A DNA stretch of 64,000 bases from assembly GCA_016906335.1 (NCBI GenBank), contig JADEYG010000003.1, positions 1,550,001-1,614,000 on the forward strand. The letters are read 5' to 3'. Of the stretch, positions 1 to 64,000 are shown in pieces (positions within the stretch are counted from its first letter, which is position 1; every line of letters starts with the position of its first letter). The notes beneath the pieces were generated by a model, which was given only the letters and a program-made list of their open reading frames with translations, did no database searches and had not been told where the DNA came from. The position numbers were made by a program, and so were the translations under genes. This DNA is from Novakomyces olei (taxonomy: Eukaryota).

Positions 1-270
1 GGGGCTACTTCTATTTCTTCTAATGCCTACTTTGGCCGCCCTGAAGACGATGACGAGGATGCCGAGCGTGAAGGCGGTGGAGCCGGTGGAGGAGCCGCGT
101 TCCTGCAGAATCGGGATTTGGGAGATTTGGAGAATACGGCACGCGACTATTTGCAAAAGCTTTCGCTTACTGCCGGTGAGGATTTGGATAACTTGCGGGA
201 TGCGATTACAACTGGAGGCCGTAAACTGCAAGGGTTTTTGGAAAATTTGTCGGAGCGCTACAACTTGTAG
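1..270 (+). CDS. GLO3: 3' end of a Glo3/ArfGAP2-3-type ARF GTPase-activating protein (partial, runs off left edge)
   Basis: Frame 1 reads GATSISSNAYFGRPEDD...DLENTARDYLQKLSLTAGEDLDNLRDAITTGGRKLQGFLENLSERYNL*; ISSxxxFG is the Glo3 motif. Not in the ORF track (no start in window). Confidence 0.8.
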   Translation, partial: GATSISSNAYFGRPEDDDEDAEREGGGAGGGAAFLQNRDLGDLENTARDYLQKLSLTAGEDLDNLRDAITTGGRKLQGFLENLSERYNL

Positions 271-376
271 AGCCGAGTATGGTGTGATACACGTGATGCA
301 GTAGAAGTAGGGTTTTGTGTATTAATGTATTTAGCATGGACAATGTTTGTAGATTGTGTTGTAGATTGTATTTAAA

Positions 377-413
<37 letters not shown>

Positions 414-793
414 GGGGTGGAAATAAAAGGGTTAGGGTTAGTCACAATAAATTATTGTATGTTGTATGTATTCGCTACTTCTCCCAATCACAGGGTTTTC
501 GCTCCTTCCCCAGAATATGGCTCAAAGCGGCAACTGCATGTGGACTTGCGTAAACATGGATAAGGTCGATCAATGAAGCAACGAGTGAACGAGCATTTAT
601 TTGTACGCATTTGCCTTAAAAACAGGAACCGTTTCAACGTTTCCTCGACCTTTGCTCTTTTGGTCGCGTTATTATAGCTCAGATATACAATAAGCTAAAG
701 TCAGGTAAGTGCAATTGCGTCACTCCGGAACTAACTGCCGCAGAGCGCCAAAACAGAATCAGACGGGAGCTTTTACAAAGAGTAGAGGATTAA

Positions 794-3269
794 ATGCGTC
801 AACGGCACGCTTACGCGAGCCTTTTAACATCAAAGTCTTACTTGACGGGTACGCTGATACAAGAACTGCTATTGTGCTGAATTTAACCTTGAAGGTGCTC
901 TCGTAGTAGGGTTTTCATTACGCGATGTTGGTGCAAAGGCCCGTCTTGTTTTACTGTGCGGCTGTCCGGACGAGCTAAGTGCAGAGGACAGGAATACTTT
1001 ACTCGTACGTGTTCACACATTGTTTTGTATATGTATATGTATTGCTATTGTTATTGCTATTGCCATTGTTATTGCTTTTGCTATTGTTATCTTGACGACG
1101 GTATTTGTTGCGCAAGTTTGTCGCAAATTCCCATTCGTCTTTACTCACTAATTCTTCTATTTGCTTTTTCGCAAATTGTTTCTGGCGTCGCTTTTGTACT
1201 TAATACATAGTCATGCTGGGACGAAATTCGGCCTGTTGAACTCGTTTTATCAAACAGCCAGCGTGAATTGGCGCTGCTTGGAAGGCCGGAACTAGATGCG
1301 GCACCTACTAAAATTCACGTGTTTAATATGCTCGACTTTGACCGTGTCGTCTACCTTGATGCCGATACCGTTTGCTTGCGCAATGTGGACGATCTTTTCG
1401 ATTTGGATCCAAGTATAGTTTTGGCGGTAAGTGTAGAGTTTCTTTTTTCATGCGCTTGTTGCTGACGCTTATAGGCTGCGCCAGATACAGGATGGCCCGA
1501 CATTTTCAATACCGTAAGTACATCTTGAGGCTTTAAATTTGCTCGTATCTTTTATAATCATCGCTCTTCAGTTTGATCAATGTCATTCTGGTTTTGGAGT
1601 TTGCCTACCTTTTGAACATCATTGAAAAGCTTGATATTTGAAGTCTGTGTGCTTCTGAGATATCACCTTATCTTGAGTCTGTTTTTCTATCATTGTTCTT
1701 TGAATTCTTAGCCTTCCCTGTTTGTTTGAGTTGGTCTAAAGCCGGTTCTTACTTATAGGGTGTTCTCGTTGTCAAGCCAGAGGGTGGTTTGTTTGATGCT
1801 TTACAATTACTCTTGAGGGCATCCGCAACGTTTGATGGTAGGCGAACAGACTTCAGATTATTTGGATAAGCTTATAACTTTTATTGTAGGCAGTGACCAG
1901 GGTCTTTTGAATCAGTATTTTACGCACTGGCATCGACTGCCTTTTACCTACAACGTGACTCCCAATGCTGGCTATGAGTATGCAAGGATTTGTTCTATCA
2001 GAACAAATTTAAAAATTAAAAATTTAGAAAATAAAATTGAAAAATAAACCCTCACTTTATTTTTTATTTTAATTTATGTATGATGGACTCAATCTCTAAC
2101 GTGATTTTCTAGATACGCTCCTGCCTATTCCTATTATTCATCCCAAATATCAATCGTTCATTTCATTGGCAGTTCAAAGCCCTGGCACCGTTTAGATTCT
2201 GGACATGTCAGCGGCGTCTTTGGTAAATTATTGGCGCGATGGACAGCTGTATATAAACGGCATGTTGCTCCACGGTCGCATAATTTGGCAAGCTCAGACA
2301 TACGCGAGGTTGAAGAACACAAGGCAAAAGAACCTGAAGGGAATCAATACGGCGAGGCTAGTAAAGCGAGCAACGAAAGTATTGGCTCTGTGGAACACCA
2401 GATGTCCACTGAGGGCCCATCATTCTCAAAAAATTCAGAGGCTTCTCAATTGAAATCGATTTTGAAGAAACGTAAGACTCTATGTTTTGACTCTTTTTGT
2501 ATACGATTATATTGATATGGTCATAAATTAATATTTCCATATCAAATCCAACTTTTATCACAAACTTTATGCACATTTGCTAACATCAGCGTCTGAAGAG
2601 CATTTATACTCGGCGTGGGACGCGCAAAAAGAGTCACCTCCTAAATTTTCTCAGCCAGAAGCGATAAATTGGCCCATAGAGACTGTACCCAACTGGACGC
2701 AACCAGAGTTTCGTCCGCCGGTGAGGTATCCAACGCCTTCAAAGTACGTTCATTTTGATGTGCCCGACACTCCGCCAGAAAGGGAAAGGACTCCTCCAGT
2801 TTTCCCGTGGGAAACTTATTCTTCAGAACCAGAGCGCGTGTTCCCCGAGAACAGCGAAGAGCTCGATGAACCGGAACTAGATCCGGACGAGCAAGAGGAT
2901 CCTGGGGAAGAACTGGCAGAGTTTGAAGCTTCTTCGGGCATTGATCCGAATACCGAGTACTGGACTCCACAGACAAGCGATGAAAACGCGTGGGACAATT
3001 ATTCTGATATACTGAGCTACGCAACCAGCGTTTCTCGGCAATTTTATCGAAGCTCGAGCAGAACGAAACCGGCTCTAGATCTCCCCCAGAACCGTAATCG
3101 TACGGATACTGACTCTGCGCGAAGCACGGAGCCTCGAGCGGCAACATTTAAAATTCAAGAGTCTCATGTGCCCAACCAGAACGTTTGGGATCCTAGCAAA
3201 CAATTAGACAAACTCACACTAGATGCAGCAGAAAAGGCAGCAACAGGTCCTTGGAAAAAAGAGAAATAG
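794..3269 (+). CDS. GLG1: Glycogenin (GT8 self-glucosylating initiator of glycogen synthesis), ~8 exons
   Basis: Spliced exons give MRQRHAYASLLTSKSYLTG|ALVVGFSLRDVG..., TKIHVFNMLDFDRVVYLDAD, AAPDTGWPDIFNTGV, FDGSDQGLLNQYF, RLPFTYNV, HFIGSSKPW, then a fungal C-terminal tail (WDA, FPWE, NAWD). First intron 849-894. Confidence 0.92.
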
Positions 3270-3568
3270 AAGGGATCATGAGTCGTTTTGTCGACCTGAC
3301 GCAGCCTTTGCCTTTGACGTAGTCGTGCTTTATTATCGCATTTTCTTTTTCCGTGTATAGTCTTGTTTAGACAAATTGCAGCCGCCCCGTGACTATTCGC
3401 CGCTTCGACTTTTAGACCACAAACTTGGATCGTCTTTGCCATCTTTAATAATGCGAAAACATATTTGAGTCTGTTCATTGGGCACGACTTAGACACCATA
3501 ATAATATACGAAGAGAATCAAATGTATGTGCATATTATCTTGCTCACGCCTTTGCATATTGCCCTTCC

Positions 3569-4381
3569 CTACTCCAAGTCTGGGGCCAAAAATTCGTCGT
3601 CAACCAGCCCGATGTCCGCATCCTCTCTTTCTTCATCAGATTCATCTGCCCGTTTCTTCAATCTTGGAGCATTTTGAGATTTTTTGCCCTTATTCAAGTT
3701 ATTGGGCTTCCGATTTCCCTCGAGTAATAGCTTCTGGTCTGGATTACGAAGGATGCGAGCATGAAACTCGTCCCAAATTTGTTTTTGCCTTGCAAACGCC
3801 GCCTTGGCACGTTCGTCTGCTGCTTGCTTTTCACGATAAAGAGATATATATTTCTCAGAATTTGGAAATTCTAGTGTGTATAATAGATCCGTCTTTAACT
3901 TTAAAACGTTCTCCTTGAGAGTTTTGCAGTCTGAATCCTCAGCCGCATCCTTCAGCGACTTTTCCGCCTTGTGCAAGCGCCGAGTTGCTTTTTGCCGCTC
4001 TGCAATTAGTACACCAGTTAAATGCAATAAAGTAGAACGCACCAAAAAATTTGACTTTATGGTACTTTTGAGCATTTTTGCGTTCTTGCGTTACTCCTTG
4101 CGCAATTGCAAGTTGCTCTGTATAGGCATTAAGAGCCCGCTCGTGTTCAATGCGCACATTGATTGGCAATTTCTCCTTATCAAAGTTAGCTTAAATTTAC
4201 TGGAAACCAAATGAATCTGAAAAATAAATTAATCTATTTTTGGCATTCTGGTCCTTACTCTCTTCAACAAACGCTGAGTATCGCGAATTTTTTTCTTAAT
4301 TGCCCAAGAGCCTTCCATCTGCATATTGTTGCGGCCCTTGTTGCGGCCTCCGTTGCGATTATGCTCTCTCTCTGGAGCCAT
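3569..4381 (-). CDS. EFG1: rRNA-processing protein Efg1, 3 exons
   Basis: Spliced: MAPERE...IKKKIRDTQRLLKR|EKLPINVRIEHERALNAY...KYHKVKFF|ERQKATRRL...DLLYTLEFPNSEKYISLY; KYHKVKFFERQKATR and FPxxEKYISLY are Efg1 motifs. Confidence 0.9.
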
Positions 4382-5293
4382 TGCTGATCAGGCTTAGTGC
4401 GACAAGGAAAATAAAATAAAATAAAAGTACAACGTTTTTGCGTCGAGGTAGATAAATATTTGTTATGGCGAGTCTGTGTACTTATCAGTTGCATAATAAT
4501 TGTAACAAATGATCGTCTATATATAATCGTGCGCACATGTAAAAAGCACTATGTACATTCATAACTATAACTTTCCATAGTACTGACTTTATCAGCTGAT
4601 TGATATCTGTGTATCGGCCGCCTACGTTTATCAGAAACAGCTCTTTGATTAAAGGAATTTTTATTAAACGATAGCGGCTCATCCATGTATGTTTCAAACC
4701 CGACTTTGAAATAAGTGCGCTTCTTTGGAAAAAGTTATAAAAGATTAATAGCAAGGCTGTATATTAATAACGTGCATATCAATTTTTCGATAACTTGTAG
4801 CGCATGATCAATCAGCTTTACACAAATTATTTTCAAGATAGAACCTTACATAATACACTATAATCCTGGAAACTTCAAGTACTGTATAACGCATTTTGAT
4901 GTACGTATCGCTCGCTTTTTTGCTCGAATGAGGTTAAGTCGGATCGCGTTCGGAACATTTGTGAATGGCTCTATAAATTCATATAAATTATATGCGCTAT
5001 AACAGAAAAGGATTGAGTGTGGAACTTTCAAGCGTGTAGTATAAATTATAATAATAATTATATTGTAGTATATTAATTATATTATTTTAAAATATATTAT
5101 AGTGTTTTAAAATATATTATAGTGTTTAATAATATATTCAAGTCAGTACATCATTACCAAATATCGAGGAGCCAAAGGCGTGGAGAGTCGCGAGGCGACA
5201 CCAACTTGTGATAAGAAATAAAATTGGCCTGTTGAGTGTCCAGTTGAAGAATGAAAACTTCAGGTTGATTGTTTTCAGTGCAAAATCAGTCTA

Positions 5294-8731
<3,438 letters not shown>

Positions 8732-9236
8732 ATATTCCGAAAAAGATTTTGTAATTATTGTTATTCTTATTTTATGTATGGATAATACTTTTATATCGTA
8801 CAAAGTATATATATTATTGAATCTCCGCAAGCATACATCGAGCACGGCCCAAGCGGTCTCGAAAAAATATTGACAGATCACGTGCAGGTCAATTTTTATT
8901 GCCGCAAGAAATATTTCATGTCTACACTATATGCTCAACGACACTTTCACAATTGCCTTTGCTGCCTCGGCAGACGGGTTCATTGTTTCTATTATCACTG
9001 GCGACTGGCTCAGACTTTAGAATTGTTTTTGGCAACGACTGTCAGTTTAGTTTGATTGCCGGTTCAGCTTGATTGCAGGTTTTGTTTGACTTTCAGCTCT
9101 TTACGACTTTTGCCTTGTAAAATTCGCTTTGGCCTCAACGATTGCTCGGGAAAGACCATTTTTCTGAAGAGATAAAAGAGTATTTATATTGATATTGATA
9201 TTTATAAATATATCTATCATTTTATCCAAACGGCTA

Positions 9237-10075
9237 ATGGTCTACGGAATGGACCCGTCTCTTAGACCGCCGTCACGCCTGGAACGTCTGGCAAAAGTCA
9301 CTTCTCGGCACACAAACGTCCTGAAAAGACCTTTTACTCAAAGCATTCGGCAGTCCGGCGCTCATGGGTTTGCAAACACACGAGAATTTGACGAGCAAGA
9401 CGTGCAGAGCCGTATAAATTTGAGTTTAGCTAGGAATCCAAGCAGAAACATTATCAGTAGCAACAACAACAACGGCAGTAACAGCAAAAGCACACTCCTA
9501 CGCCGTCGACTCTTTTCGTTTAGCAGCGGGATGCAGCGAAAACGAAAAGAAAATGCTCTGCCTCAAGTCAGAATGGAGTCTCTGTCGCTCAATAACGGCG
9601 ATGGTGAAGTTGATCAGGGTCTTCAGCTTCCCTTGTACGACTGCGAAGGCCGTTCAGTATTAAACAGCAGCAGCAGCAGTTTACAAAGTGTTCGGTTCCG
9701 TTCACGTAACGAAGCTCTTGATCACCTGCAAACTGCTCGCCGCCATCTTTATGTCGGATCTAATAGATCTGTGCGTGAATCTCTTGATTTCTGGATCTCA
9801 TACCGTGAAAACCCGCCGGCTCAGAAACAGCAAGAGCACGCATTCGATTCTGAGCAAGTATCGGTGATTTTTGAGCATATCGAGTATATTATAATGTGAA
9901 TTTTGTACCCTTGACATGGGAGGCTGTGTACACAGGATGAAGCAGATGAGGTAGTGAGGTAATTGCAATTAAATGGGCCGGCAGGCTTGCCCATTACCGG
10001 CAAAGATATACAAATTGTATTGTTCATAGGTTGCAGAACCTGAACGACGTGGCCGCCGTTCTGCGTAGACTATAG
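9237..10075 (+). CDS. Hypothetical basic, Ser/Arg-rich protein, probably 3 exons
   Basis: Long ORF 9189-9899; plausible splices ...FDSEQ|DEADEVVR|LQNLNDVAAVLRRL*. No family recognised. Confidence 0.55.
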
Positions 10076-10375
10076 CGAATGTGTCTATAAAGTAACAATT
10101 GCAGGCATTCTGTTATGCTTTTCCCTTACTTGCTGCTTGAGTTGCGTAGAGATATACAAAAAAGCCTCAGGAAACGAGGCCTTTTAACAAATAGAGCAAA
10201 ATTGTAGAGAAAATATCAGATAAACAATATACTAGTAAATTCAATATATTGATAATTCAATCCTAATAAATCAATCCAAATAAATCAATACTATCAACGT
10301 GCTTGACACTCGTCAAGTAATCTTACATGCAAAATAGGCATAAACCGAGTATACCATTTTCTGCCACCGACCCAA

Positions 10376-10865
10376 ATGCAGTTTTGTCCAACATGCGGGA
10401 ATCATTTATTAGTGGGCCAAATGGAAACGGGCAGCAACCGTTTCTACTGCTCAACTTGTCCCTACCAATTCCCGATAAAGTATTGGGTACGATTTTCTTT
10501 GTTATTTCTGGTGCATTTATTATTATTTGATTAGTGTGTTCATTTTGTAATTGTATTGGCATTTGGCTCATTTGCCCCTGTCTTTAGCTCTTCTCTGACC
10601 CCTTCAGCTCTACAATCGGCACGAAAATAAGCGGAAAGAAGTCGATGACGTGCTTGGCGGCGCCGAGGCATGGGAGGGCAACCAACAGACAGAGGTTCAG
10701 TGCGCTAATATTCGCAACTGCGACGGGACAAGAGCGTACTTTATGCAAATGCAGATCCGCAGCGCCGATGAGCCAATGTCTACATTTTACAAGGTACATC
10801 CATAATTGATCTTGAACTAACGGTATTAGTGTATAAAGTGCGGCCATGTTTGGCGGGAAAATTAG
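10376..10865 (+). CDS. RPC11: RNA polymerase III subunit C11 (TFIIS-like), 3 exons
   Basis: MQFCPTCGNHLL...RFYCSTCPYQFPI...KEVDDVLGGAEAW...RAYFMQMQIRSADEPMSTFYK|CIKCGHVWREN*; two Zn ribbons and QIRSADEP motif. Missed by the ORF track. Confidence 0.95.
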
Positions 10866-11043
10866 CCTTAACGGCACTCGCCTCGTGCATAACAAACCTT
10901 TCGCATAAATGTCTGTATGAAGCTTTGATAGCTATAAAATGACTGATTCATTGTTCAAGTAGACGCAACTGTATAAGCACATATATTAGAGGAACCATAC
11001 CGGACACTTACAAGTAACTCGAATCGAATATATCGTGTTTCGA

Positions 11044-11160
11044 TATAGAGAAATAGTATAGAGAAATAGTATAGAGAAATAGTATAGAGAAATAGTATAG
11101 ATGAATAATTATAGAAATTGTAGAGAAATAATATAGAGGAATAGTATAGAGTAATAGCAT
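11044..11160. repeat. 13-bp minisatellite (ATAGTATAGAGAA)n, degenerate
   Basis: About 4 perfect plus several degenerate copies between the convergent RPC11 and RPL16 genes. Confidence 0.85.
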
Positions 11161-11334
11161 GATGCTATAGAGTAGGCTGCCCATAGGCTTAGCCGACCTG
11201 CCTACGAATGCAATTGATCCGTAATAAAAACGTTACATTTACAGACACGCTTACAGAGATGTGCAACTGTTGAAAAGAATCGACACTCGGATAAAAACTT
11301 TATTTCACGATATGAATGTTTGTTACTACAAAGT

Positions 11335-11985
11335 CTAGTAACCAAATTTGGCCAATTCCTCGTTGATCGGTCCAGCTGCCTTCTTGGCAGCCGTAACCTT
11401 CTTGGCCTTGGCCTGCTTGGCCTGGTAAAATGCTTGTGCCTTGATCTTCCGCTTCTCTTCCAGCTTGTCGACAATATCGCGGTATTTCCAGCCAACTTCG
11501 TGGGACAAGCGGCCCACAGTGCAGTACTTGCGACCCGGTCGCAGACGCAGGACACGTAGAGCCTGAGGAACAACTACGCGCTTCTGCTTGTCATAAGGAG
11601 GTGGCACACCCTCGTACACACGCAGCCGCTCCATCGCTGCCTGTCCGCGAGCAGTTTTGTGGGGAATCATGCCACGCACAGCCTTGTAGAACACACGCGA
11701 AGGTGCGCGAAAGTGGAAGGGACCGCGAGTCGGGTTGAAACGGCAAGCCTTGCGCAGGTACTCCAGGAACTTGATTTTATTGCGGAAAAAGTGGCCAGAA
11801 ATGTTGAGCTCTTCGCAGCGAACAACAACTACTTTTTGTCCCAGCAGCAGTTGTTTTGCTACTACGGAAGCCAAACGACCCACCAAGTGGCCCTTGCCTT
11901 TGCGAAAAGTTAGTATCATGTTTTGCATTCATTCTCTTGTTTGCTTACCGTCAACGACCACCGGTTTAGCGGAAAACTCGCTCAT
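11335..11985 (-). CDS. RPL16: 60S ribosomal protein L16 (uL13/L13a), 2 exons
   Basis: [23 protein letters not shown]...[10 protein letters not shown]...EGVPPPYDK...[10 protein letters not shown]; intron 11898-11948. Confidence 0.97.
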
Positions 11986-12059
11986 GTTGGCTCGGTTGAT
12001 TTGACTGGTTTGTGATTTGTGTGTGCCGGTGCGCTCGTCAACGTTGTGTTGTGGTCGTG

Positions 12060-12080
12060 CGTGACTGTTAGGGTAGGGTT
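12060..12080 (-). promoter_or_regulatory. Homol E (AGGGTAGGGT) + Homol D-like (CAGTCACG) ribosomal-protein promoter module
   Basis: + strand cgtgactgttagggtagggtt, ~75 bp upstream of the RPL16 ATG; matches the S. pombe RP-gene Homol D (CAGTCACA, 1 mismatch) / Homol E tandem. Confidence 0.75.
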
Positions 12081-12422
12081 GGATCCTATAATACAAAGGA
12101 TGAGCATGGATTGTTACTTTGCGTGTAGTATATGTATACTATGCGCAATCAAGTACGCTGATCGCTTACTTGTGCCAGCTCGCCTTGTTATCGCGTTAAT
12201 ACGTAAATAGAACAGATGGCTCCGCGATAATTTAGTCAGATAATCTATACCAGTCCCTCCCTTGTGCAATTTGTGTTGCTCTTTAAACAAAGAAATCCTT
12301 TGGCGTTTAATGTAGGGTTAGGGTTATAAAGAGGGTTAAGATTAAAGAGGGTTAGGGTTAATTATACATTCGATCTGGCAAGAGTGCATGTATCGGCATG
12401 ATTTGATGGCGGCCATGCATCT

Positions 12423-13379
12423 ATGCAAATGACGCACAGTCTCGCGAGCCCATGGAAGCCGAGCGCGGGCCAATTGCACGTAGTGAGCGGCCGCGCCAGT
12501 GTACTGGAGCATGTGATTTACGAAACGATTGCGTCGGCGTTTGAGACGGTTGCAACTAAAGGCAATTGTAGAGTTTACGTGATCGATACGCTCGGGTCCT
12601 TTGACGTAATGAAGCTGTCGCGTATTCACCCGAATCGAGCTGATTTGGACGCGGTGCGGATAACGCGGTGCTTTGACGTTTACGGTGTAATTGACGCTGT
12701 ACGTGAGACTATGGCCGACTTGCACAATGAGCATTCGCTCCTTATTGTACATTCATTCTCTCATCCTGTTGGGCTTTTAATGGCCAACGGCATGTCTCTC
12801 GGTATGGGTCTTGCACTATATTTACACAGATTTATTTTATTTACACAGATTTATTTTATTTACACAGATTTATTTTATTTACACAGATTTATTTTATTTA
12901 CACAGATTTATTTTATTTACACAGATTTATTTTATTTACACAGATTTATTTTATTTACAAGGGATTTATTTGCGCGGCGATAAAGTGAACGGGTCAATGT
13001 GGATTCCAAATGATTTGCTTATTTTTCACACCTGCCTCTTTACTCTTTACCTAACTCAACAGGGCATTCTCTCATGGTATCACTTTTACGGGAAATGCGT
13101 GCACTGCTCTTTGCCCACCTGCAGAATCTTGCCATACTGCTTTCGGTAGAGAGCGTGGCCAGCAGCAGGTGTGCCGCCTCTGCCTTTCCCGAGACGATGC
13201 TACGGCCCGCGCTGGGAACAACATTCCCCCACCTGGTCGATACTATCTGGCTGCTTCATCCACACGGGACTGCAAAAGAACAATACTACGTGGCCGAGGC
13301 CATTCAAAGCTCAGACGGTGCCTTTGGCAGCGTCCTTTTTTTCCGCATCGACGCGTTCCAGCGCGTAGTGCTTGTATAG
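12423..13379 (+). CDS. RAD51 paralog, RAD51D/Rdl1-like (Shu-complex type), 2 exons
   Basis: RecA-fold remnants VYVIDTLGSFD, LDAVRITRCFDV, LLIVHSFS, LRPALGTTFPHLVD; ~230 aa; intron 12802-13062. Confidence 0.7.
12821..12970. repeat. 19-bp minisatellite (TTTACACAGATTTATTTTA)n in intron of the RAD51 paralog
   Basis: About 7 perfect tandem copies. Confidence 0.95.
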
Positions 13380-13479
13380 AATCTGATAAACAATCTGATA
13401 AACAATCTGATAAGATCATCATGATAAGATTGATCTTATCAGATCAACATGATTATCAATCTGATAAAATCCTAATAAC

Positions 13480-16400
13480 TCAAGCGTAGGGCGGACGGTG
13501 CACGTCTGGCCCCGCTGCCACTTGCAGTCTTGGAGCAGCGAGAAAGCTGGATTTTGCCTTCGCCCTCCCCCTACCCTCCGTGCCCTCGTCCGACAGCAGA
13601 TCGTGCATTGATTTGTCCAGCTCAGCGGCGGTCAGCGATGGCCGGTGAGAGGCAGCAGTGAGAGCGCTGCGCAGAGAACGGGCGTCTGCCTGCAAGTGCC
13701 CTCCAGTCACGTGCTCGTCTCTGGACAATGGAACTATTGCTGAGCGAATAGAACCAGATTGAGGCCGAACGAGAAGAGACTTTAAGGCTTCTACACGTAG
13801 ACTAGCGTCCCTGCCAAGAGTATGGACACTACGAGGGCGGCCACGGTAGCAAGTTGCCAGTGAAGAGTTTGACAATTGCCGTTTCAGCTGCAGTTCTCGA
13901 TCGTCGAGCGTAAACGTGGACGGGTGCCTTTTTCCATAAGGCTCTTCGTTTGGCTCTACGTCTTTTGGCACTCGTTCTTGACTGGCATTATTGTCTGCAT
14001 GAACTGACGGCTGTGACAGCTGTGATCGTGGACGGCCAAGTGCATTGGTTCGAGTCTGGGTCATTGCCCTCTGAATACTGCCGAGTGAGACTGAGCTGGA
14101 AGCGTGTGACGCATTGTCGTACAAGTGCAGAGCATCAAAAGTGCCTGGTTTGAAGGCGACAAGGAGGCACTCTCGCATACTCTGAGGGTAGGCAGAGTGG
14201 AAGGAAATGGCCTCTATAAACTGACCCCTTAAGAACTGAGGCACTTGCCGCTGCAGAGCCCTTGGGTCTACTGACGTGAGTGGGACGATACTGTTGAAGG
14301 GCAGATTGACGGGGTCCGTAGTGGCCTCTCGAGGCTTTGTAACGTGGAATTTTTGGTAGGCCAGAGCGACCCTGTGCCTGACAAAATCGTCTACAAACTT
14401 GGGCACTGTCGCAGCTTGACGCTTGCCTCCTGCCATTGGCTCTCGCGGCTCTTTGGAATTGCCGTCCAGAGCCGACTCGTCCTCTGCTATATCGCTCTGC
14501 GCCCGAAAGACCATAGCCATCGCTTTACTGCCCACCATCGTCTGCAGCTGCTCCATTTCAAGAGAGGGCTCGAAATTGGTTTTATTAGACTCGAAATTGG
14601 ACTCGAAATTGGACTCGAAATTGGACTCGAAATTGGACTCGAAATTGACGCTTGACGTGTTAGGGTTAGGGTTAGGGTTAGGGTTATGCTTTTGAGCACT
14701 TGTAGCCACTGCTGTAGCTTCCTCGCCAGTCTGGCTCTTTTCTTTTCTGGTTTTTTCCTGTTCTCTTTTAACCTGTTCCCTACTCACCTGTTCCCTATTG
14801 TTCATTGTGAGAGCGTCGAGTACACGATGAAGGCCCGAAATGTCAGAGGCATAAGGCAGCAGCCCGACACCGGCGAGCAGGACAGAGTCCTGCCGTGGCC
14901 GTTTTGGCTCGGCTCCAGGCAGAGAAAACTCCAACTCGTCCGGGCTCGATCCGTTTCCAGGACTGGAATCTCTGCCAGGACTGGAACCCTCTGCAAGACT
15001 GGAACCCTCTGCAAGACTGGAATCTGCTCCATTCAAGCCTGCTGGCCTGTCATCGGCAGCAGCCTTGGGCCCAGTAGTCATAGCGGCTTCCGGCTCGGCC
15101 TTCTCCTGAGCCTCTTGAGCCTCCTGAACAGCTTTCCTACTGGCACTCGGCGATTGTGCCGTTATTGCATGCGTCGCTGTCCGGCGGAGATAGTAGTAGA
15201 CAAACGTGAGCAGATCCTGAACCGCGTCTTCCACGTCCGACAGCTTGCACGAGACAACGAGCGCTTCCAGCTGAGTCTTGAGCGAATGGTCACACAGCAG
15301 CTCCATAAATTTTGCTCTCACTGCGGGCACTTCGTCCACGATGAGCGGGAACCCGCGTCGCCAGGCGTGCAGGGATACTTGTTTGTGCAACAGGCTGGGC
15401 TTGTTTGTGCCGTCGGTATTGCCGATGGCATTTCCGTCGGCATTGCCGATGGCACTTTTATCGGCATTGCCGATGGCACTTTTATCGGCATTGCCGTTGG
15501 CACTTTTATCGGCATTGCCGTTGGCACTTTTATCGGCATTGCCGGCGGCCGCCAGCGTTCGTGCCGCCGCCTCTACGCACACAAGCCGGTCGTGTCTGCT
15601 GTACTGTGCCGGTGGAGGTGAGGAGGAGGCAGAAGAGTAAGGAGCGGCTATTGCCGGCACTGCCACACTCAAATCCCGGTCAGCGGCAAAGGCAGAGTCG
15701 CAGCGTTCAAAGAGGTACGTGATCGTGTCAGAGATCTGGTCGGGGTAAAAAGTATGGACGGCGAGGGCTTCAATGCAGGTAAAGAGCAGCTGCATTTGCT
15801 TATACTCGAGCGCCATACGCGACTGCAAAAGGGCGTCTGCCTGACAAGGCTGTGAGGAAAAGATATAGTACCATTCGCTAGTGTCGACTGTGCCCAGTTG
15901 GCCCTTGAAGAGCTGCTGAATCTGTTTGATGAAAAAGTCTAATACGTCCAAGGCAGACACGCCAATCAGGCTCGCGTCTGAGCGCAGTAGAGCCACAATA
16001 ACGTCGAGAATCATACACTTGGCGTCTCCGTTTATACTGCCAACGGCATTGCCGACGGCAGTTTTAACGGCATTGCCGACGGCATTGCCGACGGCAGTCT
16101 TTTTGGCTCCACTAGAGAGATAGTACGCTTGAATACAGGCCAAGAGAATCTTGTGCGAGTACCGCACACCCGTAAAATCGGCCAGGGTCACTACTAGCTC
16201 AGCCGCCCACTCGCTGTCCACGGGAACAAGGCGGCCAGTCACGAGCCGGAGCAGTTCCAGCGTCGACTCAAAGACATGCTTGTTTGATGGGGTTTGGTAA
16301 GCGGCAATTAGGGTGTCCAGGCCAGTCAGGCCGTTGCGTACTAGCGGGTCTTCTTCGCCACCAATAAGGACAGCTTTTGGCAGTGCTCCTCCTCCTTCAG

Positions 16401-17705
16401 CTCCTGCTCCTCCTACTCCAGCAGCTCCAGCTCCAGCAGCTCCTCCTATTGGCCCCAATTTACCTGAAGCAACAGACCGGGTTGCTGTACGGCCGCTGCT
16501 GTTTGTTCGACGAAGAAACTGCTGCATTTCATTGAGCCTCTGAGTCTGTGTACGGCTGGAAGCTTTCATCCTCTGTCCATTATTAGAGTGTTTTAAACTA
16601 TTGCGCTGCCCATTGCTGCTGTCGCGATTAGGGTTAAAGGCGTCAGACTCGGCTGTGCTTGTGGCCGCGTAGAGATTGTAGACTGAGCCGACAATAATAT
16701 TGCGAGTCAGCTTTACCGCCCAATGAGCATCGCTCTTGGCAAAAGCCGGAGACGTGCATGCGAGAAAGAGTGCTTGCAAACCGACCGCTCTGAACCGGTA
16801 AACGTCCTCCGCCGATATGGGCCGAGAGTTGTTGAACCCGAGAAAGGAGGAGGAAATCTGTGAGCCCAACGGCGTTTTCGCAATCTCCAAGTACCGGTCG
16901 AATATGCCGAGGTACAAGTCACAAATTTCCTGGTCAATTGCTACAATTGACGCATCATAGTGTTTGAGGAAAGCAGACAGCTGCCGTTAGTTTATCAATA
17001 CAAATTGACATTGACAATTATTGACATTGGCCATTATTGACATTAATTGCTTACGCGCTGAATACAGGTAATAAACATAAATTTGGTGGAAAAGAGTCTA
17101 AATTGCAAACGCGTGTTTCTTGAATAAACGCACACAGACTTACCGACTTGAGACTCGCTTCGTACAAAACGATATCGCTCGATTGTAAAACATTATTCAA
17201 CGATCTCAGGTAATTTGCCGTCATCATATTTAAATCACGGGAGCATTTGTCCATGAGCGCCGCAAATATGTCCAGCGATATTAGTACTTCCCTGTAAGCC
17301 GGTCAGTAAAATAAAAATTGCACAAAATGAACAGTCATTCAATTATTAATTTTAAATTATTAAAATAATAATTGTTAAAATTGTTAAAATTGTTGAAATA
17401 ATAATTATTAAAATTGTTAAACATCGTTCCAAATATTAAATATTGAACTGTATCAAATTGGCCAAGAGCCTAATCAATCTCAGCATTCATGGTAGCACTT
17501 ACCCCTGTCGCATGTGGTACTGGTCGCGAATAATCTTCTTTTCCAAGAAATTACTGACTTTGGGGATCTTTGCCGTTCGCGTGTTTGCATAGTAGCAAAG
17601 ATACGAAAGCTCACTCGCGTTGGGCACAGTCTCTGCGGCTTTACTGCGTGGATAGCACCGAAGCACCAATTTTTGGTGTTTTGGCAAAAGGAACGGCGGT
17701 CTCAT
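13480..17705 (-). CDS. EFR3: Efr3, plasma-membrane PI4-kinase (Stt4) complex scaffold, 3 exons
   Basis: Exon 1 MRPPFLLPKHQKLVLRCYP...PNASELSYLCYYANTRTAKIPKVSNFLEKK; later LAVHTFYPDQISDTI, LRVEALKSLL and terminal PPY; many low-complexity insertions. Confidence 0.9.
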
Positions 17706-17877
17706 CGTGTGAAATTGGCTCTTGGCCCAATTGTGCCACACGTTCCCGTGCGATGATTGTGGTTCTTTACGTATATAGTGATTTTTTGTTTACTATATAC
17801 TATTGTATGGGACATTTACTATGATGATTCGTCTGCGAAATAAACAATATACTAAAATATAATATATATTAATATAT

Positions 17878-18108
17878 AAAATAAAATAAAATAAAATAAA
17901 ATAAAATAAAATAAAATAAAATAAAATAAAATAAAATAAAATAAAATAAAATAAAATAAAATAAAATAAAATAAAATAAAATAAAATAAAATAAAATAAA
18001 ATAAAATAAAATAAAATAAAATAAAATAAAATAAAATAAAATAAAATAAAATAAAATAAAATAAAATAAAATAAAATAAAATAAAATAAAATAAAATAAA
18101 ATAAAATA
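17878..18108. repeat. (AAAAT)n microsatellite
   Basis: ~230 bp perfect pentanucleotide array upstream of EFR3. Confidence 0.98.
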
Positions 18109-19196
18109 ATAAACAATAATAATCATTTCATCATTTCATGATTCAAGTATCATATAAAGTATACAATAATGTTTAGCAAATACTAAACCCTAATCCTGTG
18201 TTCTATTTCACGGCCAACGTCATTCAGAAACAGATGTGGATTCAAAGTTTCACAGAGCCTTAATTAAATTCTGTATCATTTCAGTCCCGATGTTTTATCG
18301 GTCAAACCTCGGTTTTTGTACAACAATCTTATGATATGGCAATTTATGTCATACACAAATGCACTTTCCTATATTCAAATAACAAAGTCTCAATTAAATT
18401 TGTAAATCAATGGGCAAACGATTCCCACAGGGCATTTCACCTCTGACCACGAAATAATAGACGTTTCAGAAATAATGGGAATAGACACTGATACGCTAGC
18501 CGAGACGGAATCCGAAACACTATTATTCTATGGTCTTGGATAGGATCAATGAAACAACATAAATGGGAAAAAGACGTAGTAGAAGATGATAGAGATGTAA
18601 TAAAAGGAAAATAAAACAAAATCCAGTAAAAGTAATTACAGTACACTACCGATTTGCAGTTGAACATTGTACCTTCTCTTTTTCTGTACCCTCTCGTCTT
18701 GACTGCTGGCCAATCACATGATCAAGTGAACAGTACGCGAGACACGTGACAGTGGCAATTGAACCTGCTAAAAGCCATGATTATATGATGAAATACGATA
18801 AGGCTTTTCTTTTATCTTTTTTTTTAACATTTACTACGCTTGCAATTACCTGAACACACACAAATACGACTAAATTGAGCGAGCAGAGTCGGCAAACGGT
18901 TCCAGCCAACGGCAACAAAACAAATACTTTACACACATTGCCAACGGGAATACGGGTACGTAATACACTCGGTTGGAACATATTTATGACTAGAAAGGTA
19001 TAAAAGCACGGACGGATACCCCCACGACAGTCTAACGGCGAAATGATGTGATAGAAGACAAACATTAAATTAATATAGAAGAATAAACCGGTCCACGAAT
19101 ATTATCTCTTTTTCTTTTAAAACCTCTGCCGCACCCCCGTTTAGCAATTAAAAAAAAGAGGGTGAATAAGAGGTGAGTGAATTCCGTTCTACCTGT

Positions 19197-21247
<2,051 letters not shown>

Positions 21248-21586
21248 CTAATCTTCAAAAGCAAAAGGTCCTTTTTGTGAAGTGTTTGTTTGTGGTAAAG
21301 ATTGGAAAAAAATGTTCCGTCTATTTTTATACCTTACTGGAGAATGCGTAAAAAGAAAAGAAGGGATAAGAAAGATGAAAGAAAATAAACGCAACGAGAT
21401 GAAAATGGAAGGAGGGAAAAAATTTACCAAGTGAAAACCCATAATATTCTAATTTGGTCCATCGGTATGAAAATCGCATTAGAAAAAAATTTTCGATTAC
21501 TATGAAGAGCCGCTTTTCTGTATAAATATCGATCGCTCTCTGTGCTCAATACTGTATTTCTTTCTGCATTTTTAAATGTGTCGAAA

Positions 21587-21641
21587 GTTAGGGTAGGGTT
21601 CGTCCTAGTTGGGATATGTGACAGCATTAGGGTAGGGTTAA
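21587..21641 (-). promoter_or_regulatory. Two Homol E boxes (AGGGTAGGGT) flanking a Homol D-like TGTGACAG upstream of TEF1
   Basis: gttagggtagggtt...tgtgacagcattagggtagggtta. Confidence 0.65.
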
Positions 21642-22162
21642 AGGTTATCAGATCCTGGTTGCTTCCGACAAGTATCGTTCCGGCTATCATGCGCACTTAT
21701 TCTATTGTCACAAACGAATAAAATAATTATGGAAAAAAAAAAAGAAAAAAAAAAATAATAATAATAAATATAGCATGAATTGGATACAAATTATCAATAT
21801 GTATACATTTTTATTTAATATACATAAATCCTTCCCATATAATATACGATAATATTAATTTTAGTAGCAGTGTGGAGTGAATCTAATTGTGGGGTCAATT
21901 AACCATTATATTATAAAATGATCGCATCATGAGTCATAACAGAGATTAAACAAGGACAGAATGGGAAGGGAGAATAGCAAGGCAAATGATGCAGCAACAA
22001 TATGTACACTGCAAAGCCTTTGATGTCCCGAAGCGCAAAAGCGCAGCGATAATTGAAGAGGCACATTGATAATACGTGATTGATTGTCCTGCTTCACCAA
22101 TGAAAAAAGTTTGTTTATTTCGTTTTATAATAATCACATCCATGGCTACAATCATGCGACAA

Positions 22163-25100
22163 TCATTGCTCAGCACGCCGAGCTCGGGCCGGAAACAGTC
22201 GGGCAAATGTATTCTTGATTGCGCGTTTGACTCCTCGCAAATGGCTCCGTTGTACAATATCCGCAACGAGGTAAACGATGCTAAAAATAAGACGGAAAAT
22301 AGCCAGGACAGCACAGACCCAAAGAATGACTTTGAGGTACTGGTTTATACCGTCCGTTCCGCCATACACTTCAATCAGCACCATTCCGAGAATAGCGTTG
22401 CTAATCATCCACACGAGGACGAGACGCGTCCTAATTTCTCTATAATAATCGTCTAATTGAGGAGCCGGCCGGGCGGCGCGTAGCTGATCCGATTTCCCCG
22501 ACCGAATTTCACGCAGACTGTTTAGCGCTTCAGCGTAGACTGTATCGATATCCTTTTGCTCAGCCGGGACTTCTACTTCAACTTGACCCGTGCCTGTAAC
22601 TATTGCACTGCCGAGATCATTGTGCACTTGCGTTTCGCCCTTGGTGCCCCAGCTAACATCATGCGTGTTACAAAAAGCGTATATCTGCAGAGTGCAAATG
22701 TAAAAAGGTAGCAGTACCATAAACTGGGGGAAGCTTGTGAGCATGTGCCACGGATCCAAGTATATCAAGGAGGCCAGCAAGTACGATCCACTGGTGGACA
22801 TGAGCGAGATTACCATGTTTACAAACAAATTATTGCCCATAAACGAGGCGCCAGCGTCGTGTTTAATATGGATAATACTCTTGGCAGCCAGGTAAAATCC
22901 GGCGAACAGAGTGTACACCATGATTATACCAAACAGTATAATAGAGGTCATAAAAAGGCCTCGGGATCCCTGTGGCCGATTGCCCAGGGCTAAAACGAAT
23001 TGCGCACAGATAAGCAGGAAACAGGCGTAGCGTAGTATAGCGAAAATAATCCCACCAATCCCGTGGCCAAAGGGATCGTACTGATGGGAGGCCAGTGCCT
23101 GGCAAACGAAATAAAACGTCAAGTAGAAATTGCTCAGCGCAAAAAACGAGAGGAGCAATTGGACAAACTGGTACACAAACTCAATGTGCAGTGCAATCAA
23201 CCTGCCCATTGAATGATCGGTCTTGTAGATTTGACGGAAATGGGTTTGCGAATAGACCGCAGCAAAGAAGGACCCATTCAACCAACGTCGACGCTGACTG
23301 ATCAGCTCTGAAGCGTGATCAGGCACGTCTGTCTCCCCTTTAGCCTGCCTAACGTACCTGAGCACCCAGTTATGATTGGGTTTGGCCACCAGTTCCCAGC
23401 ACAGAATCCTGTCCTCAGCGAGGTACATGTTGGCGGAGAAGATATCCGTCTCCTTACCTGTCTGCTTTTCCCCCTTGAAATAGGAATTTAATGGGCCATT
23501 TCCAGAGGCATCATTGCAAAGAGCAATGTAACGGTAAGCGGAAAAGGCTCCGGGTAGGACAGAAATGTACCCAAAAACACTCTCCATCGGCTTATCCAGC
23601 ATATTTGACATTTTGTATTCGAAATTTTGAGCAGCAACAAACGGGTTCAGCAAGGAAAGCCAGGCTTTGCCCTTCATTGCCTGTATTTCCCCACAGGCAC
23701 CACCGACATTAGAGTTTTGATCAAACACTTTCCACAAATGATAAAGGCTTGTTGTGCTGGGCCGTGTGCCCACGTCCAACAGGACACACACATTGGGATT
23801 TAATAGTGAGGAAAAGGCATTGAAGAACCAGCGGTGTGAGTTGAGCTTCCTCGCATTTTGCTCCTTCATACAGTAGATAATCTGCACCGGGACAATACCC
23901 TTTTCCGCACCTTTGAAATTGAAATCCGTGCCCATACTGATCTGTGTTGTGTACTCGTAAATGTGAGCAGTCACAGGTCGGCCATTGACAAAGTTTTTAG
24001 CAATGCCTTCCTGGTAGACTCCCATGGCAGACAGCACATCGAGTGTGCGAGCGTCTACTTTAGTTCTGCCATCAGCAACGACACAAACGACCACCTTTTT
24101 CCATCCATCTTTGCCCCACATTCGGCTCTTTTGCCGTGAACATAAATGCGCAATGTTCTTCATTACTCCGTGCATTGTACGCGTAAAAAGCCGCTCATCT
24201 TCGTTGTATACAGTGATTGTAATAAAAAGCTCAGTGTCCCTCTCACTCAAATTTTGGCGTAAAAGGTACCCGTCTGCCTCAAACTGGTCCGGATCGCACG
24301 TTGCTGCAGTGTAACGCATATGCGTAAACTCTTTACTGTCTCGACGGGGCAGGAAAGACATCAGCTTGGAGGGAATCGGGCAGTCAAGGACGAGATGGCC
24401 TTCTGTCAGTGGAACAGTTTTCTTGGCTACTCCATGTAATCGACGAGGCTGCCTTTGCACTGGAGCAGGGCCGTAGTGTTTACGTGTGCCTGCTGCCTCA
24501 CTTTCACTACTGCTGCTAGTCAACGGCCGGGCTAATGCTGCTGTCGACTTGTACAGTTCATGGTCCTCTTCTTCCTCCGCCTCTTCGTCACTGTAAAACT
24601 TGTCGCTTGCTCCAAAGGAAACATCGCCTTCATTGTCGTTGTCGTCGTTGTCGTCGTCAAACGCAGAACTAAACAGGTCTTTGTCCGATTTGCTCTTGTT
24701 GTTATTACTAATGTTTTTGTCATTATTTAATTCAAATGAAGGCGGGGGTAGCGGATCAAGAGAGAGGGCAGTGTCCTCGCCGAGCGATCGGATATCCGTA
24801 AACGATGGAGCCATTGGCAGAGTGCGGGCAGGTACACGTGTCCGGCTCGGTGTTGGCGATCTTGGGGCGTCAAAGGACTCGTATGCTCTCGGCGAGAAGG
24901 GAGTTCCCGGAGTCCCAGGCGAAGCGGGAGACAGGATCGCAGACTCGCCTGCCAAAGACAATGGCCTTCTTTGCGGAGTGCCTAGTCCCATAGCGGGACC
25001 CGGTGTAGTTCGAGCCATTGAGGTATAGGACGGAGCCGGACTCGTGCTCCGGATTCCGGGAGAAAAGTAGGCTCGAATTGGAGAACTGGGTGCCGTTTCT

Positions 25101-25267
25101 TCTTCACGTGTTTGTGAGCAGTCAGATTCAATTTTAATGGAAAGCCTGTCCTCTCTATGCTTACCTGCTTCGCTGTTCCAGTCGTCTACTGCACCGTCTT
25201 GAAGGCGGTAGGCGGGCGGTGCGGCCGGAAGGCCTTTTTGACCCGACTTTGCTGGTGACAAAGGCAT
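22163..25267 (-). CDS. Chitin synthase, division 1 (class I/II type), intronless
   Basis: [74 protein letters not shown]. Start taken as MPLSPAK. Confidence 0.96.
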
Positions 25268-25589
25268 TACTGACGGGACTGGTAGTTGATTGAGGATCGG
25301 CCGTGCATACACGCACTTGCAGACAAACAAAATATTCTGTGTTTATATGTAAATAAATAATCATGTAGCCTAGCAACGCGTGGCTGAGAATACCCTGCCG
25401 AAAGGCGATAATAAAGATTTATTTACAAGTCATGTTATAAGCGGTGCTTATAGAGACATTTTAAAGGCGGAGGCCAAATAGTACTTTAATATTGTTAACA
25501 GGTGCATATCTTAAAATCACTATACTACGCTGTATTTGCACATCTTTAATATTACGAGAATCCTCCCATTAGAGATTCTAATAAATATA

Positions 25590-25960
25590 ATATTTTTATA
25601 TTTTTATATTTTTATATTTTTATATTTTTATATTTTATTATTTTATTATTTTATTATTTGATTATTTGATTATTTGATTATTTGATTATTTGATTATTTG
25701 ATTATTTGATTATTTGATTATTTGATTATTTGATTATTTGAGTATTTGAGTATTTTATTATTTTATTGATTTATTATTTAATTATTTAATTATTTTATTA
25801 TTTAATTATTTAATTATTTAATTATTTTATTATTTTATTATTTTATTATCTTATTAATTTACTGATTTACTGATTTATTAATTTATTGATTTATTGATTT
25901 ATTAATTTATTAATTTATTATTTTATCATTTTATTATTTCATTAATTTATTATTTTATTA
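25590..25960. repeat. AT-rich compound 8-bp satellite ((TTTTTATA)n, (TTTGATTA)n and variants)
   Basis: Successive octamer arrays grading into one another. Confidence 0.9.
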
Positions 25961-25975
25961 CATAATGTACCCGCT

Positions 25976-28900
25976 TCACAAGCTATCGTCATCCTCCGTC
26001 TTGACACGACTGCCCGTGTCCATTTCTTCGTCAACAACGACAATAGTTCGGGCCGCGTGTTCAGCGGATTCCTCTTGGCCCATAGGCAAAGCGTCCACGT
26101 CAATAGGCTGATCAAGCAGGACGCGCAGAATAACACTGGCGCCCACTTTATGCAAAACTTCACCGGAGCAAATAGTCGAGGCAGTACACTCGGGACACCC
26201 TTCCGCCTGGTGGCAAGGACACTGCATTACCCGACAACTAGCCTGCTGTAACAAGGGCACAATAAACTCAAAGGCCTTGAAGGACAGACCACTGCCAGCG
26301 GCTCCGCCTTTAGCATCGTAAAATGTAAGCCGCGCTGGCCGTTTACGGGCAGATTCCTTTTGCTGCATTTCTTTCCGGGCCACTTTACACTCTGTCCGCA
26401 TATCGCCAGGAGTGGACACTACAAATTTCGGGATTAGCGAGAGCACTGCGTGTTCTGCAGCATGAATACTGGCAGCCACATTGATCCGTTTACATTTCAG
26501 CACTTTTATTGCCCTGAGTGGGATGTTGATCCACATCCCGCGCGAGTCAATTTCCACAGGCGGAGCGTCCACATCAACGGCATCAAGTATATTGTTTTTT
26601 CCGTCAATTTTAAAGTAACCGTAAACGACCTGGCGGATATGCACACGCCCATAGTAAGCCTTACTTGACCAAGCAATGCTACGAGTGTACAGGGTTTCCA
26701 CAGGATCAGTATCGGTAAAATCACGTTGCTGAGTCGTCCAGTCAACATTGGCCACGATTACTTTGGCCCAGCGTGACTGTGGGTTCAGTTCACGTACAAT
26801 GTACTTGTGCCCTTGGTGCATGTAGATGGCACCCTCGTAAATAGTGAAACTGGCCCTTGAGGGTTCTAGTTCTTCCAGCACTCGTTGCTGTCGGGCATTT
26901 GTAACATCGACAATGGCAAAATGGCCTTCTTCAACGTCACGAATAGCCACTAAACTAGCTGGATGAGGCTCAAATCTTGGATGGCAGTGGAAAAAGTTGG
27001 ACCGTGGGTCTGGCAAGAGCCTTTCCGCAGCCAGCCGCATGCAATTTGCACCGAAATACTGGGAATCTGCTGAGCAAATAGGCATTTCTTTGGCTGCGCA
27101 TTGCAAATGGCCCTCGACAACGAGCGTATTGTCCAGGTCTACTTGCAATTCCGGTAAAGGTTTTGAGAATAAATCGTCCGGGTTCATAACATAATGCTGA
27201 TCAACGGCAAACGCATCTGCCACAAACACTGTTAAACAATCACGATTACGTCGGCCCGCTCTTCCGCTCTGCTGACGTAAGTTTGCTACGGAATAAGGGA
27301 AACCACAGACGAGAACAGCGTCTAAACTGCCGATATCCACTCCAAGTTCAAGAGCATTTGTTGCTATTATCCCGAGAAGTCGGCCGGCGAACATATCAGA
27401 CTCAATCTGCCTCCGATCCTGAGCGGAATACCCGCCCCTATAGCTCATCACCCTGTCGGATAAGCCGACACTGACATTATCGTTGTTAATGCCAATATTA
27501 ATGTTATTATGACTAGTATTATTGTCATTGTTTGCATCTGCTTGCCTCAGCCTTTCCCGAACTGTGCTCAAAAGCACTTCACAAGCCTTTCGCACTCTGC
27601 AAAAGGCAATTGTACGCACTCCTCTCTGTATCAAAGCTGCCATTATACCTGCAGTTTCATTTATGGCCGAGTGCCGACCGGCCCGCGGGTCCTTTACATC
27701 TATTAGGGGAGGATTCCAAAACACAAAGTGCCTTTTCCCGGACGGAGATCCGTCCCGATCAATCACGGTAATTGCTTTCGACTCGAGACCCGTTAGTGTC
27801 TGCATATGCTGAGCAGCATTACTGATTGTCGCGGAGCAGGAAACGAATTGAACACGTCTATTCCCTAAAGTTGCACACAACCTTCGGAGCCGGCGAATAA
27901 CATAAGCGACGTGACTGCCAAAAAGGCCATTGTACACATGCAATTCGTCGATAACAATATACTTTAAATTCTTCAAAAAAGTCCGCCATCGCTCTTCGTT
28001 GGGCAGTATTGTTTGATGAACCATATCAGGATTTGTGAAAATTACACGTGCTTCATCGATAATCTGCCTCCTGTTTGCCAAAGGGGTATCCCCATCAAAA
28101 GTTTCGGCTAGAAAATCCAAGTTTTGGCCAATATTTGGCCCCAAATTGTCGTACTTGTTTAACTGCATTGCCCCCATCAGCTGTAGCAGCGTCTTTTTCT
28201 GGTCTTGGGCAAGTGCCTTTGTTGGGAATATAAACATGGCTCGCGTATCAGCATCCTGTTCCAGCGCATCGAGTACAGGAACCTGATAAATCAAAGATTT
28301 CCCACTGCTCGTGGCCGTCGATACAATAACGTTCTGGCCCTGCCATATTGCATTAATCGCATCTGCCTGGTGTGTATAAAATTGCGATACGTGCCTTTGC
28401 GAGTACAAGGCATCGATTAGCCGCTGAGACAGTCGACGGGAAAGCAATCCGAATTCTGGAGATCTTGATTCAAAAACACGTGTAGCCCGGGCCACCTGCT
28501 GGTCAGGGAAGGCCTGGGACCATTGCGACTCTAGCTGGCCTAATATTTCCGACATACTCCCACGCTGAGCAACAGTATTGGCCAGATTGCTGGTAGAATT
28601 TGCATGTTCCAAACAAGGTTTGCGGGACAAACCTCTCGGGTCCTCTACCGGCTTTTCCGGCATACACTCATGTGCATTTCTAAGCAGCTCTGTTAAAGCA
28701 AAGTCGCTATGCTCGTCCAGAAAGCAGGCGACAGCCTGAACAAATTTTTCGTTCCTCTTCCCTATAAGTTGTGTCATACTGCCGGGAGCGAATTCCGGCA
28801 TTTTCATGCTCCGATCAGAATTTCCGGGTTGCCGTTTGCGCTTGAGCTCACCATCTCTGTACTGAAACAGGAGAACCATCTCTATTTTAGCAAACTCGCC

Positions 28901-29536
28901 GGGCTCGCATGTATCGGGATCAGCGACTACAGTTTCATAGTCATTTCTACCAAATTTGTTCATGTAAACGCTCTCCAAAGATTTGCTCCGTCCGTCTGTC
29001 AGCACCTGTAAGCTGTCCCTGTCTACGTAACGCAGTTCTACCATACTTGGAACCAGTGCCTTAATTTGGGCCAAATGGTCCCGAGTGAATGTAGTGCCGC
29101 TCAGCTTTTCAACTGCAGTTTTTAAATTTTCAAAAGTTGGGGCCAAGTGTTTGCGAGAACAGAAAAACGTGTAAATCGTACTTAGCGCACGGTGAGTACG
29201 CTCGAGGTCTTGGAAAGATTGGGGCCATTGGGAAGTATCCACTGGCGGGCCGACTCGGCTTTTGGAAGCTGCAGATTTTCGTAGGCTGCCAGATCTTCGA
29301 TCCAGACCTGGGCCAGAGCCAGAATTTGATGAATGCTCGATTTGCCCAGAGGCAGTTTGATCAAGTGGTGCCATCGGTCCCAACCCTGACGGACCCTCAG
29401 ACCCTTTTGCAGATCTTGACCCATCATGATTGCCATAATCCTCAGTCGTACCTTCCACATCTTTACTCACATTTTTTGACTTTTTTCTTGAACTCGGCTG
29501 CCGCCGTCGAGTAGAGCTTCCTCCAGCCAGAGGCAT
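25976..29536 (-). CDS. HRQ1: Hrq1 (RECQL4-like) ATP-dependent helicase, intronless
   Basis: TATSSGKSLIYQ, FPTKALAQDQ, TNPDM, DELHVY, SATISN, ATNALELGVDIG, QQSGRAGRR, HAAEHA and C-terminal C-x-C...GCPEC Zn site. Confidence 0.95.
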   Translation of the reverse strand: MPLAGGSSTRRRQPSSRKKSKNVSKDVEGTTEDYGNHDGSRSAKGSEGPSGLGPMAPLDQTASGQIEHSSNSGSGPGLDRRSGSLRKSAASKSRVGPPVDTSQWPQSFQDLERTHRALSTIYTFFCSRKHLAPTFENLKTAVEKLSGTTFTRDHLAQIKALVPSMVELRYVDRDSLQVLTDGRSKSLESVYMNKFGRNDYETVVADPDTCEPGEFAKIEMVLLFQYRDGELKRKRQPGNSDRSMKMPEFAPGSMTQLIGKRNEKFVQAVACFLDEHSDFALTELLRNAHECMPEKPVEDPRGLSRKPCLEHANSTSNLANTVAQRGSMSEILGQLESQWSQAFPDQQVARATRVFESRSPEFGLLSRRLSQRLIDALYSQRHVSQFYTHQADAINAIWQGQNVIVSTATSSGKSLIYQVPVLDALEQDADTRAMFIFPTKALAQDQKKTLLQLMGAMQLNKYDNLGPNIGQNLDFLAETFDGDTPLANRRQIIDEARVIFTNPDMVHQTILPNEERWRTFLKNLKYIVIDELHVYNGLFGSHVAYVIRRLRRLCATLGNRRVQFVSCSATISNAAQHMQTLTGLESKAITVIDRDGSPSGKRHFVFWNPPLIDVKDPRAGRHSAINETAGIMAALIQRGVRTIAFCRVRKACEVLLSTVRERLRQADANNDNNTSHNNINIGINNDNVSVGLSDRVMSYRGGYSAQDRRQIESDMFAGRLLGIIATNALELGVDIGSLDAVLVCGFPYSVANLRQQSGRAGRRNRDCLTVFVADAFAVDQHYVMNPDDLFSKPLPELQVDLDNTLVVEGHLQCAAKEMPICSADSQYFGANCMRLAAERLLPDPRSNFFHCHPRFEPHPASLVAIRDVEEGHFAIVDVTNARQQRVLEELEPSRASFTIYEGAIYMHQGHKYIVRELNPQSRWAKVIVANVDWTTQQRDFTDTDPVETLYTRSIAWSSKAYYGRVHIRQVVYGYFKIDGKNNILDAVDVDAPPVEIDSRGMWINIPLRAIKVLKCKRINVAASIHAAEHAVLSLIPKFVVSTPGDMRTECKVARKEMQQKESARKRPARLTFYDAKGGAAGSGLSFKAFEFIVPLLQQASCRVMQCPCHQAEGCPECTASTICSGEVLHKVGASVILRVLLDQPIDVDALPMGQEESAEHAARTIVVVDEEMDTGSRVKTEDDDSL

Positions 29537-29807
29537 TACTGTCCTTTGACAGTACTAACCTGTTTTCATTCAGAGTTGTGTAATCAGAGCTCCGTCAACG
29601 AGAACCTTGGCCAGAAAAGGAATAAAAAATAAATTTGACCAAATACGTAGACCCTCGGTAAGGCCTAGTTTAATCGCGCTGACCACTCCTGTTCCAATCA
29701 GCCGTTCACGGACTGGAAATAGGCACGTGAGGACATGAGCTCTGCGTACAAGCGAAAGCTCTAGATCAAGGCTTGCACATCAGCATACACATTGCGTAAA
29801 AGACACT

Positions 29808-29993
<186 letters not shown>

Positions 29994-30027
29994 GCTCCAC
30001 AATGATACAGCGGACGGCATTTTGAAA

Positions 30028-31248
30028 ATGGCCACACGGGACAGGACAGGATTATTCCTGTCGTACCGCGGCGGCTTTTCGCATCAGCCACGGAACGAGC
30101 AGACGGATCGAGAAGATACAATGGCACTTATGGGAAGGCCGTCCCGCGATACAGTCATTGAGATGGACATGTTACCTCCACAATGGGCTGATACGAAGGA
30201 GCAGATTGAGCAAATACTGGCAAACATCCGCGTCGTGACTCAGCGATTAGAGAAACTGTATGCGAAACACGCTCTACCGGGCTTTGATTTCGAGAGCAAA
30301 CGGACTGAGGAGACTCAGATCGAGGATATGACCGCCGAAGTTACACAGGTATAATAACAATTGCATTACATTGAATGGGAGCATTATGCTTTGAACATAA
30401 TTACAAAGTTTGACAAAATCATAGATTTGGCATTCCCTTTTTACATTCTTTTTATTGATCTATTGTTTTTATTATTAACCTTTTTTTTTTTTTTGACTAA
30501 TTAAAAGGGGTTTCGAGAGTGCCATCACCTCATTAAAGCCGTCGGCCGGGGTAAAGGCAGCGAGTTAGAAATGAAGATGGCAAAGAATATGCAAATTGCG
30601 CTTGCACAAAGGGTGCAGGATGAGAGTACAGCTTTTCGGAAGAAGCAGTCGAGATATTTAAAGAGTAATAATTATAACCTTATTTAATTTTTAATATGTT
30701 CATCTTTATTCAAATTTACGTTTATTTCTGTATTTCATACATACTAATTACCAGAATTGCAGGGCTACTCTTCTACTGCAATTTCCGATGCAGATTATTC
30801 CGTACCCGACGAAACGGAAGACGATGTGCAACTTTCAAAATCAACAATAGCGCAACAACAGACACAGGGCTCATTAGCAAACGAAGAAGCGATTTCTGTA
30901 AGAGAACGAGAGATTCAGAATATTGCAAAGGGAATATTAGAGCTGGCCGATATATTTAAAGATTTACAAACAATGGTCCTCGACCAGGGCACGCTGCTTG
31001 ACCGGATCGATTATAATATTGAGCAGACGGTGACGTATGTCAAAGACGCGGATGTGCAATTGGACAAGGCTTCCACGTACCAACGGAGGACGCGTAGACG
31101 GAAACTTATGTTACTACTTGTGCTTATAATTATCGGACTCGTGATTACTCTTATCTTTAAGCCGCGGAGGCACGCTGCATTGCACAGAGTAGTGACCCCA
31201 AAGACGGGCGACGAGGACGGAACGGATTATGATTATAGGTCTTTATAA
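30028..31248 (+). CDS. TLG2: t-SNARE Tlg2 / syntaxin-16, 3 exons
   Basis: N-peptide MATRDRTGLFLSYR, LPPQW, HALPGF, FRKKQSRYLK, SNARE motif REREIQNIAKGILELADIFKDLQTMVLDQGTLLDRIDYNIE, C-terminal TM. Introns 30349-30507 and ~30665-30754. Confidence 0.95.
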
Positions 31249-31426
31249 TGGGATTAGTATTTGTCTATTTTTCTGCACGTGGACTGTTAGACTGGAATTG
31301 TCTTTGGTATATAATTAATTGCCACTAATTTGTACAACGAATCAAAGATGTTGAATGATCTGATAATCATAACCTGAAATCATGACGTGTTTGGGTAGAA
31401 GTATTGAATTGAGTACATCACTTTGA

Positions 31427-31502
31427 GTGTTCAGTCTGCAAAATGTTCAGTCTGCAAAGTGTTCAGTCTGCAAAGTGTTCAGTCTGCAAAGTGTTCAGTC
31501 TG
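31427..31502. repeat. 16-bp tandem repeat (GTGTTCAGTCTGCAAA) x~4.5
   Basis: Direct tandem copies between the convergent TLG2 and BBC1 genes. Confidence 0.9.
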
Positions 31503-31812
31503 TCATTTTGGTATTGAAACAACAATAAAACAAAGATTAAAACATCATTAAAAACAATCAAATAATATCAAGACTGTATCTGATTCTTGCGTATAATCTC
31601 CGACTCTAAATAAAGCCGTTCCTTTATCATTAAAGATACATGCAGACAGATGTGTCTGCAAATACAAATTTAGGCCTATATCAGATCTATTTAAAAGCAA
31701 TAGTAGAATCTAAAAATTTGCGGTAATCTGTATTCATGAAGCACAATTAAGCAAAGAATTAATATTCATTAAAAACTAGATTTAAAAGATATTAAACCCA
31801 TCAAACCCGTGA

Positions 31813-34800
31813 TCAGTCCCAATCCACCCACGACTTTACCTGCACTCGCCAAACGTAGACTTCACCGGATTTCAGATCGCCGAGTCGAAAACTGGTGGCT
31901 GTAACTTTACGCAGTCCATCTCTGCCTTGTTCCAGCACCCTAATTTTCCTCTTGTTTCCCTCCCATTCAACGACAATGCCAGCATGATCAGGTTGACCTA
32001 CATCAACAGCGTATTTTTGATGGAGACCGCCCTTGTGCCCCTGAAATCGAGCACTTCTAAAGGAAACGACATCGCCTGCCCTAATCTCGTCAAGCTGCTG
32101 AACCGAAGAGTTGGCAAGATTGCTGTATATCAAGGACCCGAAGGCTCTGACCCCCACCGGCGGAAGGATACCAGTGCCGCAAGTGACCATTGATTTGCGT
32201 ACAAAAGCCAGAGCGGATCCGTCCCCCACAGTCCGACCCTCTTGGGACTTGGCGGCACGTGATACTTTGGCCCCCACTTTGTGATAGAGTTCTTCAAGCA
32301 GATCCTTTGAGAGCGCAGGTGGGGGCGCAAGGTGCCTCTGTGTCAAATCGGGAGATTCGCCACCAGACTCTCTGGACCATTGAGCAGTCACGACAGTCTG
32401 ACTATAGTCACGGTAGAGTACGTAAACTTCCCTATACAGCCGCCCACCACGCCGGCTGCCATCGTCCACTTCATAGAGCACATCTTTAGATTTTCTTTGC
32501 GCAATTGCTGGTGGGGGCGCAGAGGGCTGTAGCCACCAGCGACAAGTGGGGGCCAAGTCCACATCTTTGGCCAGAAACGCTTGACCAATATTCGGAATAG
32601 CTTCAAAGCCACGGGAAAGCGTTCGGCTGGCAGCCAATTGTTCGGCTTCTCTTTCAGTAACAGTCCGGATCCTTGTGGGTACAATTGCCTCTGTGTCTGT
32701 ATCGGCCTCCTCACTAACGCCTTCCCGACGAGTCAAGTCTGTATCGTCATCGTCTGCTTCGTATCCTTCCGCTTCCTCGCCGGCATTTCCGGCAGAGGAA
32801 GCGGGTGTTCCGATACTAGAAGCCGAAACTGACGGCTGAGCCGACGAGGTGTGGGGCACCGGCACTGATCGATTGGACCCAACCCCACCCCCACCCCCAC
32901 TTTCCTGTGGGGGCGGTGGAGGTGGGGGTCGGGAGGAAGGAGAGGCAGTGCTGGGAACAGGTGGCGCGTGCATTCGTGGCACATGCGGAGGATTAGTAGG
33001 GACAGGTGGGGGTGCATGTGGGGGTGCATGTGGGGGCGCAAGTGGGGGCGCAAGTGGGGGTCCAAGTGGGGGTCCATGTGGGGGCGCAAGTGGGGGCGCA
33101 AGTGGGGGTCCATGTGGGGGTCCATGTGGGGGCGCAAGTGGGGGCGCAAGTGGGGGTCCATGTGGGGGTGCATGTGGGGGTCCAAGTGGGGGTAATGTTG
33201 AAGGGGGAACTGGTGGGGGTACAGCATGAGGAATTGGTGGGGGCGCACTTGTAACAGGCACAGGTGGGGGCGCACTTGTGACAGGAACAGGTGGGGGCCC
33301 AGTCGGGTGAGGAATCGGGACGGCGGCTTCCGGCTCTGGCGGAGGTGGGACATGCGGCCTCGCCATCGGCTTTTCCGCCGTACCCTCTGACGTCGGCCGG
33401 GCAGTAGTCACCAAAGGCACAGACGGCCGAGCAGTCGGAACTGGCGGTCTCGGTGGTTCCGCACGACGCACTGGCTCGGTGGGGGCCGGTCGGGTTGCTG
33501 GCACTGGTGGGGGTACCTGTCTCGGTGGGGGTACTTGTCTCGGTGGGGGTACTTGTCTCGGTGGGGGTACTTGTCTCGGTGGGGGTACTTGTCTCGGTGG
33601 GGGTACCTCCCTCGGCTCTGGCCGTACACGTGGCGGCACCGCCAGCGGCGGCTCTTCTTTAATATTGCTGCCACTGTCATCCTGCTCCTGCTCCTCTGGT
33701 TCCTCATTGAAAACCTCTCCACCGTACCCAAAGGACCCGATAATCGGAGCCGATTGATCCCGAGAAAGACGGCGATTGGCAGCACTCGTGTTGGACAGAG
33801 ATCGGGACAAACCGGACTCGGAAGACTCCCGACTTGCCACTGACGGCCTTCTCGGAGGAAGAATACTTTTACTGGCCGATCTTTCCAGCGATTTTGATTC
33901 GTCTCTGGTTTTTGCTTCTCTGTCTTGTTCCTTTTCTATACTCTTCTCGGCCGAGTCCGATCCTTCTTCTCCCCTTGTCGCCATTGATCCCGACGACAAC
34001 GATGGCGGAGCCGGTCCCAATCCCGGCATTACCGGCACAAACTGCGGCTGGTCCGCAGCTTCGGCTTCTCCGATACTCTGCCGAGGCTTTGCAGTCCGAC
34101 GAGGAGCCGACTGAGCTGCCGGTGTCGGCATTCCAAACATCATATTCATTCCCATTCCGCCCGACATACGCGCCATTCGGGCTCTTATTGCCTCCCGTCG
34201 AGCTTCTTCTTCATCAACTGCTGATTCGTCCTCGTCATCTTCATCCTCATTTTCCTCTTCTTTTTGCTGCTGTTGCTGTTGTTTTTGTAGTTGTTCATAA
34301 TTGCCGTCCGCTTTTGTTTCGGTATTTTCATCATCGTCTTCTTCACTCTGCGATTCGTCGTTTGATTCGTCGTTTGATTCGTCGTTTGATTCGTCGTTTG
34401 ATTCGTCGTGACTCTGGCCGGCAAAGACGCCGAATCCAACGGCTTCTCCGGCTCACCCGACCCTTCCCGGTCAGCGTTGCTGGCAAAAGCATCATCGGGA
34501 CTCTCTCCCGACCCGGCTGAAGCCTTGTCTTGCAGGGATAAACGGTCTAATGCAGCCGTAGTCGTCGTCTCCAATGGCACTGTCGAAGACTCTCCCGAGG
34601 GTTCTCGTGCCTTTACGTTAGAGTTAGCTCCGGTATCCTGACCCGACAGCTCCATCTGCGGCTCTGTCTCTGCCGGGTTTTCCGGTCGGCTTTCCCGGCT
34701 TTCACTCGGCGCCCGTTTTTGGCTGTGCGCTTTGGCCTTGCGTTCACGCTCCAACGCGCGCTGCTGCGACTCGCGTAATTGCGCAATTCTGTCGCGTAAC

Positions 34801-35821
34801 GAGCCAATAGGCTGCTCTGGCTCGAACCGATCGGAACCCCGCACAATATCGGCACCAGGAGCACCGGAAGCGCCGGGACTGTTTACTGGCGAAATAGGAG
34901 AATGGTGCCTAACCTGGGAGTCACGCCGTTGAGCATTTTGAGGAGTTATCGGAGAAGTTTCCACCCGATTAAACGCGGCAATTCGTTCACGGAAGGCGTT
35001 CTTGGAAGCGGAAGAAGGCGTCGAATTTAAAGGTGCATCTTCCGCCGCCGCAGTAGAAGCACCGGAAAACCCGCTGACCTGTTTACCAGTCTCATGCTGC
35101 GGTGTTGCCACAGACGGAAAAGCCGTCGGCTTTTCCGCACGTGTCGCTGAAGTATCCAGCGAGGGCACTATCGTCAGTACTGAAACACGTTGGACACTCG
35201 AACAATCGTGATAGAATAATGTATAAACAAAACAAATAGTTTAAAAAAGGCAACAACTAAATAAAAATAAATGAAAATTAATAAATAAAAAGAGATTAAT
35301 TGCATTCAATTTGCAAACGTACATTTAGGAGCAGCTGTACCAACGTTTGGGCCAGCTGGTAGCGGATGACTAGACGAATCCTCCAAACCCTTACCCGTCG
35401 ATTTGCCGTCACTCGGCAGATCCCCACCCGGGGCAATATCTGCCGGCCGAGTTTCGTCAACGGCTCCGTCTTTTTCTTCGCCATCATCAGCGTCCTCGTA
35501 AGTATCGCTCAATGTTGCTTCATCCTCGTCGTCACGTTTATCGGACTGAGGCTGGCTCGCTGGAGCGGCTGACCCAGACTCGGGATTCGTCCCGGTTTCG
35601 GCCTCTACGCCGGTCTCTGGCAGGGCCTCTACGAAATTGGCTGGGAAAATACCAGCACGGGTCGTGCCAGGTTCCGGTTCGTATTCCCCGTAAAGCCAGT
35701 CGCCGTCGATGCGCCGAGTAACATGGATCTTTGCGCCCTCTGCGAAACTCAGATCTTCGTGGTGCGATGAGGCATAGTCATAGAGAGCTCTAACGTGAGG
35801 GGGGAAATCTTGGTCCGACAT
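31813..35821 (-). CDS. BBC1: Bbc1/Mti1 SH3 + proline-rich myosin-tail-interacting protein; reading frame broken near 34410
   Basis: N-terminal SH3 ([17 protein letters not shown]...DWLYGEY...GIFPANFVE), [38 protein letters not shown], poly-Pro region, C-terminal [34 protein letters not shown]. Intron 35169-35322. Confidence 0.88.
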
Positions 35822-36013
35822 TGTTTTGAAAAATGCCGCGCTGCTAAGCACGAGCGGCAGCGCTGCCGCTCAAGCTCGAATTCAAGTCTTGAAATTGGCG
35901 TTGCTGGTGGGCAGATATGGTTGTTGGGGTATACTTGTACGATGATGTATATAGTATCACAGTAGTAGGAATATTACATGTTCGGGGACTACACCTTAAC
36001 ATTAAATGATAAT

Positions 36014-36048
36014 AGGGTTAGTTAGGGCTAGGGTTAGTTAGGGTTAGT
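36014..36048. promoter_or_regulatory. TTAGGG-type box cluster upstream of BBC1
   Basis: tagggttagttagggctagggttagttagggttag ~200 bp upstream of the ATG. Confidence 0.55.
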
Positions 36049-36816
36049 TTATTTGCTGCTACATTATAAATACGCAAGACATTTCGTACAATTAAAAGCG
36101 TGTCCGTCCTCTCAGTCTTGAAGGAGATTTGGAATAACCATTATTTTTTGATGCCAATTACATTATGAATCCTTACGAATCTAATTCTTGTTTGTATACG
36201 TGAAGATCTTGCACTCTTTTGCTACGTTCTGCACGGTACGCTTGCGCCCTGCAAACTAAATCCAAATATATTGCTTTATGTCTCAACCCCTCGTTCACAT
36301 TATAATCCACAGACGCCTACTAGACAAAAAAATACAAACTGAAAAAAAACGCCTAAACAGCGAGCAAAAGGTATCATTGCGTGGACTCAGACACAGATTA
36401 TCGACCATTAAATACGTGCAAATACAATACAGATAAAATATGTTTACTTTTTCTTCAAAAAGCGCATATTTCAGCCCTTACAGACGACATGCAAGCCAGT
36501 ACTTCAACAAAAATCCACACCGTATGCGCCTTCAAACTTTGCTGACGCCACGGAGGAACCGTGCCGCTAACCATATCCAATATTAACAAGTAACAAGCCG
36601 CCTGAATAATTAGTGATAAGCAACTTCAAAAAATGCGAATGCAGGAAATTTATCAGATATCTGTTCTCTATTCCGCTCATGTATTCTCAAGAACCTTTTA
36701 CGTAAATAACAAAAGGAGCCAGTATGTCGCACAATTAACTTCAAATCAACGCTCATCACACCAAAATTCCTGCAGTAAAAGATGCCAAGGCCAACCTTAC
36801 CCCTTTCAATCGCATC

Positions 36817-39711
36817 TCATCCACGGAAATACTGAGCAATATTATGAGCACGATCAATCAGTATAGGGAAAAATGCATTCATGCTCTCGTTTATAAGCTG
36901 GGAAAAGTATTTGATCACGTCCTCGTCCGACATGTCCAAACAAAATCTTTCCTTGACCTGATATATTAGAGGCGGAAAAACAATAAAAGTTTGATTTACC
37001 TTCATAACAGCCTTCTCTGGCTCAATATTGATATCGGGAATATTCGCTTTCTGCATAAGCGCAAACAGATTAAGAATGAGATTAACATGCTTGCGCAGGA
37101 TCATGAGCGCGGTAAAGCAAAAAGAACAAAACTGTCCGTACGACTCGCTCTGCTGCCCTCCCATCCCGTCCACGATTTCTCGAGAAAGTTTCATCAGTGG
37201 CGAAAAAGGTTTAGGATCACGGCCAAGGATGAATCCAAAATCAATATGGAAAAATCGACCATCCAGGGTCAGCATCAAATTCTCCAAATGCCGGTCGCCG
37301 ACACCGAGAAGGTACGTAATAACACAGTAGCCAGCACAGCTTTTAACGTAATTTTCCATTGCCCGAGGCTCAACGCCCAATGGAGCCAATGAGTCAGGAT
37401 TGTGCTTTTGTAAAAATGTTAAAATCGATCCATTGTTCTCTGAAAGCACGGCAGACAGTGTTGAGCTCGGAATGAACTGAACGGCTCCGTGAGTGGCACC
37501 AGTTGCCAAAATTCGGTACGGGGTAAGTCTCAAATCGAGGTTTTCTTTACGCAGCAGCTGATCCATCAGAGTAATTATCTGCATAACTAACTGGTCCTGT
37601 CGCAAATCGTCACCACTCTTGAAAATAATGGGATAAGTGCCTCCTTCAAAAGTACGAAACTCGATCTTTAAGGGACTAAGACTGCTTTTGAAGACAGTAG
37701 AGCTTTGCGCATTAACGCCGACCACAGAAACGTTAGGATCGAGTGGGAGGGGTAAAGGCTCAAACTCGGAAATGCCTCGGCCAACACTGCTGCTAGCAAC
37801 AGCAGCGGTATTCTGACTGCCATCAGCGGTTGCCAGATGACCTACATCGCCAGCCAGAAAGCTTCTCAGCTTTTCGATTTTTTTAAGTCTAGTTTCCTTG
37901 CTGGTTTTAACCAGTTGTGCTGCTTTAAGTAACGTACCAACCAACTCTGCCTGCCTCTTTAATATCTCTTGCCGAGCTGGTCCATCCGGCTGTTTACCCA
38001 GCGTCTTCATATACTGGTAAGCCACTTTAGCAAAAAGTTTTCCTCCCAGCCTGTCCTCACATTCTACCATGAGGTACCAGTGCAAATCGTTGCCGATAAC
38101 GAAATCCTGGATAGATATGTCTATAAGAAACTTTGCCAATGGACTCGATTGTCGATGGTGCCGATGATGGTTTTGGTTTTCGCCTTGATTTTGGCCTTGG
38201 TTTTGGTTTTGATGATGATGATGATGTTTGTGCTGTCTATTGCGAGGCCGTTTAGACCATTGTGATCTTTTTACAGCGATATCATCAACGTCCGCTTGGT
38301 CATCATTATCGTTATCATTATCAAGATCGTTATCATCATTATCAGACGCATGATCAACATCAATGCTCTCTTCGATATATTCGCCCTGCTGCACCTTGCT
38401 TCTTTTCATTTTAACCGCTTCTGCCTCATCTGCTTCTCCTGTTTTTTCTTTTTCCTCGTCTGCCGTCCGTTGCTGTAAATGACCCAGATCAGATGTAAGT
38501 TCGGGCTCGTACCTTAAAGCTTGCACAAGCTGAAGAAGATAGAGGCGGACTTCGTCTCGGCCAGCTGTACGAAGCCGGGCAACGGCATAGGAGCGGACAG
38601 CAGGATGTGTAAAAGCCGGCCCCAACAATTCCAGAGCATCATCTACATCGATCTCTGTCCAGCGAGACAATAAATCAATAGCCTGACGAACTTCCTGAGC
38701 GTCTGACCATTCAACGGCCTTTAAAAACTTTGTCAGTGCCCTTTTATCCCGGAGCAGGTAGAACCTGTACTTCCAAACCAAATCTTTTTCCTCCATCGTC
38801 AAATCTTGAGTTGGGGAAAAGTTGAGTATATCATTCAACTCGTCTCGCACTTTAGGATCTGGTTTAAGTTCCCGATCAAGCGGACTGTTTCGGTGAGAGC
38901 GGACGAGTCGCCGATGCTTCAACTCTACACAGTTATCATACGTCATATCCAAATCAACCACTAATCTGAGGTGTGAAGGAGCGGGTACTTCTTTGCCCAA
39001 TTTGCCAGCGCTGCGACCGGCAGACGGTAGCAGTCTCGCTGGGGCCTCAGCGTAAAGCACAGACGCATCAAACCGAACACATTCAACGTACAAGTAACAT
39101 TCGTGCGGGCCCAAAACCTGAGCATGGTGGATCCTTTCAATTTCACGAAAAGCCAAATTGTCCAGCCAATCAAGCCGTGGCATTTCTCGGAACTCGTGCT
39201 GTTTCACGAGGTACTCTAGCCTGTCCATCTCGGTCCGCTTCTCTACTTTACCTGGCGTGCCTTGCACACTGCCCGCCTGGCCGGGCCAGACATGAAGCTT
39301 TTGTCTACCGGCAGCAAGGCATTTGGTGTCGGGATCAAACAGCGCCAGGCAGGTGCCGCCACAGACTTGGCCGTTGTCACTGCCGGCCGAATTGCGTCGC
39401 AGAGTGAAACAAAAGGCAGCACTTTCCGGTAAATGTGCAACACTTATCGGCAGCTGCAGCCATTCGTTCCAAACTTTAGTAGAGTCTTTTGTGTTCCTTT
39501 TTGCAGGGTTTTCTGTGGACTCTGTTTGCGGCTGGTACCGCGTCCCGACGGCTTCGAAAAGAGTGCGGCCATCGGCCACGAGTGAGACTTCACACGATAC
39601 ATCACCCGCACTGCCTTCAAGATCCAGGCTGCGAGCTTGGAAACTGCCGATCCGGACACAGAGCGGGAAAGGGATCTGGTACGACAGACAAAAGCTGTGT
39701 GTGATACTCAT
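36817..39711 (-). CDS. VPS34: Class III PI3-kinase Vps34
   Basis: C2 (WNEWLQLPI), PIK helical (EKDLVWKYRFYL, DALELL, LYLLQLVQAL), kinase IFKSGDDLRQDQL, YLLGVGDRHLEN, HIDFGFILGRDPKP, terminal AQYFR; 42-nt in-frame intron ~36958-36999. Confidence 0.97.
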   Translation of the reverse strand: MSITHSFCLSYQIPFPLCVRIGSFQARSLDLEGSAGDVSCEVSLVADGRTLFEAVGTRYQPQTESTENPAKRNTKDSTKVWNEWLQLPISVAHLPESAAFCFTLRRNSAGSDNGQVCGGTCLALFDPDTKCLAAGRQKLHVWPGQAGSVQGTPGKVEKRTEMDRLEYLVKQHEFREMPRLDWLDNLAFREIERIHHAQVLGPHECYLYVECVRFDASVLYAEAPARLLPSAGRSAGKLGKEVPAPSHLRLVVDLDMTYDNCVELKHRRLVRSHRNSPLDRELKPDPKVRDELNDILNFSPTQDLTMEEKDLVWKYRFYLLRDKRALTKFLKAVEWSDAQEVRQAIDLLSRWTEIDVDDALELLGPAFTHPAVRSYAVARLRTAGRDEVRLYLLQLVQALRYEPELTSDLGHLQQRTADEEKEKTGEADEAEAVKMKRSKVQQGEYIEESIDVDHASDNDDNDLDNDNDNDDQADVDDIAVKRSQWSKRPRNRQHKHHHHHQNQNQGQNQGENQNHHRHHRQSSPLAKFLIDISIQDFVIGNDLHWYLMVECEDRLGGKLFAKVAYQYMKTLGKQPDGPARQEILKRQAELVGTLLKAAQLVKTSKETRLKKIEKLRSFLAGDVGHLATADGSQNTAAVASSSVGRGISEFEPLPLPLDPNVSVVGVNAQSSTVFKSSLSPLKIEFRTFEGGTYPIIFKSGDDLRQDQLVMQIITLMDQLLRKENLDLRLTPYRILATGATHGAVQFIPSSTLSAVLSENNGSILTFLQKHNPDSLAPLGVEPRAMENYVKSCAGYCVITYLLGVGDRHLENLMLTLDGRFFHIDFGFILGRDPKPFSPLMKLSREIVDGMGGQQSESYGQFCSFCFTALMILRKHVNLILNLFALMQKANIPDINIEPEKAVMKVNQTFIVFPPLIYQVKERFCLDMSDEDVIKYFSQLINESMNAFFPILIDRAHNIAQYFRG

Positions 39712-40019
39712 CTTTCTATCCTGTCAACAGCATCTTTAACCGGTCGGTAACAGTTGGATTGACAAAACAATTGCAAATAAATGATGTCAGAACGGCCGAG
39801 TGTAGACAATGTCGGTGCCGATTAGACAGATACAGCTCGTATTTGAGAAAAAAATGAAAAGTTAAAGGTCAGCGTAAAACCGTGCACAGAGCGGAAGCGG
39901 AGTTGGCGGGCAAACTGACCGAGTGTCCTATGGCCGAGTGCTTTATGATCTATACACTACGATAGACAGTGCAGTGGCAGAAGAGTATGTGACGAAGTAT
40001 AATTTGAATAGTAAGATTT

Positions 40020-40090
40020 GTTAGGGTTAGTTAGGGTTATATAGGGTTTAATTTATGTTGTTTTAAGTTTGTCGTAGCGCAAGGGTTAAG
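40020..40090. promoter_or_regulatory. TTAGGG-type box cluster in the divergent VPS34/RTR1 promoter
   Basis: ttagggttagttagggttatatagggttta...aagggttaag. Confidence 0.55.
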
Positions 40091-40105
40091 CGTGCAGGCT
40101 CCGTA

Positions 40106-40826
40106 ATGGCTCCACAAATGCCCACGGCGGACGCTTTGCGAGAAGCGCAAGCGCGCCTTAAAGCGGAAGAACAGACTCTTTACTGGATTGAGCGGCTGAT
40201 AGAGCCGCGGACTTGTGCATACGATCTTCGTCGAGGAGTATGTCTGACCTTTTCAAATTAATTAATCTCTGGCTTACAGTAGGCTCGCTATTTACGGGTC
40301 GCAGACTATGCTGAGATTGTAGCGGAACGACGCCTCGCTCATTTGTGCGGATACCCTCTATGTGCCGAGCGGAATAGAGTAAGACAACGAAAAGGCTGGA
40401 AAAATGAAAAAGTAAAAGGCAAACAAGATGAAGGAGAATGGTTCAGAGGATATAACAATTATGCTTTTTATCTCTAATTTAATGCTTATATTGAAGGACG
40501 ATGTGACCCGTTTACGACCACAGTACCGTCCCTTTTGTTCGCTTGTCTGTTATAAAGCTTCAGCTTATTATGCAGCTCAACTCTCTAATGAACCTATTTG
40601 GCTTCGTCACGAAATGGATGAACCTCCGCTGGAATCGCACTGGGACCGTAATATACGCCTAAGTGCTAGTGCACAAGAGCCTTTGTCTCAAGAGTCTCGA
40701 GCTCAAAGTGAGCAAAGCATGACTAGAGTGGTTCCATCAGATACGCAAGTAAATGAACTGATCCGGAGTCTAACACTGGCGCCTGCTGTGGGCGGCATTA
40801 TGAGCGATCGAGTTGTGGAAAAATAA
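40106..40826 (+). CDS. RTR1: Rtr1/RPAP2 RNA Pol II CTD phosphatase-like Zn protein, 3 exons
   Basis: DYAEIVAERRLAHLCGYPLC ... FCSLVCYKASAYYAAQLSNEPIWLR. Confidence 0.85.
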
Positions 40827-41957
40827 TGGCTACTGGCGAAACGTCAAATTGATGCGGATAACAATGATTGATTCTGCTTTAATAGTGGCTCTGCCTTTAG
40901 AGCTTTGCAATGAAAGGATTTATGTTCGCGCGATGCACGTTTCGATGTGACGTCCGTTATCGGCAGTTTTGTATCTTCACTGACGAGAATATGTCCTTAA
41001 TATGAGACATCTTGTTATTAAATGATATGCGATTGGAGAAGTTTGAGGTTGTTGCACTATTTTCATGTGTGTCAATATCGCCATCGTCTTCCGGTCAAGT
41101 ATGAAGCAATAAGTCATGCGGTTTCCCAGACTAGAAGACGCGACTGGGGACACCGAAATGGCGTAAAAGTTGGAGCGCATTTTAGAATGGCCCCATGAAA
41201 GCGGCACAAACTTTTGAAAACAAAGCCTACACAGTCTACTCTATATGCCCTGGGATTGCTACCATCTTTACTCTAGCAAACTTCGGCTGTTTCAGCCGTC
41301 GCCATTTCTACGGGACTAATTTTGGAGTCTTCTGGCGCCGATTCCCGTAACATTTACCTTTTCCTTGACCGATGAATTTTTATTACGAAGAAGACTGAGC
41401 CCGAATTTGCATAGTATAGCTGTGATGATGAAAGTAATATTTTTAGTTGTCTCTTCGAGATTCACGCTATTGCCGTCTTTACGAAATTAATCGCAAAATG
41501 CAGAGATTAGTCGTTGGAGTAACAAAAGCAATTTCAAATTGAGAAATTGATTGTCTGAGAGGGAGTGCAGGTAGATTGACAACCGCATTCGGAATCAACA
41601 GTGAAGAGTAATTGATCTTTGGCAGACGGCATACTTTATTCTACTTTCCTGTATAATAAATAAAATAAATAAATGTTAATTTAAGTTGATATAATTATAA
41701 TGTTCTGACTTGGATGCAAGGCAACATATAATCACAGAACGCATCAACAATCCAAATTTCGAGACTATTTGCTTAATCAAAGTTTGTGTCAAGTACCTGC
41801 TTTATTTCCAGCATACTGTCTAAAACAAACAAGATGCCGTTGAGACGTAAGTTTTAGTTTGAAGCGTTTCAGCAATCAAACACCCTCTATTTACCCCTTT
41901 ATGAAGGGTTTAAACTGATGCACGTGGGAATACTTTTACAGCCTTTCAATATCCTCA

Positions 41958-42779
41958 ATGTCGGCTCTACTTGCCATCACCAGGTATTTACGGCCTTTAT
42001 GGATTCAGACCCAACAGATCCCGCTGCGGTACATTGTGCATACGTACTTTGTTCTCTCTGCTCTCGGCGTCTGCGTGTTGGACAGTACTCCATCGCTGCG
42101 GCCTCTGCTCTCCTACGGCAAAACCTTAGTCTGTGAGAAACGTGCCTTTTATGTACCTCATAACTGGTTTTGGCATTATTATTTATTTGCCTCTATTACC
42201 GCCCTAATTACCCTATATTTCGCCAGTAAATGGCCCGCGGCGGCTCCAACAGCTTGCGTACTGATTCTTTTGCAAGTAGGCCGCCGCCTCTACGAATGCT
42301 GTATAATTGTTCCCCGTTCCCGCGCTCAGATGCATTTCTTACACTATCTAGCGGGATTTGGGTTTTATTTTTTTGCTTGCTTGGCTACAATTGCAGACGC
42401 ATCAAAAGCAAATCGGCAAACGTACAGTGAATGGTTCTGTCGGCCAAAAGTCTGGCTGGCTTTGCTCGCTGACATATTGGCCAGCATGGAACAGTACCGG
42501 CACCATTGCATACTCTCAAGGTTACGCAAGCAAAATTCACGTTACGCAGTAACGAACGAGCGGCTTTTTCGTTGGATCGTAGCGCCTCATTACACCTGCG
42601 AAATCGTTATATACGCGAGTATAGCCGTGGCCGGTGGGGGGACAATTACTTTATGGCTAGTGCCACTTTCTGTCGCAACAATGCTGCTCACTAGTGCCGC
42701 TGCTACTGACCGCTGGGGCCGTGAATACTTTGGCGCAAAATGGGGGGACAGGTGGCTAGTGATTCCGTGCTTGGCATGA
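41958..42779 (+). CDS. DFG10: Polyprenol/polyprenal reductase Dfg10 (SRD5A3 family)
   Basis: LSYGKT, VPHNWFWHYY, RRLYEC, MHFLHYLAGFGFY, QYRHHCILSRLR, LFRWIVAPHYTCEIVIY. Confidence 0.9.
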   Translation: MSALLAITRYLRPLWIQTQQIPLRYIVHTYFVLSALGVCVLDSTPSLRPLLSYGKTLVCEKRAFYVPHNWFWHYYLFASITALITLYFASKWPAAAPTACVLILLQVGRRLYECCIIVPRSRAQMHFLHYLAGFGFYFFACLATIADASKANRQTYSEWFCRPKVWLALLADILASMEQYRHHCILSRLRKQNSRYAVTNERLFRWIVAPHYTCEIVIYASIAVAGGGTITLWLVPLSVATMLLTSAAATDRWGREYFGAKWGDRWLVIPCLA

Positions 42780-43011
42780 AAGTTTCTTGGCTCTTTAATT
42801 CAAAAATTAATTAGAATCGTATATTTTTGTCTTTTTGGATGAAACCGTCTCCGTTTGCACGTGTCTAACAATCAAAGACATGATACCAGGCCCGTAGAGT
42901 TCGGTGTAGCCTCTTTTAATCGACCGTATAAGCCTTGATTTGTCAAACGGTGTTCGTTGTAGAGCATACAATTTGCGCGACATGAGGCGCGATACAAACA
43001 GATCTTCACGT

Positions 43012-43504
43012 CTATTCCTGTTTTGACCGAGCTTGATCCCGGCGGCAAGCGTCCGCTAAAAGCTGTGTGTCGACCGCGGCAGCAGGCAAGTAAACATAGC
43101 GCACTACACTGCCACGGATAAAGATATTGCGTACAGCGCTCTGCCGGTAATAGTTTGTTAATTTATGATACATTTAAAAACAAAAAAAAAAGATAGAAAT
43201 ATAGATGGCGAAAAGAGCCATACAACAATCGATTGAACGGAACCGGAAATCTTTGAGGTCGCATACCAAATGTGGATACCGTACTTCCTCGAGCACGGTG
43301 ACGTCGTCGAGTTTTATGTTCAAAAACTGATCTACTGAGCGCAAGATGCCGCGTACAGAAAGTTCGTTCTTCAATTCAACAGTGACCTCCTGGTCTACCA
43401 GACTATTTGTTAGTGCTTACCGAAAAACAGTGAAATTACGTCTTGAAAAACGAGTAGACTGGCAGTTAGCAATGGTACAAAAGACGCGCTGGCTTACACA
43501 ACAT
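43012..43504 (-). CDS. LSM2: U6 snRNA-associated Sm-like protein Lsm2, 4 exons
   Basis: Spliced MLFYSFFKTLVDQEVTVELKNELSVRGILRSVDQFLNIKLDD...YPHL|SAVRNIFIRGSVVRYV...DTQLLADACRR. Confidence 0.95.
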
Positions 43505-43633
43505 TAGTAAAGATTTGTTTGACGTTCTCGCCTGGTAAACGCTGTCTTTTATTCACGTTCGATTTTTATACATACGAATTAACGTGAATTATGTATATAG
43601 TGGTATATAGTTGTAAATAGTGAAATATAGTGT

Positions 43634-43706
43634 AGTGGCGGTATATAGTGGCGGTATATAGTGGCGGTATATAGTGGCGGTATATAGTGGCGGTATATAG
43701 TGGTAT
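43634..43706. repeat. 13-bp tandem repeat (GTGGCGGTATATA) x~5
   Basis: Perfect copies with degenerate flanking copies in the LSM2/PP2A-A divergent intergenic region. Confidence 0.9.
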
Positions 43707-44512
43707 ATAAAATTTATAAATATATTAGGTATTCTGTTATATAGTGGCAGAGGTATAGAGGTTATTTGTTATATAGTGTGGTATATAGAGGCCATATATA
43801 CAAGGCAATATATATACATACAGGAAGCTCGACAAATACTACGTGAAGCACGCCGAACCTCTATTAATAAAAATAACAGTATATAATTCTACTACGTAAC
43901 AGGTACTAAACAGCGTCACGTTAAGACAAAAAGTCTTTGTATCAGCAAGTTAGGCTCTCCACCTTCCGAGCCTGTGCGCGTGAGTACGAAAAAGCACTGC
44001 AATTGCTTTGCTGGTTGATCATTGGTACATCTACGCGTCTGGCAGCTCAGCCTTTTCGTTCTTGAAAGTTTGAGGCGCGTCGCCACTCGGGATCACACGG
44101 GGCACACGATCATTGGATCGTTTCTTGTTTTTGTACAGCTCTTCGTGTCAACCGGTTTGTCTAGCGGCGGCCGTTGCCGACTTTTCTTTTTTTTAACTTT
44201 ATTTGAATTTATACTTCAAACTCTCAGAGCCGCTTTTGATCCTTGTTTGATCGGGGGTTTTCAGATTAAAAGTCAATTGTCCAACCTTAATTCTGGTTTG
44301 CAAGTGTTAATATTTAGACTTTTGTCTAGCTTTCTTCAGAGTTTAGGGATTAGACCTGCAACGACAAGTCGTCAAGGTTTAGGCTCGAAACTGGCCTGTT
44401 TTTCTCACTCAAATCAACTCGACGGCCCCGTCAGGTGTATTAGCTATAAGCACAGGAGCGGCTATATTGTGAATTGAAATCAAGGAAGCAACAGTGTTTA
44501 ATCGCGGACACA

Positions 44513-47033
44513 ATGGTATAGCGGAATCAACTACAACGAAACTAATTGGTCTAGTCTGGTGATTTATATCCCATCGCCGTCCTTATGGACGAGCTCAAGG
44601 TAAAGTCTTCTCACGAAATATTATTCTTTAAAATTTCTTTTGCGTTGCTTTTTTATATTTTGTCAAAGCTAATCAGCATACAGCATGACGATATCCCGTT
44701 GCGGTTAAATGCCATAAAACGCATCTCTACTATCGCCCTTGCCCTTGGGCAAGAACGTACACGTAACGAGCTCATTCCTTATCTTAATGGTAATCATATA
44801 CGATATCGTCATCTTTGATCGGCACTAAGAATTCAGAAAGCATCGATGATGAAGACGAAATTTTGGCGGCTCTAGCTAAAGAGCTTGGGGGATTTGTCGA
44901 CTATGTTGGCGGACCAGATTATGCCTATGTTCTTATCAGCCCGCTTGAAGGTCTTGCTGCGGTAGAAGAGCCTCTTGTTCGCGATTCGGTAATATCGCTC
45001 TTTTTTTTTTGTGCCTTTATATCTCCAAAATTTCTTCTCATTGATCTTTCTCCCTACAAACGCTCTTTTTCTCTTTTCTCTTTCTCTTTTTCTTTTTTTT
45101 TTTTTTTTTTCGTTCTCAACACCTCTATTTATTAAGTCCGAGAACCCGGTTTTTTTTTCTCCTACATTACAACGACTTTCGAATCATTTTGATTCAAAGC
45201 TCTTTTTATAAATGGCATATTTAGCCTTGTTTTTTTTAGTTTTCTTGTCCAGAATATGGATGAAATCTGTACGAACAAGGGTGCTTATCAGCCTTTTGTT
45301 TCAATTGCATTGTTGGCCTTTTATCAGATTTTTTATGGAGCAGTTTACTAAAATTTAGGCGGTGGAATCTCTCAATTTCATTTGCCAGGTCATGTCGCCC
45401 GACATGTGTGAGGAATACTTTGTTCCGATGGTTCGACGTCTCTCGGAAGGCGACTGGTTCACGAATCGGGCCTCTGCTACGGGACTCTTTGTAGAACCGT
45501 ACAAAAAAGTCTCTCCGCACGTCCAAGCAGAGCTGCGCCGTCTCTTCAGCCAGCTGTGTAACGACGAGACGCCCATGGTGAGGCGGGCTGCTACTACTAA
45601 CCTGGCCGTAAGTTGTTGCAAAAATCCCAAATTTGTTTGTCTGTCGTTTCACGGAAACGTGGACAGGAATGACTCGAATTGAATACAAGTCTTTTGTTTC
45701 TATATGTTTGTTGTTTACTTTGTCTGAGACTATATATAAACATTTACGCTCAAATCGTTTGCCGTGCCTTGTGTTATTTATATGGTTTTTAATAAAAATT
45801 TAATTCGTGCTCACACTTCAGAAACTGGCCAAGGTATTCGATACTTCGGCCGTCATCAACGATCTGCTCCCCCTCTTTGACCGGCTCGCTGGAGACTTTC
45901 AAGACTCTGTACGCCTGCTCGTAGTGGAAGTGCTAATAGCTGCGGCCCATCAGCTGCAGGACCCGATGCTTATTCGCCAGTATCTGCTGCAACAGACACG
46001 CTCCTTTTTCAGTGACAAGAGCTGGCGGGTCCGGTACATGGTGGCTGACAACTTTGTGCGTATAGCCGACATTGCAGGCCGTGACGTGATTAGGACAGAG
46101 TTAGTGAAAGCGTTTCTGGCTCTTGTAAGGGACAACGAGCAGGAGGTCCGGTCCGCTATTGCTGGGCAGATCCCCGAGTTTGCGAAGCGCCTTGAAGAGG
46201 AGACGATAATAGCGGAGATTCTGCCAGTGGTTCATGAATTTGTGACGGACCCGAGCCAGCACGTTCGTGCTGCCTGGGCCCTGCAAATCTCTGCTCTCGC
46301 TCCAATCCTGGGCAAGGAGAATACGAGGGAGCATTTGCTGCCAATGTTTCTAGAGCTGCTGAGGGACGAGTATCCCGAGGTCAGGCTCAACATAATCTCC
46401 AAGCTGGACCTGGTCAATGAAGTGCTGGGCATTGATCTGCTCTCACAGAGCCTCTTGCCGGCAATTACTACGCTGGCAGAGGACAAGCAGTGGAGGGTCA
46501 GGCTGGCAATAATAGAGTATATTCCTCTTTTGTCGGCACAGCTGGGTGTCGAGTTTTTTGATAGCAAGCTGCGGGATCTCTGTATGGCCTGGCTCGGGGA
46601 TACAGTGTACAGCATCCGGGAGGCAGCGACCCAAAACTTGCGTAAACTGATCGATGTCTTTGGGCCAGAATGGGCCCAAGAATCGATCATCCCAAGGGTC
46701 CTGTCGATGGCAGATGACAGCAATTACCTGTACCGGATGACCACCGTCTTTGCCGTTACGGTTATGGTTCCCGTCCTCAGTCTGACTCTGATAAGGCAGC
46801 AAATACTGCCGACTCTGCTGAAACTGGCACAGGATCCTATTCCCAATATCCGTTTCAATGTGGCCAAGTTTTTCGAGGCTCTTGCCAGGATCGTAAGGGC
46901 TCAGCACTATGACGCAGAGGATGCTCAGCTGCTTTTGCAGGAGGAAGTACGGCCGCAACTCGAACGGCTCACACACGATGGAGATGTCGATGTGCGGTTC
47001 TTTGCCACTCGTGCTCTTGAGGCCCTCGGCTGA
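44513..47033 (+). CDS. TPD3: Protein phosphatase 2A scaffold (A/PR65) HEAT subunit, ~6 exons
   Basis: [116 protein letters not shown]. Confidence 0.97.
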
Positions 47034-47185
47034 ATGGACATTGAGGCACAGACAGAGGACGCGTGAAGGAGTGCTGCTGAGCGCTGTCGCCAGTGGATTT
47101 AGAGTTCATACATTTAGTTGGTAATTACGGCAGTGTTGACATTTTCTCATAAACAAGTAAAACCAAATAAATTAACTAACAAATG

Positions 47186-47223
47186 AATAAATAAATAGAT
47201 AAATAAATAAATAAATAAATAGA

Positions 47224-47286
<63 letters not shown>

Positions 47287-47306
47287 ATATATATATATAT
47301 ATATAA
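47186..47306. repeat. (AAAT)n + (AT)n microsatellite
   Basis: Tandem arrays downstream of PP2A-A. Confidence 0.95.
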
Positions 47307-47876
47307 ACACATGCGTCTAACACTCATTTTGACCTTTTTTACGGCAAATTTACAAGTATTACAAGCGTAAAAGTTCACGTCTGCGACGAATAATATTACT
47401 TTATTGTTTTTTCTTAGTCTGCATGCTGTTATTAGGTAAAGGCCTGGTGGTACAAGGAAAAGAATATTTTCCATATTGCATTGTTGCGAAAGCGTCCATG
47501 AAGGATCTTTCTATATTCCATCAAGCGTGTAGGTATCAATGTACGATCAGGGCGCCTCTACAAAGAGCATACTTATATCTGAGCCGTTTGGATTTAGTGA
47601 TAATTCCCATAAACGTGATTAAACATTTTCCAATTGCCCAACTAATTCATTATAATGTACAATTCTGTTTGGTTTTGGTTTAGGTATAATATTCGGTACA
47701 TACGCAAGACTAGTAAGCATACTCGCGTACATGCACGTATGCATATCACCTTGATCCATTTTTTTATTATTTCGTTTTTTTTTAATTATGTTTTTGCCCA
47801 ATAGACAATTAAATTTTCTTTATCCTCAGAGCTTTGACCCATTTTATCACGCCAACTTGTCCGCTCCATACTTTGT

Positions 47877-49646
47877 CTATTCCAGCTTGGGAGTATGCTT
47901 GCTCATTGCGCGTAACTTTGGCCCGTACCAATAGAAGAGTATAGGGACCGGGATGAGAGCAGCAGCGAAAAACCCTACCAAAGACGAAGCCCAGTTTACG
48001 TGTAGTGCACGGTACATGTACGTAGAAAATAGGGGAAAACAGCAGCCGGCAGCGGAACGCATAACCGCGTTCCCCGACAGAGCACTAGCGGCCACTTGCA
48101 GATAGGAATCAATAATATAGTTGAAGGCTTGTAGAAAGATGAGAATCATTCCACAACCCGTAAGTAAACCAGAAGCAGTCGGAGCCATCCAATGGATATT
48201 AGGGTTCCCCGTCCAGCCAAACCAGAAAAGCCCTCCACAGAAACAAAATCCCCCAAGAATCATAGGAGGCAGTCGAGCTTCCGGATCGATTTTAAGCGGG
48301 CCTTTGACTTGAGCACATCGGCGCAAGTACCAGGGCTCAAATGCCACAACAACAGCACAGCCAATTAGTTCCCCAATAAGCAACCCGATATAAGGCAAAG
48401 AATCTACGCCTAAACTCCAATGACGAACTTCCGCAAATTCAATAGCGTAGGCCGTTAGGAAAAGGTAGAGCATCCCGTAAATAAATGAAATATAGATCGT
48501 CAACAGCAAAATGATAGGCTCAAGAAAAAGAAGCCGCAGAGGCCGTAATAATAAATCTTTAATGTATGGAACAAGCTCCAGGGAGATTTCTTCCCGACGA
48601 GTATGCCAGGCCCAGCAACCGCTCTGTGTACGCATCATTTGCGCTCTGTGAATAAGGATTGCGGGGGCATAACATTCTTCGAAAAAGAATAAATCCAATA
48701 CAAAGGCGAGGAAGCCCATAAAGGACGAAATGTACTCGGTCCACCGCCAACCGATTGTTTTTGTCAGGAAACCAGACATGATAGGGGCCATCATGGGGCC
48801 CGCAAACACCGCCGCCGCTAAAGCGTTAGAAGCCAACAACAATAAATGATAAATAAATAAATGATAAATAATAATTAATTAATATTATGCCATACCAAAC
48901 GCAGTCATTGCCTTCCCTCTTCCCTTTTGACTAAACATATCGGCGAAAGCGGCTCCAACAACGGCAAGAGGCGAGCTGGCAAAGCAGCCAGCAAAAAACC
49001 GGCAGAGCATGATAGTCTGAATATTCTGAGCAGTAGCAACTGCAATTGAGAAAACGGCAAACCCAAACATGCCAATAACAACGGGCGGCTTACGGCCATA
49101 ATTTTCGCTCAAGGGCCCCCAAAAAAGAGGCCCTACAGCAAACCCGAGCACAAATAAACTCGTGATAAGAATCCCAACTTCCTCGCCCACGTGGAACTCG
49201 GCGGCAATTACAGCAGTGGCGGATGAGGTAATAGCTGATCCAACCGCAGCGCACAGGCTCGTGTAAGCAAGCATGACTGAAGTGTACAGGGTTTTCTTCC
49301 AGTGCCAGTTTAAAGGGTGACGGGGATCCGTGGGCCCGTCAAAGTCTACGAGGTAAGGTTCCCAATCAATTTCGTCCCACAGCCCGTTTCGCGTGCACAT
49401 ATTGACTTTTTCCACGGTTTTGTACCGTCGGAGCTCGGCACTTTGGCGCCGGTGGAGCCGGGACGCCTCAGTATCATGTGCGACTGCACCGTTCTCGAGA
49501 TCTGCCTCGTGGTTGGCTGCTCCACCGGGTCCAGCGTCAGTGCCGTTTGTATCATTGTAAAAGTCGTGGAAGTTTTCTCCTGAATTCTGTGAGGAGCTGG
49601 ATACGCCATTGGCGCCAGTATCGTGGGGCGGAGGCCTGCTGGTCAT
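47877..49646 (-). CDS. MFS drug:H+ antiporter family 1 (DHA1; Tpo1/Flr1-like), 2 exons
   Basis: FDGPTDPRHPLNW, SLFVLGFAVGPLFWGPLSENYGRKP, CRFFAG, GWRW, EPI, PEARLPPM, NYIIDSY, AASA...RS. Confidence 0.92.
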
Positions 49647-50352
49647 TGGTGCAATAAATTATAGACTAATCAACGGCCGTTTCGGTGCATCGTTGTTTAT
49701 CGTCAGGCACGGAGGGGCATTTTGTTTACTTTATAGGCACAATACGTATAATAATAGAAGAATATCGCTTAGAGACTAATAAACGTTGCCGGCACCACTG
49801 CTCACAAACAAAAAGTTACATAAACAAATACGTTAAAGTAATGGTATGCGCACGGAGACAAAGTCTACCGTGAACAGTAGTCAGTCATATTACCTGATGG
49901 GCGTCAGCAGAAAGTATGCTCGAGAAACGGATATAAAAAAAAGGAAATTAAAAAATAAATCAAAAAAACAAACTACACCTTACCATCACTAATCGTTGCC
50001 CGAGCCGCTTTCAGCCGCTTTTCCTGTGTACTGTTGAGCTATAATATAGGTCCATGCCAATACTTAAGTGCGCGGTTTCGGAGACCGGAAACACCGTTCG
50101 CCGAAGCGTCGGCTATATCGGAATATAAAAAGTAATTAAAAGTAATGGTACGTGCAGTTTTCTCGCATTAAACTTTATAACAAAGGTGCCGTAACGTATG
50201 GATAAGTAAATGAATACAGCGACGGGTATACGAGGGTACAAAGTAATGTTAAGCGCACGTTGCCGAGACAGACGGAAGGGAAATAACGCGGGCAGGAGTG
50301 AGGGGGAAGAATTAGCTAGGGTTAGCTAGGGTTAGCTAGGAATAATGAATAA

Positions 50353-50836
50353 TGTGTTGAAGGTAAATCAAAGTGTCTAGGGTCATTTAGGGTTTAATTT
50401 CTATATTAGATCAGGGCTTTATTAGTTGAGAGTTCTGCCAACAGCCTTATTACGATTTGAGACATAAAATATTTTCAACAAAATGAGTTTGCGGTACCAT
50501 TTCTGTGGGTGCAGAGTAATATTTGAGCTATAATTGCTGCTGAATGCTATACTAAATGTGAGCAACAATTGGTTTATAATGTCGTGCGCCAGCAGCCAGT
50601 CGGCAAATCGGCCAATCGGCAATTTTGCCAAAAATGGTAAATCTTTTAACGCTACAATCCGATTCATGACGCAAACCACATTGACCATTTGTTATTCATC
50701 ATTCGTTTTGTTGAAAATATTTTGTGTCTCAAATCGTAATAAGGCTGTTGGCAAAACTCTCAACTGATAAAAGCCCCAATATACTATAGAAATTAAATCC
50801 TAAATGACTCTAGACACTTTGTTTACCTTCAACACA
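50353..50836. mobile_element. Fold-back / MITE-like element: ~133-bp inverted arms (50353-50486 and 50703-50836) around a ~215-bp core
   Basis: Left arm tgtgttgaaggtaaatcaaagtgtctag...aatattttcaacaaaa is the reverse complement, with scattered mismatches, of right arm ttttgttgaaaatatt...ctagacactttgtttaccttcaacaca. No TSD or transposase seen. Confidence 0.6.
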
Positions 50837-50840
50837 GTCT

Positions 50841-50945
50841 TCATTATTCATTATTCATTATTCATTATTCATTATTCATTATTCATTATTCATTATTCAT
50901 TATTCATTATTCATTATTCATTATTCATTTTTCATTATTCATATT
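50841..50945. repeat. (TCATTAT)n heptamer satellite
   Basis: About 14 tandem copies abutting the right arm of the element. Confidence 0.95.
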
Positions 50946-51123
50946 CATTTTGTTGAAAATATTTCGTGTCTTAAATCGTATCAAGACTATCTTTTCTATA
51001 TATATTTTGTTGGTTCAATACTCAGAACTCTCAACTGATAAAACTCTCAACTAATAAAAGCCCTGATCTACTATAGAAATTAAACCCTAAATAACCCTAG
51101 ACATTTTGATTTACGTCCACATT
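50944..51123. repeat. Third, diverged copy of the element arm (same orientation as right arm)
   Basis: tcattttgttgaaaatatttcgtgtcttaaatcgta...aactctcaactaataaaagccctgatctactatagaaattaaaccctaaataaccctagaca, with an internal insertion/duplication. Confidence 0.85.
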
Positions 51124-51862
51124 AATTCATTTTGCACGAATATCGCCCTACTACGCTTAAAATTACTCTTTATAAAATATAGTTAGGTCACAACCCTTAT
51201 CGTCGACTGTACCGACGGTTCGGCGCAGCCTGCACTTTTCGTCCGTTGTACAACCGGTTAGGGCATAGGCAGAGATAAGTTGCTTCTCAATGGATTATAT
51301 AATATCTCGATCGCTCTTTGCCTCTGCCGTAATCCAATTTTTTTTTCTACGCAGCAATTCTGCTGAACGGGTTTCGAGTTGAGAGTACTTGTTGGCCGAT
51401 TTCGTTTTAGTTGGTAATCCATCAATCTCTCTGCCAGACTCGAGTTTATCACCTTGTTGGTATACTAGGTCTATTATATTGTCTACACGTCTATTATATT
51501 GTTACTACTACGTCTATTCTATTACTACTACTATTCTATTACTATTACTATTACTATTCTATCACTATTACTATCACTATTCTATTGTCTATTCCAGAAT
51601 ACCTCTTGAAATCAATCAGCGTCTTTACAATCGTCAGTCTCCATTCCATCGATTCTTTGGCAGTCTAATCGCCGTTGCATGAGGGGGGCCACTCCTCTAT
51701 CGCCGCGATTCCTTATTTTTACAACAATATTCTAATTACTCAATTCTAATTACACAATATTCTAATTACACATTATTTTAATTACGACAATACTAATTAC
51801 AGCCATATTCTAATTACACATTTATATATTTATATATATATATATAAATAAAAACTCAAAAA

Positions 51863-53408
51863 ATGAGTACGAAAAAAAACGAGGATATGAAAGCGGCGGC
51901 CGCCAAGTCAGGCACAGCATCGCCTCACGACGAAGAATCGCTCGATGCTTCAGGCGGCGGTGGAGAGCTGCATGAGCTTGCGCGCAGGTGGAACGAGGAT
52001 CCGGCACATCCTCGATTTTGGTCGGCGTGGAAGCGGTGGCTAATTGTGTCTGTGTATTCGCTGCTCCAAGTATTTGTTCTTATTACGTCAACGACGTACG
52101 TCTCTGCCGAGTTTCTGGTGCAAGCGCGGTACGGTGTGTCCACGCAGGTCGCGACACTCGGCCAGAGCATGTTTATAGTGGGCAACTCGATTGGCGCTGC
52201 TTTTCTCGGCCCGCTGGCCGATATAAACGGCAGAAAATGGGTCTATGTTGTATCCATCGCTATTTACGCATTGCTCAATATTGGGTGTGCTTTAAATCGC
52301 AATATGCCAATGCTGGTCATCTTTATGTTTCTCATTGGCGCTGCCGGCTCCAGTGCCGTTTGCAATGTGGCCGGAACTATCTCTGATCTCTTTGGCGACA
52401 GCGATATTGCGAGTCAGGCAATGGCTCTCTTTGTCGCTTCCGCTAACGCTGGTCCATCGCTCGGGAGCCCGATTGGCGAGTGGATCGCGGACAACCAGCA
52501 CATGGGTCTCAACTGGATTTTTTGGATCAATGTGATTATCGGCGGGGCTTTTGCTCTGGGCCTGTCTTTTATGCCAGAGACGCTGCCGTCTATGGTTATT
52601 AGCGGCCGACAGGGCGCAGAGGCAGTGGAAATGCTGGGCGCACGAAAAAGCACGTCTGCGGTTGTGCGGGAGATTTACTTTATTGCTACTATGGCGTTTA
52701 AGATTATGCTTTTTGAGCCAATTGTCACCTTTCTCGCGAGTAAGTGGACATGCCTATAACATTCGTGAAACTAGACCCACGTATACTAACTCTCAAGTTT
52801 TTAACGGATTTGCGTACGGACTTCTTTTCCTCTACCTCGACGGGGTCTTTGACGTGTTTGCGGAAAACAATGGCCTTTCCTTTGTCGGAGCCAGTCTTAC
52901 GTATTTGAATTTCATCGTCGGCGTCACCATAATGTTTTGCATTGTTCCCCTTCAAACTTGGCTTTTTAGGCGCGATCGAAAGCGAAACGGGGGCTGTGGC
53001 CGTCCGGAAGCCCGTTTTGCCGTCAGCCTTGTTTCTGTATGGGGATTCCCGATTTCTCTGCTTTGGTTTGGCTATACTTCACTGGGCCATCATTCGTACT
53101 GGTCGCCTATTTGTGCTGGAACCTTACTCGGCGTCTCTGATCCCCTTTTATGGCTGTCCATGTTGAGCTATATAAGTGATGCTTACGAGGGAGTCGTTGC
53201 AAGTGCAATGGCCGCGTTCCTTATCCCGTCTTTTCTGTTGGCTGCTGCTTTTTGCCATATTGGAGTAATCATGTTCAATAATCTTACCACCCGTGCAGCT
53301 ATGGCGATCTTGGGCTATTGCTCATTCAGTTTTCCCGTGCTCACTTATATCGTCTACTTTTTCGGACCATGGCTGCGAAAACACTCAAAGTATGCTGTTT
53401 CCGATTGA
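51863..53408 (+). CDS. DHA1-family MFS transporter resembling S. pombe Bsu1/Car1 (vitamin B6 uptake), 2 exons
   Basis: PAHPRFWSAWKRWLIV..LLQVFV, VSTQVATLGQSM, FLGPLADINGRKWVY, IGAAGSSAVCNVAG, WINVIIGG, PETLP, RPEARF; intron 52740-52797. Confidence 0.85.
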
Positions 53409-53748
53409 CAAGGAGGAGGAATAAAAAATAAAAAGGAACCAGAAACACGTTCCAGGGGACGGTAAGAGGGAAAACTGGACAAGGAGCGTAGTTGCAAAAG
53501 ATGAAGGGCGACAGGGTAGGGGTATAGACGGAGATTTTTGTACAAATAATGACAATGTGGCAAGGGGTGTGATCTGTTGTATAGAGATGGTGTACTTTTT
53601 GTATATTATGAATTCGCTAAATAAACACAATTAAAAATACAAAAGATTACTTGTTATGTCCCCAAACCGTATACTTGTACGGATGCCCACGTTTGTAAAC
53701 CACCTTGAAACTTTATTACTATTATGTAGATGCCAAGTCTACCTGGCC

Positions 53749-55067
53749 CTAATCAATAGGGTCAATCTCGTCCAGCGAGGTTAGGGTTAACCCACTTGCG
53801 CTTCCAGTATGATGGATTGTACGCGCCGCCTTTACAAAATCACGCAACTCCAAAGGCCGAACTCTTCCTTCTCGTTGCTCAGATGACAAATGCGTAACCC
53901 TGGCAGCAGAAATTCCCTCACTACCCAGAAATTGCCTTAGGAATTCCCGGTGAGGAATCGCAGCAGCAGCACGACATAGCTCCTTCAAAGCAGATCCGGA
54001 AAACCCTTCTGCTGAACGTGATAACGCGTCCAAAAGCTCACCCGCAGGTTCTTTAAGCTGACAGTCTTGTAATAACTTTGTCAGTATATGCCGTCTTTGT
54101 TGAAGAGCGGGCAGCTGAACCGCAAATTGTTTAGCTAATCGCCTTAATATAGCAGCGTCAATATCGTCGCGCCTATTAGTCGCACCCATAACAACGATTC
54201 GACTAGTTGAATCGTCACGGGTAAGTAATCCGTCCCACAGACTCATAAATTCGGCTTTAATCATAGCCATTGCCTCGTGGTCCCCCATTGAACGCTCCCG
54301 TAAAAATGAATCGATTTCATCGATGAAAATTATACTTGGCTGTAGCTTTCGAGCGACACTAAACAAGGCAGCGATAAGTTTATTCGACTCGCCAAACCAT
54401 TTGTCTGTGAGCGTTGACAAATGGACGTTGATAAATGTAGCTCCGGACTCTTTGGCCAAAGCTTTTGCTAGCATTGTCTTGCCGCATCCTGGAAAGTGAG
54501 AAATAAATTAGAATAACAAAAAATAGTTAACAAAGAAAAAACAAAAGAAATAAAATTAAAAAAAAAAGAAGAAAATAATGATAGAAAATAATAATAATAA
54601 AATAATCAAATCTATTACCAGGCGGCCCGTACAAAAGCACACCTTTCGGGGGCCCCAAATTAACGCCGGGAAAGTCAAATAGTTCTGGATGCGTCAAGGG
54701 CAAAATAACAGTCTCCTTCAACTCTGAAATAATAGCGTCGAGACCACCAATATCTATTATGATTAGCACTTGTATTCGATTGTACGGTACCATCAAACGA
54801 GGCCTGAATTTCGTCGCCAATAACTACTTCAGAAGCAATAACTTGCTCGTACTCATTGAGCTCAAGCGACTCAAATGCAGAGCCAGTTTCTTCGTGCACC
54901 AGTTGCAGTCGCCGCAAAACTGCCGTTGACCTAGTTCGGGCAGCTTCTTTACGTTCCCGGTTCGGGTCCGAGAGCGTCAGCAGATATTTAAGCCCATAGT
55001 AAACTGCCACTTGGGAAAGTACAGTATATAAGGCCGTTTTTATAAGCCATCTCCGATCGCTGTCCAT
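53749..55067 (-). CDS. MSP1: Msp1/ATAD1 membrane-anchored AAA ATPase, 3 exons
   Basis: N-terminal [96 protein letters not shown]. Confidence 0.95.
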
Positions 55068-55243
55068 TGGTTTTGAATCCAACTACTGATGCGCTGTTCA
55101 CATACGAATAGCGAATGATACGACTTAAAAGATGAATGAGTCCAGTTATAAAAGAGCGATACCGCGAGATATAGTATAGTATATCTGTATCTAGCTTGAG
55201 ATTCCTGCTAGCATCAAAAATGCTGTTACATGATAGGGATAAT

Positions 55244-55262
55244 TTAGGGTTAGCTAGGGTTA
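55244..55262. promoter_or_regulatory. TTAGGG-type box upstream of MSP1
   Basis: tttagggttagctagggtt; the same unit (TAGCTAGGGT) is repeated at 50312-50340. Confidence 0.5.
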
Positions 55263-55661
55263 TTACTTAAAATTTTCTGTGAATATAACAACGTATAGTC
55301 TGATCCAGCAAGAGCTTTGAAATAATTGTGGATTATTTGTCTGTCTTGACCGTCATGCTAATTATTGCCGACCTTTGGCTCATCTTGGACTCTGGGTGAC
55401 TTTGACTGGCGTTGATTTCGACTGTACAATGTACAAATTAATTTGCATATACACATGTTTTAATAAAATTTCTTTTGCTGTTTGCTTTTAGTATTTAATG
55501 ATTTATCTAATCTAATCTAATCTAATCTAGTCTTGCTAATCAATCTAGCATATTGTGACAAAAATCCGCCTCTCCTTCATCCGTAATCGCCGTGTCCAGC
55601 TTTGTATATCTTCTCCCATATTTTTACATGCTTTTTAATTGTACATATATCAATCTCGCAT

Positions 55662-58600
55662 TCAAAGCAAATTGTAATACCTTGTAGATTTAATAAGGCA
55701 GAATTCCACAAAGTCCTCGAGACCAAGGAAGACGTATGGTTGACTGAGAGCGTCCATATACTCTTCACGGATATAAAAGCGGTTACTACATTCCGTTCGC
55801 ACCTTCAATTTCATGAGCTGTACAAAATGTCTGCTGCCGGAGTCAGCTAAAAGAGTATTTACTGCAAGAATCGTGTCTAAGACAACATTCGTCACCAGTT
55901 CCGTTACTGGCGTCTGCGATATGAAATAGTCTCGGAGCGCGGGCTTAAGTTTTAAGAGTAATTGAAAAACGTTGCAGTTCGAAATTACAATCACTTGGTG
56001 CAAACAAACGTTTGCATCAAGATTTGAATCCTTCGTTGCTTTTCGCCAAAGTTCATCTTTACCCGGCTCGTTAAAAGCTAAAATATGGTTGAACAGCCAC
56101 GTGCCAAACTTTTCGAAAAACAATTCTTTTAATTCAGGAAATTCTTCTTCCCACAGACCGCAGGCTTTTTGTGCTTCAATAAAGGGTGTGATACTTAAGG
56201 TTTTCCTATCATCAATATCAAAAGATTTCAGTTGGTGTGGCTTATACTCGTCAATTTCTTCATTGGACCAGGAGCCACTGTAATGTAATAGGCCGTCATG
56301 AATAAATTTAAGCGAATCTGTTGATGCCTCTTTAAACCGAGATGAAACATTCCAGTAATCTTCATCAAACCAAGATGGATCATTCCAGTAATGAAAATAA
56401 ACGTATTCTATTTTAATCACCACCAAGTAGTTTTCTTTATGAAGAATCTTGTTTGCCTTAGTAACAATTCGCCTAACATCAAAATGCACCAGACGATTAA
56501 TACGAATCATCTCGCTCACGCTCCATCTTGATGTTTCTTGGCAACCATTTAAATACTCTAGAAACAGTTCTCTAGAAAAACGAACAAAAAAACTCAATAC
56601 AGGATTCCTAAAAACCAAATGGCCTGCAGACTCCTCACAGTAGTATGAATCGGGTTTTAAGAATCCCTTCGTTTTCTCATAGTCCTTAATAAAACTGGCT
56701 GCTGATTCGCTGTGCTTAAAACAAGGATCACTTTGACAGTAATATCCTTGAGCTTTTTTAACCAGTTCGTTGACTTTAATGTCCACGAAGTCATCGGTAA
56801 ATCTGGTGCTGACAAACGGGTATTTGTCTACTATCCTGGTTTCCAGTAGAGACGATGCCTTTGGACAAAACAATTTGCCTCTAGCCCTTTCACGGGTTGT
56901 CGTATTTAACAACGAAGACAGAACTTGCTGGGGTTGCGACACCATTCTTAGATCACAAATTTCCGTAGACCACGGATGTCCTTCTGAACTTAACTGTAAA
57001 GGCGCATAAAAAGGGTCTGTCAGCTCTGAGCGCGCGCTCTTACGACCTCTGCCGGAGGATGTATGAGGCGCAAAAATAAAAGAAGTACTAGAAGTACTAG
57101 AAGAACTAGAAGAACTAGAAGTACTTGAAGTCTTAGAAGTGCTTGAAGTCTTAGACGTACTTGAAGTCATAGAAGTACTTGAAGTCCTAGAAGAACTTGA
57201 AGTCATAGAAGTACTCGAAGTACTAGAAGTGCTTGAAGTCACAGAAGAACTTGAAGTCTTAGAAGAACTTGAAGTCCTAGAAGTGCTTGAGGACCTAGAA
57301 GTACTTGAAGTCATAGAGGTGCTTGAAGTCATAGAAGTCCTTGAAGTCTTAGAAGTACTTGAAGTCATAGAAGTACTTGAAGTCCTAGAAGTGCTTGAAG
57401 TCATAGAAGTACTCGAAGTACTAGAAGTCCTTGAAGTCACAGAAGAACTTGAAGTCTTAGAAGAACTTGAAGTCCTAGAAGTGCTTGAAGACCTAGAAGT
57501 ACTTGAAGTCATAGAGGTGCTTGAAGTCATAGAAGTCCTTGAAGTCTTAGAAGTACTTGAAGTCATAGAAGTACTTGAAGTCTTAGAAGTACTCGAAGTA
57601 CTAGAAGTGCTTGAAGTCACAGAAGAACTTGAAGTCTTAGAAGTACTTGAAGTCATAGAAGTGCTTGAAGTCATAGAAGTACTAGAAGTCTTAGAAGTAC
57701 TTGAAGTCATAGAAGTACTTGAAGTACTAGAAGTGCTTGAAGACCTAGAAGTACTTGAAGTCATAGAGGTGCTTGAAGTCATAGAAGTCCTTGAAGTCTT
57801 AGAAGTACTTGAAGTCATAGAAGTACTTGAAGTCATAGAAGTACTTGAAGTACTAGAAGTCCTTGAAGTCACAGAAGAAGTTGAAGTCTTAGAAGTACTT
57901 GAAGTCTTCGAAGAACTTGAAGTCCTAGAAGTGCTTGAAGACCTAGAAGTACTTGAAGTCATAGAGGTGCTTGAAGTCATAGAAGTCCTTGAAGTCATAG
58001 AAGTGCTTGAGGTGATACTAGAGTTACTTGAAGTCTTAGAGGTACTAAAAGTAGAAGCAACAAAAACACTAAAACCAAGAGTTCCAGAAGAGGCCTTCGG
58101 TTTCGGGTCTTTTTCAGGAAAAATAGCAGAATAGAAAATTGATGAATCCAGACTAGCAGAGCCTTCAGATCCGTAGTTTTTAGATAAAATTTGAACAGTA
58201 GTTTTTTCAGAGTATTCGTTTGTCAGATTGACTGAACCATCAATATCTTTTCTTGATGCTAACGAAGTACTTGCTGCTGAAGATGAAGTAGTTCTATTCT
58301 CTTTCCTCGACCCATAAATAGATTCGGAGCTGAGCATGGATGAAGGAGTTGCCAGACTGATGTTTTTTGACAAGTCCTTTTCGTCCGTATAAGTCATAGT
58401 CAATAATCTGTTTGAAGACACCTTGAATTGAAACGTAGACTTCGATTTAGAGGGAGGGTTCACAAGCGTAGACTTTGCCATAGGCTTAGACTTCTTCTGT
58501 GAGGGCTTGTTGTTTTTGGTTCGAGAGGAACTCGACAGTGTAGCGACGGGAGTCTTGCTCAATGCAGAGCTCGAGACCTTAGAAAACCTTTGAGACGAAT

Positions 58601-61600
58601 AGACGACGCTCGATTCATTGAGCGGACTTACATAAACAACGGTAAGCGATTGAGACTGGTCGGATAAAATTGTTGCTCGGATTGACTTATTCCATGCAGA
58701 ATGCATCGGACTCAACCCGCTCGTTGATAAATTAAACGGATTCTTAGACGAGTCCGCAAGTGTTGTTGCTAAACTTGACCTATTCAATGCAGATTGCAGC
58801 GGCCTCAATGCGCTCTGTGAAGAACTAGATGACTCGGTTGACTTATTCAATGCAGAATGCAGCGGACTCAATCCTGTCTGTGAAGAATTAAACGACTCGG
58901 TTGACTTATTCAATGCAGAATGCAGCGGACTCATCGCACTCGTAGATGAATTAAACGACTCGGTTGACCTATTCAATGCAGAATGCAAAAGACTCAACGC
59001 ACTCGTAGATGAATTAAACGACTTCTTAGTCTGGTCGGCGAGTGTTGTAGCACGGCTTGACTTATTCAATGCAGAATGCAGCGGACTCAATCCTGTCTGT
59101 GAAGAACTAAACGACTCGGTTGACCTATTCAATGCAGAATGCAGCGGACTCAATCCTGTTTGTGAAGAACTAAACGACTCGGTTGACCTATTCAATGCAG
59201 AATGCAAAGGACTCAAAGCGCTCTGTGAAGAATTAAACGACTCGGTTGACCTATTCAATGCAGAATGCAAAGGACTCAAAGCGCTCTGTGAAGAATTAAA
59301 CGACTCGGTTGACCTATTCAATGCAGAATGGAGCGGACTCAATCCTGTCTGTGAAGAACTAAACGAGTCGGTTGACCTATTCAATGCAGAATGCAAAGGA
59401 CTCAAAGCGCTCTGTGAGGAAATAAACGACTTCTTAGTCTGGTCGGCGAGTGTTGTAGCACGGCTTGACTTATTCAATGCAGAATGCAGCGGACTCAATC
59501 CTGTCTGTGAAGAACTAAACGAGTCGGTTGACCTATTCAATGCAGAATGCAAAGGACTCAAAGCGCTCTGTGAGGAAATAAACGACTCGGTTGACTTATT
59601 CAATGCAGAATGCAGCGGACTCAACGCACTCGTAGATGAATTAAACGACTTCTTAGACTGGTTGGCGAGTGTTGTAGCACGGCTTGACCTATTCAATGCA
59701 GAATGCAGCGGACTCAAAGCGCTCTGTGAAGAATTAAACGACTCGGTTGACCTATTCAATGCAGAATGCAGCGGACTCGATGCGCTCGTCGATGAATTAA
59801 ACGACTCGGTTGACCTATTCAAAGCAGAATGCAAAGGACTCAACGCACTCGTAGATGAATTAAATGACTTCTTAGACTGGTCGGCGAGTGTTGTAGCACG
59901 GCTTGACTTATTCAATGCGGATTGCAAAGAACTCAAAGCGCTATGTAAAGAATTAAACGACTCGGTTGACTTATTCAATGCAGAATGCAGCGGACTCAAA
60001 GCGCTCTGTGAAGAATTAAACGACTCGGTTGACCTATTCAATGCAGAATGCAGCGGACTCGATGCGCTCGTCGATGAATTAAACGACTCGGTTGACCTAT
60101 TCAATGCAGAATGCAAAGGACTCAACGCACTCGTAGATGAATTAAACGACTTCTTAGTCTGGTCGGCGAGTGTTGTAGCACGGCTTGACTTATTCAATGC
60201 AGAATGCAGCGGACTCAATCCTGTCTGTGAAGAACTAAACGACTCGGTTGACCTATTCAATGCAGAATGCAAAGGACTCAAAGCGCTCTGTGAAGAATTA
60301 AACGACTCGGTTGACCTATTCAATGCAGAATGCAAAGGACTCAAAGCGCTCTGTGAAGAATTAAACCACTCGGTTGACCTATTCAATGCAGAATGGAGCG
60401 GACTCGATGCGCTCGACGAAGAATTAAACGACTCGGTTGACCTATTCAATTCAGATTGCAGCGGACTCAAACCTGTCTGTGAAGAATTAAAGGACTCGCG
60501 TGATTTATTCAATGCAGAATGGAGCGGACTCGATGCGCTCGACGAAGAATTAAACGACTCGGTTGACCTATTCAATTCAGATTGCAGCGGACTCAAACCT
60601 GTCTGTGAAGAATTAAAGGACTCGCGTGATTTATTCAATGCAGAATGCAGCGGGCTCAACGCACTCGTGGATGAATTAAACGACTTCTTAGACTGGTCGG
60701 CGAGTGTTGTAGCACGGCTTGACTTATTCAATGCGGATTGCAAAGGACTCAAACCTGTCTGTGAAGAATTAAAGGACTCGCGTGATTTATTCAATGCAGA
60801 ATGCAGCGGACTCAACGCACTCGTGGATGAATTAAACGACTTCTTAGACTGGCCGGCGAGTGATTCTGCAGAGCTTGACTTATTCAATGCAGATTGCAAA
60901 GGACTCAAAGCGCTCTGTGAAGAACTAAACGACTCGGTTGACCTATTCAATGCGGATTGCAAAGGACTCAATCCTGTCTGTGAAGAATTAAACGACTCAG
61001 TTGACTTATTCAATGCAGATTGCAGCGGCCTCAATCCTGTCTGTGAAGAATTAAAGGACTCGCGTGATTTATTCAATGCAGAATGCAGCGGACTCAACGC
61101 ACTCGTGGATGAATTAAACGACTTCTTAGACTGGCCGGCGAGTGATTCTGCAGAGCTTGACTTATTCAATGCAGATTGCAAAGGACTCAAAGCGCTCTGT
61201 GAAGAACTAAACAACTCGGTTGACCTATTCAATGCGGATTGCAAAGGACTCAATCCTGTCTGTGAAGAATTAAACGACTCAGTTGACTTATTCAATGCAG
61301 ATTGCAGCGGCCTCAATCCTGTCTGTGAAGAATTAAAGGACTCGCGTGATTTATTCAATGCAGAATGCAGCGGACTCAACGCACTCGTGGATAAATTAAA
61401 CGACTTCTTAGACTGGCCGGCGAGTGATTCTGCAGAGCTTGACTTATTCAATGCGGATTGCAAAGAACTCAAAGCACTCTGTGAAGAATTAAACGACTCG
61501 GTTGACTTATTCAATGCAGATTGCAGCGGGCTCAACGCACTCGTGGATGAATTAAACGACTTCTTAGACTGGTTGGCGAGTGATTCTGCAGAGCTTGACT

Positions 61601-64000
61601 TATTCAATTCAGATTGCAAAGGACTCAAACCTGTCTGTGAAGAATTAAACGACTCGGTTGACTTATTCAATGCAGAATGCAGCGGCCTCAATTCTGTCTG
61701 TGAAGAATTAAACGACTCAGTTGACCTATTCAATGCGGATTGCAAAGGACTCAAACCTGTCTGTGAAGAATTAAACGACTCAGTTGACTTATTCAATGCA
61801 GATTGCAGCGGCCTCAATCCTGTCTGTGAAGAATTAAAGGACTCGTGTGATTTATTCAATGCAGAATGCAGCGGACTCAACGCACTCGTGGATAAATTAA
61901 ACGACTTCTTAGACTGGCCGGCGAGTGATTCTGCAGAGCTTGACTTATTCAATGCAGATTGCAAAGGACTCAAAGCGCTCTGTGAAGAACTAAACGACTC
62001 GGTTGACCTATTCAATGCGGATTGCAAAGGACTCAAAGCGCTCTGTGAAGAATTAAACGACTCGGTTGACTTATTCAATGCAGAATGCAGCGGACTCAAC
62101 GCACTCGTAGATGAATTAAACGACTTCTTAGTCTGGTCGGCGAGTGTTGTAGCACGGCTTGACTTATTCAATGCAGAATGCAGCGGACTCAATCCTGTCT
62201 GTGAAGAATTAAACGACTCGGTTGACCTATTCAATGCAGAATGCAAAGGACTCAAAGCGCTCTGTGAAGAATTAAACGACTCGGTTGACCTATTCAATGC
62301 AGAATGCAGCGGACTCGATGCGCTCGTCGATGAATTAAACGACTCGGTTGACCTATTCAATGCAGAATGCAAAGGACTCAACGCACTCGTAGATGAATTA
62401 AACGACTTCTTAGACTGGTTGGCGAGTGTTGTAGCACCGCTTGACTTATTCAATGCGGATTGCAAAGGACTCAAAGCGCTCTGTAAAGAATTAAACGACT
62501 CGGTTGACTTATTCAATGCAGATTGCAGCGGGCTCAACGCACTCGTGGATGAATTAAACGATTTCTTAGACTGGCCGGCGAGTGATTCTGCAGAGCTTGA
62601 CTTATTCAATTCAGATTGCAAAGAACTCAAACCTGTCTGTGAAGAATTAAACGACTCAGTTGACTTATTCAATGCAGAATGCAGCGGCCTCAATCCTGTC
62701 TGTGAAGAATTAAACGACTCGGTTGATTTATTCAATGCAGAATGCAAAGGACTCAAAGCGCTCTGTGAAGAATTAAACGACTCGGTTGACATATTCAATG
62801 CAGAATGGAGCGGACTCGATGCGCTCGACGATGAATTAAACGACTCGGTTGACCTATTCAATGCAGATTGCAGCGGACTCAAACCTGTCTGTGAAGAATT
62901 AAAGGACTCGCGTGATTTATTCAATGCAGAATGCAGCGGACTCAACGCACTCGTGGATGAATTAAACGACTTCTTAGACTGGCCGGCGAGTGATTCTGCA
63001 GAGCTTGACTTATTCAATGCAGATTGCAAAGGACTCAAAGCGCTCTGTGAAGAACTAAACGACTCGGTTGACTTATTCAATGCGGATTGCAGCGGACTCA
63101 AACCTGTCTGTGAAGAATTAAAGGACTCGCGTGATTTATTCAATGCAGAATGCAGCGGACTCAACGCACTCGTGGATAAATTAAACGACTTCTTAGACTG
63201 GCCGGCGAGTGATTCTGCAGAGCTTGACTTATTCAATGCAGATTGCAAAGGACTCAAAGCGCTCTGTGAAGAACTAAACGACTCGGTTGACCTATTCAAT
63301 GCGGATTGCAAAGGACTCAATCCTGTCTGTGAAGAATTAAACGACTCAGTTGACTTATTCAATGCAGATTGCAACGGCCTCAATCCTGTCTGTGAAGAAT
63401 TAAAGGACTCGCGTGATTTATTCAATGCAGAATGCAGCGGACTCAACGCACTCGTGGATAAATTAAACGACTTCTTAGACTGGCCGGCGAGTGATTCTGC
63501 AGAGCTTGACTTATTCAATGCGGATTGCAAAGAACTCAAAGCACTCTGTGAAGAATTAAACGACTCGGTTGACTTATTCAATGCAGATTGCAGCGGGCTC
63601 AACGCACTCGTGGATGAATTAAACGACTTCTTAGACTGGTTGGCGAGTGTTGTAGCACGGCTTGACTTATTCAATGCGGATTGCAAAGGACTCAAAGCGC
63701 TCTGTAAAGAATTAAACGACTCGGTTGACTTATTCAATGCAGATTGCAGCGGGCTCAACGCACTCGTGGATGAATTAAACGATTTCTTAGACTGGCCGGC
63801 GAGTGATTCTGCAGAGCTTGACTTATTCAATTCAGATTGCAAAGAACTCAAACCTGTCTGTGAAGAATTAAACGACTCGGTTGACTTATTCAATGCAGAA
63901 TGCAGCGGCCTCAATTCTGTCTGTGAAGAATTAAACGACTCAGTTGACCTATTCAATGCGGATTCCAAAGGACTCAATCCTGTCTGTGAAGAATTAAACG
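55662..64000 (-). CDS. Giant (>2770 aa, 5'-truncated by window edge) intronless Ser-rich repeat protein with unknown C-terminal globular domain
   Basis: One uninterrupted ORF: 21/31-aa repeats (~58640-64000), unique S/K-rich linker, (S-x-T)n tract (~57085-58050), then ~470 aa of normal composition. Several repeat variants are synonymous on this strand but not on the opposite one. Confidence 0.8.
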   Translation of the reverse strand, partial: FNSSQTGLSPLESALNRSTESFNSSQTELRPLHSALNKSTESFNSSQTGLSSLQSELNKSSSAESLAGQSKKSFNSSTSALSPLQSALNKSTESFNSLQSALSPLQSALNKSSRATTLANQSKKSFNSSTSALSPLQSALNKSTESFNSSQSALSSLQSALNKSSSAESLAGQSKKSFNLSTSALSPLHSALNKSRESFNSSQTGLRPLQSALNKSTESFNSSQTGLSPLQSALNRSTESFSSSQSALSPLQSALNKSSSAESLAGQSKKSFNLSTSALSPLHSALNKSRESFNSSQTGLSPLQSALNKSTESFSSSQSALSPLQSALNKSSSAESLAGQSKKSFNSSTSALSPLHSALNKSRESFNSSQTGLSPLQSALNRSTESFNSSSSASSPLHSALNMSTESFNSSQSALSPLHSALNKSTESFNSSQTGLRPLHSALNKSTESFNSSQTGLSSLQSELNKSSSAESLAGQSKKSFNSSTSALSPLQSALNKSTESFNSLQSALSPLQSALNKSSGATTLANQSKKSFNSSTSALSPLHSALNRSTESFNSSTSASSPLHSALNRSTESFNSSQSALSPLHSALNRSTESFNSSQTGLSPLHSALNKSSRATTLADQTKKSFNSSTSALSPLHSALNKSTESFNSSQSALSPLQSALNRSTESFSSSQSALSPLQSALNKSSSAESLAGQSKKSFNLSTSALSPLHSALNKSHESFNSSQTGLRPLQSALNKSTESFNSSQTGLSPLQSALNRSTESFNSSQTELRPLHSALNKSTESFNSSQTGLSPLQSELNKSSSAESLANQSKKSFNSSTSALSPLQSALNKSTESFNSSQSALSSLQSALNKSSSAESLAGQSKKSFNLSTSALSPLHSALNKSRESFNSSQTGLRPLQSALNKSTESFNSSQTGLSPLQSALNRSTELFSSSQSALSPLQSALNKSSSAESLAGQSKKSFNSSTSALSPLHSALNKSRESFNSSQTGLRPLQSALNKSTESFNSSQTGLSPLQSALNRSTESFSSSQSALSPLQSALNKSSSAESLAGQSKKSFNSSTSALSPLHSALNKSRESFNSSQTGLSPLQSALNKSSRATTLADQSKKSFNSSTSALSPLHSALNKSRESFNSSQTGLSPLQSELNRSTESFNSSSSASSPLHSALNKSRESFNSSQTGLSPLQSELNRSTESFNSSSSASSPLHSALNRSTEWFNSSQSALSPLHSALNRSTESFNSSQSALSPLHSALNRSTESFSSSQTGLSPLHSALNKSSRATTLADQTKKSFNSSTSALSPLHSALNRSTESFNSSTSASSPLHSALNRSTESFNSSQSALSPLHSALNKSTESFNSLHSALSSLQSALNKSSRATTLADQSKKSFNSSTSALSPLHSALNRSTESFNSSTSASSPLHSALNRSTESFNSSQSALSPLHSALNRSSRATTLANQSKKSFNSSTSALSPLHSALNKSTESFISSQSALSPLHSALNRSTDSFSSSQTGLSPLHSALNKSSRATTLADQTKKSFISSQSALSPLHSALNRSTDSFSSSQTGLSPLHSALNRSTESFNSSQSALSPLHSALNRSTESFNSSQSALSPLHSALNRSTESFSSSQTGLSPLHSALNRSTESFSSSQTGLSPLHSALNKSSRATTLADQTKKSFNSSTSALSLLHSALNRSTESFNSSTSAMSPLHSALNKSTESFNSSQTGLSPLHSALNKSTESSSSSQSALRPLQSALNRSSLATTLADSSKNPFNLSTSGLSPMHSAWNKSIRATILSDQSQSLTVVYVSPLNESSVVYSSQRFSKVSSSALSKTPVATLSSSSRTKNNKPSQKKSKPMAKSTLVNPPSKSKSTFQFKVSSNRLLTMTYTDEKDLSKNISLATPSSMLSSESIYGSRKENRTTSSSAASTSLASRKDIDGSVNLTNEYSEKTTVQILSKNYGSEGSASLDSSIFYSAIFPEKDPKPKASSGTLGFSVFVASTFSTSKTSSNSSITSSTSMTSRTSMTSSTSMTSSTSRSSSTSRTSSSSKTSSTSKTSTSSVTSRTSSTSSTSMTSSTSMTSSTSKTSRTSMTSSTSMTSSTSRSSSTSSTSSTSMTSSTSKTSSTSMTSSTSMTSSTSKTSSSSVTSSTSSTSSTSKTSSTSMTSSTSKTSRTSMTSSTSMTSSTSRSSSTSRTSSSSKTSSSSVTSRTSSTSSTSMTSSTSRTSSTSMTSSTSKTSRTSMTSSTSMTSSTSRSSSTSRTSSSSKTSSSSVTSSTSSTSSTSMTSSSSRTSSTSMTSSTSKTSSTSKTSSTSSSSSSSSTSSTSFIFAPHTSSGRGRKSARSELTDPFYAPLQLSSEGHPWSTEICDLRMVSQPQQVLSSLLNTTTRERARGKLFCPKASSLLETRIVDKYPFVSTRFTDDFVDIKVNELVKKAQGYYCQSDPCFKHSESAASFIKDYEKTKGFLKPDSYYCEESAGHLVFRNPVLSFFVRFSRELFLEYLNGCQETSRWSVSEMIRINRLVHFDVRRIVTKANKILHKENYLVVIKIEYVYFHYWNDPSWFDEDYWNVSSRFKEASTDSLKFIHDGLLHYSGSWSNEEIDEYKPHQLKSFDIDDRKTLSITPFIEAQKACGLWEEEFPELKELFFEKFGTWLFNHILAFNEPGKDELWRKATKDSNLDANVCLHQVIVISNCNVFQLLLKLKPALRDYFISQTPVTELVTNVVLDTILAVNTLLADSGSRHFVQLMKLKVRTECSNRFYIREEYMDALSQPYVFLGLEDFVEFCLIKSTRYYNLL
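57085..58050 (-). repeat. 9-bp coding minisatellite encoding (S-[S/M/K/R/V]-T)n
   Basis: + strand gaagtactt/gaagtcata/gaagtctta units with higher-order blocks. Confidence 0.95.
58640..64000 (-). repeat. Coding megasatellite of 63-bp and 93-bp units
   Basis: Units SPL[HQ]SALN[RK]STESFNSSQ[TG/SA]L (21 aa) and SPL[HQ]SALNKS[SAES/RATT]LA[GND]QSKKSFNSSTSAL (31 aa), interleaved for >5.3 kb. Confidence 0.97.

What the first reader, a model, noticed from the sequence alone, without database searches (positions are those of the whole stretch)
55662..64000. Giant intronless orphan protein: megasatellite stalk + (SxT)n tract + unrecognised C-terminal domain
Seen: one ORF >8.3 kb, still open at the window edge, with three modules: >5.3 kb of 21/31-aa Ser-rich repeats carrying two N-x-S sequons in most units (NRS/NKS and NSS), ~320 aa of S-x-T triplets, and a ~470-aa Cys/aromatic-containing globular region. 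Known: fungal adhesins/flocculins (FLO, ALS, EPA) put the ligand domain N-terminal to the repeat stalk and end in a GPI signal. Seen here: the globular domain is C-terminal and ends ...LIKSTRYYNLL with no hydrophobic GPI tail. Inference: a lineage-specific surface/secreted glycoprotein or effector with inverted architecture (closer to non-GPI PA14/GLEYA-type S. pombe flocculins, or a type II anchored stalk), possibly a new family.
Basis: partly seen in the sequence, partly recalled or inferred. Interest (0 to 1): 0.8.

Follow-up and report, generated by a model that had tools for sequence, protein, structure and literature searches.

The report
Giant fungal stalk with variable tip
A fungus carries a single-exon gene for a 12,105-residue, probably secreted protein: a huge sugar-coated repeat stalk ending in a domain of no known family that differs sharply between the gene's two copies, as expected of a surface protein that recognises partners or hosts, though its function is untested.

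Summary
The frame runs 28 kb beyond the window to an ATG: 36,318 bp, 12,105 aa, ~1.28 MDa. Order: signal-peptide-like start, ~1,350 aa hydrophilic region, 418 units of 21/31 aa with a heptad pattern and ~800 N-glycan sequons, linker, S/T tract, 472-aa tip; no membrane helix, no GPI tail. A second copy on contig C4 is 95% identical at the N-terminus but 73% at the tip, where dN/dS is 1.7 (p 0.014; 2.25 without gap-adjacent segments): diversifying selection. Both tips occur in two DNA runs. The open antisense frame is not the gene. The tip matches nothing in Pfam, PDB or metagenome searches; no fold could be predicted. Best reading (~0.5): a non-GPI surface glycoprotein holding a recognition domain up to microns from the cell. 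It works like fission-yeast Map4/Mam3 but is not a member (no DIPSY/GLEYA). Rivals: a precursor cut at 94 KK sites; a contact-delivered toxin. Array length and expression are unverified.

The parts
55662..64000 (-). 3' quarter of a single open frame of 12,105 aa. Beyond the window it continues through the rest of the array (to G000:C3:1637920), a ~1,330-aa mostly disordered N-terminal region (95% identical in the C4 copy, no homologue) and a signal-peptide-like start at the ATG G000:C3:1641979, followed by six sequons in aa 54-85 and a KR site at aa 59-60
55662..57077 (-). C-terminal tip domain (~472 aa, 11 Cys), no known family; 73% identical to the C4 copy, dN/dS > 1, differences clustered in patches; no GPI signal
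57078..58052 (-). S/T triplet tract (~322-324 aa, 83% S+T), likely O-glycosylated spacer (inference)
58053..58667 (-). 205-aa Ser/Lys-rich non-repetitive linker, 82% identical in the C4 copy
58668..64000 (-). window part of the compound 63/93-bp (21/31-aa) array; whole array 418 units, 9,728 aa, 29 kb; heptad hydrophobic pattern, two sequons per unit, KK in 94 of 95 long units
58654..64000 (+). antisense open frame of the array (coiled-coil-looking); judged non-coding: no Met in 9,949 codons, closed in the flanking unique sequence, 33 stops in the C4 copy
55427..55661 (-). ~235 bp of 3' flank shared with the C4 copy (end of the duplicated block; likely 3' UTR, inference)

Best explanation
A real, recently duplicated fungal gene for a giant secreted glycoprotein that stays on or near the cell wall without a GPI anchor and acts as a stalk-and-tip recognition protein. 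Steps: (1) one open frame, coding constraint, two copies: shown. (2) Entry into the ER by a cleaved N-terminal signal: inferred from hydrophobicity. (3) The 21/31-aa array forms kinked amphipathic helices (Phe1, Leu8, Leu11, Leu15 on one face, a Pro per unit) with the Asn sequons beside that face, so that ~800 N-glycans coat a rod or bottle-brush of roughly 1.5 um (helical) to 3.4 um (extended): pattern shown, structure inferred. (4) The S/T tract is a stiff O-glycosylated spacer: inferred from known adhesins. (5) The ~470-aa tip is the binding end; it contacts something that varies (mating partner, competitor, host or substrate), and the two copies have been driven apart in specificity: selection shown for one pair, ligand unknown. 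(6) Wall attachment is non-covalent, through the N-terminal region or the stalk, as for Map4: inferred by analogy.
For: Open frame of 12,105 aa without N or stop. Tip keeps its frame through 176 substitutions (no stop in 4 of 20,000 neutral simulations) and its indels are 3, 3, 3 and 36 bp plus one cluster netting +3. Hydrophobic N-terminus scores 2.82; 1 of 43 control ORF starts scores higher; six sequons in aa 21-100 against 1.6 expected, p 0.001. No membrane helix (best 19-residue window 1.62) and no GPI-type tail. Array: period 3.5 is the strongest hydrophobicity peak; Leu11, Leu15, Asn16 invariant in 418 of 418 units; sequons intact in 348 and 414 of 418; in the C4 copy the same positions change mostly hydrophobic-to-hydrophobic (L to I/M/F/V) and the sequons stay, although no unit is identical between copies (0 of 58 distinct C4 units). 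Tip omega 1.71 (LRT p 0.014), 2.25 without gap-adjacent segments (p 0.003), 2.86 for aa 1-300; N-terminal aa 1-900 omega 0.54; differences clustered (0 of 5,000 permutations). Both tip types lie in DNA run X1 at single-copy depth and in run X2 of another study. Precedent: signal + S/T repeats + C-terminal binding domain exposed at the wall surface, no GPI, non-covalent attachment in Map4 (PMC6023273, passages); positive selection on the binding domain after duplication in the Hil adhesin family (10.1101/2022.02.09.479577, passages); both copies lie ~100 kb from a contig end.
Against: Nothing identifies the tip as a binding domain: no family, no fold (pLDDT 32 and 29). Selection rests on two sequences; counting by NG86 gives 1.42 with a 95% interval of 0.98-2.05; the C-terminal third of the tip has omega 1.04, and linker (1.09) and whole N-terminal region (0.79) do not differ from 1, so relaxed constraint plus patchy gene conversion explains part of the pattern. 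Sequons are not enriched over the N-terminal region as a whole (20 vs 21.3). Within-array variants do not discriminate sense from antisense reading. The hydrophobic moment of the consensus unit is only moderately above shuffles (p 0.026) and the d positions hold Ser. 94 KK sites could cut the stalk into pieces. The C4 copy has three frame breaks in its array. A 2.6-kb exact tandem duplication in the array may be an assembly over-count. Secretion, glycosylation and binding were not measured.
Confidence: 0.5

Rival explanations
1. Processed polyprotein. A kexin cuts at the KK in each 31-aa unit and releases ~95 amphipathic glycopeptides of 31-199 aa that coat the surface (like Ustilago Rep1 repellents), plus a separate S/T-tip fragment.
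For: KK in 94 of 95 long units in C3 and KK/RK in 116 of 116 in C4; amphipathic units; KK counts as a Kex2 site in KEP surveys, and Rep1 is a repeat protein cut into water-repellent peptides (PMC7329392, PMC9769878, passages); KR at aa 59-60.
Against: No KR or RR anywhere in the array; KK is the weakest Kex2 site (recalled); 42 of 93 inter-KK pieces exceed the 100-aa limit of the KEP definition; other positions of the unit are as invariant as KK, so its conservation needs no special cause; it does not explain the fused, diversifying tip.
Confidence: 0.18
2. Contact-delivered toxin or effector. The stalk reaches a neighbouring cell (competitor, prey or host) and the tip is an enzyme under arms-race selection, possibly a highly diverged kinase-like fold.
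For: Constant N-terminus and stalk with a variable C-terminal domain is the layout of bacterial stalked polymorphic toxins (PMC3482391, passages); omega > 1 in patches around long invariant blocks. Tip aa 396-441 align to the catalytic-loop-to-activation-segment stretch of a profile of 19 kinases from this genome; score 26.9 exceeds 127 of 127 shuffles of that subregion; Atlas rows with APH and RIO1 labels at 0.78-0.79.
Against: HH-suite probability only 9-14%; 1 of 20 whole-domain shuffles scored higher; hmmsearch -0.3 bits; C4 tip alone gives no alignment; subregion chosen after the fact; Atlas scores are at chance level. The tips are homologues, not swapped cassettes; no standalone tips (2 of 2 candidates were the two genes); neighbours are an Msp1-type AAA ATPase, an ankyrin protein and retrotransposons, no candidate immunity gene. 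PMC3482391 says eukaryotic toxins mostly are not direct counterparts of these systems.
Confidence: 0.13
3. Inverse roles: the tip binds the cell's own wall (as the C-terminal domain of secreted Blastomyces Bad1 does) and the glycosylated stalk is the working part, a hydrated shield, capsule or matrix fibre.
For: No GPI or membrane anchor; Bad1 is secreted and rebinds through a C-terminal domain (PMC6023273, passage); ~800 sequons would add >1.3 MDa of core glycan.
Against: An anchor to self polysaccharide should be conserved, yet the tip is the fastest-changing unique part; no chitin- or glucan-binding Pfam match.
Confidence: 0.12
4. Not a functional giant protein: assembly inflation, a decaying gene, or the + strand coiled-coil frame is the real gene.
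For: Exact tandem duplications of 2,619 bp (C3) and 3,075 bp (C4); three frame breaks in C4; antisense frame open for ~9,900 codons with a clean heptad; omega near 1 outside aa 1-900.
Against: 113 distinct unit sequences in irregular order; removing the one duplication leaves ~11,250 aa; all 418 units are 63 or 93 bp; antisense frame has no Met, is closed in unique flanks and has 33 stops in C4; stop-free divergence of the tip; both tips in two DNA runs.
Confidence: 0.07

Closest known systems
Fission-yeast non-GPI adhesins (Map4, Mam3, Pfl family with C-terminal DIPSY or GLEYA; Linder and Gustafsson 2008, seen only as cited in PMC6023273 and PMC13147542)
   Same: Signal sequence, S/T-rich repeats, globular domain at the C-terminus, no GPI signal, lineage-restricted sequence.
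   Different: Tip is ~470 aa with no DIPSY/GLEYA match; repeats are heptad-patterned and N-glycan-dense rather than beta-sheet repeats; 12,105 aa against 948 (Map4) and 1,082 (Mam3); no sequence kinship shown.
GPI adhesins with minisatellite or megasatellite stalks (FLO, ALS, EPA, Awp; Hil family)
   Same: Intragenic tandem array with in-frame motifs, two intermingled motifs sharing a 5' part (compound minisatellite of PMC2566889), paralogues with fast-diverging repeats, selection on the globular domain, position near contig ends.
   Different: Opposite polarity, no GPI; array 29 kb against a longest of 9.6 kb in PMC2566889; typical size 600-2,500 aa (PMC6023273).
KEX2-processed repeat proteins (Rep1 repellents, KEPs)
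   Same: Signal sequence plus repeats punctuated by dibasic sites (KK).
   Different: No KR/RR in the array, pieces up to 199 aa, giant size, large C-terminal domain.
Blastomyces Bad1
   Same: Secreted, repeat-rich, no GPI, C-terminal globular domain.
   Different: Bad1 is 1,146 aa with Cys/Trp-rich 24-aa repeats and an EGF-like wall-binding domain (PMC6023273); none of these here.
Bacterial stalked polymorphic toxins (CdiA, RHS)
   Same: Export signal, long repeat stalk, variable C-terminal domain.
   Different: No toxin domain recognised, no immunity gene, no orphan tip cassettes, tips diverge by point change; no homology.

Membership tests
Fission-yeast non-GPI adhesins (Map4/Mam3/Pfl) | N-terminal secretion signal | tested here: inconclusive
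   Hydrophobic core scores above 42 of 43 control ORF starts; no SignalP available.
Fission-yeast non-GPI adhesins (Map4/Mam3/Pfl) | Ser/Thr-rich repeats | tested here: met
   Array 38% S+T, tract 83% S+T.
Fission-yeast non-GPI adhesins (Map4/Mam3/Pfl) | No GPI addition signal | tested here: met
   Last 40 aa: 11-residue hydropathy at most 1.07, charged residues near the end; crude test, no GPI predictor.
Fission-yeast non-GPI adhesins (Map4/Mam3/Pfl) | C-terminal DIPSY or GLEYA/PA14 domain | tested here: not met
   No such Pfam match in either tip or their parts; none in the genome's first look, which does not show absence.
Fission-yeast non-GPI adhesins (Map4/Mam3/Pfl) | Wall association and cell-cell adhesion | not testable with these tools
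   Needs localisation and deletion.
GPI adhesins (FLO/ALS/EPA) | Folded N-terminal ligand domain | tested here: not met
   aa 1-900 mostly predicted disordered, no Cys, no Pfam match over cut-off.
GPI adhesins (FLO/ALS/EPA) | C-terminal GPI signal | tested here: not met
Megasatellite (PMC2566889) | Motif of 126-429 bp | tested here: not met
   Motifs are 63 and 93 bp, intermingled: compound minisatellite.
KEX2-processed repeat proteins (PMC7329392) | Three or more repeats between KR/KK/RK/RR sites | tested here: met
   94 KK sites in the array.
KEX2-processed repeat proteins (PMC7329392) | No repeated piece longer than 100 aa | tested here: not met
   42 of 93 inter-KK pieces are 115-199 aa.
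KEX2-processed repeat proteins (PMC7329392) | Peptides actually released | not testable with these tools
   Needs peptidomics.
Polymorphic toxins | Recognisable C-terminal toxin domain | tested here: not met
   No match in Pfam, NCBIfam, PHROGs, PDB sequences; an unknown enzyme is not excluded.
Polymorphic toxins | Adjacent immunity gene and standalone tip cassettes | tested here: not met
   Neighbours are housekeeping genes or retrotransposons; only two tips in the genome.
Protein-kinase-like fold | Significant profile match across both lobes | tested here: inconclusive
   44-column local match, probability 9-14%; global alignment at background.
Signalling mucins (Msb2/Hkr1; features recalled) | Membrane helix between stalk and cytoplasmic tail | tested here: not met
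   Best 19-residue window between array and tip 0.87.

The most novel reading that the evidence does not exclude
A single-chain, micron-long secreted glycoprotein filament, among the largest fungal proteins, that carries a diversifying catalytic or recognition warhead of a new fold to neighbouring cells: a eukaryotic counterpart of contact-dependent inhibition or self/non-self recognition at a distance, with the two paralogues as two specificities.
Probability: 0.13. Interest if true: 0.92.

Novelty: new variant of a known kind. Interest (0 to 1): 0.7.

Why it matters
Described fungal adhesins are mostly 600-2,500 aa and come from a few yeasts (PMC6023273). A 12,105-aa single-exon secreted protein with ~800 sequons would stretch what a fungal secretory pathway is known to handle and could reach as far as a cell is wide. 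Its stalk chemistry (heptad amphipathic, N-glycan-dense) differs from the S/T or beta-sheet stalks described, and its tip is an unassigned ~470-aa domain with a ready experiment: two natural variants whose differences cluster in patches under positive selection, which points at the binding surface. It also shows how short-read assemblies and ORF callers (misled by the open antisense frame) can hide such genes.

Tried and rejected
Homologue searches, all blank: tip against 5.8 billion proteins at near and longer lengths (shorter lengths not searched; proteins over 2,385 aa not covered), phmmer against 1.84 billion representatives, N-terminal region, two-tip alignment against metagenome, viral and prokaryote contigs, stalk against metagenomes (one locus, L057, a chance short word without repeats). 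These collections are poor in fungal genomes, so blanks are weak. Pfam/NCBIfam/PHROGs/PDB sequences: only sub-threshold rows for the tips; Pfam hits of the array in either frame are repeat-inflated coiled-coil noise. AlphaFold2 on one tip and on the pair: pLDDT 31.7 and 29.0; Foldseek on the second model gave no match at E <= 0.001 and is not meaningful. Atlas: no usable hit for the C3 tip, chance-level rows for the C4 tip. Kinase lead: not established. Antisense coiled-coil gene: rejected; the within-array synonymous test could not decide because third codon positions coincide, the flanks and the C4 copy did. Complex prediction for a stalk trimer was not available. Literature: 10 searches; those aimed at a comparable giant fungal protein showed none in their listings; the organism was not identified, so a genome paper that mentions this gene cannot be excluded; supplements were not read, and adhesin length tables from long-read C. 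glabrata assemblies (e.g. of PMC9548116) may bear on the size claim.
Full report
1. Observation. The minus-strand frame 55662-63998 is open for 2,778 codons and runs off the window. It holds 1,777 aa of repeats (53 units of 21 aa, 19 of 31 aa, one degenerate piece; 57 of 73 pieces with two sequons), a 205-aa linker, 322 aa of S/T triplets and a 474-aa Cys/aromatic region without a hydrophobic tail. The unique tip is open in this frame only (20-45 stops in the five others; P(open) about 2e-14). The lineage was not determined.

2. The whole gene. The window is G000:C3:1550001-1614000 in a 14.3-Mb, 15-contig assembly. The frame continues to an ATG at C3:1641979: 36,318 bp, 12,105 aa, 1,278 kDa, no N. 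Order: hydrophobic N-terminus; ~1,330 aa hydrophilic region (no Cys in aa 1-1193); array of 418 units (323 of 21 aa, 95 of 31 aa; 9,728 aa; 84 distinct protein units, 113 distinct DNA units); linker; S/T tract; tip. The best 11-residue hydropathy in the first 30 aa is 2.82, exceeded by 1 of 43 control ORF starts; six sequons follow in aa 54-85 (1.6 expected in aa 21-100, p 0.001), though the N-terminal region as a whole is not enriched (20 vs 21.3). No 19-residue window exceeds 1.62, none between array and tip exceeds 0.87, and the tail is not GPI-like.

3. Which strand. The + strand frame over the array is also open (9,949 codons, two stops at its far end) and looks like a coiled coil. Third codon positions coincide in the two frames, so variation within the array cannot decide. 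It is rejected because it has no Met, is closed in every unique module and has 33 stops in the second copy.

4. Second copy. C4:1381200-1409522 (+), 28,323 bp, has the same layout. The duplicated block covers ~620 bp upstream (97% identical) and ~235 bp downstream; the C4 copy sits among gypsy- and copia-type retrotransposon frames (my reading of the translations), the C3 copy between housekeeping genes. Both are ~100 kb from a contig end. No third copy or standalone tip was found (of 217 stalk matches the 150 listed all fall in these two genes). The C4 array has three frame breaks near 1396157, 1401823 and 1405275, each a single-base loss against 9-12 intact copies of the same context; uncorrected read errors or real inactivation cannot be told apart. 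Run X1 (may be the source sample) holds both tip types at depths of 1,128-1,232 against 1,142 for the neighbouring single-copy gene; run X2, from another study, holds both at depth 5-8 (three of its variant sites were matched to the C4 sequence by eye). So the two tips are not assembly artefacts.

5. Selection. Identity between copies is 95% (N-terminal 1,193 aa), 82% (linker), 73% (tip). The tip is under coding constraint: 176 substitutions without a stop (4 of 20,000 neutral simulations) and frame-keeping indels. Its omega by a pairwise codon model is 1.71 (p 0.014 against 1), 2.25 after dropping four gap-adjacent segments (398 of 458 codons; p 0.003), 2.86 for aa 1-300 and 1.04 for aa 301-471; N-terminal aa 1-900 give 0.54, aa 901-1193 1.29, linker 1.09. 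NG86 counting gives 1.42 (0.98-2.05). Changes cluster in patches between invariant blocks (0 of 5,000 permutations). This is diversifying selection on part of the tip, from one pair only; gene conversion and relaxed constraint may contribute.

6. Stalk. Hydrophobicity peaks at period 3.5; Phe1, Leu8, Leu11 and Leu15 form one face, with a Pro in most units; Leu11, Leu15 and Asn16 are invariant in 418 of 418 units, sequons intact in 348 and 414; 797 sequons in aa 1194-11104. In C4 no unit is identical but these positions stay hydrophobic in nearly all units and the sequons stay. The 31-aa unit adds ten residues with a KK (94 of 95). Length would be ~1.5 um as helix, ~3.4 um extended. The structure is inferred from pattern only.

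7. Tip. No family, homologue or fold. A kinase-like hint (motif names recalled) was tested with a profile of 19 kinases from this genome (30 loci fetched of 148 matches, 19 near-complete ones used): a 44-column local match, probability 9-14%, above 127 of 127 subregion shuffles but below 1 of 20 whole-domain shuffles, with no global support. It is a lead only.

8. Mechanism. Most likely (0.5) a secreted, non-GPI, heavily glycosylated stalk that presents a recognition domain far from the wall, the two copies differing in specificity. Shown: gene, duplication, repeat pattern, lack of anchor motifs, selection. Inferred: secretion, glycosylation, shape, wall retention, binding. Rivals: KK-processed peptide precursor (0.18), contact-delivered toxin or enzyme (0.13), tip as wall anchor with the stalk as shield (0.12), artefact or non-functional (0.07).

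9. Comparison. It works most like fission-yeast Map4/Mam3-type adhesins: signal, S/T repeats, C-terminal binding domain exposed at the surface, no GPI, non-covalent attachment (PMC6023273, passages; PMC13147542, section 28). It is not a member: no DIPSY or GLEYA, different repeat type, 11-13 times longer. The array is a compound minisatellite, three times the longest array (9.6 kb) in PMC2566889 (abstract and passages). Selection on the binding domain after duplication is described for Hil adhesins (10.1101/2022.02.09.479577, passages). KEP criteria are half met (PMC7329392, PMC9769878, passages). Stalked polymorphic toxins share the layout but not the immunity gene or cassettes (PMC3482391, passages). 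PMC9548116, PMC6023314 and PMC8746771 were seen in passages and gave no size record. Linder and Gustafsson 2008 was not seen. No supplements were read.

10. Novelty and verdict. New variant of a known kind: the polarity is known, while the size, the heptad N-glycan stalk and the unassigned, diversifying tip were not found in the searches made. That it is the largest fungal secreted protein is not established. It rests on one assembly, with expression and array length open. Interest 0.7.

Noticed in passing
G000:C4:1372300-1380000 and 1410200-1424000 (L022, L008, L024): The second copy is embedded in a nest of gypsy- and copia-type LTR retrotransposon frames, several with frame breaks; possibly a heterochromatic cluster that could silence or vary expression of this copy.
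   Followed up: partly
window 58654-64000 (+) and 57067-58134 (+): Antisense frames of the array and of the S/T tract are open and read as a convincing coiled coil and an (E-V-L)n repeat with many Pfam noise hits; they can mislead ORF callers.
   Followed up: yes
tip aa ~33-46 (window ~56940-56980): The first hypervariable patch holds a cluster of small indels (2, 8 and 3 bp) that together keep the frame; possibly a compensated frameshift that rewrote the patch.
   Followed up: no
G000:C7:19792, C3:1713927, C5:2353 (809-aa frames) and C5:28984, C3:1708749 (351-aa frames): Kinase-like matches with equal open-frame lengths near the ends of different contigs suggest duplicated subtelomeric blocks carrying kinase genes.
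   Followed up: no
window 8226-8480, 17853-18109, 25594-25960, 29810-29993, 47165-47307: Unusually long AT-rich microsatellites between or inside genes (TTTA x64, TAAAA x51, 8-mer x46, AAT x61, AAAT x36), and scattered telomere-like TTAGGG words.
   Followed up: no
protein aa 901-1193 (C3:1638401-1639279): The more ordered end of the N-terminal region diverges faster between copies (dN 0.056, omega 1.29, not significant) than aa 1-900 (dN 0.017); it may be a second interaction or wall-binding module.
   Followed up: partly
G000:C3:1643710-1647648 (+): A 1,313-aa ankyrin-repeat frame lies divergently ~1.7 kb upstream of the giant gene; not shared with the C4 copy.
   Followed up: partly
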